DNA from: Patescibacteria group bacterium
Lineage (GTDB): Bacteria; Patescibacteriota; Minisyncoccia; UBA6257; HR35
Direction of reading: 5' to 3'
DNA length: 32,000 bases
Assembly (NCBI GenBank): GCA_023480925.1
Contig: JAMCWY010000003.1
Coordinates: 13,104 to 45,103, forward strand
Position numbers and translations under genes: made by a program
In this document: positions 1 through 32,000 of the stretch, piece after piece
How positions within the stretch are numbered: the first letter of the stretch is position 1
How the letters are laid out: the number at the start of each line of letters is the position of its first letter
The notes under the pieces: model-generated
Databases searched by the model: none
What the model was told of the DNA's origin: nothing
Seen by the model: the letters and a program-made list of their open reading frames with translations, nothing else

Positions 1-816
1 AAGTCGGAGACGGTTGAAAATGTTGAAGAAATTCAGCATAGCATAGCGAAAGAAATTTTAAAATTTATCGGCATTGACAAATGTATAGAAATAAGTTCGG
101 TCGCCGACATACCGGCCGGGACCGGTTTGGGTTCATCGAGTTGTTATGCTGTGGGACTTTTGCACGCTCTGCATGCTTTAAAAAGAGATTACGTGCCGTT
201 AGATAAATTAGCGGATGAGGATTTTAAAATCGAAGCGGAAATTTTAGGCAGACCAATAGGGAAGCAAGATCCTTATATGGCCGCCATCGGCGGATTAACT
301 GTTTTGGATATAGACCAAGAAGGAGGAGTTAAAGCAAGGAAAGCTAATATTTCGTACGAGGCGGCCAACGCTCTCAATGGTAATATGCTTGTGTTTTTTA
401 CCGGTTTGACCAGGAGCGCGGACGAGATATTAGTTGAGCAAAAGAAAGCGATTAATGAAGAAAAAAAGGATGTTCTTGAAAGTATGCATTATATTAAAGA
501 ACTCGGTTACAAAATATTAGAAGCGGTTGAATCGGAAAATATTGCCGACGTGGGCAAGCTATTTGATACCCACTGGCAATATAAGAAAAAAATTTCAAAC
601 AAGATGTCAAATGAAAGATTTGATAAAATTTACAGAATCGCTAAAGAAAACGGCGCCTTGGGCGGAAAAATTTCCGGTGCGGGCGGGGGAGGATTTTTTA
701 CTTTTTACGTGGAAAATAACCATAAAAAGTTTAGAGAAGTGATGAAAGATTTAAACCTGCGAGAAATGAGATATCGTTTTGACTTTGAAGGTTCGAAGGT
801 TTTAATTGATTTTTAA
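1..816 (+). CDS. hddA: GHMP-family sugar kinase, D-glycero-D-manno-heptose 7-phosphate kinase-like. The 5' end lies outside the window.
   Basis: Frame 1 is open from base 1 (KSETVENVEE...). It carries the GHMP motif PAGTGLGSSS, plus GKQDPYMAAIGG and a C-terminal GAGGGGF. It is clustered with gmhA, gmhB and a nucleotidyltransferase. Confidence 0.7.
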   Translation, partial: KSETVENVEEIQHSIAKEILKFIGIDKCIEISSVADIPAGTGLGSSSCYAVGLLHALHALKRDYVPLDKLADEDFKIEAEILGRPIGKQDPYMAAIGGLTVLDIDQEGGVKARKANISYEAANALNGNMLVFFTGLTRSADEILVEQKKAINEEKKDVLESMHYIKELGYKILEAVESENIADVGKLFDTHWQYKKKISNKMSNERFDKIYRIAKENGALGGKISGAGGGGFFTFYVENNHKKFREVMKDLNLREMRYRFDFEGSKVLIDF

Positions 817-826
817 ATTTGGAATA

Positions 827-1654
827 ATGACGTTAAAAAATAAAGTGGCTGTGGTAACCGGCGGATCGGGTGGCATAGGTAAGGTCGTGGCGGAAGTATT
901 AGTTAAAAACGGCGCGACCGTTATAATTATTGGTAAAAAACAAAAAAAGTTGAAAGGAGTCGTTAATTCTTTTGAAGAAAAGGGATTTAAGATTGATTGC
1001 GAAAAATGCGATATTTCTAATGTGTCAGAAGTCAGTCGCGTCGTCATAAAAATTATCGCGCTTTTAAAAAGAATAGATATTTTGGTAAACTGCGCCGGCG
1101 TTCAATCGCCCATCGGTCCGTTTGTTGATAATACTTTTTTGGCTTGGGAAAAAAATATCAAGGTTAACTTGTTGGGGACGGTCTTAATGTCTAAAAAAGT
1201 TATTCCTTATATGATAAAAAGAAAAAGTGGTTATATTATCAATTTTGCCGGCGGCGGCGCGACCTCGTCTCGGCCTAATTTTTCAGCCTACGCCGCGGCC
1301 AAAACGGCGATCGTGCGGTTTACCGAAGTTTTGGCTGATGAGGTTAGACGATACAACATTAATGTAAACGCTGTCTCGCCGGGCGCGGTTAACACCAAAA
1401 TGACCGAAGAAGTTTTAAAAGTTGGAATGAAAGCCGGTTTAAAAGAATTGACCGATGTTAAAAGACGAATCAAAGAAGGCGGAACGTCGCCGGAGCTTGT
1501 GGCTAATCTGATTGTTTTTTTATCGTCGGCTAAATCAAAAGGATTATCAGGAAGATTGATTAGCGCCGTTTGGGACAAATGGCAAGAGTGGGATGCAAAA
1601 GCTATTAGAGAAATAATGAAAAGCGATAAATACACATTAAGAAGAATTAAGTAA
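827..1654 (+). CDS. Short-chain dehydrogenase/reductase (SDR) family oxidoreductase.
   Basis: It has the Rossmann motif TGGSGGIG, an NCAG motif and the catalytic YAAAK. ATG 827 is preferred over TTG 806, which overlaps the upstream stop codon. Confidence 0.8.
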   Translation: MTLKNKVAVVTGGSGGIGKVVAEVLVKNGATVIIIGKKQKKLKGVVNSFEEKGFKIDCEKCDISNVSEVSRVVIKIIALLKRIDILVNCAGVQSPIGPFVDNTFLAWEKNIKVNLLGTVLMSKKVIPYMIKRKSGYIINFAGGGATSSRPNFSAYAAAKTAIVRFTEVLADEVRRYNINVNAVSPGAVNTKMTEEVLKVGMKAGLKELTDVKRRIKEGGTSPELVANLIVFLSSAKSKGLSGRLISAVWDKWQEWDAKAIREIMKSDKYTLRRIK

Positions 1655-1655
1655 A

Positions 1656-2678
1656 ATGTCAGAAATAAATATTAAGAATATGGGCGTTGGTATTGTCGGT
1701 GCTGGCTTAATTGGTTGGAGACGAGCGGAAGTAATTAAGGCGTCGAAAAAAGGCAAACTTTTAGTGGTCACAGACGCTGATTTTGAAAAAGCCAAAAAAT
1801 TAGCGGAAAAATATAATTGCCAAGCGTGTCAAAGTTGGTCGGACCTTCTTAAGAAGGAAGACGTAAAAATTGTTATTGTCGCCGTGCCAAATAAATTTGC
1901 CGCGCCAATTTCAATCGCCGCGTTAAAGAAAAACAAACATGTTTTTTGCGAAAAACCGCTTGGCCGAAACGCGAATGAAGCAAAAAAAGTTTTGACGGCC
2001 GTAAAAAAATACAAAAAAGTTTTTAAGGTCGGTTTTAATCATCGTTTTCACGCGGCCGTCGCTCAAGCAAAAAAAATTTTTGACGAAGGCGGGATAGGAA
2101 AACTTATGTTCATTCGCGCTCGATATGGTTACGGCGGCAGGTTCGGGATGGAAAAAGAATGGCGAATGGACAAAAATATTTCCGGCGGCGGCGAACTGTT
2201 GGATCAAGGTGTTCATATTATTGATCTGGTGCGATGGTTCGGCGGCGAACCAAAAAAAGTGTACGGTTTAGTCCAAACCAAATTTTGGCAAACTCAGGTT
2301 GACGATAACGCCTTCGTGATTATGTCGAATGATAATGTTACGGCGGAGTTTCATGTCAGTTCGACTAATTGGAAGAATATATTTTCCTTCGAAATTTTCG
2401 GAGACAAAGGTTATTTGGAGATAAGCGGCAAGGGTGGTAGCTACGGTGAAGAAATTCTTATTTGGGGCAGAAGAAGAAAAAAATTCGGAGTGCCAAAAAT
2501 AAAAATTTTTAAATTTGGAAAAGATATTAGTTGGGAGCGAGAATGGTTAAATTTTTTTAACGGAATAGTCAAGAAAACTAAGATTAATGGTGATACCAAC
2601 GACGGTTATGCCGCCAATAAAATCGTTGAAGCAATTTATAAATCAGCTATAATGAAAAAAGTCGTTGATTTAAATTAA
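1656..2678 (+). CDS. Gfo/Idh/MocA-family NAD(P)-dependent sugar oxidoreductase.
   Basis: The N-terminus has the dinucleotide fold IVGAGLIG. The CEKPL (EKP) motif and the 340-aa length are typical of the family. Confidence 0.75.
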   Translation: MSEINIKNMGVGIVGAGLIGWRRAEVIKASKKGKLLVVTDADFEKAKKLAEKYNCQACQSWSDLLKKEDVKIVIVAVPNKFAAPISIAALKKNKHVFCEKPLGRNANEAKKVLTAVKKYKKVFKVGFNHRFHAAVAQAKKIFDEGGIGKLMFIRARYGYGGRFGMEKEWRMDKNISGGGELLDQGVHIIDLVRWFGGEPKKVYGLVQTKFWQTQVDDNAFVIMSNDNVTAEFHVSSTNWKNIFSFEIFGDKGYLEISGKGGSYGEEILIWGRRRKKFGVPKIKIFKFGKDISWEREWLNFFNGIVKKTKINGDTNDGYAANKIVEAIYKSAIMKKVVDLN

Positions 2679-2698
2679 CAGTTTATAATTTTTAGATT

Positions 2699-3406
2699 AT
2701 GAACGATTTAAAAATAAAAATATTCGGCGACGGCGCGGATAAGTCAAGTATGCTTGATTTGTATCAGAAGCCGTACATTAAAGGTTTCACCACTAATCCG
2801 ACGTTAATGAGAAAGGCCGGCATTGAAAATTATGAAGCGTTCGCCAAGGATATTCTTTCTTTAATTAAAGATCGTCCCGTTTCTTTTGAGGTTTTTTCCG
2901 ATGAGTTTTCGGAAATGGAAAGGCAGGCTAAAATCATAGCGAGTTGGGCTAAAAATGTTTATGTCAAAATACCGATTACTAACACGAAAGGCTTGAGTTC
3001 TTTTGAAGTTGTAAAAAATTTATCCAATGATGGAATCAAATTGAACATCACGGCGATTTTCACTCCAAAACAAGTTAAACATATCGCCGCCGCCTTGGCC
3101 TCGGGCGTGCCATCGATTATTTCCGTTTTTGCCGGTCGAGTCGCCGACACCGGCGTTGATCCAGTGCCGTTAATGAAAGAATGTAAAGAAATATTGAAAG
3201 ATTATCCGGACGCCGAACTTTTGTGGGCTAGTCCGAGAGAGCTTTTAAATATATTCCAGGCTGATCAGATTGGTTGTGATATTATTACGGTTACACCCGA
3301 TGTCTTAAAGAAACTTGATAGTGTTGGCTATGATTTGGAAAAATTTTCCATTGATACGGTCAAAATGTTTTTTGACGACGGTCAGAAAGCCGGTTATAAA
3401 CTTTAA
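2699..3406 (+). CDS. Transaldolase / fructose-6-phosphate aldolase family protein (short TalC/FSA type).
   Basis: It carries the GFTTNPTL motif, a Schiff-base lysine context (VYVKIP) and is 235 aa long. Confidence 0.8.
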   Translation: MNDLKIKIFGDGADKSSMLDLYQKPYIKGFTTNPTLMRKAGIENYEAFAKDILSLIKDRPVSFEVFSDEFSEMERQAKIIASWAKNVYVKIPITNTKGLSSFEVVKNLSNDGIKLNITAIFTPKQVKHIAAALASGVPSIISVFAGRVADTGVDPVPLMKECKEILKDYPDAELLWASPRELLNIFQADQIGCDIITVTPDVLKKLDSVGYDLEKFSIDTVKMFFDDGQKAGYKL

Positions 3407-3429
3407 TTTTAATTAATCTCTAAGATAAA

Positions 3430-4032
3430 ATGGACAATTACATCGATTCTTATTTCGAAGAAGTAAAAAAAATAGCCGATAATATTGATAAAAGCTCCAT
3501 TAAAAAAGTTATTGATATTTTAAAAAATATTCGATCTAATAGCGGTCGTTTGTATATTATTGGCGTTGGCGGAAGCGCTGGCAGCGCTAGTCATGCCGTC
3601 AACGATTTTAGAAAGTTGGCTGGGATCGAAGCTTACGCGCCAACGGATAATGTTTCCGAGTTGACCGCGAGAACCAATGACGAGGGCTGGCAAACTATTT
3701 TTTCCGAATGGCTTAAAGGAAGCAAATTAAACAATAATGACGTTATTTTAGTTTTATCCGTTGGTGGCGGCAACGAAGAAAAGAATATCAGTCCGAATAT
3801 AGTCGAAGCTCTTAAGCTGGCGAAAGATGTCGGCGCTAAAATTATCGGCATCGTCAGCCGAGACGGCGGCTACACTAAAAAAGTCGCTGACGCCTGCGTT
3901 CTTATCCCGGTTGTCAATGATAAGGCAATAACGCCTCACGCCGAATCATTTCAGGCTGTTGTTTGGCATTTAATTGTTTTCCATCCGGATTTTCAGTTGA
4001 ACTCGGGTAAATGGGAATCGATCAAAAAATAA
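3430..4032 (+). CDS. gmhA: SIS-domain sedoheptulose 7-phosphate isomerase (phosphoheptose isomerase).
   Basis: It has the SIS loop GVGGSAGSASH, is 200 aa long and lies next to gmhB. Confidence 0.7.
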   Translation: MDNYIDSYFEEVKKIADNIDKSSIKKVIDILKNIRSNSGRLYIIGVGGSAGSASHAVNDFRKLAGIEAYAPTDNVSELTARTNDEGWQTIFSEWLKGSKLNNNDVILVLSVGGGNEEKNISPNIVEALKLAKDVGAKIIGIVSRDGGYTKKVADACVLIPVVNDKAITPHAESFQAVVWHLIVFHPDFQLNSGKWESIKK

Positions 4033-4598
4033 AAATTCAGAAAAGAGCGGTTTTTCTTGATCAAGATGGAACCGTGATTAAACATGTAGATTTACTTATT
4101 GACGTTAAAGACATTAAAATACTTCCCGGCGTCGTGACCGCCATTAGACGACTTCGTCAATTAGGTTTTTTGGTTATAGTGATTACGAATCAACCAGTAG
4201 TGGCAAGAGGATTAATTTCTGAAAATGGCGTAAAAGTATTAGAAAAAAGAATTTCTTGGTTGTTATCTCAAAAGGGAGTTCTTGTTGACGATTTTTTCTT
4301 TTGTCCTCATCATCCCGAGGCAACTTTGAAAAAATATCGGGTGAAATGTCAATGTCGAAAACCGGCGCCAGGAATGATTTTAAAAGCTGCCAAGAGATAC
4401 AACATAGATTTGAAAAACAGCTTTATGGTGGGCGATGCCTTAATAGATAGCGTTACTGGCCATCGAGCCGGGGTTAAAACTATTCTTGTCAAAACCGGTC
4501 CGGGTCATTCCAAATTGGACAAAATATATAAAGAAGAAAAGCCAGATAAAGTCGTTAAAAAAATTTACGAGGCGGTAAAGCTTATATGCGAAAAATAA
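4011..4598 (+). CDS. gmhB: D,D-heptose 1,7-bisphosphate phosphatase (HAD-IIIA).
   Basis: It has the HAD motif I DQDGT, the Zn-binding insert CPHHP...CQCRKPAPGM and a GD motif. There is no other start codon before motif I, so it overlaps gmhA by 22 nt. Confidence 0.8.
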   Translation: MGIDQKIKIQKRAVFLDQDGTVIKHVDLLIDVKDIKILPGVVTAIRRLRQLGFLVIVITNQPVVARGLISENGVKVLEKRISWLLSQKGVLVDDFFFCPHHPEATLKKYRVKCQCRKPAPGMILKAAKRYNIDLKNSFMVGDALIDSVTGHRAGVKTILVKTGPGHSKLDKIYKEEKPDKVVKKIYEAVKLICEK

Positions 4599-5317
4599 AT
4601 CAAGCTGTTATTCTTTGCGCTGGTCTGGGGACGCGCCTGCGTCCGCTAACTGACAATATGCCGAAACCGATGGTGCCAATTCTGGGTAAGCCGATGCTTT
4701 TATGGAATATAGAGCAGTTTAAGAAATACGGCGTTATTAATTTTAAAATAAATTTATATCATCTTCCCGACGTGATTAAAAATTATTTCGGCGATGGCTC
4801 TAAATTTGGAGTAAAGATTGAATATAGTTTTGAAAAAGAAATTTTAGGCACGGCCGGCGCCCTGGGCGAATTTGACAAAAAGCTAGATGATTTTTTCTTT
4901 TTGATTTACGGCGATGTTGTTAGTTTTATTGATTACAATAAGATGGCGGTTAAATTTTTTGGGTTGGAAAAACCTATTGGCATGCAGCGAGTTGGGCTTA
5001 CGTCAAATTATGGCGACGCGAATGTGGCCGAACTCGACCACAATAATAAATTTGTGACTGTATATATAAAGCCTCATTCGGAAATTTATTCTAATGCGTA
5101 TCGAATGAGGGGTTCATTTATTTTCAGTAAAAAAGTCTTGAATTATATCGAAAAAGGAAAATGTTCAGAAATAAGTAAAAATTTGTTGCCCAAACTTATT
5201 GAAAATGATGAAAATTTTTACGGCTATGAGTGTGATGAATTTTCAAAGGGCGTGGATACGATCGATAAATTAAATGAGGTCGAAGATTACATCAGAAATA
5301 ATCATATGATTATATGA
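4586..5317 (+). CDS. hddC: Sugar-1-phosphate nucleotidyltransferase, heptose-1-phosphate guanylyltransferase-like.
   Basis: The N-terminal signature is CAGLGTRLRPLT...KPMVP. It overlaps gmhB by 13 nt. Confidence 0.7.
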   Translation: MRKINQAVILCAGLGTRLRPLTDNMPKPMVPILGKPMLLWNIEQFKKYGVINFKINLYHLPDVIKNYFGDGSKFGVKIEYSFEKEILGTAGALGEFDKKLDDFFFLIYGDVVSFIDYNKMAVKFFGLEKPIGMQRVGLTSNYGDANVAELDHNNKFVTVYIKPHSEIYSNAYRMRGSFIFSKKVLNYIEKGKCSEISKNLLPKLIENDENFYGYECDEFSKGVDTIDKLNEVEDYIRNNHMII

Positions 5318-6153
5318 ATGATATTGGTCTTTTTAGGGTGACAGTGCTTATAGCTACTTGGAATCGAAAAGACTTGATTGGAAAAGCGATAGAGAGTGTT
5401 TTGCAACAGTCTTTTCCATCGTGGGAATTAATTGTAATAGACGATGGTTCCACGGATGGCACAGAAGAAGTGGTTGCTAAATATATTTTTCGTGATTCAA
5501 GAGTGAAATATATTAAGATTGATCATATTGGAAGGATTGCTGTGGTCTCTAATCGTGGTTTACGATTGGCGGTCGGCGATTATATCGCCATATTGGATGA
5601 TGATGATGTTTGGATAGATGAAGATAAATTAAAAAAACAGGTTGATTTTTTGGATAAAAATCAACTTTATGTTGGTTGCGGCGGCGGCATGATTGGAGTT
5701 GATCGGGCTGGCAACGGAATGTTTAGATCTTTAAAACCTGAGAGTGACGCTGAAATAAAAAAAAGAGCTTTGTGCGCAAATCCAATGATTAATTCCGCGA
5801 CGATGTTTAGAAGAAGTATCGCTGAAAAAATTGGATTTTATGATGAAACCTTATCGCAGTTCGCCGATTGGGATTTCTGGTTGAAAATTGGAACGATGGG
5901 GAAGTTGTATAATTTTCAGGAATACTTCGTGTTATATCTTGTCTGGGATAAGAGCAGTTCTTTTACTAAACAAAAAGAAAACGCGCGATCGGCGTTAACA
6001 ATAGTGAAAAAATATAGAAAAATTTATCCAAATTTTAAAGTAGCCTTCGTCTTGGCTGTTTTATATAGAAGTTATACGTTCATACCGGCAAGCGTTAGAA
6101 GATTTTTGAATCCAATATTTTCCATTGCCAAAAAAAAAATTTTTTCTAAATAG
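5314..6153 (+). CDS. Family 2 glycosyltransferase (GT-A fold).
   Basis: Motifs present are LIATWNR, IDDGSTDGT and DDDD (DxD). It has an ATGA overlap with the upstream gene. Confidence 0.8.
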   Translation: MNDIGLFRVTVLIATWNRKDLIGKAIESVLQQSFPSWELIVIDDGSTDGTEEVVAKYIFRDSRVKYIKIDHIGRIAVVSNRGLRLAVGDYIAILDDDDVWIDEDKLKKQVDFLDKNQLYVGCGGGMIGVDRAGNGMFRSLKPESDAEIKKRALCANPMINSATMFRRSIAEKIGFYDETLSQFADWDFWLKIGTMGKLYNFQEYFVLYLVWDKSSSFTKQKENARSALTIVKKYRKIYPNFKVAFVLAVLYRSYTFIPASVRRFLNPIFSIAKKKIFSK

Positions 6154-6266
6154 TTAATAATTTTATCCCAGTCGTGGCGAGGGCCGTTTTGTTCAGTTTG
6201 GCCCCGAGACTTTTGTGTTAAAATAATTTAAATGTCGTTAGAGCGGGGTAAAATTCGATTGGGAGA

Positions 6267-6473
6267 ATGAAAAAAGAGCTGGTTGAAGGCCGGGTGCTTG
6301 AGAGTTTGCCCGCCGCTTCTTTCCGCGTTGAGTTAAGCGATGGTCGGGAAATTTTGGCTTATTTGGCCGGCCGGATGCGTTTGCATTATATCAAGATTGT
6401 CGCCGGGGACGCGGTTACGATCGAACTTTCCCCCTACGATCAAAATCGGGGCAGGATTATTAAACGAAAATAA
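6267..6473 (+). CDS. infA: Translation initiation factor IF-1.
   Basis: This is a 68-aa S1-fold protein with the pattern [30 protein letters not shown]. Confidence 0.95.
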
Positions 6474-6526
6474 TTAGTCGTTTGAACTTTTGAAATTAAT
6501 TTAAAATTTTATTGAAATATAAGGCA

Positions 6527-6640
6527 ATGAAAGTTTCCGCCGTGGTTAAAAAAAGATGTTTAAAGTGCAAGGTCGTCCGTCGAAAAAAACGTTTGTACGT
6601 GATTTGCTCGAACCCTCGGCATAAACAAAGACAAGGTTAA
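6527..6640 (+). CDS. rpmJ: 50S ribosomal protein L36.
   Basis: It is absent from the ORF track because it is shorter than 60 aa. It runs from ATG 6527 to TAA 6638-6640 and encodes [37 protein letters not shown], with the CxxC...C...H zinc knuckle. It lies directly after infA. Confidence 0.9.
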
Positions 6641-6709
6641 TGGCAATCGGGACAAGTTCGATTTTGTTTTGGCTAAGGTTTTAAAAATAGAAGCGGCTGG
6701 CTTTAATTA

Positions 6710-7543
6710 ATGAGAAGAAGTCTGATTTTTTATTTAAGCTTGGCGGCGATCGCCATTGTTTTGTTATTAAGTTTTTTAATTTTTTATCTTGAGCAAAAGG
6801 CCGCTCGAAGTTTGGCCGAGAACGGCGTCAACAATAAAACCGGATTAACCAAAGTTGATTCGAGCCAGGCTCAAAAAAATCCGACGGTCGTTCAGGTTAA
6901 TTTTCAGACCGATGATGGCGTTAATATTGTCGGCGATTATTACGATAATCCAGCGGCAAAGTTCGTCGGCATTGTCGCGCCGATGTTTCGAGCCGATCGA
7001 AAAGCTTACGCTGATTTTTGCCGCCGGCTTCAAGCAAATGGTTATAGCGTTTTGGCGATCGATTGGCGCGGTCAGGGCGCGAGCGTTGATTCGTCCAAGG
7101 GCAAACTTAATTATCAAAATTTTAGTCAGGCTGATTTTCAGAACGCGATTTTTGATTTGGAAGCGGCGAGTAAGTTTTTACGCGGCAAAGGCTTCCAAAC
7201 TAATAACCAATTTTTAATCGGCAGCGGCTTGGGCGCGAACTTAGTTTTGAAATTTTTAGGCGGCAATAATAACTTCCGCTTGGCTGTTTTGGTCGCGCCG
7301 CGATTGAATGACTCAAGAGTCAAAATTGAATCTCTGATTGATCCGGGTCTTGGCCCGAAATTAATTTTGGTCGTTTCCGCCTCGGACAGCGCCGCCGTCG
7401 AGGCAGTGACGTTTTTGAACCAGAAAATGCCAGGTAGCCAAACAATAATTTATCCAAGCGGCAATGATAGCCGAGGCCAATTTTTGGACGATCCCGGTTT
7501 ATCTGATAAAATTATAATGTGGCTTAAGACTAAGTTGTTCTAA
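6710..7543 (+). CDS. Membrane-anchored alpha/beta-hydrolase-fold protein.
   Basis: It has an N-terminal TM helix (LIFYLSLAAIAIVLLLSFLIFYL) and alpha/beta-hydrolase-like spacing. The nucleophile elbow reads IGSGLG, which is not a canonical GxSxG. Confidence 0.5.
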   Translation: MRRSLIFYLSLAAIAIVLLLSFLIFYLEQKAARSLAENGVNNKTGLTKVDSSQAQKNPTVVQVNFQTDDGVNIVGDYYDNPAAKFVGIVAPMFRADRKAYADFCRRLQANGYSVLAIDWRGQGASVDSSKGKLNYQNFSQADFQNAIFDLEAASKFLRGKGFQTNNQFLIGSGLGANLVLKFLGGNNNFRLAVLVAPRLNDSRVKIESLIDPGLGPKLILVVSASDSAAVEAVTFLNQKMPGSQTIIYPSGNDSRGQFLDDPGLSDKIIMWLKTKLF

Positions 7544-7598
7544 ACAAGCGAGGACTTTTTCTTTCGCCTCGAAGTCGTTTTTTAAATTAGATTAAGTT

Positions 7599-7790
7599 AT
7601 GGACCAAAAATTTCAGGGCGGCGGCACTTACAAGCCACGTCAAGGGGAAGAATGGCTCTGCGCTAAATGCGGTCAGGCAATCGAAAGTTTGCCTTTTGAC
7701 CCGCGCCGAAACGATGACGGTTCTTTGAAGGGCGCCATCTATCATCGTGAATGTTTACCGCCGCGGCCGCCTCGACATCAATTCAACTAA
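7599..7790 (+). CDS. Hypothetical small Cys/His protein, possibly a zinc ribbon.
   Basis: It is 63 aa long with CAKCG...HRECLPPRPPRH. Its G+C is higher than the surrounding spacers, and a terminator hairpin follows it. Confidence 0.4.
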   Translation: MDQKFQGGGTYKPRQGEEWLCAKCGQAIESLPFDPRRNDDGSLKGAIYHRECLPPRPPRHQFN

Positions 7791-7820
7791 GATAATCCGT
7801 TTAGAAAGTTTGAATTTGAA

Positions 7821-7860
7821 ATTGTCTTCTTTTCTTCGGAGGAGAAGACAATTTTATTTG
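7821..7860. terminator. Bidirectional intrinsic terminator between convergent genes.
   Basis: A perfect 10-bp stem forms between ATTGTCTTCT (7821-7830) and AGAAGACAAT (7843-7852). It is followed by TTTTATTT on the + strand. Confidence 0.7.
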
Positions 7861-7910
7861 AATTATCTTTTGAGCCAGATCGATTAAAAAATAAACAGCC
7901 GAAGATAATT

Positions 7911-8594
7911 TTATTTGTAATAAATTCGATTGTCAATGCGAAGATCGATTTCTTCGAAACGATTATTTTTTTCGTAATCAAGAAAAGCATCGAGCTTGTT
8001 CAGTTGTTGGTCAAGATTGACGTTCGGATCGATTAAAAAATAGGCGGTTGAGCCGAGATGAGGGAAAAAAAATTGCAAGTCGCCATTGCTCATAATTTTA
8101 GCTTGGCTCAGAGGCAATTTTTTGTTTTGACTAAAATTAAAAACTTTACTTAAGGCTTGGCTGAGGTTGGCTTTAAGGTTTGAGTTGGGGTAGATGGTCA
8201 GTCTGGTTCGGATTGGAAAAAGATTAGACGGTTGGTTTTGACTGGATTTTTCAAAGATATAATCGCGGTTGCCAAGATAATAACATTTCTGGTCGCAGAT
8301 TAAGGCGATCGGCGCTTCCGTTTCAATTTTCGTTTCCAAATTAAAGTTGACCCAGTTTGGGCTGAAGGTGATTCGGGTCGCGTCCGGGACGATTTTGAAA
8401 ATTTGGTTGGCGAGGCTGCGGCGGAAAAAGATTAATTGAAAAAGAGTTTGATTAGGCAAGTGAATATTAAGATTAGTCGAAACTTCGAATTTGATCCAAA
8501 AGAGCGAAAAAACCAGAAGAAAAGCGAGAATAAGGCCAAGAATAATATTGAGATTCGGTTTTGACCTGGTTCGTGATTTTTTTCTAATGACCAT
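7911..8594 (-). CDS. FtsQ/DivIB-like cell-division protein (bitopic membrane protein).
   Basis: It has a basic N-terminus followed by one TM helix (NIILGLILAFLLVFSLFWI). The C-terminal ...EEIDLRIDNRIYYK resembles the FtsQ-family end motif. Confidence 0.4.
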   Translation of the reverse strand: MVIRKKSRTRSKPNLNIILGLILAFLLVFSLFWIKFEVSTNLNIHLPNQTLFQLIFFRRSLANQIFKIVPDATRITFSPNWVNFNLETKIETEAPIALICDQKCYYLGNRDYIFEKSSQNQPSNLFPIRTRLTIYPNSNLKANLSQALSKVFNFSQNKKLPLSQAKIMSNGDLQFFFPHLGSTAYFLIDPNVNLDQQLNKLDAFLDYEKNNRFEEIDLRIDNRIYYK

Positions 8595-8615
8595 TATTAA
8601 AAATCAATTTTTAAA

Positions 8616-9029
8616 TTAAGATAGACCCAATTTTTTCGCCACGTTCGGATCAAGATCGGTCGTAAAGTATGATCGGAGTTCTTCCGGTTTAACCCATTTG
8701 ATTTTTTCTATTTCATCTGTTTCTTGCGGTTTCTGGATCTGATTACTTTTTTCTAAATTACAAATAAAATAACAAATAATTTTTGTAAATTGGGGGTGGA
8801 TTCTTAAAGAAATCTGTTTGACCGCTTTGATCTTATAGCCAGTTTCAGCCAAAATTTCTCTTTCAACTGTTTTTGCTCTTGTTTCACCCGCTTCTTGCTT
8901 TCCGCCCGGGAAAACCCAAGTAAGCGGTGCTCCGTCTTTTCCTTTTTCGACAACCTTTCTTTTGACAATTAAAACTTCGCCATTTTTATTTCTAACTATG
9001 CCAAGATTGACGAGGTTGGTTTCTGCCAT
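8616..9029 (-). CDS. NUDIX hydrolase.
   Basis: The Nudix box is GGKQEAGETRAKTVEREILAETG. Confidence 0.85.
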   Translation of the reverse strand: MAETNLVNLGIVRNKNGEVLIVKRKVVEKGKDGAPLTWVFPGGKQEAGETRAKTVEREILAETGYKIKAVKQISLRIHPQFTKIICYFICNLEKSNQIQKPQETDEIEKIKWVKPEELRSYFTTDLDPNVAKKLGLS

Positions 9030-9143
9030 TAAGCTTATTATAATAGATATAGGCTTGAAGAATTAAATCAAACCACTTATGTTTTTTGACCATTCTGATT
9101 CGAGGAAGATTTTTTATATAATTCTTTAATTAGTTTAATTAAA

Positions 9144-10394
9144 ATGATAGATATCAAATTATTGCTAAAACAGCCGGCCGATTATAAAATCGGCGCGAGA
9201 AGAAGAGGATTGAATCTTGATGATCAGATTGATCAAGTTGTTGATCTTAAAACGAAATTAGACGGACTGATTCAAAAAAAAGACGAGCGCCGACATCAGC
9301 TCAAACTTGAATCGGAAACAAAACCGAGCGAGGAAACAATTGTTAAATTGAGGCGATTAAAAGATGAGATAAAAAAAGACGAAGCGGAGATTGATTTGAT
9401 CGAGAAAGAGATCGAGAAGCTGGTCGAACTGATTCCTAACCCGCCTTCAGCGGATACGCCGATCGGCGCGAGCGATAAAGATAATTTGATTTTGCGAGAA
9501 GTCGGCCGGCCGCCAAAATTTGATTTTCAGCCAAAAGATCATTTTGAGCTTGGCCGAAGTTTGGATTTAATCGATACCGAGAAAGCGAGCGAGATCGCTG
9601 GTTCGCGTTTTTATTATCTAAAAAACGAGGCGGTTCTTTTGGAGTTGGCTTTGATTAGTTTTGTTTTTGATTTTTTGGTCAAGACCGGGTTTAAACCGAT
9701 GCTGGTGCCGGATATGATTAAAGAGAAATATTACGCCGGTATGGGCCGATTAGCCGGCGATCAAAAAGAAGAGCGGTATTATTTGGCTAAAGACGAACTT
9801 TATCTGATTGGCAGCGCCGAGCACACGCTTGGGCCATACCACGCCAATGAGATTTTGGAAGAAAAAGATCTGCCTAAACGTTATGTCGGTTTTTCCGCTT
9901 GTTTTCGGCGCGAAGCCGGCAGTTACGGTAAGGATGTTAAGGGAATTTTGCGAGTTCACCAGTTTGACAAGGTTGAAATGTTTAGTTTTGCCGCCGCCGT
10001 TCAATCTGAGAACGAACATCGGTTTTTGCTTGGCCTTCAGGAAAAAATCGTTCAGGCTTTAGAATTGCCTTATCGGGTTGTTCAAATCTGCGCGGGCGAT
10101 ATTGGTTTCACCGACGCTCGCGCTTACGATATTGAAACTTGGTTGCCGGGTCAAAATCGTTATCGGGAAACTCATTCTTGTTCGAACACGACCGATTTCC
10201 AGGCGCGCGGAATAAATGTCAGAGTCAGGGGCAAAGATAATAAACTTGAACCCGCTCACTTGCTTAACGCGACCGGAATCGCTCTGGCTCGAACAATTAT
10301 CGCGATTTTGGAAAATTATCAAACTAAGGAAGGCTGGATCAGGATTCCAACCGTTTTGAGAAAATACCTCGGTCTTGAAGTGATTAAAAGATGA
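9144..10394 (+). CDS. serS: Seryl-tRNA synthetase.
   Basis: It has an N-terminal coiled-coil arm and class II motifs (FRREAGSYGKD, RVHQFDKVE, NATGIALARTIIAILENYQ). Confidence 0.95.
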   Translation: MIDIKLLLKQPADYKIGARRRGLNLDDQIDQVVDLKTKLDGLIQKKDERRHQLKLESETKPSEETIVKLRRLKDEIKKDEAEIDLIEKEIEKLVELIPNPPSADTPIGASDKDNLILREVGRPPKFDFQPKDHFELGRSLDLIDTEKASEIAGSRFYYLKNEAVLLELALISFVFDFLVKTGFKPMLVPDMIKEKYYAGMGRLAGDQKEERYYLAKDELYLIGSAEHTLGPYHANEILEEKDLPKRYVGFSACFRREAGSYGKDVKGILRVHQFDKVEMFSFAAAVQSENEHRFLLGLQEKIVQALELPYRVVQICAGDIGFTDARAYDIETWLPGQNRYRETHSCSNTTDFQARGINVRVRGKDNKLEPAHLLNATGIALARTIIAILENYQTKEGWIRIPTVLRKYLGLEVIKR

Positions 10395-10577
10395 AACTTT
10401 GTTATCTCATCTAGCGACTTAGTCGGTCGATTATTTCTTTTGTGTCAGTCTGTCCTCCTCAAAGTCTTTCAAACTGGATAAGTTTGTTCGCTTGCCGCGG
10501 AAATTTGCCACCTGAAATCAGTGGGGGGTATCCGGCTTAGTTTAATCGAAATTTAAATAAAATTTAGGTTTTATTTT

Positions 10578-10586
10578 TGATATAAT
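10578..10586 (+). promoter_or_regulatory. Extended -10 element (TGaTATAAT) for the atp operon.
   Basis: TG lies at 10578-10579 and TATAAT at 10581-10586, only 8 nt before ATG 10595. This implies a leaderless or 1-3 nt leader mRNA. Confidence 0.4.
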
Positions 10587-10594
10587 AAAAAGTT

Positions 10595-11299
10595 ATGGCA
10601 GTGGAGTTTAAACCGGATATCATTTTAACAATTTTTAACTGGCCGATTTCAAATTCGTTGTTGGCGAGTTTTTTGTCGCTTGGTTTGATTTTCCTGACAT
10701 TGTTTATTTTTAAAAAAAGATTAAAAGAAGTGCCAGGTCGATTTCAGGCGGCGATTGAAATTATTTACGAAGGTTTTTTTGATTTTTACAACGATATTCT
10801 CGAATCAAGCAAACAAACAAAAGTTTTCTTTTCTTTTTTGTTCGCTTTTTTCCTTTACGTCATTGTAAGCAACTGGATTGGTCTGTTGCCCGGCATTGGC
10901 AGTCTGGTTGTTCATTGGGGCGGTCAGACCGTGCCGCTTTTTCGTTCGACTTATTCGGATTTGAATATGACCCTTGCCTTAGCTTTGATTTCCGTTATCG
11001 GCGTCAATATAATCGCTATTTTTTATCTGCGCCGCTTTTATTTCAAAAAGTGGTTGACAGCATTGGCGCCGTTTGAAATTTTTTCGGAATTTGCTAAAAT
11101 AATATCTTTCTCGTTCAGATTATTCGGGAATATTTTTGCTGGCGATGTTCTTTTAATCGTAATTTTTTCGTTGAGCGGCTATATTTTACCGGTGCCGTTT
11201 ATAGGTTTGGAAATTTTTGTCGGTTTTATCCAGGCTTTAATTTTTACCGCCTTAACCGCAATTTTCTTAAAAGTCGCATTAATTCAAACATCGCATTAA
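10595..11299 (+). CDS. atpB: F0F1 ATP synthase subunit a.
   Basis: It is a polytopic membrane protein with the conserved Arg region SFSFRLFGNIFAG, and is the first gene of the atp cluster. Confidence 0.9.
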   Translation: MAVEFKPDIILTIFNWPISNSLLASFLSLGLIFLTLFIFKKRLKEVPGRFQAAIEIIYEGFFDFYNDILESSKQTKVFFSFLFAFFLYVIVSNWIGLLPGIGSLVVHWGGQTVPLFRSTYSDLNMTLALALISVIGVNIIAIFYLRRFYFKKWLTALAPFEIFSEFAKIISFSFRLFGNIFAGDVLLIVIFSLSGYILPVPFIGLEIFVGFIQALIFTALTAIFLKVALIQTSH

Positions 11300-11302
11300 T
11301 CA

Positions 11303-11545
11303 ATGCCGCAATCTTTGGATTTAAGTTTTCTTAATAATCTTTTTGCCGGTTTGACGATCGCGATCGGCGTCGCTTTGCCCGCTTGGGCGATTGGCAAGAT
11401 TGGCAGCTCAGCCGTCGAAGGCATCAGCCGTAATCCCGAAGCGACGCCAAAAATCCAAACGGCGATGATCTTAGCTATCGCTTTCGCCGAGGCTGTCGCT
11501 ATTTATGTTTTGGTTATCACCCTTTTGATTAAATTCGTCAAATAA
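11303..11545 (+). CDS. atpE: F0F1 ATP synthase subunit c.
   Basis: It is an 80-aa helical hairpin with the loop RNPE and the carboxylate in AFAEAVAIY. Confidence 0.9.
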   Translation: MPQSLDLSFLNNLFAGLTIAIGVALPAWAIGKIGSSAVEGISRNPEATPKIQTAMILAIAFAEAVAIYVLVITLLIKFVK

Positions 11546-11603
11546 GACCGAAAAGTTAAAAATAAATTATCAAAAGTAATCGTTTCAGTTAAAAATTAAT
11601 TTA

Positions 11604-12107
11604 ATGGATTTGCTAACGAAAATCGGGATTGAACCGAAATTACTACTGGCTCAAGTTGTCAATTTTGGCATCGTTGTTTTTATCATTTATTATTTTTTGC
11701 ATAAACCTTTGTCTAATTTGATTAAGACGAGGCGGGAAAAAATCGAATCGGGTCTGAAAAAAGAAAAAGAAGCGGAAGAGCTGATGGCGAAAGTTCAATC
11801 TTTGCGTCAGGATATTTTGACCGCGGCGGCAAAGGAAAAAGAAGAAATAATTTTGGCGACAAGGGCAAAGTTGGTTGAACTTGAAGAGGCCGAGCGCGAA
11901 AAATTGGTCCGATTCGAGTTGAACGAGAGAAAAAAAATCGAGGCGGCTTTGGCTCAGACGGAAAAAGAATTAGCTAAAGAAATCGAGGCTAAATTTCCGG
12001 CTTTATTTTTAAATTTAAGCTCGAAAATTTTTCCGGCGAAAGATTTGAACGAAAAATTTATTAAAGCGATGCTTGAACAAACTGAGCCGAACGGTCAAAA
12101 CGAATAA
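11604..12107 (+). CDS. atpF: F0F1 ATP synthase subunit b.
   Basis: It has a single N-terminal TM helix and then a long charged helix. Its position is between atpE and atpH. Confidence 0.8.
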   Translation: MDLLTKIGIEPKLLLAQVVNFGIVVFIIYYFLHKPLSNLIKTRREKIESGLKKEKEAEELMAKVQSLRQDILTAAAKEKEEIILATRAKLVELEEAEREKLVRFELNERKKIEAALAQTEKELAKEIEAKFPALFLNLSSKIFPAKDLNEKFIKAMLEQTEPNGQNE

Positions 12108-12487
12108 TGCCGAATATTTGGACGAAGATTTTGGTTGACAAATTTGAACGAGATAAAGATTTGAAGGTCGTTGATGGTTTGGTTGAGCTTTTAAAACGGC
12201 GTGGCCGGTTGAAACAATTGAAAGAAATTTTGGCTGACTTAAAATTCATTCAGGACCAAACCGACCGCGTTGGTTCAGCTAAATTAGTCTTAGCTCAACC
12301 AATTGAAGAAAAGACGTTGGCTTTGATAAAAACGAAGTTGGCGCGGCGGTTGGGTTGGTGCGATCTCAATCCAAGAATTAGAGTTGATAAGAATCTTGTC
12401 GCCGGCGGTTTCTTATTGACTCGGGCCAAGTTTGTCGATTTTAGTTTTCGCGGTTTAATTTTGAGAGGTTTAGTTAAAGAGCAGTGA
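12107..12487 (+). CDS. atpH: F0F1 ATP synthase subunit delta (short, 126 aa).
   Basis: It has a TAATG overlap with atpF. The C-terminal pattern D.NLVAGGFLL....FVDFSF..L matches the delta/OSCP C-terminus. Its position is before atpA. Confidence 0.7.
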   Translation: MPNIWTKILVDKFERDKDLKVVDGLVELLKRRGRLKQLKEILADLKFIQDQTDRVGSAKLVLAQPIEEKTLALIKTKLARRLGWCDLNPRIRVDKNLVAGGFLLTRAKFVDFSFRGLILRGLVKEQ

Positions 12488-12494
12488 TAAAAAA

Positions 12495-14039
12495 ATGGAA
12501 GATTTAAAATTTTTGATTCAAAAACTTGAAAAAGAATTATTGAGAATCGAGGCCGGCGCTGAGATAGTATCGGTCGGGACGGTTTTGCGGACAGGCGACG
12601 GCGTTGTTTGGATTGATGGTTTGGCCCAGACGAAACTAAACGAGATTCTTCTGGTTCGGCCAAGCCAGACGAGTGGAACGAAAGAAATCAGCGTGCCCGT
12701 TTTGGCTTTGAATTTGGAAGAAGAGTTGATCGGCGCGGTTGCCTTGGCTGATTCCGATCTGATTAAAGAAGGCGATATGGTCATAAGGACGGAAACGGTT
12801 ATCCAGGCGCCGGTTGGCCCGTCTTTAATCGGCCGAGTCGTCAATCCTTTGGGTCAGCCGCTTGATGGCTTGGGCGAAATTAAAACCGAAACATTCTATC
12901 CCCTAGAACGAGAAGCGCCGGGCGTGATTGAGCGGGAGCCAGTGCGAAGACCGCTTCAAACCGGAATCAAGGCGATTGATGGATTGATTCCGATTGGCCG
13001 GGGTCAGCGAGAGTTAATTTTGGGCGATCGTCAAATTGGCAAGACCGCGATCGCTTTAGATGTAATTTTGAATCAAAAAGACGAAAAGAAAGATCGGCCG
13101 ATTTGCGTTTATGTCGGCGTTGGCCAAAAACTTTCGAAGATTAAGCGAATGTATGAAATTTTAAAAAAGGCCGGCGCGCTTGACTATACTATCATGGTCG
13201 TGGCGAGCGCTTCCGATCCAGCCGCCTTGATTTATCTTTCCGTTTACAGCGGTTGTTCGATTGGAGAATATTTTCGGGATAACGGTCAGGACGCGGTTGT
13301 GATTTACGACGATTTGACTAAGCACGCTTGGGCTTGGCGGGAATTGAGTTTGCTTTTAAAACGACCGGTTGGCCGCGAGGCTTATCCGGGCGATATTTTT
13401 TACACGCACGCGCGCTTATTGGAACGAGCGGCGAAATTGAAAGAAGGCGGATCGTTGACCGCCTTGCCGATTTGCGAAACTCAACTCGGCGATATTTCTT
13501 CTTATATTCCAACAAATTTAATTTCAATCACCGATGGTCAAATTTATCTTGAGACCGATTTATTCAATAAAGGCTTTCGGCCGGCGATCAGTATCGGTTT
13601 GAGCGTTTCGCGCGTCGGTTCACAGGCTCAGACCAAGTTAATGAAAAAAGTCGCTGGCCGATTGAAGCTTGATCTGGCTCAATTTCGCGAATTGGAAGCG
13701 TTCGCTCAGGTCACGAGTGATTTGGCCGAGGCGAGCAGGAAAAAATTGGAACGAGGTCGAGTTTTGACCGAAATTTTAAAACAAGAGAATCTTCAACCGC
13801 TTAGTTTTGAAAAAATTGCGGTTTTGTTTTTCGCCGCGAACGAGGGTTATCTTGACGGGTTCAGCTCGGCCGAAATTTTTTATTTCGAGAATAAACTTTT
13901 GGCGGATTTAAATTTGGACCAGGCGGATTTGGCCACGGCCTTAAAAACCAAAGCGGATATTGACGATACTTTGGTTGAAAAATTAAATCAGTATTTAAAA
14001 AATTTTGTCCAATCTTTTCGCCAGAACCGGAGTAATTAA
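12495..14039 (+). CDS. atpA: F0F1 ATP synthase subunit alpha.
   Basis: It has the Walker A motif GDRQIGKT and the pattern ITDGQIYLETDLFNKGFRPAI. Confidence 0.97.
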   Translation: MEDLKFLIQKLEKELLRIEAGAEIVSVGTVLRTGDGVVWIDGLAQTKLNEILLVRPSQTSGTKEISVPVLALNLEEELIGAVALADSDLIKEGDMVIRTETVIQAPVGPSLIGRVVNPLGQPLDGLGEIKTETFYPLEREAPGVIEREPVRRPLQTGIKAIDGLIPIGRGQRELILGDRQIGKTAIALDVILNQKDEKKDRPICVYVGVGQKLSKIKRMYEILKKAGALDYTIMVVASASDPAALIYLSVYSGCSIGEYFRDNGQDAVVIYDDLTKHAWAWRELSLLLKRPVGREAYPGDIFYTHARLLERAAKLKEGGSLTALPICETQLGDISSYIPTNLISITDGQIYLETDLFNKGFRPAISIGLSVSRVGSQAQTKLMKKVAGRLKLDLAQFRELEAFAQVTSDLAEASRKKLERGRVLTEILKQENLQPLSFEKIAVLFFAANEGYLDGFSSAEIFYFENKLLADLNLDQADLATALKTKADIDDTLVEKLNQYLKNFVQSFRQNRSN

Positions 14040-14050
14040 ATTTAACTAAA

Positions 14051-14380
14051 ATGAATTTTAAACAGTATCAAGAAAAATCTCGTCGGACCGCGATTTATCC
14101 CCGTCGCGGCAAAGATTTTATTTATCCGGCTCTCGGTTTGGGCGGCGAGACGGGCGAGGTTTTGGATAAGATTAAAAAAATCATCCGAGACAAAAATTAC
14201 AAAGTTGATCAGTTGGTTCGATCGGAATTAGAAAAAGAACTGGGCGATGTTTTGTGGTATCTGGCTCAATTGGCGACGGAATTAAAATTATCTCTTGACC
14301 AAATCGCGAAAACAAATTTAAAAAAATTAAATTCACGTTTAAAGCGAGATCAAATCAAGGGCAGCGGCGATAATCGTTAA
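14051..14380 (+). CDS. MazG-like nucleoside triphosphate pyrophosphohydrolase (small all-alpha type).
   Basis: It is 109 aa long and carries metal-binding motifs GGETGEVLDKIKK and ELGDVLWYLAQLA. It starts 11 nt after atpA and ends 4 nt before atpG. Confidence 0.75.
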   Translation: MNFKQYQEKSRRTAIYPRRGKDFIYPALGLGGETGEVLDKIKKIIRDKNYKVDQLVRSELEKELGDVLWYLAQLATELKLSLDQIAKTNLKKLNSRLKRDQIKGSGDNR

Positions 14381-14384
14381 GGCG

Positions 14385-15341
14385 ATGAAACAAACATCTT
14401 CGCGGAGTTTAAAAAGAAAGATTAAATCTTTGGCGAGTTTTCAAAAGATGACCCGGTCGATTAGTTTGACGGCGGCGGTCAAACTTCGTCGGGTTCAAAT
14501 GAAAATGTTAAAAGCGAGATTTCTTGGTTATGAGCTTTTGCTTTTTCTCAAAGAACTTTTAAAAAGAAACAACAACTTGCCTAACCATTATCTATTTAAT
14601 CAAGCCGCCGCCGGTCGAGCTGATTTGGCTAAAAAGATTTTAGTGATTGTGATTGCCTCGGATCGAGGTTTGGCCGGATCGTTTGATTTGAATATTTTCC
14701 GCCAAGCTGAATCGATAATCGCTGATTTAGACAAGAGTCAGTTTGATCTCGGTTTAATCGGCCGAAAGGCGAAAAATCATTTTAAAAAAAGAGGTTTTGA
14801 ACCAATTTTTGCTTTTGAACATTTTGAGAACGTTATAACTAAAAGCGACATAACCGAATTGATCGAGTTTCTTAAAAGGGCTTTGATCAAAAATATTTAT
14901 AGCCGGGTCGCGGTTATTTATAATAATTTTTATTCAGTCTTAAAACAAAAGGTTGAGGTTGTTGATCTTTATCCTTTTAGTTTTGAAACATTTGATCGTC
15001 AGCTTGAAAATATTATTCCTCGCCAAGGAATGTTTTCCGATCAGACCAAGGTTAAGCCGGCCGTTGGACGGTTTGAATATTTGATCGAACCCAGTCCGGA
15101 AAAAGTTTTGCCGACAGTTTTGGAATTAGCCTTTAGTTATTTAATCTATCTGATTATTTTGGAGGCGAACTCGGCCGAACAAGCCGCTCGTTTGATCACG
15201 ATGCAGCGGGCTTTTGAGAACGCGAGTGAAATGATGTTTGAGACGAAGTTAGTTTATAACAAATTGAGACAAGGTCAAATTACGCGGGAGCTTTTGGAGA
15301 TCATTTCCGGCTCGAGTCAGTTAATTAACGATTTAGTTTGA
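14385..15341 (+). CDS. atpG: F0F1 ATP synthase subunit gamma.
   Basis: The N-terminal (RKIKSLASFQKMTRSISLTAAVKLRR) and C-terminal (LVYNKLRQGQITRELLEIISG) coiled-coil helices are typical of gamma. Confidence 0.9.
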   Translation: MKQTSSRSLKRKIKSLASFQKMTRSISLTAAVKLRRVQMKMLKARFLGYELLLFLKELLKRNNNLPNHYLFNQAAAGRADLAKKILVIVIASDRGLAGSFDLNIFRQAESIIADLDKSQFDLGLIGRKAKNHFKKRGFEPIFAFEHFENVITKSDITELIEFLKRALIKNIYSRVAVIYNNFYSVLKQKVEVVDLYPFSFETFDRQLENIIPRQGMFSDQTKVKPAVGRFEYLIEPSPEKVLPTVLELAFSYLIYLIILEANSAEQAARLITMQRAFENASEMMFETKLVYNKLRQGQITRELLEIISGSSQLINDLV

Positions 15342-15361
15342 AGTTAAAAAACTAATTTTAA

Positions 15362-16804
<1,443 letters not shown>

Positions 16805-16862
16805 AACTAATCAGTCGGACTAACCGAAATTTAGTTTTAGGGCGGCATAATAAAACGCCGGG

Positions 16863-16888
16863 GCGAATTTTAAATTCGCGGATTTTTG
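16863..16888. terminator. Hairpin terminator between convergent atpD and rel.
   Basis: The palindrome GCGAATTTtAAATTCGC (16863-16879) is followed by GGATTTTT. Confidence 0.5.
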
Positions 16889-16895
16889 GAAATAA

Positions 16896-18635
16896 TTAAA
16901 TCAATCGGTAACTAATTTCTTTGATGACTTTGATATTTTTTAGTTTGATCAAAATTTTTTCCGTTTTTTCTTTATTATCGAAATTGATCTTAATTTTTAT
17001 TTGGGCGAAATGACCGTTTGGGTTTGAGTGGATTTCTTTGATGTTGGTTTTGGTTTGGGCGATGATGTCGGAAATGTTTTTAATCAAGTTAATTTTGTCT
17101 TCGGCCAGGATTTTTATCTCAGCCAGCCGTTCGCGTTTGAATGGATCGTCTTGGCGAAGCTTGTTTCTGATTTTCTTTTTAGCTCGGTCGGTTTTGATAA
17201 AACGAATCCAGGATTCCGATGGCCGCCGCGTTTTTTGAGTCAAAATTTCAACAATATCGCCGGATTGGAGAATTTGATCGAGATTGACGATTTTGTCGTT
17301 GACCCGGGCGCCGACGCAGTGGTTGCCGATTTCGGTGTGAACGGCGTAAGCGAAATCGATTGGCGTTGACCCAGCCGGCAGATCGAAAACTTCGCCCTTG
17401 GGCGTGATCGTAAAAATTCTGTCTTTAAAAAAATCAATTTTAAGCGATTGGAGAAAATCATCTTGGCTGTCAAATTTATTTTGCCAATTTTTCAATTGTT
17501 CAATCCAATTTAACTCTTTCCGGTCGGCAAAAATCGTTTTGGCTTTTAAATAATTTTTGCTTTGTTTCGCTTGGCTATAAAACCAGTAAGCGGCAATACC
17601 GTTTTCATTTTCTTCGTGCATCTCGAGCGTTCGAATTTGAAATTCGGTTGGTTTGTTTTCTTCGCAGATGACGGTCGTGTGAATGCTGCGATAGCCGTTT
17701 GGTTTGGGCAGGGCGATGTAGTCTTTAATCCGGCCGGGCAGAGGCGGCCAAAGTTTGTGGATAAAACCAAGAACGGCATAACACTCTTCGACTGTCTGAA
17801 CGATAATTCGAACCGCGACTAAATCGTAAACTTGGCTAAGGTCCATATCGTAACGGAGAATTTTTTTGTAAAGACTGGCGTAACGTTTGGCTCGAGTATC
17901 GATTCGGATTGGTTTGATTTTATTCTTTTCCAATTCCGTCCCGATTATCTTTTTGACATTTTCAAGGTATCTTTCTCGTTCTTGAAATTTTTCTTTGACA
18001 TTTTCTTTCAACCATTTGGACTCGGTTGGGTGAAGATAGGGGAAGGCGAGATCGTCGAGTTCGCCGGCCAGGTTACTCATACCCAGACGGTAGGCGAGAG
18101 GCGAATAAATTTCGTTTGTTTCAAGAGCGATTCGTTTTTGTTTGTTTGGCGCCAGAGCATTGAGGGTTTTGAGATTGTGGAGCCGGTCGGCCAGCTTAAT
18201 GAAGACGACGCGAATGTCTTCGCTCATGGCCAAAATCATTTTTTTTAAAGTTTCGATCTGAGCTTGGTTGCCGCGGTATTTGATTCGGCTGATCTTAGTC
18301 ACGCCATCGACAAGAAAAGCGATCTCATCGCCGAATTCTTTTTTAATCCGTTCCAAAGAAATGTCGGTGTCTTCGACGACGTCGTGTAAGAGCGCGGCGG
18401 CGGCAGTGGCCAAGTCTAACTGCCACTGGCTAATCTTTAAAGCGGTCTGGAAGGCGTGGTTGAAATAAGGTTCGCCCGATTTTCTTTTTTGGCCACGGTG
18501 GGCTTCTTGGCTGAAGGTGAAAGCTTTTTTAATTAATTCCAATTCCGTTTCATTTAATTGGCAATATTTCTTGATCGCGCCAATCAATTCTTGAAACTGG
18601 TTTGAATTTATTTTTCCATCTATTTTGGCCGTCAT
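16896..18635 (-). CDS. Bifunctional RelA/SpoT-family (p)ppGpp synthetase/hydrolase, compact form of 579 aa.
   Basis: It has an HD hydrolase domain (HRGQKRKSGEPYFNH...LLHDVVEDT), a synthetase core (YDLVAVRIIV, GYRSIHTTV, EFQIRTLEMH), a TGS domain (ITPKGEVFDLPAGSTPIDFAYAVHTEIG) and an ACT-like tail. Confidence 0.9.
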   Translation of the reverse strand: MTAKIDGKINSNQFQELIGAIKKYCQLNETELELIKKAFTFSQEAHRGQKRKSGEPYFNHAFQTALKISQWQLDLATAAAALLHDVVEDTDISLERIKKEFGDEIAFLVDGVTKISRIKYRGNQAQIETLKKMILAMSEDIRVVFIKLADRLHNLKTLNALAPNKQKRIALETNEIYSPLAYRLGMSNLAGELDDLAFPYLHPTESKWLKENVKEKFQERERYLENVKKIIGTELEKNKIKPIRIDTRAKRYASLYKKILRYDMDLSQVYDLVAVRIIVQTVEECYAVLGFIHKLWPPLPGRIKDYIALPKPNGYRSIHTTVICEENKPTEFQIRTLEMHEENENGIAAYWFYSQAKQSKNYLKAKTIFADRKELNWIEQLKNWQNKFDSQDDFLQSLKIDFFKDRIFTITPKGEVFDLPAGSTPIDFAYAVHTEIGNHCVGARVNDKIVNLDQILQSGDIVEILTQKTRRPSESWIRFIKTDRAKKKIRNKLRQDDPFKRERLAEIKILAEDKINLIKNISDIIAQTKTNIKEIHSNPNGHFAQIKIKINFDNKEKTEKILIKLKNIKVIKEISYRLI

Positions 18636-18666
18636 TGGTTTATTTTATGATTATTATATAATTAAA

Positions 18667-18921
18667 ATGATGGTAAAGTTTCATTTTAAATTTGTAACCG
18701 AAGCGGGAGTTGAGCGTGATCAAGAAATTGACGGTTTAAATTTGATGACTGAGGCCGGCGAAATCACGGTTTTGGCTCATCATCGGCCCTTGATCGCGGT
18801 TGCCCAAAAAGGAAAAATAAAGATTTTAAATCAGAACCAAGCCGAGTCTTTCGAATTGAAGGCGGATTCGATTCTTGAGGTCAGGCCGGACGAAGTTAAA
18901 ATTTTGACGATTGAGCCGTAA
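18667..18921 (+). CDS. atpC: F0F1 ATP synthase subunit epsilon, beta-sandwich domain only (about 84 aa).
   Basis: The motifs EAGEITVLAHHRPLIAV and SILEVRPDEVKIL align with epsilon motifs (EGELGIxPGHAPL; ILEVxPxxVxVL). ATG 18667 is preferred over 18625, which overlaps the rel start. Confidence 0.7.
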   Translation: MMVKFHFKFVTEAGVERDQEIDGLNLMTEAGEITVLAHHRPLIAVAQKGKIKILNQNQAESFELKADSILEVRPDEVKILTIEP

Positions 18922-18997
18922 GCTTTTTGATTTTTTAAAAATCGCGGAAGTAAGTTAAAATTATTTAAACAATCATTGGTTTAAGTTAAAAAGATCA

Positions 18998-19180
18998 ATG
19001 AGTTTAGTCAAATTAAATTTCGATACGAACAAACTGTTAAAAGAGTTTATCGTCGAGGCGGATCCGCCCAAATATAAACATAAGTTTGGTCATCTTATCG
19101 CTTCGTCTTTGTCCGGCTTTATCACCGGCGCCGGCGTAGCCAGTATAATTTGGTATGTTTTTATTCGGTTGCCGCGCTAA
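18998..19180 (+). CDS. Hypothetical small membrane protein.
   Basis: It is 60 aa long with a C-terminal TM segment (LSGFITGAGVASIIWYVFI). No family was recognised. Confidence 0.3.
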   Translation: MSLVKLNFDTNKLLKEFIVEADPPKYKHKFGHLIASSLSGFITGAGVASIIWYVFIRLPR

Positions 19181-19275
19181 AAAATTTTATTTGATTTAGC
19201 TGGCTTGAACAAGATGCGCTGATTTAAAATAAAATTTTTTATTTTTACTTAAATCGTTAATTTAAAATAAAAAAA

Positions 19276-20109
19276 ATGAATCTTCGGGAAATTTTAAAAA
19301 ATTTGAAACCGGGCCAGGCGATTTTGCATTATAACTTCGCCAGCCTCGAACAGTTCCACGCCGGGATTGAATCGGTCAAGGCGACGGGTTTGCCTTTACT
19401 TTTTGGCGTTTCCGAAGGCGAACGCGCTTATGTCGGCGAAGCGGCGGCAAAAACTTTGACGGCGGAAGCGCGAAAAGACTGGCCGGTTTTTCTTAACGCC
19501 GATCACACTAAGAGCGTTGAAAAAGCGGAACGAGTGATTAAACTTGATTACGATGAGATTTTGTTCGATGGTTCGCGTTTGGATTTTCAAGAAAATATTT
19601 TAGCGACAAAAAAGGTTGTCGGTCTCAGAGACGAGCGGGACAAAAATATTTTGATCGAGGGCGAGCTGGGTTTTTTGCCGGGCGAGTCGGAACTGGAGGG
19701 TAAGATTGAGATGAAGCCGGAGTATTTGACTCAGCCCGATCAGGCTCGGGCGTTTGTCGAGGCGACGGGCGTTGATTTATTAGCGCCTTCGGTCGGCAAC
19801 ATCCACGGTATTCCCGACCAAAAAATTATTATTGATTTCGATCGGATTAGAAAAATTAAAGCCCAAATCGGCGCGGTTGAAATTGTTTTGCACGGCGGTT
19901 CGGGTTTGACCGATGAAGATTTCCGGGCGGCAATCGAGGCCGGCGCTAAGATTATTCATCTGAACACCGAATTCCGAAAAATTTGGAAAGAAGAATTGAG
20001 CGCGCAGATAATTGAATCGACAATCACGCCTTACAAACTGATGGCGCCGGTCATTGAAAAAATCAAAGAGCGAATTGTTCATTATCAAAAACTTTTCTGG
20101 CAAATTTAA
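19276..20109 (+). CDS. Class II fructose/ketose-bisphosphate aldolase family protein.
   Basis: It shows NADHTKS, the metal-ligand context VGNIHG and LHGGSG. The 277-aa length matches the short class II type. Confidence 0.8.
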   Translation: MNLREILKNLKPGQAILHYNFASLEQFHAGIESVKATGLPLLFGVSEGERAYVGEAAAKTLTAEARKDWPVFLNADHTKSVEKAERVIKLDYDEILFDGSRLDFQENILATKKVVGLRDERDKNILIEGELGFLPGESELEGKIEMKPEYLTQPDQARAFVEATGVDLLAPSVGNIHGIPDQKIIIDFDRIRKIKAQIGAVEIVLHGGSGLTDEDFRAAIEAGAKIIHLNTEFRKIWKEELSAQIIESTITPYKLMAPVIEKIKERIVHYQKLFWQI

Positions 20110-20171
20110 TTCAATATTTGGTCAATCTTATTTTTGTCTTGAAATAAAAAATATTATTTTGGGTGGAGATG

Positions 20172-20199
20172 TTGAGAATTAAAATAATCAGATTATAAT
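20172..20199 (+). promoter_or_regulatory. Sigma70-type promoter for tRNA-Lys.
   Basis: TTGAGA (20172-20177) is separated by a 16-nt spacer from TATAAT (20194-20199). The -10 ends 9 nt before the mature tRNA 5' end. Confidence 0.5.
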
Positions 20200-20208
20200 A
20201 AAAATATC

Positions 20209-20281
20209 GCCCCCATAGCTCAATTGGCAGAGCAACAGCCTTTTAAGCTGGTGGTTGGAGGTTCGATTCCCCCTGGGGGCA
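20209..20281 (+). tRNA. tRNA-Lys (anticodon UUU), no encoded CCA.
   Basis: A hand-folded cloverleaf gives acceptor GCCCCCA/TGGGGGC, D arm GCTC/GAGC, anticodon stem ACAGC/GCTGG with loop CTTTTAA, a T arm with TTCGATT and discriminator A. Total length is 73 nt. Confidence 0.9.
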
Positions 20282-20282
20282 C

Positions 20283-20330
20283 AAAAACAGAACTCAACGT
20301 CTTTTTTAAAGCCGTTGAGTTCTGTTTTTG
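20283..20330 (+). terminator. Strong intrinsic terminator after tRNA-Lys.
   Basis: AAAAACAGAACTCAACG (20283-20299) pairs perfectly with CGTTGAGTTCTGTTTTT (20313-20329), followed by a T-run. Confidence 0.85.
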
Positions 20331-20375
20331 TGTATTTATTGTACTAAATTAGAACCTATTCTCAAAATCGGTGAA

Positions 20376-20800
20376 TGAATCAGCTCCACCACCGCTTCGC
20401 TCCGCTCGGCAACCTCGAAAGAAAAACACCCTTTCCTTTTTCATAAAAAATCGGGCGCGCGCAAATCAGAAATACAACAAGGAGTGTTTTTCTTTCGGGG
20501 GGGTCTGCCCTCTAAGTATTCGGGCAGTGCGACGGGGCTACAATGCGGGCGAGGCAAAGCAAAACTATTTTTGCGGGAGGAATACTCTTGGCGGAATTTA
20601 AAATGTCTTGGCGGGACTTGGCGGAAACGGGAACCCGAGCCAGCACAAAAGGCGTGGGCGAAGTCAATCTTTCTTCGAATTCAGAATTGTTGTCATTATG
20701 CCAAAAAGTTTGGACTTATTTCCAGTAGAATCCCAACTGATGCGCCACGCACGGAACGGAGCGCGCGGGGGAGAGGTTTGGGGAGGAATCCGTGCGGTCT
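20376..20800 (+). ncRNA. Candidate structured non-coding RNA or regulatory island of unknown family.
   Basis: My hand count of 20401-20820 gives about 50% G+C, with G in excess on the + strand. There is no credible ORF. Long-range complementary segments include a 17-bp helix between 20413-20429 and 20484-20500. The strand is assigned only from one G-U pair. See findings. Confidence 0.3.
20587..20624 (+). repeat. Three direct copies of CTTGGCGG with helical phasing.
   Basis: Copies lie at 20587-20594, 20607-20614 and 20617-20624. Start-to-start spacing is 20 nt and 10 nt. Confidence 0.8.
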
Positions 20801-20830
20801 TTCTGTTGGATTTTTTCAGTGGGGAGGGAG

Positions 20831-20839
20831 TGGTATAAT
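20831..20839 (+). promoter_or_regulatory. Extended -10 promoter element (TGgTATAAT) for the surface-protein operon.
   Basis: TG lies at 20831-20832 and TATAAT at 20834-20839, preceded by a T-run at 20811-20816. The first ATG downstream is at 20853. Confidence 0.5.
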
Positions 20840-20852
20840 GCTTGTATAAGAT

Positions 20853-20912
20853 ATGTATCTAAACTTTAGCCAAAACCAAGCGCGACACAAGAGAGAGAGA
20901 GAGAGAGAGTAA
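20853..20912 (+). CDS. A 19-codon ATG-initiated leader ORF that contains the (AG)10 tract. It is probably the out-of-frame 5' end of the downstream surface-protein gene.
   Basis: From ATG 20853 it encodes MYLNFSQNQARHKRERERE and stops at TAA 20910-20912. Removing 2 nt in the AG tract fuses it in frame to the ORF that is open from 20870 through 23704. Confidence 0.4.
   Translation: MYLNFSQNQARHKRERERE
20890..20909 (+). repeat. Perfect (AG)10 dinucleotide microsatellite.
   Basis: Read directly from the sequence as aGAGAGAGAGAGAGAGAGAGt. Confidence 0.95.
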
Positions 20913-20959
20913 AACGAGCCCGCAGGGTTTGCTTTAACGCCAAGCAATCTTTTGAGCTA

Positions 20960-23704
20960 TTGGTCATAGCCAGTTTTCTTTTGTTTCTTTCTTCTCTTTT
21001 ACCGCAAAAGGCGCAGGCTGCTAACTCGTGGCTTGGGAACTGGCAATATCGCGAACAAATTACTTTTAACAATTCTTCTTCAACCGAGAATTTGGTTAAT
21101 TTTCCGGTACTGGTCAAACTTGATTCAACCAGAATCAATTACGCCAATACTCAAAACGCGGGCCAAGACATCAGATTTACCGACTCTGACGGAACAACAC
21201 TTTTACCTTATGAAATAGAAAAATGGGATAGCACAGGTACCTCTACTATCTGGGTCGAAATTCCTCAAATAAATGCTTCTTCAAGCACGGATTATATCTA
21301 TATGTACTATGGCAACACCTCTGCCATAGATGGCCAAAATAAAACTGCGGTGTGGAATTCAAATTATGTCTTGGTTCAGCACTTAGGAGAAACATCCGGT
21401 ACCACAACATTTGATTCAACTGCTAATGCAAATAATGGTACAAAAGTTTCGGCTACCGACCCAAATCCTTCTTCATTGGGACAGATAGACGGGGCTCAAA
21501 GTTTCAATGGAGTAAACGATTTTATAAAAATTGACAACAATGCAAATATTGACAACATTACAGTAATAACTGTTAGCGCATGGGTGAAGACTAACAATAC
21601 AACTAGCCAAGCTATTTGGACATCGTATGGAGCACCACATGGATATCAACTTTGGTTGCAAGCGGGACAGGTAGCTATGTGGAGTGACAGCGGAACGGTA
21701 AATTCAGGTGTTTTTGTGGCTGATGGACAATGGCATTATATAGTCGGAGTTTTCGATGGTACAAATGTGTATATTTATGTTGATGGTACACAAAGAGCTT
21801 CCGGCGCAGGAACAGTCACAGCGAATACCGGAAACAATCAAATTGGAAACCAATGTGTTGGTGCAGGATATACTTCCTGCTCTTTGTACATGAACGGCCT
21901 AATTGATGAGCTTCATATCTCAAACACTGTCCGTTCAGCCGCTTGGATTGCGGCAAGTTATAAATCAGAAACAGATAATTTTAACACTTTTGGCGCTGAA
22001 GAATTAAGGCCAAACTCTCCGCCAAACACACCGATTAATTCTTCGCCTACGAATGGTGCCACTCTCCAATTACTTACTCCGACTTTAACCGCATCGGCGT
22101 TTTCCGATCCGGACGCAAGCGATACTAATGCGGCAAGCAACTGGCAGGTTGACGACAACTCTAATTTTCTTTTCCCGGAATGGACGCGAACCAGCACAAG
22201 CGGCGAAACATCCACCACGGTCAATGCCGCCAACGGTGTTTTTGCCAACAGCTTAGCCGGGAAAAGCGAACTGGCGCATAACACGGTTTATTACTGGCGG
22301 GTGCGCTACCAAGATTCGTCTGGTGCGCTTAATAGCTGGTCGTCATATTCAACTAGTACTACCTTCACCACCAATCTTATACATACGCCGACCAATTCCT
22401 CGCCGGCAAATGGTATAACGATTACTACCTTGACTCCAACGCTTTCCGCCTCGGCTTTTTCCGATGATGAACCAGGGCATACGCAAAGCGCGAGCGAATG
22501 GCAAATTGATAATGATATAAATTTTGCCAGTCCTGAATATGATTCCGGCGCCACATCTAGTCTTACCTCGCTAACAGTTCCTTCCGGAGCACTACTTAAC
22601 GGTTCTCATTATTTCCAGGTTCGATATCAGGATTCCGGAGGCCAATGGTCTTCTTATTCTGCTCCTACCTCGTTTTATATTGACACTGATACCGGAGAAT
22701 ATCTCCTGCAGCCAGTTGGCTGGAATCAAACTTACAATCTCGGCGACACGGCGCGTTTTACTCTTCAAGTGCTTGCGAGAGATGCAAATGGCGGATTTGA
22801 TCCAGTAACTCCGGACAGCATACCAATCTGGCGTTTGCGCTATTGGGACGGCGCCACTTGGCAGGAATTGGTTTCGGCAACTAGTATGACTCCTCTTGCC
22901 GCGTCGAGCACTTATGAAGCGACCTATGTCATCCCCAGCGATGCTGCTTGGACTGGCAGGGAAGTAACGCCGATGTTCTACGCGACCGTAAACGACGTGC
23001 CGACATCATTGACGCGTGAAATTGAAATTGTCAGTTCCCCGGCGCAAGTGGTGATTAATAACATCACTAACAATACTGTTCCTAATATCACCGCTAATAT
23101 TACAATTACAAACGAAGGCACCGCCGCTTTTGAATACACCTACGACTATTGCGTTGTTGTTTCTATTATTGACCAGTGTGGCGGCGCTGGTAACATCGCT
23201 TACAGTTCAGCGGCTAAATTAATCCAGCCGAGTCAAAACTTTATTACCAATCTAACGCTCAATGTGCCAAATCCAGGCAATTATTTTTTTAAAACCTCGG
23301 TTTGGTGGTCAAATAAAAGTTCAAACGCAAGCCGGTCTTTTACGGCGGCCGCGGCGGCTACTTCTAGTCCTTCTTCGAATAGTAGCTCCGTCGGTGGGGG
23401 CGGAGGCGGCGGCGGAACCGTTTGGAGCGGCAATTTGACGGCATCTAGCTCCAGCCAGGTGACTAATTCAGCCGGTTCAACTAATTCGTCTTTTGTCGCC
23501 GTCTGGGAAGCGATCTACACTTTTTCTCAACGTTTAAATAGGCTTGAAAACCGCGTTGATGTTCTTGAAAGCAAGATAAAAAAATTGGAAAATATCAATC
23601 AGTCAAATTATTCTTCGGTTTATCAACCGCAACCAAGTTATGTCCCGTCGTCTCAACCAACTCTGCCCAAGATCAATCATATATTTAGAATTAGACTGAA
23701 TTAG
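20960..23704 (+). CDS. Large secreted surface protein. Its parts are a signal peptide, DUF2341-like and LamG/concanavalin-like domains, two Fn3-like modules, a beta-rich region, a Ser/Ala/Gly linker with a G8 run, and a coiled-coil tail.
   Basis: With TTG 20960 the N-terminus is MVIASFLLFLSSLLPQKAQA/ANSW. The DUF2341-type pattern is WQYREQITFNN...NFPVLVKL...DIRFTD.DGT.LPYEIEKWD...IWVEIP...IYMYYGN. The LamG pattern is DGQWHYIVGVFDG.NVYIYVDG...GLIDELHISN..RSAAWI. The true start may be ATG 20853 after AG-tract slippage. Confidence 0.75.
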   Translation: MVIASFLLFLSSLLPQKAQAANSWLGNWQYREQITFNNSSSTENLVNFPVLVKLDSTRINYANTQNAGQDIRFTDSDGTTLLPYEIEKWDSTGTSTIWVEIPQINASSSTDYIYMYYGNTSAIDGQNKTAVWNSNYVLVQHLGETSGTTTFDSTANANNGTKVSATDPNPSSLGQIDGAQSFNGVNDFIKIDNNANIDNITVITVSAWVKTNNTTSQAIWTSYGAPHGYQLWLQAGQVAMWSDSGTVNSGVFVADGQWHYIVGVFDGTNVYIYVDGTQRASGAGTVTANTGNNQIGNQCVGAGYTSCSLYMNGLIDELHISNTVRSAAWIAASYKSETDNFNTFGAEELRPNSPPNTPINSSPTNGATLQLLTPTLTASAFSDPDASDTNAASNWQVDDNSNFLFPEWTRTSTSGETSTTVNAANGVFANSLAGKSELAHNTVYYWRVRYQDSSGALNSWSSYSTSTTFTTNLIHTPTNSSPANGITITTLTPTLSASAFSDDEPGHTQSASEWQIDNDINFASPEYDSGATSSLTSLTVPSGALLNGSHYFQVRYQDSGGQWSSYSAPTSFYIDTDTGEYLLQPVGWNQTYNLGDTARFTLQVLARDANGGFDPVTPDSIPIWRLRYWDGATWQELVSATSMTPLAASSTYEATYVIPSDAAWTGREVTPMFYATVNDVPTSLTREIEIVSSPAQVVINNITNNTVPNITANITITNEGTAAFEYTYDYCVVVSIIDQCGGAGNIAYSSAAKLIQPSQNFITNLTLNVPNPGNYFFKTSVWWSNKSSNASRSFTAAAAATSSPSSNSSSVGGGGGGGGTVWSGNLTASSSSQVTNSAGSTNSSFVAVWEAIYTFSQRLNRLENRVDVLESKIKKLENINQSNYSSVYQPQPSYVPSSQPTLPKINHIFRIRLN
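22028..22680 (+). repeat. Tandem duplication of an Fn3/Ig-like module inside the surface-protein CDS.
   Basis: Unit 1 starts TPINSSPTNGATLQLLTPTLTASAFSD...YYWRVRYQDSSG..NSWSSYS. Unit 2, starting at 22385, reads TPTNSSPANGITITTLTPTLSASAFSD...HYFQVRYQDSGGQWSSYS. The repeat is diverged at the DNA level. Confidence 0.65.
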
Positions 23705-23706
23705 AG

Positions 23707-24138
23707 ATGAAAAAATTTATCGGTTCAGTTTTTAAACTAAAATTAAACGATGTCGTTATTTTGTTTTTATTGTTTGCGTTGGTTCTAAGTAATTTGATTT
23801 TGACTATTCAGGTTTTTGAAAATTTAAATGAAATTAAATTCATTCAGGCGAACTTGAATCAAGTTAAAAAAAATAACCAGATTTTAGAATTCGATCGGAT
23901 TCGAGTTGAAGACGCGGCCAATATTCTTTTGGCGATTCAGGATTATTACTACTCGAATCAGGCCTTTCCTAATAATCTCGAAGAATTAAAAAAACAAGGC
24001 TACCTTGATTCAAAAGCGGAGTTATCAGATCCTCAAACGCACAAATATTATTTTTATAAAAATCGCGGTAACGATTTTGTCTTTTGCGTTTGGTTGTCCG
24101 ACAAAGTTAAGGGCGTTAACGTCAGCGCTTGTCACTAA
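23707..24138 (+). CDS. Membrane-anchored protein with a type IV pilin/pseudopilin-like globular domain.
   Basis: It has an N-terminal TM helix (VVILFLLFALVLSNLILTI). The following AANILLAIQDYYYSNQAFPNNLEEL...LSDPQTHKYYFYK...FVFCVWL matches the common pilin-fold pattern (YP..L..L....DP....Y.Y). No G/FTLIE prepilin cleavage motif is present. It starts 3 nt after the upstream stop. Confidence 0.5.
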   Translation: MKKFIGSVFKLKLNDVVILFLLFALVLSNLILTIQVFENLNEIKFIQANLNQVKKNNQILEFDRIRVEDAANILLAIQDYYYSNQAFPNNLEELKKQGYLDSKAELSDPQTHKYYFYKNRGNDFVFCVWLSDKVKGVNVSACH

Positions 24139-24171
24139 TTAGACGAGAACCAGATAAGACGTACGCTAATC

Positions 24172-24199
24172 TTGACTTTTGCGATTTATCCCTTAAAAT
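24172..24199 (+). promoter_or_regulatory. Sigma70-type promoter upstream of tuf.
   Basis: TTGACT (24172-24177) is separated by a 16-nt spacer from TAAAAT (24194-24199). Confidence 0.45.
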
Positions 24200-24299
24200 T
24201 AAAGGTAGAATTTAAATATAAGTTTTTGCCGGATTTTTAACGAAAAACGGTTAGAGTCGTTTTAATTTAGTCAATAAAATTAATTAAAGATAAAATAAA

Positions 24300-25499
24300 A
24301 TGGCAGCAGAAAAATTTGATCGGACAAAAGAACATTTGAACGTCGGCACTATTGGTCATATTGACCATGGCAAGACAACATTAACCGCCGCGATTCAAAA
24401 TGTTTTAAAACTTAAAGGATTGGTTTCAAAGGCTGAAACGGTCGCTCAGATTGACAACGCACCCGAAGAAAAAGCTCGAGGTATTACGATTAATATCCAT
24501 CACTCCGAATACGAAACGGAAAAAAGACACTACGCTCACATTGACGCGCCCGGCCACGCCGATTACATTAAGAACATGATTGTCGGCGCCGCTCAGATGG
24601 ACGGAGCGATTTTGGTTGTCGCCGCAAACGATGGCGTGATGCAACAAACGCGCGAACACGTTTTGTTGGCCAAACAGGTTAACGTTCCTTCAATCATTGT
24701 TTTTATTAACAAGGTTGACATGGTTTCGGACAAAGAATTGATTGAGTTAGTTGAGGAAGATGTTCGGACCTTGCTGAAAAAATACGGCTATCCGGGCGAT
24801 GACGTGCCAGTGATCAAGGGTTCGGCCTTGAAAGCCTTGGAGGCAAAAACGGTTGATGACGAGTGGGCCAAACCGATTTTGGAGTTGCTTAATTCTTTGG
24901 ACGATTATATTCCTTCGCCGGTTCGACAAAATGACAAACCGTTTTTGATGCCGGTCGAAGATGTTTTTTCAATCGAGGGCCGCGGCACGGTTGTGACAGG
25001 CCGGGTTGAAAGGGGAATTTTGAAAGTAAACGAAGAAGTTGAAATCGTCGGTTTGCGCGAAAGTCCGTTTAAAACCGTGGCAACTGGCTTAGAAATGTTT
25101 CATAAGTCTTTGGACGAAGCCAGACCGGGTGATAATGTCGGCGTTTTGATTCGAGGAACGAAAAAAGAAGAAGTTGAGCGTGGAATGGTTTTAGCCAAAC
25201 CCGGTACGATCACGCCCCACACGGAATTTGAATCTGAGGTTTATGTTTTAACGACCGAAGAAGGCGGCCGACACACGCCGTTTGTTTCCGGCTATAAGCC
25301 GCAATTCTATTTCAGAACGACCGATGTGACCGGCGAGATTACTTTGGCTGATGGAATTGAGGCGGTTATGCCCGGTGATAATGCCGTTTTCAAAGTTAAA
25401 TTGATTTATCCGATCGCGCTCGAAGAAGGTTTGAGATTTGCCATTCGTGAAGGCGGTCGAACCGTTGGAGCGGGTGTCGTGACAAAAGTGGTTAAGTAA
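24300..25499 (+). CDS. tuf: Elongation factor Tu.
   Basis: It carries [18 protein letters not shown] and NKVD, and is 399 aa long. Confidence 0.98.
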
Positions 25500-25588
25500 T
25501 AAAATTTAATTTGAATTAAAATATAATTTTGGTTTAGCGTTATAAACAAAGCAATCGTGTTATTATTTGATTAGAATTTTATTTTTTG

Positions 25589-25912
25589 ATGACTCAGCAA
25601 AAAACTCAAAGCAAACTTAGAATCAGATTGAAATCTTTCGATTCAAAATTAATTGACAAGTATGTGGTTCAATTGATTGACTTGTTGACGAAGTCCGGCG
25701 TTCAAGTTCGCGGACCGGTGCCTTTACCAACGGAAATTAAAAGGTACACGGTTAATCGGGCAGCTTTTATTTATAACGACAGCCGCGAACAGTTTGAGAT
25801 GAGAATTCACAAAAGATTGATCGATGTGATCAACCCGACTCAGAGAGTGACGGAAATTTTTTCCGGTCTTGATTTGCCTGCCGGAGTCGAGGTTGAAATT
25901 AAGATGAGCTAA
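25589..25912 (+). CDS. rpsJ: 30S ribosomal protein S10.
   Basis: It has the KLRIRLKSFD...LPTEIKRYTVNRAAFIYNDSREQFEMRIHKRLIDV pattern. ATG 25589 is preferred over TTG 25586. Confidence 0.95.
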   Translation: MTQQKTQSKLRIRLKSFDSKLIDKYVVQLIDLLTKSGVQVRGPVPLPTEIKRYTVNRAAFIYNDSREQFEMRIHKRLIDVINPTQRVTEIFSGLDLPAGVEVEIKMS

Positions 25913-25958
25913 AATTTTATAGGCTTTTCGGTTGATTAAGCCAAAAGTCAGAAGCGTG

Positions 25959-26636
25959 ATGGCTAAATTTATCTTGGGAGAAAAATTAGGTTCAACTCAG
26001 ATATTTCAAGATAACAAGATAATTCCGGTTTCGGTTATTCAAACCAGGCCTTGTCTTGTTACTGGGGTGAAAACAAAAACGAACGGCGTCGGTTATTCGG
26101 CCGTTCAGCTCGGTTTTGGCGATAAAAAAAAGATCAAGAAGCCAATTTTGGGTCAAGTTAAAAAACTCGGACGATTTAAACTGATCCGGGAATTTCGTTT
26201 AAGTGATCAAAGTGAGATGGGCGATTATAAGATTGGAGACGATGTCAAAGCCGATATTTTTTTGGTTGGTGAAAAAGTTAATGTTTCAAGCGTGAGCAAA
26301 GCTAAGGGTTTTCAGGGCGTGGTTAAACGTCACGGATTTCGCGACGCGCCCCGAACTCATGGTCAAGGGACAAAGTATCGTCACCCCGGTTCGATTGGCG
26401 CGACGACGCCTCAGCGAGTGATCAAAGGCAAGAAGATGGCTGGTCGGATGGGCGGCGAACGAGTGACAGTTAGAAATCTCGAGGTGGTTGAAATTGATCC
26501 GGAAAACAATTTAATTATGGTTCGAGGAGCGATCCCCGGCCACCGTAATAGTTTGGTTGAAATTCGGAACGCGAGCTTGACCAATCACGGTCGAGAAAGA
26601 TTATCGAAAAAGATAAAGAATAACCCGAGGGCTTAG
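25959..26636 (+). CDS. rplC: 50S ribosomal protein L3.
   Basis: It begins MAKFILGEKLGSTQIF, the typical L3 N-terminus, and contains FQGVVKRHGF. The upstream TTG 25932 would add 9 atypical residues. Confidence 0.9.
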   Translation: MAKFILGEKLGSTQIFQDNKIIPVSVIQTRPCLVTGVKTKTNGVGYSAVQLGFGDKKKIKKPILGQVKKLGRFKLIREFRLSDQSEMGDYKIGDDVKADIFLVGEKVNVSSVSKAKGFQGVVKRHGFRDAPRTHGQGTKYRHPGSIGATTPQRVIKGKKMAGRMGGERVTVRNLEVVEIDPENNLIMVRGAIPGHRNSLVEIRNASLTNHGRERLSKKIKNNPRA

Positions 26637-26651
26637 CCACGGAAGAAAAAA

Positions 26652-27374
26652 ATGAAAATTCCAGTTTATAATCAATTGGCCGAGATTGTTTCCGAGATTG
26701 AAACGCCGGAAATTTTTGATCAGATTATCATTAAGCCGGAATTGATTCATCAAGCAGCGCGTTGGCAGATTTTAAATTCCTATTATCCTTTCGCTCACAC
26801 CAAAAATCGAGGCGACGTTCGAGGCGGTGGCCGAAAACCATGGCGGCAGAAGGGTACTGGTCGGGCTCGACACGGTTCGCGCCGATCGCCAATTTGGCGC
26901 GGCGGCGGTATTACTTTCGGGCCAAGAAACGAAGAAGATAAAAGTGTTGAAATCCCCAAAAAAATGAGGCGAAAAGCAATTTTGATGGTGGTGGCGGGGA
27001 AACTTAAATCTGACTCGGTTCGAGTGATTGAAAATATAAAACCAAACGATTTAAAAACAAAATCGATGGAAAAAATCTTGGCCAAATTTCTTAAAGCTCG
27101 AGCCGGCCGGAAAAAAGACGGCGAACAAAAAAAGTTCGAATCGACTTTAGTCGCTTTAACCCAACCAGATCAGGCGATTATTCGAATTACGGCAAACTTG
27201 TCTTACGTCGAAACGATTGAGGCGAGAAATTTGAACATCTTGGCTCTTTTGAATCATCGTTATTTAATTTTGGAACCAAGCGGTCTTGATCTGATTGAAA
27301 AAACATTTACTTTAATCAGGCCGAAGTCGGACGAGATCGATTTGAACCAAAAGCCGGCTTTAACCAAAGTTTAA
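26652..27374 (+). CDS. rplD: 50S ribosomal protein L4.
   Basis: It has the [34 protein letters not shown] loop. Confidence 0.95.
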
Positions 27375-27382
27375 TTTAAACA

Positions 27383-27823
27383 ATGAGTGTTTTAGATTTT
27401 TTTAAAAGAAGAAGAGAAACAGAAAAGCGTCGGTCGGCCGAGAAAGAAAAAAAGCGTGAAGAAAAAAATTCTTTAAATCGAAACCAATCGGACCGGGAAG
27501 ACAAAAAGGAAAAAGATTTGAGGATTGTCGGCAAGACAAAATATTTTTTCGCCAAAGATATTTTACTCGCGCCGGTGCTGACGGAAAAATCAAGGGATCT
27601 TTTGAAGTTAAATAAATATATTTTTAAAGTTCAACCAAAAGCGAATCGAAAAGAAGTTAGGGAAGCGGTTGAAAAGATTTTTAACGTTCAAGTCGAAAAA
27701 GTCAATATATTGAAATTGAATAAACGCGTTCGCGGCCGCTTAAAAATTCCGTCAATCCGGCCATTGACAAAAAAAGCCTTAATTACATTGAAACCGGATA
27801 ATCGAATTTCGATTTTCGATTAA
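27383..27823 (+). CDS. rplW: 50S ribosomal protein L23 with a possible 45-aa basic/acidic N-terminal extension.
   Basis: The core is DILLAPVLTEKS...KYIFKVQPKANRKEVREAVEKIFNVQVEKVNIL. An alternative TTG start at 27518 would give a normal protein of about 101 aa. Confidence 0.85.
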   Translation: MSVLDFFKRRRETEKRRSAEKEKKREEKNSLNRNQSDREDKKEKDLRIVGKTKYFFAKDILLAPVLTEKSRDLLKLNKYIFKVQPKANRKEVREAVEKIFNVQVEKVNILKLNKRVRGRLKIPSIRPLTKKALITLKPDNRISIFD

Positions 27824-27883
27824 GCTGAGCTGATTTAAAATTTAATTTCAAAAGTCTTTTGCTTATTTTGGTTTAACTAAAAT

Positions 27884-28213
27884 TTATTCGATTAAGCCGG
27901 CTTCTTTAATCTCTCTGATAATTTCTTCGGGAATCGGATTTTTATTCGGGCTAACGCCAGGATAACGCCAAGCGGATATAATTTTAATTTTTGATTTTGT
28001 CTGTTGAAACATCACCCAAATTTCTTGCCGCCAAATCAATTGGCCATTTTTTCTTTTGGTCGAAGCTGGTTGCATGACCGCGACCGTCGCTTCAGCCACG
28101 CCCGCTTCGATTCTTTTGGGATTATGGAAAACTCGTTTAACCCGACTTTCGGACAAACCGTAAAAACGCATTTTGCTCTGAGAGTGTTTTGTCCAAATAA
28201 ACCTCTCCATCAT
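27884..28213 (-). CDS. Hypothetical protein, DUF4258-like (toxin-like small domain).
   Basis: It is 109 aa long. The N-terminal pattern IWTKHSQSKMRFYGLSESRVKRVF resembles the DUF4258 H-x-R segment. This is recalled from memory, not searched. Confidence 0.3.
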   Translation of the reverse strand: MMERFIWTKHSQSKMRFYGLSESRVKRVFHNPKRIEAGVAEATVAVMQPASTKRKNGQLIWRQEIWVMFQQTKSKIKIISAWRYPGVSPNKNPIPEEIIREIKEAGLIE

Positions 28214-28227
28214 TTTAATCTTAGTTT

Positions 28228-29352
28228 TTAATTAGCGTTGCCAATCGCTTGGCTGATTGAATTAAACCCGTCTTTTTTCATTAGTCTAATCAGGCCCTGA
28301 TTGATCTGGCTAATTAATTGCGGTCCTTCAAAAATTAAGCCGGTGATTAGTTCAACCAACGAAGCGCCAAGTTTTATTTTTGCGTAAGCGTCTTGAGCGG
28401 AAAATATTCCGCCGCAGCCGATGATTAAAAATCGGCCCTCGCTTTTTTTGTAAATCAAGCCGATCTGACGATCGCTTAAATCTTTAACCGGTCGGCCGCT
28501 GACGCCGCCGCTAATTGGGATTGAATCGTCAACCAAAAGAGCATTGGCGCGATTTTTGGTCAAATTGGAACAGATAAAGCCGTTGACGCGGTGATTCTGG
28601 CTTACGGCGATAATTGTTTCAACCTCTTGGTCGTTTAGGTCGGGCGAGATTTTTAAAAAGATCGGTTTAGCGCTTTTGAGCGAATCAAATTTGTCTAAAA
28701 GTTGATTTAATCGAACTGGTTCGGACCAGGATTGGCTGTCGTAAGTGTTGGGGCAGCTGATGTTGATGGTAAAATAACCAATTTGATTTAAGTTTGAAAA
28801 CAACCGATAGGTTTGGAAATAATCATTAACGCCCGCTTCAATGTCGGTTGTTTCGCGGCTATTGGTTTTGGCGATATTGAGACCGAGCGGAATCGCGATT
28901 TTTTTATTTTTGATTTTTTCAAAAATTTTTTTCGCGCCATCGTTTTTTAAACCGTAATTAACAACCAAGCCTCGCGATTTTTTTAAACGCCAAAGTCGAG
29001 GTTGAGCGTTGCCGGCGTATGATTGAGCCGTAACTGATCCGACTTCGGCAAAGCCGAAGCCAATCATTGGCAGGATTTCGATTAAGTCGGCGTTTTTGTC
29101 AAATCCACCAGCCAAGCCGATTGGATTGGAAAAATTCAAACCAAGAATATTCTGATTGAGTTTCGGATTGGAATAATTAAAACAAAAACCGACTAAATTT
29201 CGGTTAAAAGATTTTTGGCCAAGTTTTCGGCCGAGCTGAATAAAGCGATTATGAATTTTTTCCGGTTCGATTAGAAAAAAAATTTTTTTGAAAATATTTT
29301 TATAAACAATCTCGCTGAAAAAATTTCTGGCGGAGATCAGACTTTCTTTCAT
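28228..29352 (-). CDS. pyrD: Dihydroorotate dehydrogenase with class 2-like architecture.
   Basis: Motifs are GLAGGFDKNA, PRLWRL, NYGLKNDG, INISCPNT, ISPDL, GGVSGRP and GCGGI. The start is reset to ATG 29352 because the ORF-track start at 29406 runs into tRNA-Pro. Confidence 0.85.
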   Translation of the reverse strand: MKESLISARNFFSEIVYKNIFKKIFFLIEPEKIHNRFIQLGRKLGQKSFNRNLVGFCFNYSNPKLNQNILGLNFSNPIGLAGGFDKNADLIEILPMIGFGFAEVGSVTAQSYAGNAQPRLWRLKKSRGLVVNYGLKNDGAKKIFEKIKNKKIAIPLGLNIAKTNSRETTDIEAGVNDYFQTYRLFSNLNQIGYFTINISCPNTYDSQSWSEPVRLNQLLDKFDSLKSAKPIFLKISPDLNDQEVETIIAVSQNHRVNGFICSNLTKNRANALLVDDSIPISGGVSGRPVKDLSDRQIGLIYKKSEGRFLIIGCGGIFSAQDAYAKIKLGASLVELITGLIFEGPQLISQINQGLIRLMKKDGFNSISQAIGNAN

Positions 29353-29369
29353 TTGGGTTAAATAAAATT

Positions 29370-29444
29370 TCGGGGCGCCGGGATTTGAACCCGGGATCTC
29401 AGGCACCCCATGCCTGCGCCTTAGGCCAACTGGGCTACGCCCCG
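29370..29444 (-). tRNA. tRNA-Pro (anticodon GGG).
   Basis: A hand fold of the reverse complement gives acceptor CGGGGCG/CGCCCCG, anticodon stem CAGGC/GCCTG with loop ATGGGGT, T arm CCGGG-TTCAAAT-CCCGG and discriminator A. Total length is 75 nt. Confidence 0.85.
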
Positions 29445-29498
29445 TCTCGTTCCGGCTTGACGCCTTGGTTAAGGTTTAACGATTAACTTCAAGGCAAA

Positions 29499-29750
29499 CT
29501 AATTTCGTTTTTTTGGCCGGGTTAAAGTTTTAGTTGAGATAATGTCAGGCGGTCTAATTTCTAATTTCTTTTTTATCAAAGCCCGACGGCACTTGGAGCA
29601 AACTTTAATTCTTTGGCCATTAGTCAAACTCAGCCATTGAAGATTGGCTTTCTGAAAATAACTTTCAGTCGGATTGTACTGACTTCTCGTTTTTAACCTT
29701 TTGGTCGCCTTATTTTTGCCTTTGGCGCAGACGGCGCAAACTCTTGCCAT
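29499..29750 (-). CDS. rpmB: 50S ribosomal protein L28.
   Basis: It has the MARVCAVC.KG N-terminus and a later KVCSKCRR, the L28-type pattern. It is 83 aa long. Confidence 0.7.
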   Translation of the reverse strand: MARVCAVCAKGKNKATKRLKTRSQYNPTESYFQKANLQWLSLTNGQRIKVCSKCRRALIKKKLEIRPPDIISTKTLTRPKKRN

Positions 29751-29781
29751 TGTTTTTTATTTTAACATATTCCAAGTATTG

Positions 29782-31140
29782 TCAGAAATTAGCGCTGGCT
29801 TCAATCGTGGTCGAGCTGTTTTGACCTTGGTTGATTTGAAAGCTGGGTAAAAGTTGTTGAATTCTTTGACGAAGGTTTGGAATTTGGTCAGCCCCGGCCG
29901 TGAAAGTAAATTTAAGGCTGTCGTTCGTCAGGGTTGTTTTGGCCAAGTTTGGTTTGAGACTGGAATTTTCAACCGTGTCAACGTAAGAAAAATAATTTTT
30001 TTTCGAATCAATTAATTGGTTTGATTCGGTTAAAAATTGATTCAAGTTGGATCGAAGTTGATCAGAGTTAATGTTTTTACCGCCGGCGGTTTGAGTCAGT
30101 TGATTTGTTTTGAGGCTGAAATCTTTGTTATTGATTTTGAGAGTTTTATTAAAATAAAACAAAAAAACATTGATGATTGAGGCGCTCAAAATGAGAAAGA
30201 TGATCCAAAAATAAATCGCTTGAACGATTCGAGTCAAAGTGAATTCTTGAACTGGTTTGATTTGATTAAGGCTGAGTTCGTTTGTATCTTTGGGAAATTT
30301 TCGGGTTCGTTCAAATAAACCGATACCGAAAATTTCATCGGCGTTGTTGGCCGTAATGTTTTTGAGGTTGATGATTTTGCTATTGGATTGTTCTAAATTA
30401 GGCAGATTAATATCGGACATAAAAAGAATATTAGCTAAGGGCAGGGTCAGTTTTGAGGTCAGAAATGTCAAAGTTCGGTTGACGATCATTTCCGCTTCGT
30501 CCGGGTTAATTGATTCTGAAAAAACATTTTGAATTTGATTATTTTCGTAAGTGATTGTGATGATAACCGAGTTTGAAATAATCAGAACAATGTAGGCGTT
30601 GTCAACCGTGAAAGAAACTTTCGTTTGGAGATAACGGAGAAGGCTGAGAAAACTTGGTTCGACGATTAGAGGCAGGATTTGTTTATGAATGAGCGAGTTG
30701 TTGATATCGTCGATGATATTATGCTGGTAAAAGACTAAAAGAAATTTTTTAAAGTCATTTTGAGAATAAAGTCTTTGGTAAGTCCAAAAATATCGGTCGA
30801 GCGAAATCGGTACCTCGTTTTGAACTTTAAGTGTCAAGATATTGATAAAGTTTTTTGGATCGACGTTTTGAATCGAGATAATTTTGGTAAAAAAGTTTGG
30901 CAGATTAAGGCTAAGGCCGGCTTCGTTGACCTGGTTCTTTTGATTGATCTGATCGATGGCCTTAAGAAGATTTTCGGCCATGAGTCGTTCGCCAAAAACA
31001 AAATCACCGGCGATCTCAATACGTTTGTCTATTTTCGAAGAGCCGCGGTGACGAGAAATACTAAAAGCAACCAACCGTTTTGGTTCAAGAACTAACTGCC
31101 AATTTTCTTTTTTTAATTTGAAATTGAATAGTTTTACCAT
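29782..31140 (-). CDS. Hypothetical bitopic membrane protein, PilM/PilN/PilO-like (type IV pilus alignment complex-like fusion).
   Basis: About 300 cytoplasmic residues are followed by one TM helix (IYFWIIFLILSASIINVFLFYF) and a coiled-coil/alpha-beta exodomain. The assignment rests on architecture only. Confidence 0.3.
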   Translation of the reverse strand: MVKLFNFKLKKENWQLVLEPKRLVAFSISRHRGSSKIDKRIEIAGDFVFGERLMAENLLKAIDQINQKNQVNEAGLSLNLPNFFTKIISIQNVDPKNFINILTLKVQNEVPISLDRYFWTYQRLYSQNDFKKFLLVFYQHNIIDDINNSLIHKQILPLIVEPSFLSLLRYLQTKVSFTVDNAYIVLIISNSVIITITYENNQIQNVFSESINPDEAEMIVNRTLTFLTSKLTLPLANILFMSDINLPNLEQSNSKIINLKNITANNADEIFGIGLFERTRKFPKDTNELSLNQIKPVQEFTLTRIVQAIYFWIIFLILSASIINVFLFYFNKTLKINNKDFSLKTNQLTQTAGGKNINSDQLRSNLNQFLTESNQLIDSKKNYFSYVDTVENSSLKPNLAKTTLTNDSLKFTFTAGADQIPNLRQRIQQLLPSFQINQGQNSSTTIEASANF

Positions 31141-32000
31141 TTAATTCTTGTTTCTAAGTGCCATTCTTCAATTTTATCAAATCTTTCTTCAGGTTGGTTA
31201 AGATAAAAAGCGTTATACCCGCCAAGGTTCTTGGGGACAAGATAAAGATAGTCGGGGTTGGTTAAAAAGATTGATGGTTCGTTTTGTTTAATTAATTCTT
31301 CAATTTTACTAAGATTTTGGCTGTAGTCGGATTGATTTAATGGGGCGATTTCAAGATTTTGGATCACTTTTTGAATTTTAGGATTGTCGGAGTTGGTTAG
31401 ATCGTAAGGCGAGATGGGATTGAAGAATGGCGTCAGTTCCGGGTAGAGGTTATAGTTGATGCCGAAAAGCAGAGCTTGGTAATTTTTGTTTGGAATTGTT
31501 TCGAGCTGAATTTTGTCAACGCTCTGAACGTTGATTTTCCAACCGAATTTATTTTTGAGGTAGTCGCCGATTTTTTGGAAAAAATAATTTCTTGGCACAA
31601 TCAATTCAATCGTTGAACTTGAACTGGTTAATTCCGGCGCCAGATTTTGATTTGAGTTTGAGCTCGAGCTTGAATTGGTTGAGACTTGGGTCAAGTGGTA
31701 AAGTTTTTCGAACGATCGAGAAAAGATATTGTCGGCGATATCGGCGTAACCGTCAAAAGTTTTGTTTTTTATTTCTTCGCGGTTAATTTGACTACTGATC
31801 GAATTAAAATTCAGATTAGTCGTGTTGGTCGCGGTTTGATTAAAGAAAACGCCGATAACGCGCGGCAAAAAAATTTTCTCGATTTTAGAGCGGTTGTTTA
31901 AAAGGGCGGGAATTAAGTCCGGTGGGACGCCGGCCAAAGCCTTAATCTCGCGAATTTTCAGAGCGTCGAAGGCTTGTTGAATGTCGGGGTAAGAATAAAA
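31134..32000 (-). CDS. ABC-transporter family-5 (peptide/nickel type) solute-binding protein-like. The N-terminal part lies outside the window.
   Basis: The frame stays open to base 32000 (...FYSYPDIQQAFDALKIREIKALAGVPPD). The C-terminal half has SBP_bac_5-like patterning. It overlaps the downstream gene by 7 nt. Confidence 0.45.
   Translation of the reverse strand, partial: FYSYPDIQQAFDALKIREIKALAGVPPDLIPALLNNRSKIEKIFLPRVIGVFFNQTATNTTNLNFNSISSQINREEIKNKTFDGYADIADNIFSRSFEKLYHLTQVSTNSSSSSNSNQNLAPELTSSSSTIELIVPRNYFFQKIGDYLKNKFGWKINVQSVDKIQLETIPNKNYQALLFGINYNLYPELTPFFNPISPYDLTNSDNPKIQKVIQNLEIAPLNQSDYSQNLSKIEELIKQNEPSIFLTNPDYLYLVPKNLGGYNAFYLNQPEERFDKIEEWHLETRIKW

Follow-up and report, generated by a model that had tools for sequence, protein, structure and literature searches.

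In the canonical bacterial atp operon, atpIBEFHAGDC, the gene of the gamma subunit directly follows that of the alpha subunit. In the Patescibacteria genome considered here, a small gene for a MazG-like protein is lodged between the two. Does this position reflect a coupling of nucleotide-pool or alarmone housekeeping to ATP synthase, as a preliminary description of the locus had proposed, or did the gene come to lie there by ordinary relocation? We addressed this question in a window of 32,000 nucleotides, by which we mean the whole stretch of DNA that was analysed.

Organisation of the atp locus

The list of open reading frames (ORFs) and their Pfam matches place the atp genes on the plus strand in the order a (starting at 10595), c, b, delta, alpha, MazG, gamma and beta (ending at 16804), in agreement with the order initially described. 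The features of the locus are as follows.

10595-12487, plus strand: upstream portion of the same-strand atp string, made of atpB, atpE, atpF and atpH (ORFs)
10595-11299, plus strand: atpB (subunit a), from the ATP-synt_A annotation of the near-identical locus L018
11303-11545, plus strand: atpE (subunit c), from the ATP-synt_C annotation of locus L018
11604-12107, plus strand: atpF (subunit b), from the ATP-synt_B annotation of locus L018
12107-12487, plus strand: atpH (short delta subunit), Pfam OSCP match
12495-14039, plus strand: atpA (F1 alpha subunit, 514 aa), Pfam ATP-synt_ab (E=1.7e-76) and ATP-synt_ab_C (E=3.2e-35), stop codon TAA
14040-14050, plus strand: spacer between atpA and MazG, 11 nt, atttaactaaa (sequence read)
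14051-14380, plus strand: predicted single-domain (d)NTP pyrophosphohydrolase of MazG type, 109 aa, Pfam PF03819
14381-14384, plus strand: spacer between MazG and atpG, 4 nt, ggcg (sequence read)
14385-15341, plus strand: atpG (F1 gamma subunit, 318 aa), Pfam ATP-synt (E=1.4e-62, residues 6-311)
15371-16804, plus strand: atpD (F1 beta subunit, 477 aa), Pfam ATP-synt_ab (E=4e-74)
16863-16879, plus strand: terminator-like hairpin 3' of atpD (consensus scan, pattern match alone)
16896-18635, opposite strand: rel, between atpD (beta) and atpC (epsilon) (ORFs and Pfam)

The locus resembles the canonical operon in that a-c-b-delta-alpha and gamma-beta run on one strand, but departs from it at two points: atpA is not directly followed by atpG, the two being parted by a 330-nt foreign gene, and beta is parted from epsilon by rel on the opposite strand. 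The spacers of 11 nt to atpA and 4 nt to atpG, both between genes of the same strand, were read in the sequence exactly as first reported. The MazG ORF begins with MNFKQYQ, which is the start of all its homologues, and the start of atpG at 14385 is correct because the gamma Pfam match opens at residue 6. No Shine-Dalgarno-like motif at normal spacing was found in the 11-nt spacer, the nearest GGAG lying 18 nt upstream of the ATG. On the other side, the spacer measures only 4 nt and the ribosome-binding region of atpG therefore lies within the 3' end of the MazG gene.

A consensus scan of the plus strand detected no terminator-like site from 14039 to 14385. The first such site located outside a gene after MazG is the hairpin at 16863-16879, which is likely to be the end of any transcript that would include MazG. 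The locus had been described as devoid of both terminator and promoter motifs. The first part of this statement stands; the second has to be qualified by one weak promoter-like match (9/12) at 13975-14003, inside the 3' end of atpA, which is indistinguishable from the AT-rich background. Because the gaps measure 11 and 4 nt and hold no terminator-like site, co-transcription of MazG with the atp genes is plausible. It had also been concluded that the MazG protein must be roughly co-stoichiometric with the F1 subunits. Co-transcription does not imply this, since the subunits encoded by one atp mRNA are made in unequal amounts. The hairpin sits between the convergent atpD and rel genes; if transcription ends there, then atpC would be transcribed apart from the remaining operon. 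The rel gene is embedded 2.5 kb downstream of MazG, a NUDIX gene is likewise found at less than 6 kb from it, and the Rel protein carries its own HD hydrolase domain as judged by Pfam.

Identity and fold of the inserted protein

By sequence comparison, the product of 14051-14380 is a bona fide member of the MazG family, of the single-domain type known from phages and as the 'small cyanobacterial' MazG, and not an E. coli MazG. MazG (PF03819) was the sole Pfam family found for the 109-residue protein, with 44 bits for a cut-off of 22 (E=2.8e-11, residues 30-97). The phage family phrog_229, 'MazG-like pyrophosphatase', matched it over its full length (residues 1-109, E=1.1e-37, 131 bits). The paired metal motifs, which had been spotted together with the MazG-like character at the outset, are E33-x-x-E36 and E63-x-x-D66, and both are invariant across 32 homologues. 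The alignment of these homologues comprises 34 invariant columns, all of them intact in the window's MazG, whose C-terminus carries a G-x-G-D-N-R motif (G-x-G-D-x-R being invariant in the alignment). AlphaFold2 predicts a confident four-helix bundle with a pLDDT of 89.5 and helices at residues 3-11, 24-47, 54-77 and 82-98. The top Foldseek hits of this model all have the MazG fold, with probabilities up to 1.0. The nearest solved folds, YpjD, DCTPP1/RS21-C6 of mouse and human, 5ie9, iMazG and DR2231, are without exception dNTP pyrophosphatases of a single domain. More than 1,150 homologous proteins were retrieved at 90% clustering; the best 120 listed are nearly all 109 aa long with 60-71% identity, and the named sources among them are mostly Patescibacteria. 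Database annotation of the orthologues reads 'nucleoside triphosphate pyrophosphohydrolase family protein'.

The models specific to E. coli-type MazG failed, with 22.9 bits versus 208 for the NF007113 equivalog and 17.9 versus 148.3 for TIGR00444. The tandem two-domain architecture of about 260 aa that characterises this type is also absent from the single-domain protein of 109 aa. Nor does the protein belong to PF00692, which groups the trimeric dUTPases and dCTP deaminases, so that a dUTPase role proposed for it is one of functional analogy and not of family membership. Membership of a defence system was considered and dropped, none of the anti-phage families of PADLOC matching the protein at E<=0.01.

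The arrangement in independent assemblies

A MazG protein 97% identical to that of the window is encoded on five contigs from other metagenome samples. Two of these loci were fetched (Logan assembly SRR33270670 and ENA ERZ27233565). They display an identical gene order, rel between atpD and atpC included, with a nucleotide identity to the window of 97.7% over 14.2 kb. A misassembly, a concern raised with the first description of the insertion, is excluded because independent metagenome contigs of a population about 98% identical keep the order with the same junctions. Between the two populations the MazG gene differs by 5 substitutions, 2 synonymous and 3 non-synonymous, which are too few to demonstrate purifying selection from dN/dS.

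Further along the window, a segment of about 3.9 kb (20289-24160) has only 67 nt in its place in loci L018 and L019, on the contigs of 97.7% identity. This strain-variable insertion covers the gene of a large secreted surface protein.

Distribution among MazG loci and relatives

A synteny search had been proposed as the check on a coupling of the gene to ATP synthase, and the coupling did not pass it. Other loci for this MazG family, about 125 in all, are without atp flanks, be they the 6 MazG loci found among 40 relatives, the 80 loci from GTDB species representatives or the roughly 30 metagenome loci. Of the 41 genomes that were searched for atpG, 20 have the gene, namely the window's own and 19 of the 40 relatives, about half of the relatives being devoid of it. 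In 17 of the 19 relatives having atpG, atpA lies directly upstream of it with room for no gene. The nearest relative with atpG shows the empty site: the TAA of atpA, a 10-nt spacer, then the ATG-AAA-CAA of atpG. Conserved atpA-MazG-atpG synteny was thus rejected, no second case being found beyond the species among the MazG loci and the atpG loci of the 19 relatives, and the arrangement was found only in one uncultured Patescibacteria species. A functional coupling to ATP synthase is unsupported for this reason. In the literature available for searching, nothing relevant was found on genes inserted between atpA and atpG or on this MazG in Patescibacteria.

The MazG gene was detected in 2 of 24 genomes of the window's family, and true orthologues in 10 of 121 genomes of its class; it is therefore accessory and patchily distributed there. 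Unrelated genes often interrupt the atp operons of the family: the gene of a transporter alongside that of an ATP-cone protein in one case, a P-type ATPase gene or a phosphomutase-like gene in others. In one relative of the same family (locus L027, G020:C1), a 94-aa stand-alone ATP-cone protein (PF03477, E=1.8e-15) is encoded at 2403-2687 on the minus strand, 11 nt upstream of atpG, and together with an MFS-like transporter occupies the place where atpA is expected. This is a second case in the family of a small nucleotide-binding gene abutting atpG. Fragmented atp operons were also observed at loci L025 (G013), L026 (G021) and L039 (G028), in which a phosphomutase-like gene or a P-type ATPase replaces atpD after atpG, or small membrane proteins replace atpA.

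Usual neighbourhood and origin of the gene

The nearest homologue outside the species (71% identity) lies in the order thyX, P-loop kinase, MazG, tmk, gatB. Other long contigs present dCMP deaminase, kinase, thyX, tmk, MazG, gatB, or else dcd-MazG-ileS with genes adjoining or overlapping. At least one of tmk, thyX, kinase, dCMP deaminase or dcd is found within 1.5 kb in 21 of the 117 loci with a full-length match, and gatB often comes after. The most recurrent partners of the orthologues are tmk, thyX, the P-loop kinase, dCMP deaminase, dCTP deaminase and gatB. When the neighbours were clustered without supervision, the largest groups were those of gatB, tmk, the kinase and a DHFR/RibD_C-like protein, and DHFR-like genes recur near the orthologues. 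Such neighbours suggest a role in pyrimidine deoxynucleotide metabolism: dUTP is the product of dcd, dCMP and dUMP are the substrates of dCMP deaminase and thyX, and tmk with the DHFR-like gene completes the set.

The remaining contexts are heterogeneous. Stand-alone copies adjoin the ribosomal-protein cluster at its rpsI end. At loci L072, L080, L097, L101 and L122, which form a subgroup with the labels Saccharibacteria or Paceibacterota, MazG is embedded among neighbours of three recurring kinds: one encodes a protein whose cysteine motif is Fe-hydrogenase-like, another a multi-pass membrane protein of 165-171 aa without Pfam match, and the third a small membrane protein. An ATP-cone-like gene is often found downstream. 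Tight embedding, defined as at most 40 nt to the neighbour on the same strand, is the rule: of 95 loci, 24 show it on both sides of the gene and 44 on one side. For this MazG gene it is therefore normal to be embedded in a foreign operon.

The GC content of the inserted gene is 39.4% for a genome value of 41.2%, and both its GC and GC3 match those of the neighbouring genes, so that no compositional signature of recent foreign origin was found in it. It is flanked by atpA and atpG themselves, with no mobile-element genes or repeats beside it. From this match in composition and the lack of flanking mobile-element genes, the insertion is not obviously recent foreign DNA. A protein tree was built from 119 rows and 109 columns. 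In this weakly resolved tree, the window's MazG groups (SH-aLRT 85) with stand-alone copies that adjoin rpsI, one from a genome labelled Woesebacteria and one from a metagenome contig; same-family relatives group elsewhere. Naming a donor of the copy was attempted from this tree and given up, the resolution being too poor.

Co-occurrence with dUTPase and thymidylate genes

We searched for dUTPase-type genes in the genomes that encode this MazG. In the sample of 121 genomes of the class, PF00692 was above the cut-off in none of the 10 orthologue-bearing genomes versus 51 of the whole 121, which corresponds to a hypergeometric P of about 0.003 before any correction for kinship. In the sample of 41 relatives, it was found in none of the 7 MazG-bearing genomes versus 17 of 41 overall. 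A group of 17 of these 41 genomes has neither this MazG nor a PF00692 hit; dUTPase-type activity is therefore evidently dispensable or otherwise supplied in many Patescibacteria. Beyond this phylum, five picocyanobacterial genomes of Prochlorococcus, Synechococcus, Cyanobium or Aphanothece (G160-G164, with loci L094, L117, L099, L113 and L120) carry an orthologue. Their only PF00692 match is dcd-like, at about 26 bits, and no trimeric or canonical Dut was found in these five. A review suggests that MazG-like enzymes can substitute in organisms without Dut (PMC5122711).

The genome from which the window comes, 507 kb long and 94% complete, yielded no match to PF00692 (dUTPase/dcd), thyX or dCMP deaminase. 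It has tmk, a ribonucleotide reductase and a weak ThyA-like gene (30 bits). Since dcd and dCMP deaminase are missing from it and the ThyA-like match is weak, the downstream pathway is not secure in this genome. At G000:C5:40500-42660 (locus L044, 59-2214, minus strand), divergent from tmk, the gene of the ThyA-like protein (247 aa, PF00303) stands in a row with two others, one coding for a QueC-like PP-loop protein of 303 aa and one for a CYTH-like protein. Rather than an ordinary thymidylate synthase, this may be a module for the modification of nucleotides or bases.

Comparison with characterised MazG proteins

The closest known systems are the Patescibacteria MazG genes of thymidylate or dcd clusters. 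Their products are orthologous to that of the window, with a length of 109 aa, 60-71% identity among the best 120 of more than 1,150 homologues, identical motifs and a similarly tight gene packing, but they are flanked by nucleotide-metabolism genes where the window's copy is flanked by atpA and atpG. The 'small' MazG of picocyanobacteria is also made of a single MazG domain of similar length, the proteins of Prochlorococcus, Synechococcus and Cyanobium sharing 54-61% identity with that of the window. Phage MazG-like pyrophosphatases, again single-domain and of similar length, reach up to 53% identity (Streptomyces and Roseobacter phages). The family was found in 749 phage records, of which 385 cover at least 80% of the protein. 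Phage copies lie in replication modules, for instance beside DNA polymerase I, whereas the window's copy does not.

More distant relatives have been solved structurally. The nearest by sequence profile are YpjD (2gta, E=1.8e-6), 5ie9 (E=8.4e-6) and iMazG (E=3.6e-4). Bacillus YpjD, the BA1554-type MazG (5ie9) and the integron iMazG (2q5z, 2q73) have in common with the window's protein the EExxE...ExxD four-helix core at about 20-25% identity, but are devoid of the N-terminal F3/Y6/Q7/Y16-P17 residues and of the C-terminal GxGDNR of its family. DCTPP1/RS21-C6 and Deinococcus DR2231 are all-alpha dNTP pyrophosphatases of a single domain with pyrimidine dNTPs as substrates, and DR2231 hydrolyses dUTP. 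With Foldseek probabilities of 0.96-1.0, query-normalised TM-scores of about 0.45-0.72 and 15-29% identity, they are proposed functional analogues, by fold and gene context alone.

E. coli MazG (3cra) has been reported to lower (p)ppGpp, and the alarmone link of the preliminary description was borrowed from it. It belongs to the same superfamily, and its C-terminal domain aligns to residues 34-96 of the window's protein, but it has two domains and 263 aa, and the one-domain protein of the window, which fails the NF007113 model, is not a member of this type. The link is further weakened by cyanophage S-PM2 MazG and by the 'large' Synechococcus MazG, neither of which showed binding or hydrolysis of (p)ppGpp (PMC6850273). 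S-PM2 MazG hydrolysed all the nucleotides tested, mostly at a Km in the millimolar range; its preferred substrates were dGTP and dCTP, and dUTP was handled like other nucleotides (PMC6850273). Its use as a close proxy was rejected: with only 39% identity over 74 residues (24-97), it is a weak proxy that calls for caution. The 'small' host MazG, such as Syn_WH7803_01219, is mentioned as uncharacterised in the same study (PMC6850273).

A probable relocation of a housekeeping gene and the alternatives

Taken as a whole, with a probability of about 0.7, the gene would encode a MazG pyrophosphatase of pyrimidine dNTPs, brought between atpA and atpG by a chance relocation specific to the lineage, carried along on the atp mRNA and tied functionally neither to ATP synthase nor to Rel. 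The protein most likely hydrolyses dUTP and/or dCTP to the monophosphate and pyrophosphate. Uracil would thereby be kept out of DNA and dUMP supplied for thymidylate synthesis in a genome without canonical dUTPase. Such a dUTP/dCTP pyrophosphatase, serving pool sanitation and the feeding of dUMP, is our best reading because of the thymidylate neighbours, the lack of co-occurrence with PF00692 and the substitution by MazG-like enzymes suggested in the review cited above. The preference for pyrimidines or dUTP is deduced from the gene neighbourhood only, since S-PM2 MazG favoured dGTP and dCTP. The gene would have landed in the spacer of about 10 nt between atpA and atpG in an ancestor of this species, and is probably expressed by read-through of the atp transcript; its translation may be coupled to that of atpA. 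Its location would then be accidental, the outcome of gene shuffling in this one lineage with its highly compact genome of 0.5 Mb, and a placement at most tolerated or favoured for steady housekeeping expression. An ordinary relocation, and not an energy-alarmone link, is most likely because the gene elsewhere usually sits with genes of thymidine synthesis.

The opposing view is that the position is functional: MazG would be co-expressed with F1, and nucleotide-pool or (p)ppGpp housekeeping coupled to ATP synthase, possibly with the contribution of Rel. The tight same-strand embedding (11 and 4 nt, no terminator-like site), the presence of rel and of the NUDIX gene within 6 kb and the retention of the order, Rel included, in a second population are all consistent with it, as is one unrelated Patescibacteria lineage with Rel 2.5 kb upstream of dcd-MazG. 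We nevertheless regard this coupling as very improbable, the arrangement having been found in a single species when about 125 loci and 19 atp-bearing relatives were compared, in a family whose atp operons are often broken by unrelated genes. The protein, moreover, has one domain and falls far below the score of the E. coli type (22.9 versus 208 bits), Rel has its own HD hydrolase domain, and the characterised S-PM2 and 'large' Synechococcus enzymes showed no hydrolysis of (p)ppGpp (PMC6850273). An adaptive version, in which a promoter-poor genome of 0.5 Mb has wired a dUTPase-like MazG into the atp transcript, either to make dNTP sanitation follow the energy and growth status or to treat the pool of nucleotides that F1 sees, would likewise be a long shot.

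Mycobacterial MazG is a house-cleaning enzyme and DCTPP1/RS21-C6 acts on 5-modified dCTP. The window's protein could similarly be a broad house-cleaning pyrophosphatase for damaged or non-canonical (oxidised, deaminated or methylated) (d)NTPs, and not a substitute for dUTPase, which we consider unlikely. The structural neighbours include DCTPP1/RS21-C6 and iMazG, S-PM2 MazG accepted every nucleotide tested at millimolar Km, about 70% of the loci have contexts unrelated to thymidylate genes and many relatives have neither Dut nor this MazG. That the gene is repeatedly linked, with overlaps, to dcd, tmk, thyX, dCMP deaminase and DHFR-like genes speaks against it, as do the mutual exclusion of MazG and PF00692 in two samples and the lack of Dut in the picocyanobacteria with MazG. 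The abundance of the family in phages (749 records, up to 53% identity), its patchy occurrence (2 of 24 family genomes, 10 of 121 in the class) and the separate grouping of the same-family copies in the weakly resolved tree could also evoke a recently acquired passenger, phage-derived or mobile and without host function. This is extremely improbable for a gene that has no flanking mobile-element genes or repeats, matches its neighbours in GC and GC3, keeps all 34 family-invariant residues and has its nearest homologues, among the best 120 listed, in cellular Patescibacteria genes of 60-71% identity and not in phages.

Significance

The insertion into the atp operon is itself ordinary. It is one more example of small housekeeping genes being freely reshuffled into unrelated operons in the ultra-compact genomes of Patescibacteria, where tight co-linearity is weak evidence of functional coupling. 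The more useful by-product concerns the family. The 109-aa single-domain MazG is highly conserved and common to many Patescibacteria, to marine and freshwater picocyanobacteria and to hundreds of phages; it travels with thymidylate-synthesis genes, and no canonical dUTPase was found beside it in the samples searched. We give roughly even odds to the proposal that this 'small MazG' is an unrecognised replacement of dUTPase in Patescibacteria and picocyanobacteria devoid of Dut. If it is indeed a dUTPase or dCTPase, a gap would be filled in the reconstructed DNA-precursor metabolism of these lineages, and the uncharacterised 'small MazG' of Prochlorococcus and Synechococcus would receive a function.

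Follow-up and report, generated by a model that had tools for sequence, protein, structure and literature searches.

A probable relic of a recombinase-linked inverted-repeat module next to a tRNA-Lys gene in a Patescibacteria genome

Related recombination and repeat systems

Hin/hix of Salmonella and Gin/gix of phage Mu are DNA inversion switches that use serine recombinases. Large serine recombinases (LSRs) are otherwise known as classic integrases, and only a short core is common to their att sites. The guide RNAs linked to recombinases include the bridge RNA of IS110, the seekRNA of IS1111 and the omega RNA of TnpB, while pneumococcal BOX, the Correia elements of Neisseria and MITEs are structured interspersed repeats. 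Invertons and epigenetic invertons, which consist of inverted repeats and an invertase, have been found by repeat and read-orientation analysis; the invertases described are mostly tyrosine recombinases, and the survey contained only two to three Saccharibacteria loci, none of the type described below, with an LSR and the repeat IR-A (PMC7672463). The literature searched contained nothing on LSRs, invertons or structured RNAs in Patescibacteria.

The island studied here (20340-20830) lies in the window, the whole stretch of 32,000 nucleotides that was analysed, and contains parts of an element (IR-A) which has homologues in many other Patescibacteria. As in the Hin and Gin systems, a segment lies between inverted repeats, the recombinase gene is in or beside the putatively invertible segment, and the cargo, by eye only, resembles surface- and restriction-type functions typical of phase variation. 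The family differs from them in having an LSR of 515-575 aa with Recombinase and zinc-ribbon domains rather than an invertase of ~190 aa, and repeats of 99-433 bp rather than 26-34 bp; furthermore, one repeat is the 3′ coding end of the recombinase gene itself, the two segments abut, and inversion is here a predicted activity. It shares with invertons the inverted repeats around genes and the adjacent recombinase, and in both the long repeats may include coding sequence. Like the guide-RNA systems, a conserved structured element adjoins a recombinase gene and in one state is directly 3′ of it, overlapping the coding end. LSRs, however, recognise DNA through their own domains, and no variable guide loops matching the flanking DNA were seen in the element. 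BOX, Correia elements and MITEs are likewise intergenic, conserved and modular, with strong hairpins, outward promoters and a tendency to internal deletion, but the copy number of the present element is apparently low, its copies are long inverted pairs around cargo, and it is linked to an LSR and not to a DDE transposase.

An earlier note, made from the sequence alone, compared the island to the large RNAs GOLLD and ROOL. The likeness is that of a large region, enriched in G+C and poor in ORFs, that lies near tRNA genes and is tied to variable DNA. Neither the window nor 21 family loci matched their covariance models, and the element differs from them in that the unit is smaller (~330 nt), is present as inverted DNA repeat pairs and is absent from the viral contigs searched. 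Across the family, long inverted repeats enclose cassettes beside an LSR, a genomic logic different from that of a housekeeping RNA gene by tRNAs.

The island and its strain-variable surroundings

On the evidence of its sequence the island is not the single RNA domain of ~490 nt that had been proposed; it is a lone, apparently internally rearranged composite of two pieces of the conserved element and the stump of a serine recombinase gene (Table 1). We consider it probable that the composite is the solitary remains of a recombination module, found widely among Patescibacteria, whose mechanism would be inversion by the LSR.

Table 1 Features of the island and of the adjoining DNA.
Feature	Position	Strand	Basis and remarks
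tRNA-Lys(ttt)	20209..20282	+	ARAGORN; Rfam tRNA, 67.1 bits; left neighbour, also in sister strain L004/L005
Hairpin after tRNA, 25-nt arms, 96% complementary	20280..20332	+	Inverted-repeat search
Strain-variable segment, 3,866 bp	20295..24160		blastn against L004
Outward sigma-70-like promoter, TTGAGA / 16 nt / TACAAT	20338..20365	-	Promoter scan, 10/12 matches
Element 5′ two-thirds, profile positions 8-212	20372..20578	+	Family HMM, 119.6 bits, E 1e-36
P1 5′-strand remnant; partner 20534-20539	20382..20387	+	Pairing count
P3, long near-palindromic hairpin, 22-nt arms at 86%	20413..20500	+	Repeat search; family covariation
P4 stem-loop, CTGCCC / 11-nt loop / GGGCAG	20505..20527	+	Read in sequence
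P5 orphan 5′ strand, CGAGGCAAAGCAAA	20550..20563	+	Comparison with L099, family HMM
LSR pseudogene stump ('module 2'), last 51 codons + stop	20573..20728	+	BLASTP
Promoter-like site in LSR stump, TGGAAA / 18 nt / TG-CATAAT	20695..20724	-	Promoter scan
Element 3′ end, profile positions 256-319	20761..20817	+	Family HMM, E 4.6e-5
P6 hairpin, 8 pairs including 2 G-U	20762-20769 with 20789-20796	+	Flank test
Extended -10, TGgTATAAT, just beyond element tail	20832..20840	+	Direct reading
DUF2341/Laminin_G_3 surface protein	20960..23704	+	Pfam
143-aa ORF	23707..24138	+	Pilin-like by eye; no Pfam hit

The composition of the island was as the earlier note had counted it by hand: 210 of the 420 nucleotides at 20401-20820 are G or C (42-60% in single 60-nt lines), and on the plus strand G exceeds C (120 and 90, respectively). 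The mean G+C content of the window is 40.8%, and 50% is reached by 3% of 420-nt windows, all the others of which are coding. The four overlapping plus-strand ORFs reported in three frames (20371-20601, 20484-20849, 20543-20728 and 20608-20838) were all recovered, and the in-frame stops of the island number 1, 2 and 6 on the plus strand and 5, 6 and 6 on the minus strand. The minus strand had been described as free of ORFs, but it contains ORFs of 31, 38 and 51 aa, and the description is correct only for greater lengths. The four plus-strand ORFs have no match in Pfam. The view that they are nonsense is correct for most of the island, which is non-coding, but not for 20543-20728, which contains a true gene fragment; the degraded protein gene that the earlier note named as evidence against an RNA was thus found in part, at 20573-20728 only. 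Database 'proteins' matching the 121-aa ORF are themselves nonsense ORFs in differing frames. Outside 20573-20728, substitutions are spread evenly across codon positions and indels are of 1, 2, 4 and 5 nt. A decayed protein gene spanning the whole island was rejected, as there is no Pfam match and no codon-position bias, and the indels are not multiples of three.

The flanking signals were only partly borne out. The hairpin after the tRNA gene, which had been read as a terminator at 20283-20330, is present, but the terminator scan made no intrinsic-terminator call; its 3′ arm already lies inside the strain-specific segment, identity to L004 stopping at 20294. The extended -10 at the other edge can be read directly but is absent from the promoter-scan list because no -35 accompanies it, and is likely to be the promoter of the DUF2341 gene. 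The outward promoter sits at the 5′ edge of the element. A comparable pair (TTGAnA / 16-17 nt / TAnAAT) is visible by eye in the 5′ alignment blocks of several family subgroups. A TCGAACC block was considered as a tRNA 3′ fragment, and a promoter spacer was preferred.

The sister strain is 97.7% identical to the window up to 20294 and from 24161 (blastn), with an unrelated 61 bp in place of 20295-24160; the junctions are those of a replacement, with no target duplication. The variable segment comprises the island at its left edge, the DUF2341/LamG surface-protein gene and the 143-aa ORF, and in Logan the contigs of this strain are broken at the island edge. Within the 32-kb window no second copy of the element was found (family HMM, nhmmer), and the 51-codon 3′ stump is all there is of an LSR gene. 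The stump corresponds to no more than the extreme C-terminus of an LSR, and is therefore a pseudogene stump. Anchoring by the aldolase revealed no close relative among GTDB genomes, and the island has no homologue in the genome nearest by aldolase (L009, 59%) or in that nearest by the DUF2341 protein (L007, 60%).

The element family and its recombinase

The element is ~330 bp long, highly conserved, and was found in more than 119 Patescibacteria genome stretches by a 20-nt P4 pattern search. Conservation outside this genome is also evident from nhmmer matches to ~110 CPR loci, with a best E of 1e-29 among genome loci and of 1e-41 for L099. As the family was gathered with the exact P4 pattern, divergent members are missing and P4 is invariant in the collection because it was the search pattern. 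P4 of L223 has one A-C on the plus strand. The element was found only in genomes labelled or binned as Patescibacteria, more than 100 of them at species level. The P4 pattern had no match among 2.9 M viral contigs of IMG/VR, and blastn of the island against phage and plasmid collections gave none. A threefold CTTGGCGG pattern was found in viral contigs only as unrelated tandem repeats of high-GC phages. The element was found neither in Rfam nor in the literature searched. In the 32-kb window Rfam 15 recognises two tRNAs only and no RNase P, tmRNA, 6S, SRP, HEARO or OLE RNA. At E≤10, the region 20283-20980 yields hairpin noise alone (27.7 bits at best, where the gathering score is 90); 18 family loci yield only tRNAs and, at E≤1, three intact copies yield nothing over the element.

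Each fetched locus has one or two copies of the element, in random orientation relative to the neighbouring genes. A tRNA gene is located within about 250 nt of the 5′ end in about 13 of 60 loci, the tRNAs being of many identities and on both strands. A 5′-leader reading was rejected since the orientation of the downstream ORF is random, and a role in an rRNA operon or as a processing stem was dismissed as no rRNA lies near any copy.

Residues encoded by 20573-20725 are 39/51 identical (76%, E 5e-25, BLASTP) to the C-terminus of the LSR in L223, and the stump is 13/21 identical to the LSR of L107. Three CTTGGCGG repeats are located at 20587-20626, inside the stump; L098 carries TGGTATAAT where the window has the promoter-like site of the stump. 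Module 2 overlaps the end of the LSR ORF in five loci; in two of these the LSR is co-oriented with the element (L223 and L230), and in the other three (L220, L225 and L227) no more of the LSR was seen than the end that overlaps module 2. In L223 the element is directly 3′ of the LSR stop codon and on the same strand. In L098, L100, L226, L107, L133 and L140 the LSR is divergent, and the element is adjoined by an orphan copy of the LSR C-terminus. Two earlier interpretations were abandoned in the light of the metagenome loci, namely that module 2 is an LSR promoter or leader (it is the 3′ coding end of the LSR) and that the LSR is always divergent from the element (some are co-oriented). The LSRs have Resolvase, Recombinase and Zn_ribbon_recom domains, all three being present in the intact proteins of L107, L133 and L140. 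An adjacent LSR with fixed geometry accompanies 13 of 128 element copies and more copies carry the LSR 3′ end; in 108 of the 128 cases the fetched locus contains no LSR start. IR-A has 73-89% nucleotide identity between loci at which the LSR proteins are only 41-45% identical, and the type of element does not follow the type of LSR.

Self-blastn revealed inverted pairs of IR-A (299-433 bp, 95-100% identical) in L107, L110, L126, L133, L139 and L140, bracketing 2-5 kb of variable cargo. A second class of inverted pairs, IR-B (99-173 bp, 97-100% identical), flanks the LSR bodies of L107, L133, L140, L126, L131 and L146. IR-B is the 3′ end of the LSR gene, and the inner copy of IR-A abuts it, such that an intact locus looks like two adjacent, putatively invertible segments. 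The modules of L107 are bounded by tRNA genes. Among the cargo ORFs, inspection by eye picks out small membrane-like proteins, transporter-like genes and an ORF resembling a methyltransferase. Some 25 assemblies stop at the inner edge of IR-A, 36-51 nt beyond the P6 loop; these ends are consistent with inversion or with cargo polymorphism.

Helices of the window copy and of the family

All five helices written out in the earlier note pair as described, including the G-U at 20415/20498. Their 6-, 7- and 8-bp members are nevertheless individually at chance level: the island has 28, 7 and 3 perfect helices of at least 6, 7 and 8 bp, respectively, against 29.1, 7.6 and 2.1 in dinucleotide shuffles. 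The fold of 20340-20830 is not more stable than shuffled sequence on either strand (plus strand, MFE -157.4 against -151.0 ± 7.1, z -0.91; minus strand, z -0.76). Only the long hairpin, P3, is set apart from them; its 14 Watson-Crick pairs compare with 8.5 on average, and 14 at most, in shuffles. Comparison with the family identifies the 17-bp helix as P3, 20505-20510/20522-20527 as P4 and the strand 20789-20796 as part of P6, but the 7+4-bp helix thought to close a large domain (20392-20404/20757-20768) has no family counterpart, its 3′ strand falling in a loop expansion specific to the window.

Helices P1 to P4 and the 5′ strand of P5 are located in the 5′ piece of the element. In P1 only 6 contiguous pairs are left, the family median being 10 (mode 12). 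The partner strand of P5, TTTGCTTTGCCTCG, is present in L099 and missing from the window copy, where 182 nt with the last 51 LSR codons take its place. Profile positions 213-255 are lacking, and with the family HMM the copy reaches ~135 bits where intact copies reach 270-336. In the core it shares a median of 67% identity with the other copies, which have 73% among themselves. The centre of P3 is inverted relative to most members (73 against 3) and matches L098 as the reverse complement. P6 retains the conserved loop GGAGAGGTTTGGGGAGGAA at 20770-20788 and is followed by a T-rich tail. The junction of module 2 to P6 seen in the window was not found in JGI metagenome contigs.

Compensatory changes, for which the earlier note had proposed a test among homologues, are present in the family. 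The test used a structure-blind MAFFT alignment and a structure derived from one member, L120. The proportion of cells that pair is 82.9%, compared with 77.8% in shuffles, double-change cells number 175 against 75.7, and the covariation score of 0.182 (shuffles, 0.106; slid controls, 0.05-0.10) was reached by none of 500 shuffles. Covarying pairs in P3 include CG/AU, UA/CG and GC/AU, the outer pairs of P1 covary, and P6 occurs as four stem types, each perfectly complementary, round an invariant 19-nt loop, self-pairing in the flank test averaging 8.3 and cross-pairing 2.8. Because P5 and P6 contain indels, RNAalifold obtained only a poor consensus from the raw MAFFT alignment, and its place was taken by anchor-based flank tests together with a named structure. 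Counts of G-U and A-C pairs (P3, 174 and 136; P6, 16 and 7; P1, 23 and 62) indicate no strand preference. The strong covariation fits a folded RNA, and equally palindromic DNA sites that co-evolve.

Inversion, RNA and integration as explanations

In the mechanism that we favour, the LSR would invert both the cargo segment and the body of its own gene in the manner of Hin. Such inversion would keep the repeat copies within a genome near-identical and would cause assemblies to break at the cargo-side edge of IR-A; the occurrence of both orientations of the LSR body across genomes, together with the contig ends at the inner repeat edge, lends indirect support to the idea that both orientations are present in a population. 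Recent duplication or gene conversion could also produce near-identical repeats. Against inversion, most copies (the 108 of 128 mentioned) lack an LSR start in the fetched DNA, IR-A is conserved far beyond what recombinase half-sites would need, and nested helices with stems that change round fixed loops hint at a role as folded RNA or single-stranded DNA beyond the model. In the window the switch would be dead, the relic contributing at most the flanking promoters.

The element might instead be, or encode, a structured RNA of ~330 nt, of which the window would hold a decayed gene copy; it could, for example, be derived from the 3′ UTR of the LSR gene and act with or on the recombinase. The multi-helix covariation points in this direction, as do the alternative stems of P6 and the outer pairs of P1, the T-rich tract after P6, the position directly after the LSR stop in L223 and the stronger conservation of the element than of the LSR protein. 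Every covarying hairpin, however, is also a DNA palindrome, and half-sites bound by a dimer would covary alike. Moreover, the G-U and A-C counts disagree between helices, the sole promoter in which both hexamers are conserved is directed outward from the element, P3 occurs with its centre in either orientation, Rfam has no match and the orientation to neighbouring genes is random. We regard an RNA as a minority possibility for the family and as unlikely for the window copy. The more specific proposal that the element is a new, Patescibacteria-specific structured RNA from the 3′ side of the LSR gene, needed for or regulating cassette inversion and fossilised in the window, appears distinctly unlikely; if true, these bacteria would have an RNA partner for recombinases thought to act by protein-DNA recognition alone. 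That the island is itself an intact, functional large RNA gene of the GOLLD/ROOL kind, as first proposed, is very improbable: it is G+C-rich with few plus-strand stops, adjoins tRNA-Lys and contains the conserved P3, P4 and P6, but the sister strain lacks it, an LSR pseudogene stump lies within it, P1 is degraded and P5 has lost its 3′ strand, its fold has a z of only -0.9, the closing helix is not conserved, Rfam gives no match even at E up to 10, and the module 2-to-P6 junction is absent from the JGI metagenome contigs searched.

Integration rather than inversion would make the element the att end of an LSR-integrated island near tRNA genes, the 3.87-kb segment having lost its integrase end. 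The segment is indeed strain-specific and beside a tRNA gene; tRNA genes also lie near the 5′ end of the element in the 13 or so loci mentioned and bound the modules of L107, and LSRs are classic integrases. Integration between two sites, however, yields direct and not inverted flanking repeats, the short att core contrasts with 300-430 bp at up to 100% identity, the neighbouring tRNAs vary in identity and strand, the junctions with the sister strain are a replacement without target duplication, and the element is absent from viral contigs. This explanation is quite improbable.

On the preferred reading, a relic of an inversion module, the supposed large RNA of the window would be a dead, scrambled repeat and a pseudogene stump beside a strain-specific surface-protein segment. 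If inversion is real, it would provide phase variation in bacteria whose genomes are tiny and which rely on surface interactions with their hosts, and would be an unusual use of LSRs, enzymes that are of interest for genome engineering. In view of the nested covariation and extreme conservation of the element, a cofactor made of RNA or folded DNA is conceivable. Further deletion derivatives of the element were observed in L228 and L230.

Composition of the island and its relatives

The earlier note had taken the G+C-rich gap between tRNA-Lys and the DUF2341 surface-protein gene (the island, 20340-20830) to be a large structured RNA. Its counts are exact, with G+C at 210 of 420 in 20401-20820 (120 G, 90 C; 42-60% in 60-nt lines; window mean 40.8%), four overlapping plus-strand ORFs in three frames and helices that all pair as written; in-frame stops number 1/2/6 on the plus and 5/6/6 on the minus strand. 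Taken from one sequence, such features are weak evidence of a structured RNA, and that part of the observation was overstated. The plus strand of 20340-20830 folds at -157.4 kcal/mol, compared with -151.0 ± 7.1 in shuffles (z -0.91; minus strand -0.76), and perfect helices of at least 6, 7 and 8 bp number 28, 7 and 3 (29.1, 7.6 and 2.1 in shuffles), the long hairpin being the sole unusual one. Rfam searches at the gathering score found only two tRNAs in the window, and at E up to 10 only hairpin noise over the island.

Neither locus reached by synteny, those of the nearest aldolase (59%) and DUF2341 (60%) relatives, contains island-like DNA. Searching 1.84 billion protein representatives with a spurious 121-aa ORF (20484-20849) gave 11 'protein' matches, the best 62-68% identical (E 1e-15 to 1e-21). 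All are W/R/C-rich nonsense ORFs with unrelated flanks, in which the conserved stretch is translated in differing frames, and their contigs (L098, L099, L100) revealed the modular make-up of the island. A 20-nt pattern built on stem-loop P4 (CTGCCC/GGGCAG) occurs in more than 119 stretches of species-representative genomes, nearly all of the matches listed being labelled Patescibacteria, of many classes; there were none in 2.9 million viral contigs. With nhmmer, almost all of these loci matched the island across 20341-20600 (E down to 1e-29). The family has no Rfam entry, and the literature searched does not describe it.

Features of the window, the element family and complete loci (positions are those of the window or the named locus)
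Feature	Position	Description
tRNA-Lys(ttt)	20209-20282	
Hairpin after tRNA-Lys	20280-20332	25-nt arms
Promoter-like pair, 5′ end of element	20365-20338, opposite strand	TTGAGA, 16 nt, TACAAT
Element, 5′ part	20372-20578	family HMM positions 8-212, 119.6 bits
Element, 3′ part	20761-20817	family HMM positions 256-319, 15.4 bits
P1, long-range helix		e.g. AAGCCCCGCCAC/GTGGCGGGGCTT, AAGCCCCACGCA/TGCGTGGGGCTT, GTTCCGCCAC/GTGGCGGAAC
P2, weak hairpin		3′ of P1 5′ strand
P3, near-palindrome		about 88 nt
P4, stem-loop		between P3 and P5
P5, hairpin		stem varies by type: TCGGTTTTGCGAAAA/TTTTCGCAAAACCGA, CGAAGTTTTGGCAAA/TTTGCCAAAACTTCG, CGAGGCAAAGCAAA/TTTGCTTTGCCTCG
P6, hairpin	20762-20769 with 20789-20796 (family register)	four stem types, invariant loop GGAGGGGTYTGGGGAGGAA; two G-U pairs in the window
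T-rich tail		3′ end of element, after P6
L107 IR-A	1599-1897 / 4699-4997	100%
L107 IR-B	4994-5117 / 6597-6720	100%
L133 IR-A	1059-1463 / 3812-4216	99.5%
L133 IR-B	4193-4365 / 5825-5997	97%
L140 IR-A	2079-2511 / 5717-6149	99.8%
L140 IR-B	287-406 / 1967-2086	100%
L126 IR-A	454-856 / 5224-5627	97.8%
L126 IR-B	5624-5757 / 7242-7375	97.8%

Complete recombinase loci and the window copy

Self-comparison of each locus identified two inverted repeats, IR-A, formed by the element, and IR-B, formed by module 2, the 3′ coding end of a large serine recombinase (LSR). L110 and L139 have an IR-A pair without IR-B, and L131 and L146 the reverse; in L140 there is another LSR, with an IR-B pair to itself. Between the IR-A copies lie 2-5 kb of cargo, and between the IR-B copies lies the LSR gene body (domains Resolvase, Recombinase and Zn_ribbon_recom), with IR-B abutting the inner IR-A copy or overlapping it by 4-24 bp. 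An LSR start close to the element always lies 5′ of it, on the opposite strand (13/13), and loci with such a divergent LSR have an orphan copy of the same LSR's C-terminus between LSR and element; in other loci the LSR is co-oriented with the element and ends in module 2. Inverting the LSR body between its flanking IR-B repeats would yield both states. Some 25 independent assemblies stop 36-51 nt beyond the loop of P6, on the cargo-side boundary of IR-A, as expected from inversion or polymorphism of the cargo in the population; these include L102, L106, L114, L136, L137, L151, L154, L161, L165, L168, L177, L196 and L217, and few end at the element's 5′ edge. We infer from sequence that the intact locus is a double inversion module, in which the LSR would invert both the cargo between the IR-A copies and its own body between the IR-B copies. 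As an architecture it appears to be a novel form of recombinase-controlled invertible DNA.

Several unrelated loci, L107 (~4590-4700, minus strand), L138, L170 and L202, share one more conserved sequence, AAATTGAGAAAAAATTAAATTCATGTTAGTATAGTTGTGAGGGTTAGTTTCAACGCTCAT, which includes a TATAGT/TATAAT -10-like box and sits immediately inside the element's cargo edge.

The module 2 core (20580-20745) matched 11 metagenome loci. Module 2 is the 3′ end of an LSR ORF in L220, L223, L225, L227 and L230, and in L223 the element lies downstream of the LSR on the same strand. In window ORF 20543-20728, residues 11-61 are the same as the L223 LSR C-terminus at 39 of 51 positions (E 5e-25), and 13 of 21 residues match the L107 LSR. 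The middle third of the island is an LSR gene stump, within which three CTTGGCGG repeats fall. Outside it, coding is excluded because substitutions are even across codon positions, indels are of 1, 2, 4 and 5 nt and the island ORFs have no Pfam match.

Intact copies of the element (about 330-370 nt) score 270-336 bits with the family HMM. The window copy has 182 nt in place of profile positions 213-255, including the P5 3′ strand, and its P1 has 6 contiguous pairs (family median 10, mode 12); P3, P4 and P6 are still present. The 7+4-bp helix proposed to close the domain is without counterpart in the family. No second copy was found in the window or the sister-strain loci, and JGI metagenome contigs gave no match to the window's junction between module 2 and P6. 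The best reading of the island is that it is the fossil of an inverted-repeat module associated with an LSR and lies at one edge of the strain-specific segment that encodes the surface protein. L228 and L230 hold other internally deleted derivatives; beside that of L230, which joins P1/P2 directly to P5, is a perfect 52-bp palindrome, TTTGCCGAAGAATGCAACCCGCGCGCGGGTTGCATTCTTCGGCAAA (~7316-7367).

Covariation and the nature of the element

A secondary structure taken from one member, L120, was tested against 34 copies that MAFFT had aligned without reference to structure. Pairing cells amounted to 82.9% (77.8% in shuffles) and cells changed on both sides to 175 (75.7), and the covariation score of 0.182 (0.106 shuffled) was reached by 0 of 500 shuffles; slid-partner controls scored 0.05-0.10. 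P4 is uninformative here because it was the search pattern. The flanks of P6 pair within their own copy over a mean of 8.3 consecutive pairs, compared with 2.8 for flanks taken from different copies. The opposite-strand promoter-like pair at the 5′ end of the element was recognised by eye in several subgroups, in the form TTGAnA / 16-17 nt / TAnAAT. As the island contains a conserved element with covarying helices, the earlier interpretation is partly right, but it is wrong on its central point: the island is not a single large functional RNA of this genome.

That the element works as RNA or another folded single strand is an open, minority possibility. It would fit the fixed loops and varying stems of P5 and P6, the covarying outer pairs of the long-range P1 and, in one state, the location of the element immediately 3′ of the stop of the LSR. 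Pairs of loci with LSRs at 41-45% amino-acid identity also have element cores that are 73-89% identical in nucleotides, and LSR type and element type are uncorrelated. Other observations count against a folded strand or are neutral. Every local hairpin is also a DNA palindrome, and half-sites bound by a dimer would co-vary. The G-U and A-C counts are at odds between helices (P3 174/136, P6 16/7, P1 23/62), the P3 centre has one orientation in 73 copies and the inverse in the window copy and a few more, and neighbouring ORFs are randomly oriented to the element.

The strain-variable segment and unrelated observations

The window is identical to contig JAMCTP010000026.1 (NCBI GCA_023381135.1) across 901 aligned bases around the island. 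The sister strain (L004/L005; aldolase 99% identical) is 97.7% identical on both sides (11 kb on the left, 7.8 kb on the right) and has 61 unrelated bases in place of 20295-24160, so the island is part of a 3,866-bp strain-variable segment beside tRNA-Lys. The segment also encodes the DUF2341/Laminin_G_3 surface protein and a 143-aa ORF, pilin-like by eye and without a Pfam match. Two Logan contigs of the same strain stop at the segment edge.

A short ORF, MYLNFSQNQARHKRERERE* (ATG 20853, TAA 20910), contains a (GA)10 tract at 20890-20909, and the frame of the DUF2341 ORF (start 20960) is open upstream to 20870. Were a single GA unit lost, the two ORFs would be joined and the signal peptide would gain a basic n-region, an arrangement that suggests either slipped-strand phase variation or an error in the assembly. 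The closest DUF2341 homologue (L007 2198-3074, 60% identical) is in another context, with HicA/HicB toxin-antitoxin genes ahead of it and a 2,546-aa Peptidase_S74 protein following; L007 has no element copy.

In L009, the locus of the nearest aldolase relative, the 160 nt right after tRNA-Lys(ttt) (11126-11300; also 10900-11050) fold into a multi-branch structure with GGCGUGGUGGCGGAGG/CCUCGCCACCGCC as its closing stem and a U-run after it (MFE -84.7, shuffles -59.7 ± 4.8, z -5.25). It has no Rfam match or homology to the island and may be an unrelated tRNA-linked structured RNA. IMG/VR viral contigs L013, L017, L025, L041, L044, L061, L065, L072, L076, L081, L085, L090 and L095 have arrays of the 10-bp tandem repeat GGTACTTGGC, several of which lie at contig ends; a similar CACGGTGCTGGAC-like sequence comes after each array. 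These are unrelated to the island. In the window's ATP synthase operon, a MazG-like ORF lies between the alpha and gamma subunits and a relA/spoT-type gene, on the opposite strand, between beta and epsilon (14051-14380 and 16896-18635).

Follow-up and report, generated by a model that had tools for sequence, protein, structure and literature searches.

We propose that the gene for a large secreted protein in an ultra-small Patescibacteria bacterium is a slipped-strand SSR contingency (i.e., phase-variable) gene and that the genotype sequenced here represents its OFF phase. We assign this reading a probability of about 70%. The material was a 32-kb stretch of DNA from this bacterium, referred to here as the window. 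The proposed switch is a dinucleotide tract at the 5' end of the gene. Homologous genes carry tracts in the same place, occur in ON and OFF states, and retain intact bodies, and the comparative support for phase variation is therefore strong. The features of the locus are as follows.

20209 to 20282, forward strand: tRNA-Lys(UUU), found by Rfam and ARAGORN.
20831 to 20839, forward strand: extended -10-like sequence TGgTATAAT, read directly; a putative promoter of the leader.
20853 to 20912, forward strand: leader ORF MYLNFSQNQARHKRERERE of 19 codons, from ATG 20853 to TAA 20910-20912, from direct reading and simulation.
20870 to 20959, forward strand: stretch of the body frame before TTG 20960, open and start-free, encoding ...ERERERVKRARRVCFNAKQSFELL, from ORF reading.
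20890 to 20909, forward strand: perfect (AG)10, found by TRF; the proposed slipped-strand switch.
20960 to 21019, forward strand: predicted signal-peptide h- and c-regions VIASFLLFLSSLLPQKAQA, a hydrophobic segment according to a simple heuristic.
20960 to 23704, forward strand: 914-codon body ORF, in the +2 frame relative to ATG 20853, from ORF reading, Pfam, and homologues.
23707 to 24138, forward strand: 143-aa protein with a hydrophobic N-terminal segment, starting 3 nt past the stop of the big ORF.

Direct reading confirmed each position that a preliminary description of this DNA had given for the -10 sequence, ATG 20853, (AG)10, the TAA, and TTG 20960. The leader ORF reads through (AG)10 and then stops. 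The tract lies 37 nt after ATG 20853, between the start codon and the ORF body, and its unit size is not divisible by 3. No other long simple repeat occurs in the 32-kb window (the runner-up dinucleotide repeat has 4 units), and the length of the tract is far above chance expectation, with (AG)>=6 arising in 0 of 100 dinucleotide-preserving shuffles. Simulated tract lengths agreed with the earlier claim that loss of one AG unit, or gain of two, fuses ATG 20853 to the big ORF: at n = 10 this ATG is out of frame with the body, and at n = 9 or 12 the frame is restored. Translation from ATG 20853 gave products of 947, 949, and 951 aa at n = 6, 9, and 12, respectively, and peptides of 17 to 30 aa at every other n.

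The upstream boundary of the locus is formed by a palindrome (approximately 20280-20329; self-BLAST) directly 3' of tRNA-Lys(UUU), together with the ~550 bp of unconserved non-coding DNA that follows the tRNA gene. BLAST and tblastx searches with the 570-bp region upstream of the big gene yielded zero matches among all fetched loci. Rfam, applied to 20150-21050 at gathering and permissive thresholds, detected the tRNA only and no riboswitch or known leader. No -35 was recognisable upstream of TGgTATAAT, and a two-hexamer consensus scan made no promoter call there. With ATG 20853 located 13 nt past the -10, a short leader of ~6-7 nt would be more likely than a leaderless mRNA.

Judged by its domains and homologues, the big gene is one of the DUF2341/LamG large secreted proteins of Patescibacteria. 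The body ORF encodes DUF2341 (PF10102; 59.1 bits versus a gathering cut-off of 23.4), Laminin_G_3 (LamG jelly-roll; PF13385; 77.6 bits versus 27.6), Ig-like repeats, and a C-terminal coiled-coil-like tail. It is free of other lesions and has 277 homologues at E <= 1e-10; the NCBI name for the product is LamG or DUF2341 domain-containing protein. Hop beta-barrel homology was not found, the Pfam matches being DUF2341, Laminin_G_3, and Ig_Rha78A_N only. The product had been described beforehand as a surface protein and adhesin; the domains and the signal-peptide-like N terminus are compatible with the former term, and the latter reflects domain content only. The downstream 143-aa protein, which Pfam and NCBIfam placed in no family, is 42% identical to the gene directly downstream of P0002, an orthologue of the big gene. 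This conserved pairing and the 3-nt spacing make it probable that the two genes are cotranscribed.

The (AG)10 tract was identical in three separately built assemblies of essentially one strain, and the tract-length polymorphism for which a check had been suggested was thus not seen among them. GCA_023381135.1 is 100% identical to the window, with (AG)10, and a Logan contig from SRR10252151 also has (AG)10, with 2 SNPs in 8 kb relative to the window. Other assemblies were reached solely through the cluster members P0121 and P0122. An ON-phase version was not found in the 90% identity protein cluster of the big gene, a JGI metagenome scan using the tract flanks with a variable gap produced no matches, and exact-protein look-ups (the TTG-initiated product and the 800-aa NCBI version) returned no contigs. 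P0002, which at 60% identity is the closest orthologue, starts at an ordinary ATG and has neither the tract nor the leader with its upstream ATG, whose conservation in orthologues was to be compared. Because P0002 is tract-free and lies in a different genomic context, it is unusable as a synteny test.

Homologous Patescibacteria surface-protein genes carry (GA)n (6 to 12 units), (CT)n (8 to 12), (CTCA)n (5 to 20), (CAAGA)n (4 to 9), or poly-C (C24) tracts at the n/h-region of the signal peptide, as in the window. When the DNA of 160 related loci was scanned for repeats, those in the 5' signal-peptide interval numbered 7/15 on genome contigs (binomial P, 1e-4) and 18/25 on metagenome contigs (binomial P, 1e-10); the loci were chosen by their rank in a comparison with a GA-leader protein, a procedure that overstates the proportion of GA loci and does not favor the other motifs. 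Approximately 10 loci were ON and approximately 12 were OFF, and the OFF relatives that were not cut by a contig end had body ORFs of 330 to at least 958 codons that were free of further lesions. Some relatives (L120 and L123) contained a second frameshift downstream of the tract, and the CT-type loci were all OFF (3/3).

Differences in tract length were found between closely similar alleles. L041, with (CT)11, and L146, with (CT)12, have flanks that are 100% identical over 300 + 600 nt. L143, with (GA)10, and L144, with (GA)8, share 99.8% identity across the 600 nt 3' of the tract, the upstream comparison being confined to 9 nt since the L143 contig begins there. L089, with (GA)12, is OFF, whereas P0030 and P0124, at 93-96% amino-acid identity, are ON. 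The GA-leader loci had 6, 8, 9, 11, and 12 units. Cluster look-ups for ten leader-bearing homologues added almost no members and no further length variants. In the in-frame homologues, the tract is translated as (ER)n and is followed by a KRxRR n-region, such that ...ERERESKRLRRFV... matches ...ERERVKRARRV... in the window; P0030, P0041, P0059, and P0079, for example, read ...GAN(ER)nSKRLRRFV... in frame. Other in-frame translations of the tract are HTHTH (P0045) and SLTHSLTHSL (P0049). DNA-level similarity between the window leader and the GA-family leader was modest. In many relatives, the tract is preceded by two ATGs that differ in frame, so that two of the phases would be ON and one OFF.

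The slipped-strand switch, caught in its OFF state, that the preliminary description had proposed thus gains from the tracts, the ON and OFF states, and the length differences of the relatives, whereas no variation was seen at its own locus. We also lean, if only slightly, toward a wider reading in which slipped-strand contingency loci on DUF2341/LamG surface proteins are lineage-wide in Patescibacteria (CPR). Here, a conserved 5' cassette (i.e., promoter, ATG[s], tract, and signal peptide) would be shared by divergent bodies and possibly be exchangeable, with at least five motifs and often with two ATGs that would create three-state switches.

Expression could instead be constitutive from TTG 20960. 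The 5' UTR would then contain both the tract and the 19-codon ORF, which would be no more than a neutral repeat or a tuning uORF. We regard this as unlikely. The body frame opens at 20870, after TAG 20867-69, and remains open for 30 codons 5' of TTG 20960, which is the first ATG, GTG, or TTG in that frame and hence the only in-frame start in the present OFF phase. This TTG directly precedes the hydrophobic core, so that an h-region and an AQA site result, and it is the NCBI start in GCA_023381135.1; the unchanged tract across the three assemblies is also compatible with such expression. Its lack of an SD, which had been counted against it, has no bearing because SD is absent from all of the ~30 window genes, and this is normal in the genome. 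The credible starts in the window are ATG codons after A/T-rich sequence, however, and this context is present at ATG 20853, as at other window starts, and absent at TTG 20960, which therefore looks like a poor alternative start. As had been pointed out earlier, a TTG start would yield an uncharged n-region: the resulting N terminus has zero K/R, against at least one basic residue in 91 of the 94 homologues. Furthermore, the 30 open codons upstream encode a KRARR motif homologous to that of the in-frame relatives, and the ERERERVKRARRVCFNAKQSFELL stretch, which resembles ...ERERESKRLRRFV..., would supply the signal peptide with its basic n-region when the gene is ON. The other OFF relatives are without a comparable alternative start 5' of the h-region.

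If the slippage was a one-off, irreversible event, the gene would be a young pseudogene, and the family pattern would amount to tolerated low complexity and random decay. The OFF state in 3/3 assemblies, the second frameshifts in L120 and L123, and the uniformly OFF CT-type loci are consistent with this. However, the 914-codon body has no further lesion, OFF relatives keep long intact ORFs, five different motifs fall within a common stretch of 100-200 nt outside which repeats are rare, and alleles with identical flanks lie one repeat unit apart; decay of this kind is accordingly quite improbable. Recoding at the RNA level, by transcriptional slippage or by a +2/-1 ribosomal frameshift at AGAGAG, is very improbable. 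In its favor, the leader ORF ends directly 3' of the tract, and it can be reasoned that a 2-nt slip on a dinucleotide repeat would permit perfect tRNA or RNA-DNA re-pairing. Against it, an X XXY YYZ slippery heptamer is absent and the leader RNA folds no better than shuffles do (z = 0.30), results on which a programmed ribosomal frameshift site was set aside; to our knowledge, efficient slippage has been documented at homopolymers and not at (AG)n, and the three phases and varying tract lengths of the relatives would be left unexplained. The idea that sequencing or assembly miscounted the AG units, the real genome being in frame, is scarcely credible. Repeats are prone to miscalls, and two related assemblies break at their tracts (an N-run in L013 and NN in L056), but exactly 10 units were recovered in all three separately built assemblies, and a dinucleotide repeat of 20 nt is well inside short-read length.

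Under slipped-strand phase variation, the preferred reading, transcription would begin a few nucleotides 5' of ATG 20853, and ribosomes would initiate at this codon. At n = 10, the tract would be read as K(RE)n, up to the stop at TAA 20910 that is present in the sequence. Slipped-strand mispairing during replication, with a change of -1 AG unit or +2, would then join ATG 20853 to the 914-codon body to give, according to the simulation, a pre-protein of ~949 aa, and in the ON phase the gene would truly begin with the leader ORF. The ON-phase signal peptide would comprise a long basic n-region (...HK(RE)nVKRARRV...), the h-region VIASFLLFLSSLL, and a predicted AxA cleavage site before ANSW (between AQA and A), as placed by the -3/-1 rule. 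The mature product is expected to be a secreted or surface DUF2341/LamG/Ig-like protein, and the 143-aa downstream gene is probably expressed together with the big gene. Two out of three tract-length classes would be OFF. Homologues across Patescibacteria repeat the design with tracts of different motifs.

Most CPR/Patescibacteria have yet to be cultured, and their attachment to and choice of host cells are largely unknown. Our search of the literature on CPR, Patescibacteria, and Saccharibacteria, in which subscription journals were thinly covered, found no report of a slipped-strand switch. If the proposed switch is real, it would mark DUF2341/LamG proteins, together with the small gene conserved beside them, as being under fluctuating selection and thus as prime candidates for host attachment or phage receptors, and it would add environmental ultra-small bacteria to the animal pathogens in which slipped-strand phase variation is known. 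If the lineage-wide reading also holds, groundwater ultra-small episymbionts would bet-hedge on attachment, or on phage or host evasion, and contingency loci would reach well beyond host-adapted pathogens, their usual setting. There is a consequence for annotation as well. DUF2341/LamG genes are mis-annotated, with three different starts (an internal Met, TTG 20960, or TTG 20981) called for one identical sequence, and OFF alleles would be truncated or missed by gene callers, which would bias protein catalogues.

Several known systems resemble this locus. In Helicobacter pylori, oipA/hopH, sabA, sabB, and hopZ have CT/AG dinucleotide repeats in the signal-peptide-coding region. As in these Hop genes, the dinucleotide tract of the window comes soon after the ATG and within the signal-peptide-coding region, the unit number sets the frame, and OFF alleles have intact bodies; in the relatives L041, L139, and L146, the repeat is even (CT)n, translated as LSLSLS within the h-region. 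The likeness is one of mechanism and not of family, the product here being a DUF2341/LamG/Ig-like protein instead of a Hop beta-barrel. Moreover, H. pylori is an animal pathogen, whereas the present organism is an uncultured Patescibacteria bacterium, with related contigs that include groundwater (Hainich-named) assemblies, and its switching is a prediction from sequence. In the lic1, lic2, and lic3 loci of Haemophilus influenzae, several ATGs in different frames precede the tetranucleotide repeats. Relatives of the window locus similarly carry (CTCA)n tetranucleotide tracts, with a pair of ATGs in different frames (ATGATATG, ATGTATG), so that two phases would initiate and one would not. In contrast, the window locus has one ATG, which would give one ON phase in three, and the lic products are LPS-modifying enzymes and not a secreted protein.

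The opa genes of Neisseria contain a CTCTT pentamer repeat in the signal-peptide-coding region. As in opa, the repeat sits where the signal peptide of a multi-copy surface-protein family is encoded, relatives use a pentamer ([CAAGA]4-9), and divergent bodies have a 5' cassette in common. The protein fold and the organism differ, and recombination between paralogues would here be hypothetical. Mollicutes have phase-variable surface lipoproteins and adhesins with poly-A, GAA, or TA tracts (Mycoplasma vlp, vaa, vlhA, and vmm) and are likewise small-genome, cell-dependent bacteria that switch surface proteins via repeat tracts. Many of their switches, unlike that proposed for the window locus, act on promoter spacing, and the phylum and the proteins are different. 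Given this precedent, repeat-based phase variation in reduced genomes is not new, and only the Patescibacteria case would be. Within CPR, slipped-strand mispairing has been invoked for a hypervariable 9-mer (PTD) repeat gene of a Gracilibacterium (Sieber et al. 2019, PMC6851277). Like the window locus, it is a repeat-bearing gene for a probable surface protein in a CPR bacterium, and its repeat is locally hypervariable (PMC6851277). The 9-nt unit of that repeat is in frame and alters protein length and sequence, whereas the (AG)10 tract of the window would turn its gene ON or OFF by a frameshift near the start codon.

Direct reading of positions 20500 to 21300 and a tandem-repeat search (TRF) recovered every element of the preliminary description of this locus, as follows.

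20831-20839, forward strand: extended -10-like motif, TGgTATAAT (direct reading)
20853-20912, forward strand: 19-codon leader ORF MYLNFSQNQARHKRERERE, start ATG 20853, stop TAA 20910-20912 (direct reading)
20890-20909, forward strand: perfect (AG)10 tract (TRF)
20960-23704, forward strand: large ORF, 914 codons from TTG 20960 (ORF reading)

The large ORF lies in the +2 frame relative to ATG 20853 and is open from 20870 (i.e., after TAG 20867-20869), with no ATG, GTG, or TTG before TTG 20960. Its product contains DUF2341, Laminin_G_3, and Ig-like domains above the Pfam cut-offs. With simulated tract lengths, ATG 20853 gave products of 947, 949, and 951 aa at n = 6, 9, and 12 repeat units, respectively, and only 17- to 30-aa peptides at all other n, which bears out the earlier claim that one AG unit less or two more restores the frame. 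Chance does not account for the tract; at least six AG units occurred in 0 of 100 dinucleotide-preserving shuffles, and the second-longest dinucleotide repeat of the 32-kb window is 4 units long. The C-terminal linker of the window protein also contains a G8 stretch encoded by an in-frame repeat (approximately 23393 to 23416), and a glycine-coding (GGC)7 repeat occupies the same linker in the related locus L091 (2886 to 2906); this repeat is possibly a length-variable spacer unrelated to the ON/OFF switch.

Of the 120 best homologues, many translate a repeat tract in frame inside the n-region of the signal peptide. P0030, P0041, P0059, P0079, and P0103 read ...GAN-ERERERE-SKRLRRFVTTF..., with 5, 7, or 9 ER residues, P0045 contains HTHTH, and P0049 and P0105 contain SLTHSLTHSL. 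The body frame of the window (...ERERER-VKRARRVCF...) has the same layout as the GAN-ER-SKRLRR homologues. At the DNA level, 80 species-representative genome loci and 80 metagenome loci were fetched by conserved peptides downstream of the signal peptide, and all 160 were scanned for simple repeats. Repeats fell within -300 to +100 nt of the N-terminal match in 7 of 15 cases for genome loci (binomial P = 1e-4) and 18 of 25 for metagenome loci (P = 1e-10), as did 22 of 26 tracts of at least 16 nt. The motifs were (GA)6-12, (CT)8-12, (CTCA/ACTC)5-20, (CAAGA)4-9, and C24, in a sample whose ranking against a GA-leader protein favors GA-type loci and not other motifs. Two public assemblies are broken or gapped exactly at the tract (L013 2383-2406, C24 then Ns; L056 1897-1910, (GA)6 then NN, with ~130 nt missing), as one would expect from reads varying in length at this site. 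An orphan GA cassette (ATG, (GA)8 or (GA)10, then GTAAACGCGACTCGCCG; L144 196-285, L143 1-80, L153 162-272) precedes the DUF2341 gene by ~500 nt, with a 111-aa membrane-protein ORF between them; every frame stops soon past its tract, and the cassette is possibly a relic or regulatory.

Frame analysis found both phases among these relatives. Approximately 10 loci are ON, the frame of an upstream ATG continuing through the tract into the body (L006, L007, L085, L086, L095, L108, L111, L133, L120, and L123). L120 and L123 are frameshifted once more past the tract (in L120 at ~330-350, at a T-run in the h-region that is T7 vs T5 in L111; in L123 at ~1700); another slippery site, decay, or an error in sequencing might explain this. 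Approximately 12 loci are OFF, lacking any in-frame start ahead of the tract (the window, L014, L027, L041, L089, L091, L092, L117, L128, L138, L139, and L146); in these, the ORF from an ATG in a different frame enters the tract and ends no more than a few codons later. In many relatives, a pair of ATGs in two frames, 4 to 5 nt apart (ATGATATG, ATGTATG), lies upstream of the tract, so that two of three tract phases initiate the full-length protein (leader MPKENAIK... or MICLKKML...) and one is OFF. The window locus, unlike these relatives, has a single upstream ATG. The two-ATG relatives are as follows.

L006 2465-2523
L007 258-322
L086 742-831
L092 1496-1581
L014 2385-2508

Tract-length polymorphism, which the preliminary description proposed to look for, was present at related loci. 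L041 (a GTDB genome) has (CT)11 and L146 (a Hainich-named contig) has (CT)12, with 100% identity across the 300 nt before and the 600 nt after the tract; each locus is OFF, but not in the same frame. L143 (GA)10 and L144 (GA)8 are 99.8% identical over 600 nt downstream, their upstream flank being essentially uncompared because the L143 contig starts 9 nt upstream of the tract. Seven GA-leader loci with 89 to 96% identical upstream leaders have 6, 8, 9, 9, 9, 11, and 12 units, and L089, OFF with (GA)12, contrasts with the ON proteins P0030/P0124 (93 to 96% amino acid identity), whose length is that expected for (GA)11. Six loci (L006, L007, L086, L089, L091, and L092) share a 5' cassette (upstream region, ATGs, tract, signal peptide, and SPWTQTDWSGGSGQTSW module) that is 89 to 96% identical in DNA, as compared over ~120 to 230 nt before the tract plus the signal peptide, on bodies that share only 50 to 70% protein identity. 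In P0125, the leader is of the L089 type and the body of the L092 type. These sequence patterns suggest gene conversion or cassette exchange among paralogues.

At the window locus itself, no length variation was found across three assemblies. GCA_023381135.1, 100% identical to the window over 7.3 kb, has exactly (AG)10, as does a Logan contig (SRR10252151) that differs by 2 SNPs in 8 kb, each within a ribosomal-protein gene. The tract flanks had no match in a scan of JGI metagenomes. The nearest orthologue (P0002; 60% identity) also departs from the earlier expectation: it has an ordinary ATG, an upstream GGAG motif, a basic n-region, no repeat tract, and a genomic neighborhood unlike that of the window.

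In the window, ATP synthase genes, relA/spoT, a class II aldolase gene, and tRNA-Lys precede noncoding DNA and the large gene, which is followed by a 143-aa gene, tuf, S10, L3, and L4.

20209-20282: tRNA-Lys
23707-24138: 143-aa gene, beginning 3 nt past the large gene, with an N-terminal hydrophobic segment

The ~570-bp noncoding segment (20283-20852) is unusually G+C-rich, with a 50-nt palindrome directly past tRNA-Lys (20280-20329) and a G7 run (20497-20503). It had no Rfam match and no similarity to any fetched locus, and could be a remnant of an insertion beside the tRNA. The 143-aa protein matches no Pfam or NCBIfam family and is 42% identical to the product of the gene in the same position after P0002 (L003 6988-7470); it is a conserved partner of the large gene.

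Credible gene starts in the window are ATGs after A/T-rich sequence (e.g., 8616-9029 minus strand, 10595, and 16896-18635 minus strand). By this local rule, ATG 20853 (...tgtataagatATG) looks like a start. The proposed promoter calls for a correction: the extended -10 stands alone, with no -35, a consensus scan made no call, and its distance of 13 nt from the ATG points to a short leader, not to an mRNA that is leaderless in the strict sense; the promoter and initiation at ATG 20853 are thus putative. In several window genes, a TATAAT ends 7 to 9 nt ahead of the start codon, a hint that mRNAs with no leader or a very short one may be widespread in this organism. For the same DNA, three pipelines (P0001, P0121, and P0122) placed the large-gene start at an internal Met (800 aa, one NCBI record), TTG 20960 (another), or TTG 20981 (the Logan contig); NCBI names the source of the identical protein "Patescibacteria group bacterium". 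Protein databases systematically carry shortened versions of OFF-phase alleles of the DUF2341/LamG family.

One rival reading is constitutive initiation at TTG 20960. This codon (...cttttgagctaTTG), however, lacks the A/T-rich context and does not fit the local start rule, and the N-terminus it yields (MVIASFLLFL...) has zero basic residues before the h-region. In a simple hydrophobicity scan of 94 homologues, 91 have at least one such residue and 85 two or more; the ON-phase N-terminus has ten K/R in a 34-residue n-region. The uncharged n-region noted previously is therefore confirmed, whereas the missing Shine-Dalgarno motif, also raised against this TTG, is uninformative since none of the ~30 window genes has one. 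Another is an irreversible young pseudogene; OFF bodies in the family show no stop before the fetched DNA ends (330 to 958 codons or more where no contig end intervenes), which argues against decay. Recoding at the RNA level on the tract is countered by the lack of a slippery heptamer and by a leader RNA no more structured than its shuffles (z = 0.30). The agreement of three assemblies on exactly (AG)10 rules out an assembly artefact and disfavors a sequencing one.

The best-supported reading is that slipped-strand mispairing changes the number of AG units, toggling the gene between OFF (n = 10, as sequenced) and ON (n = 9 or 12), when a secreted DUF2341/LamG protein would be translated from ATG 20853. 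The conserved downstream 143-aa gene would probably be affected along with it. The switch caught OFF that was originally proposed is supported in part, strongly at the family level (tracts, both phases, and polymorphism) but unproven for the window locus. The anatomy and the frame arithmetic are shown directly; the rate and reversibility of switching and the surface location of the product are inferred.

Slipped-strand switching is classical in Helicobacter pylori oipA, sabA, and hopZ (CT repeats in the signal-peptide-coding region), Neisseria opa (pentamer repeats), and Haemophilus influenzae lic loci (tetramers with several ATGs), and phase variation is well known in reduced-genome Mollicutes. 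The mechanism proposed here is the same, and the three-state design of the two-ATG relatives resembles that of lic; the window protein is outside all those protein families by its Pfam domains, and the likeness is functional. The mechanism is textbook. Its presence across many uncultured Patescibacteria, in several motifs and in two-ATG designs, seems not to have been described: the papers searched for CPR/Patescibacteria contained no account of ON/OFF switching driven by repeats. An adhesion or host-interaction role has been proposed for giant proteins of Patescibacteria that carry DUF2341 (PMC11809585), and the repeat-bearing DUF2341/LamG proteins are candidate host-interaction proteins. The nearest CPR parallel found is a Gracilibacterium gene with a hypervariable repeat (PMC6851277); its 9-nt unit stays in frame, whereas the dinucleotide of the window shifts the frame and would act as an ON/OFF switch.
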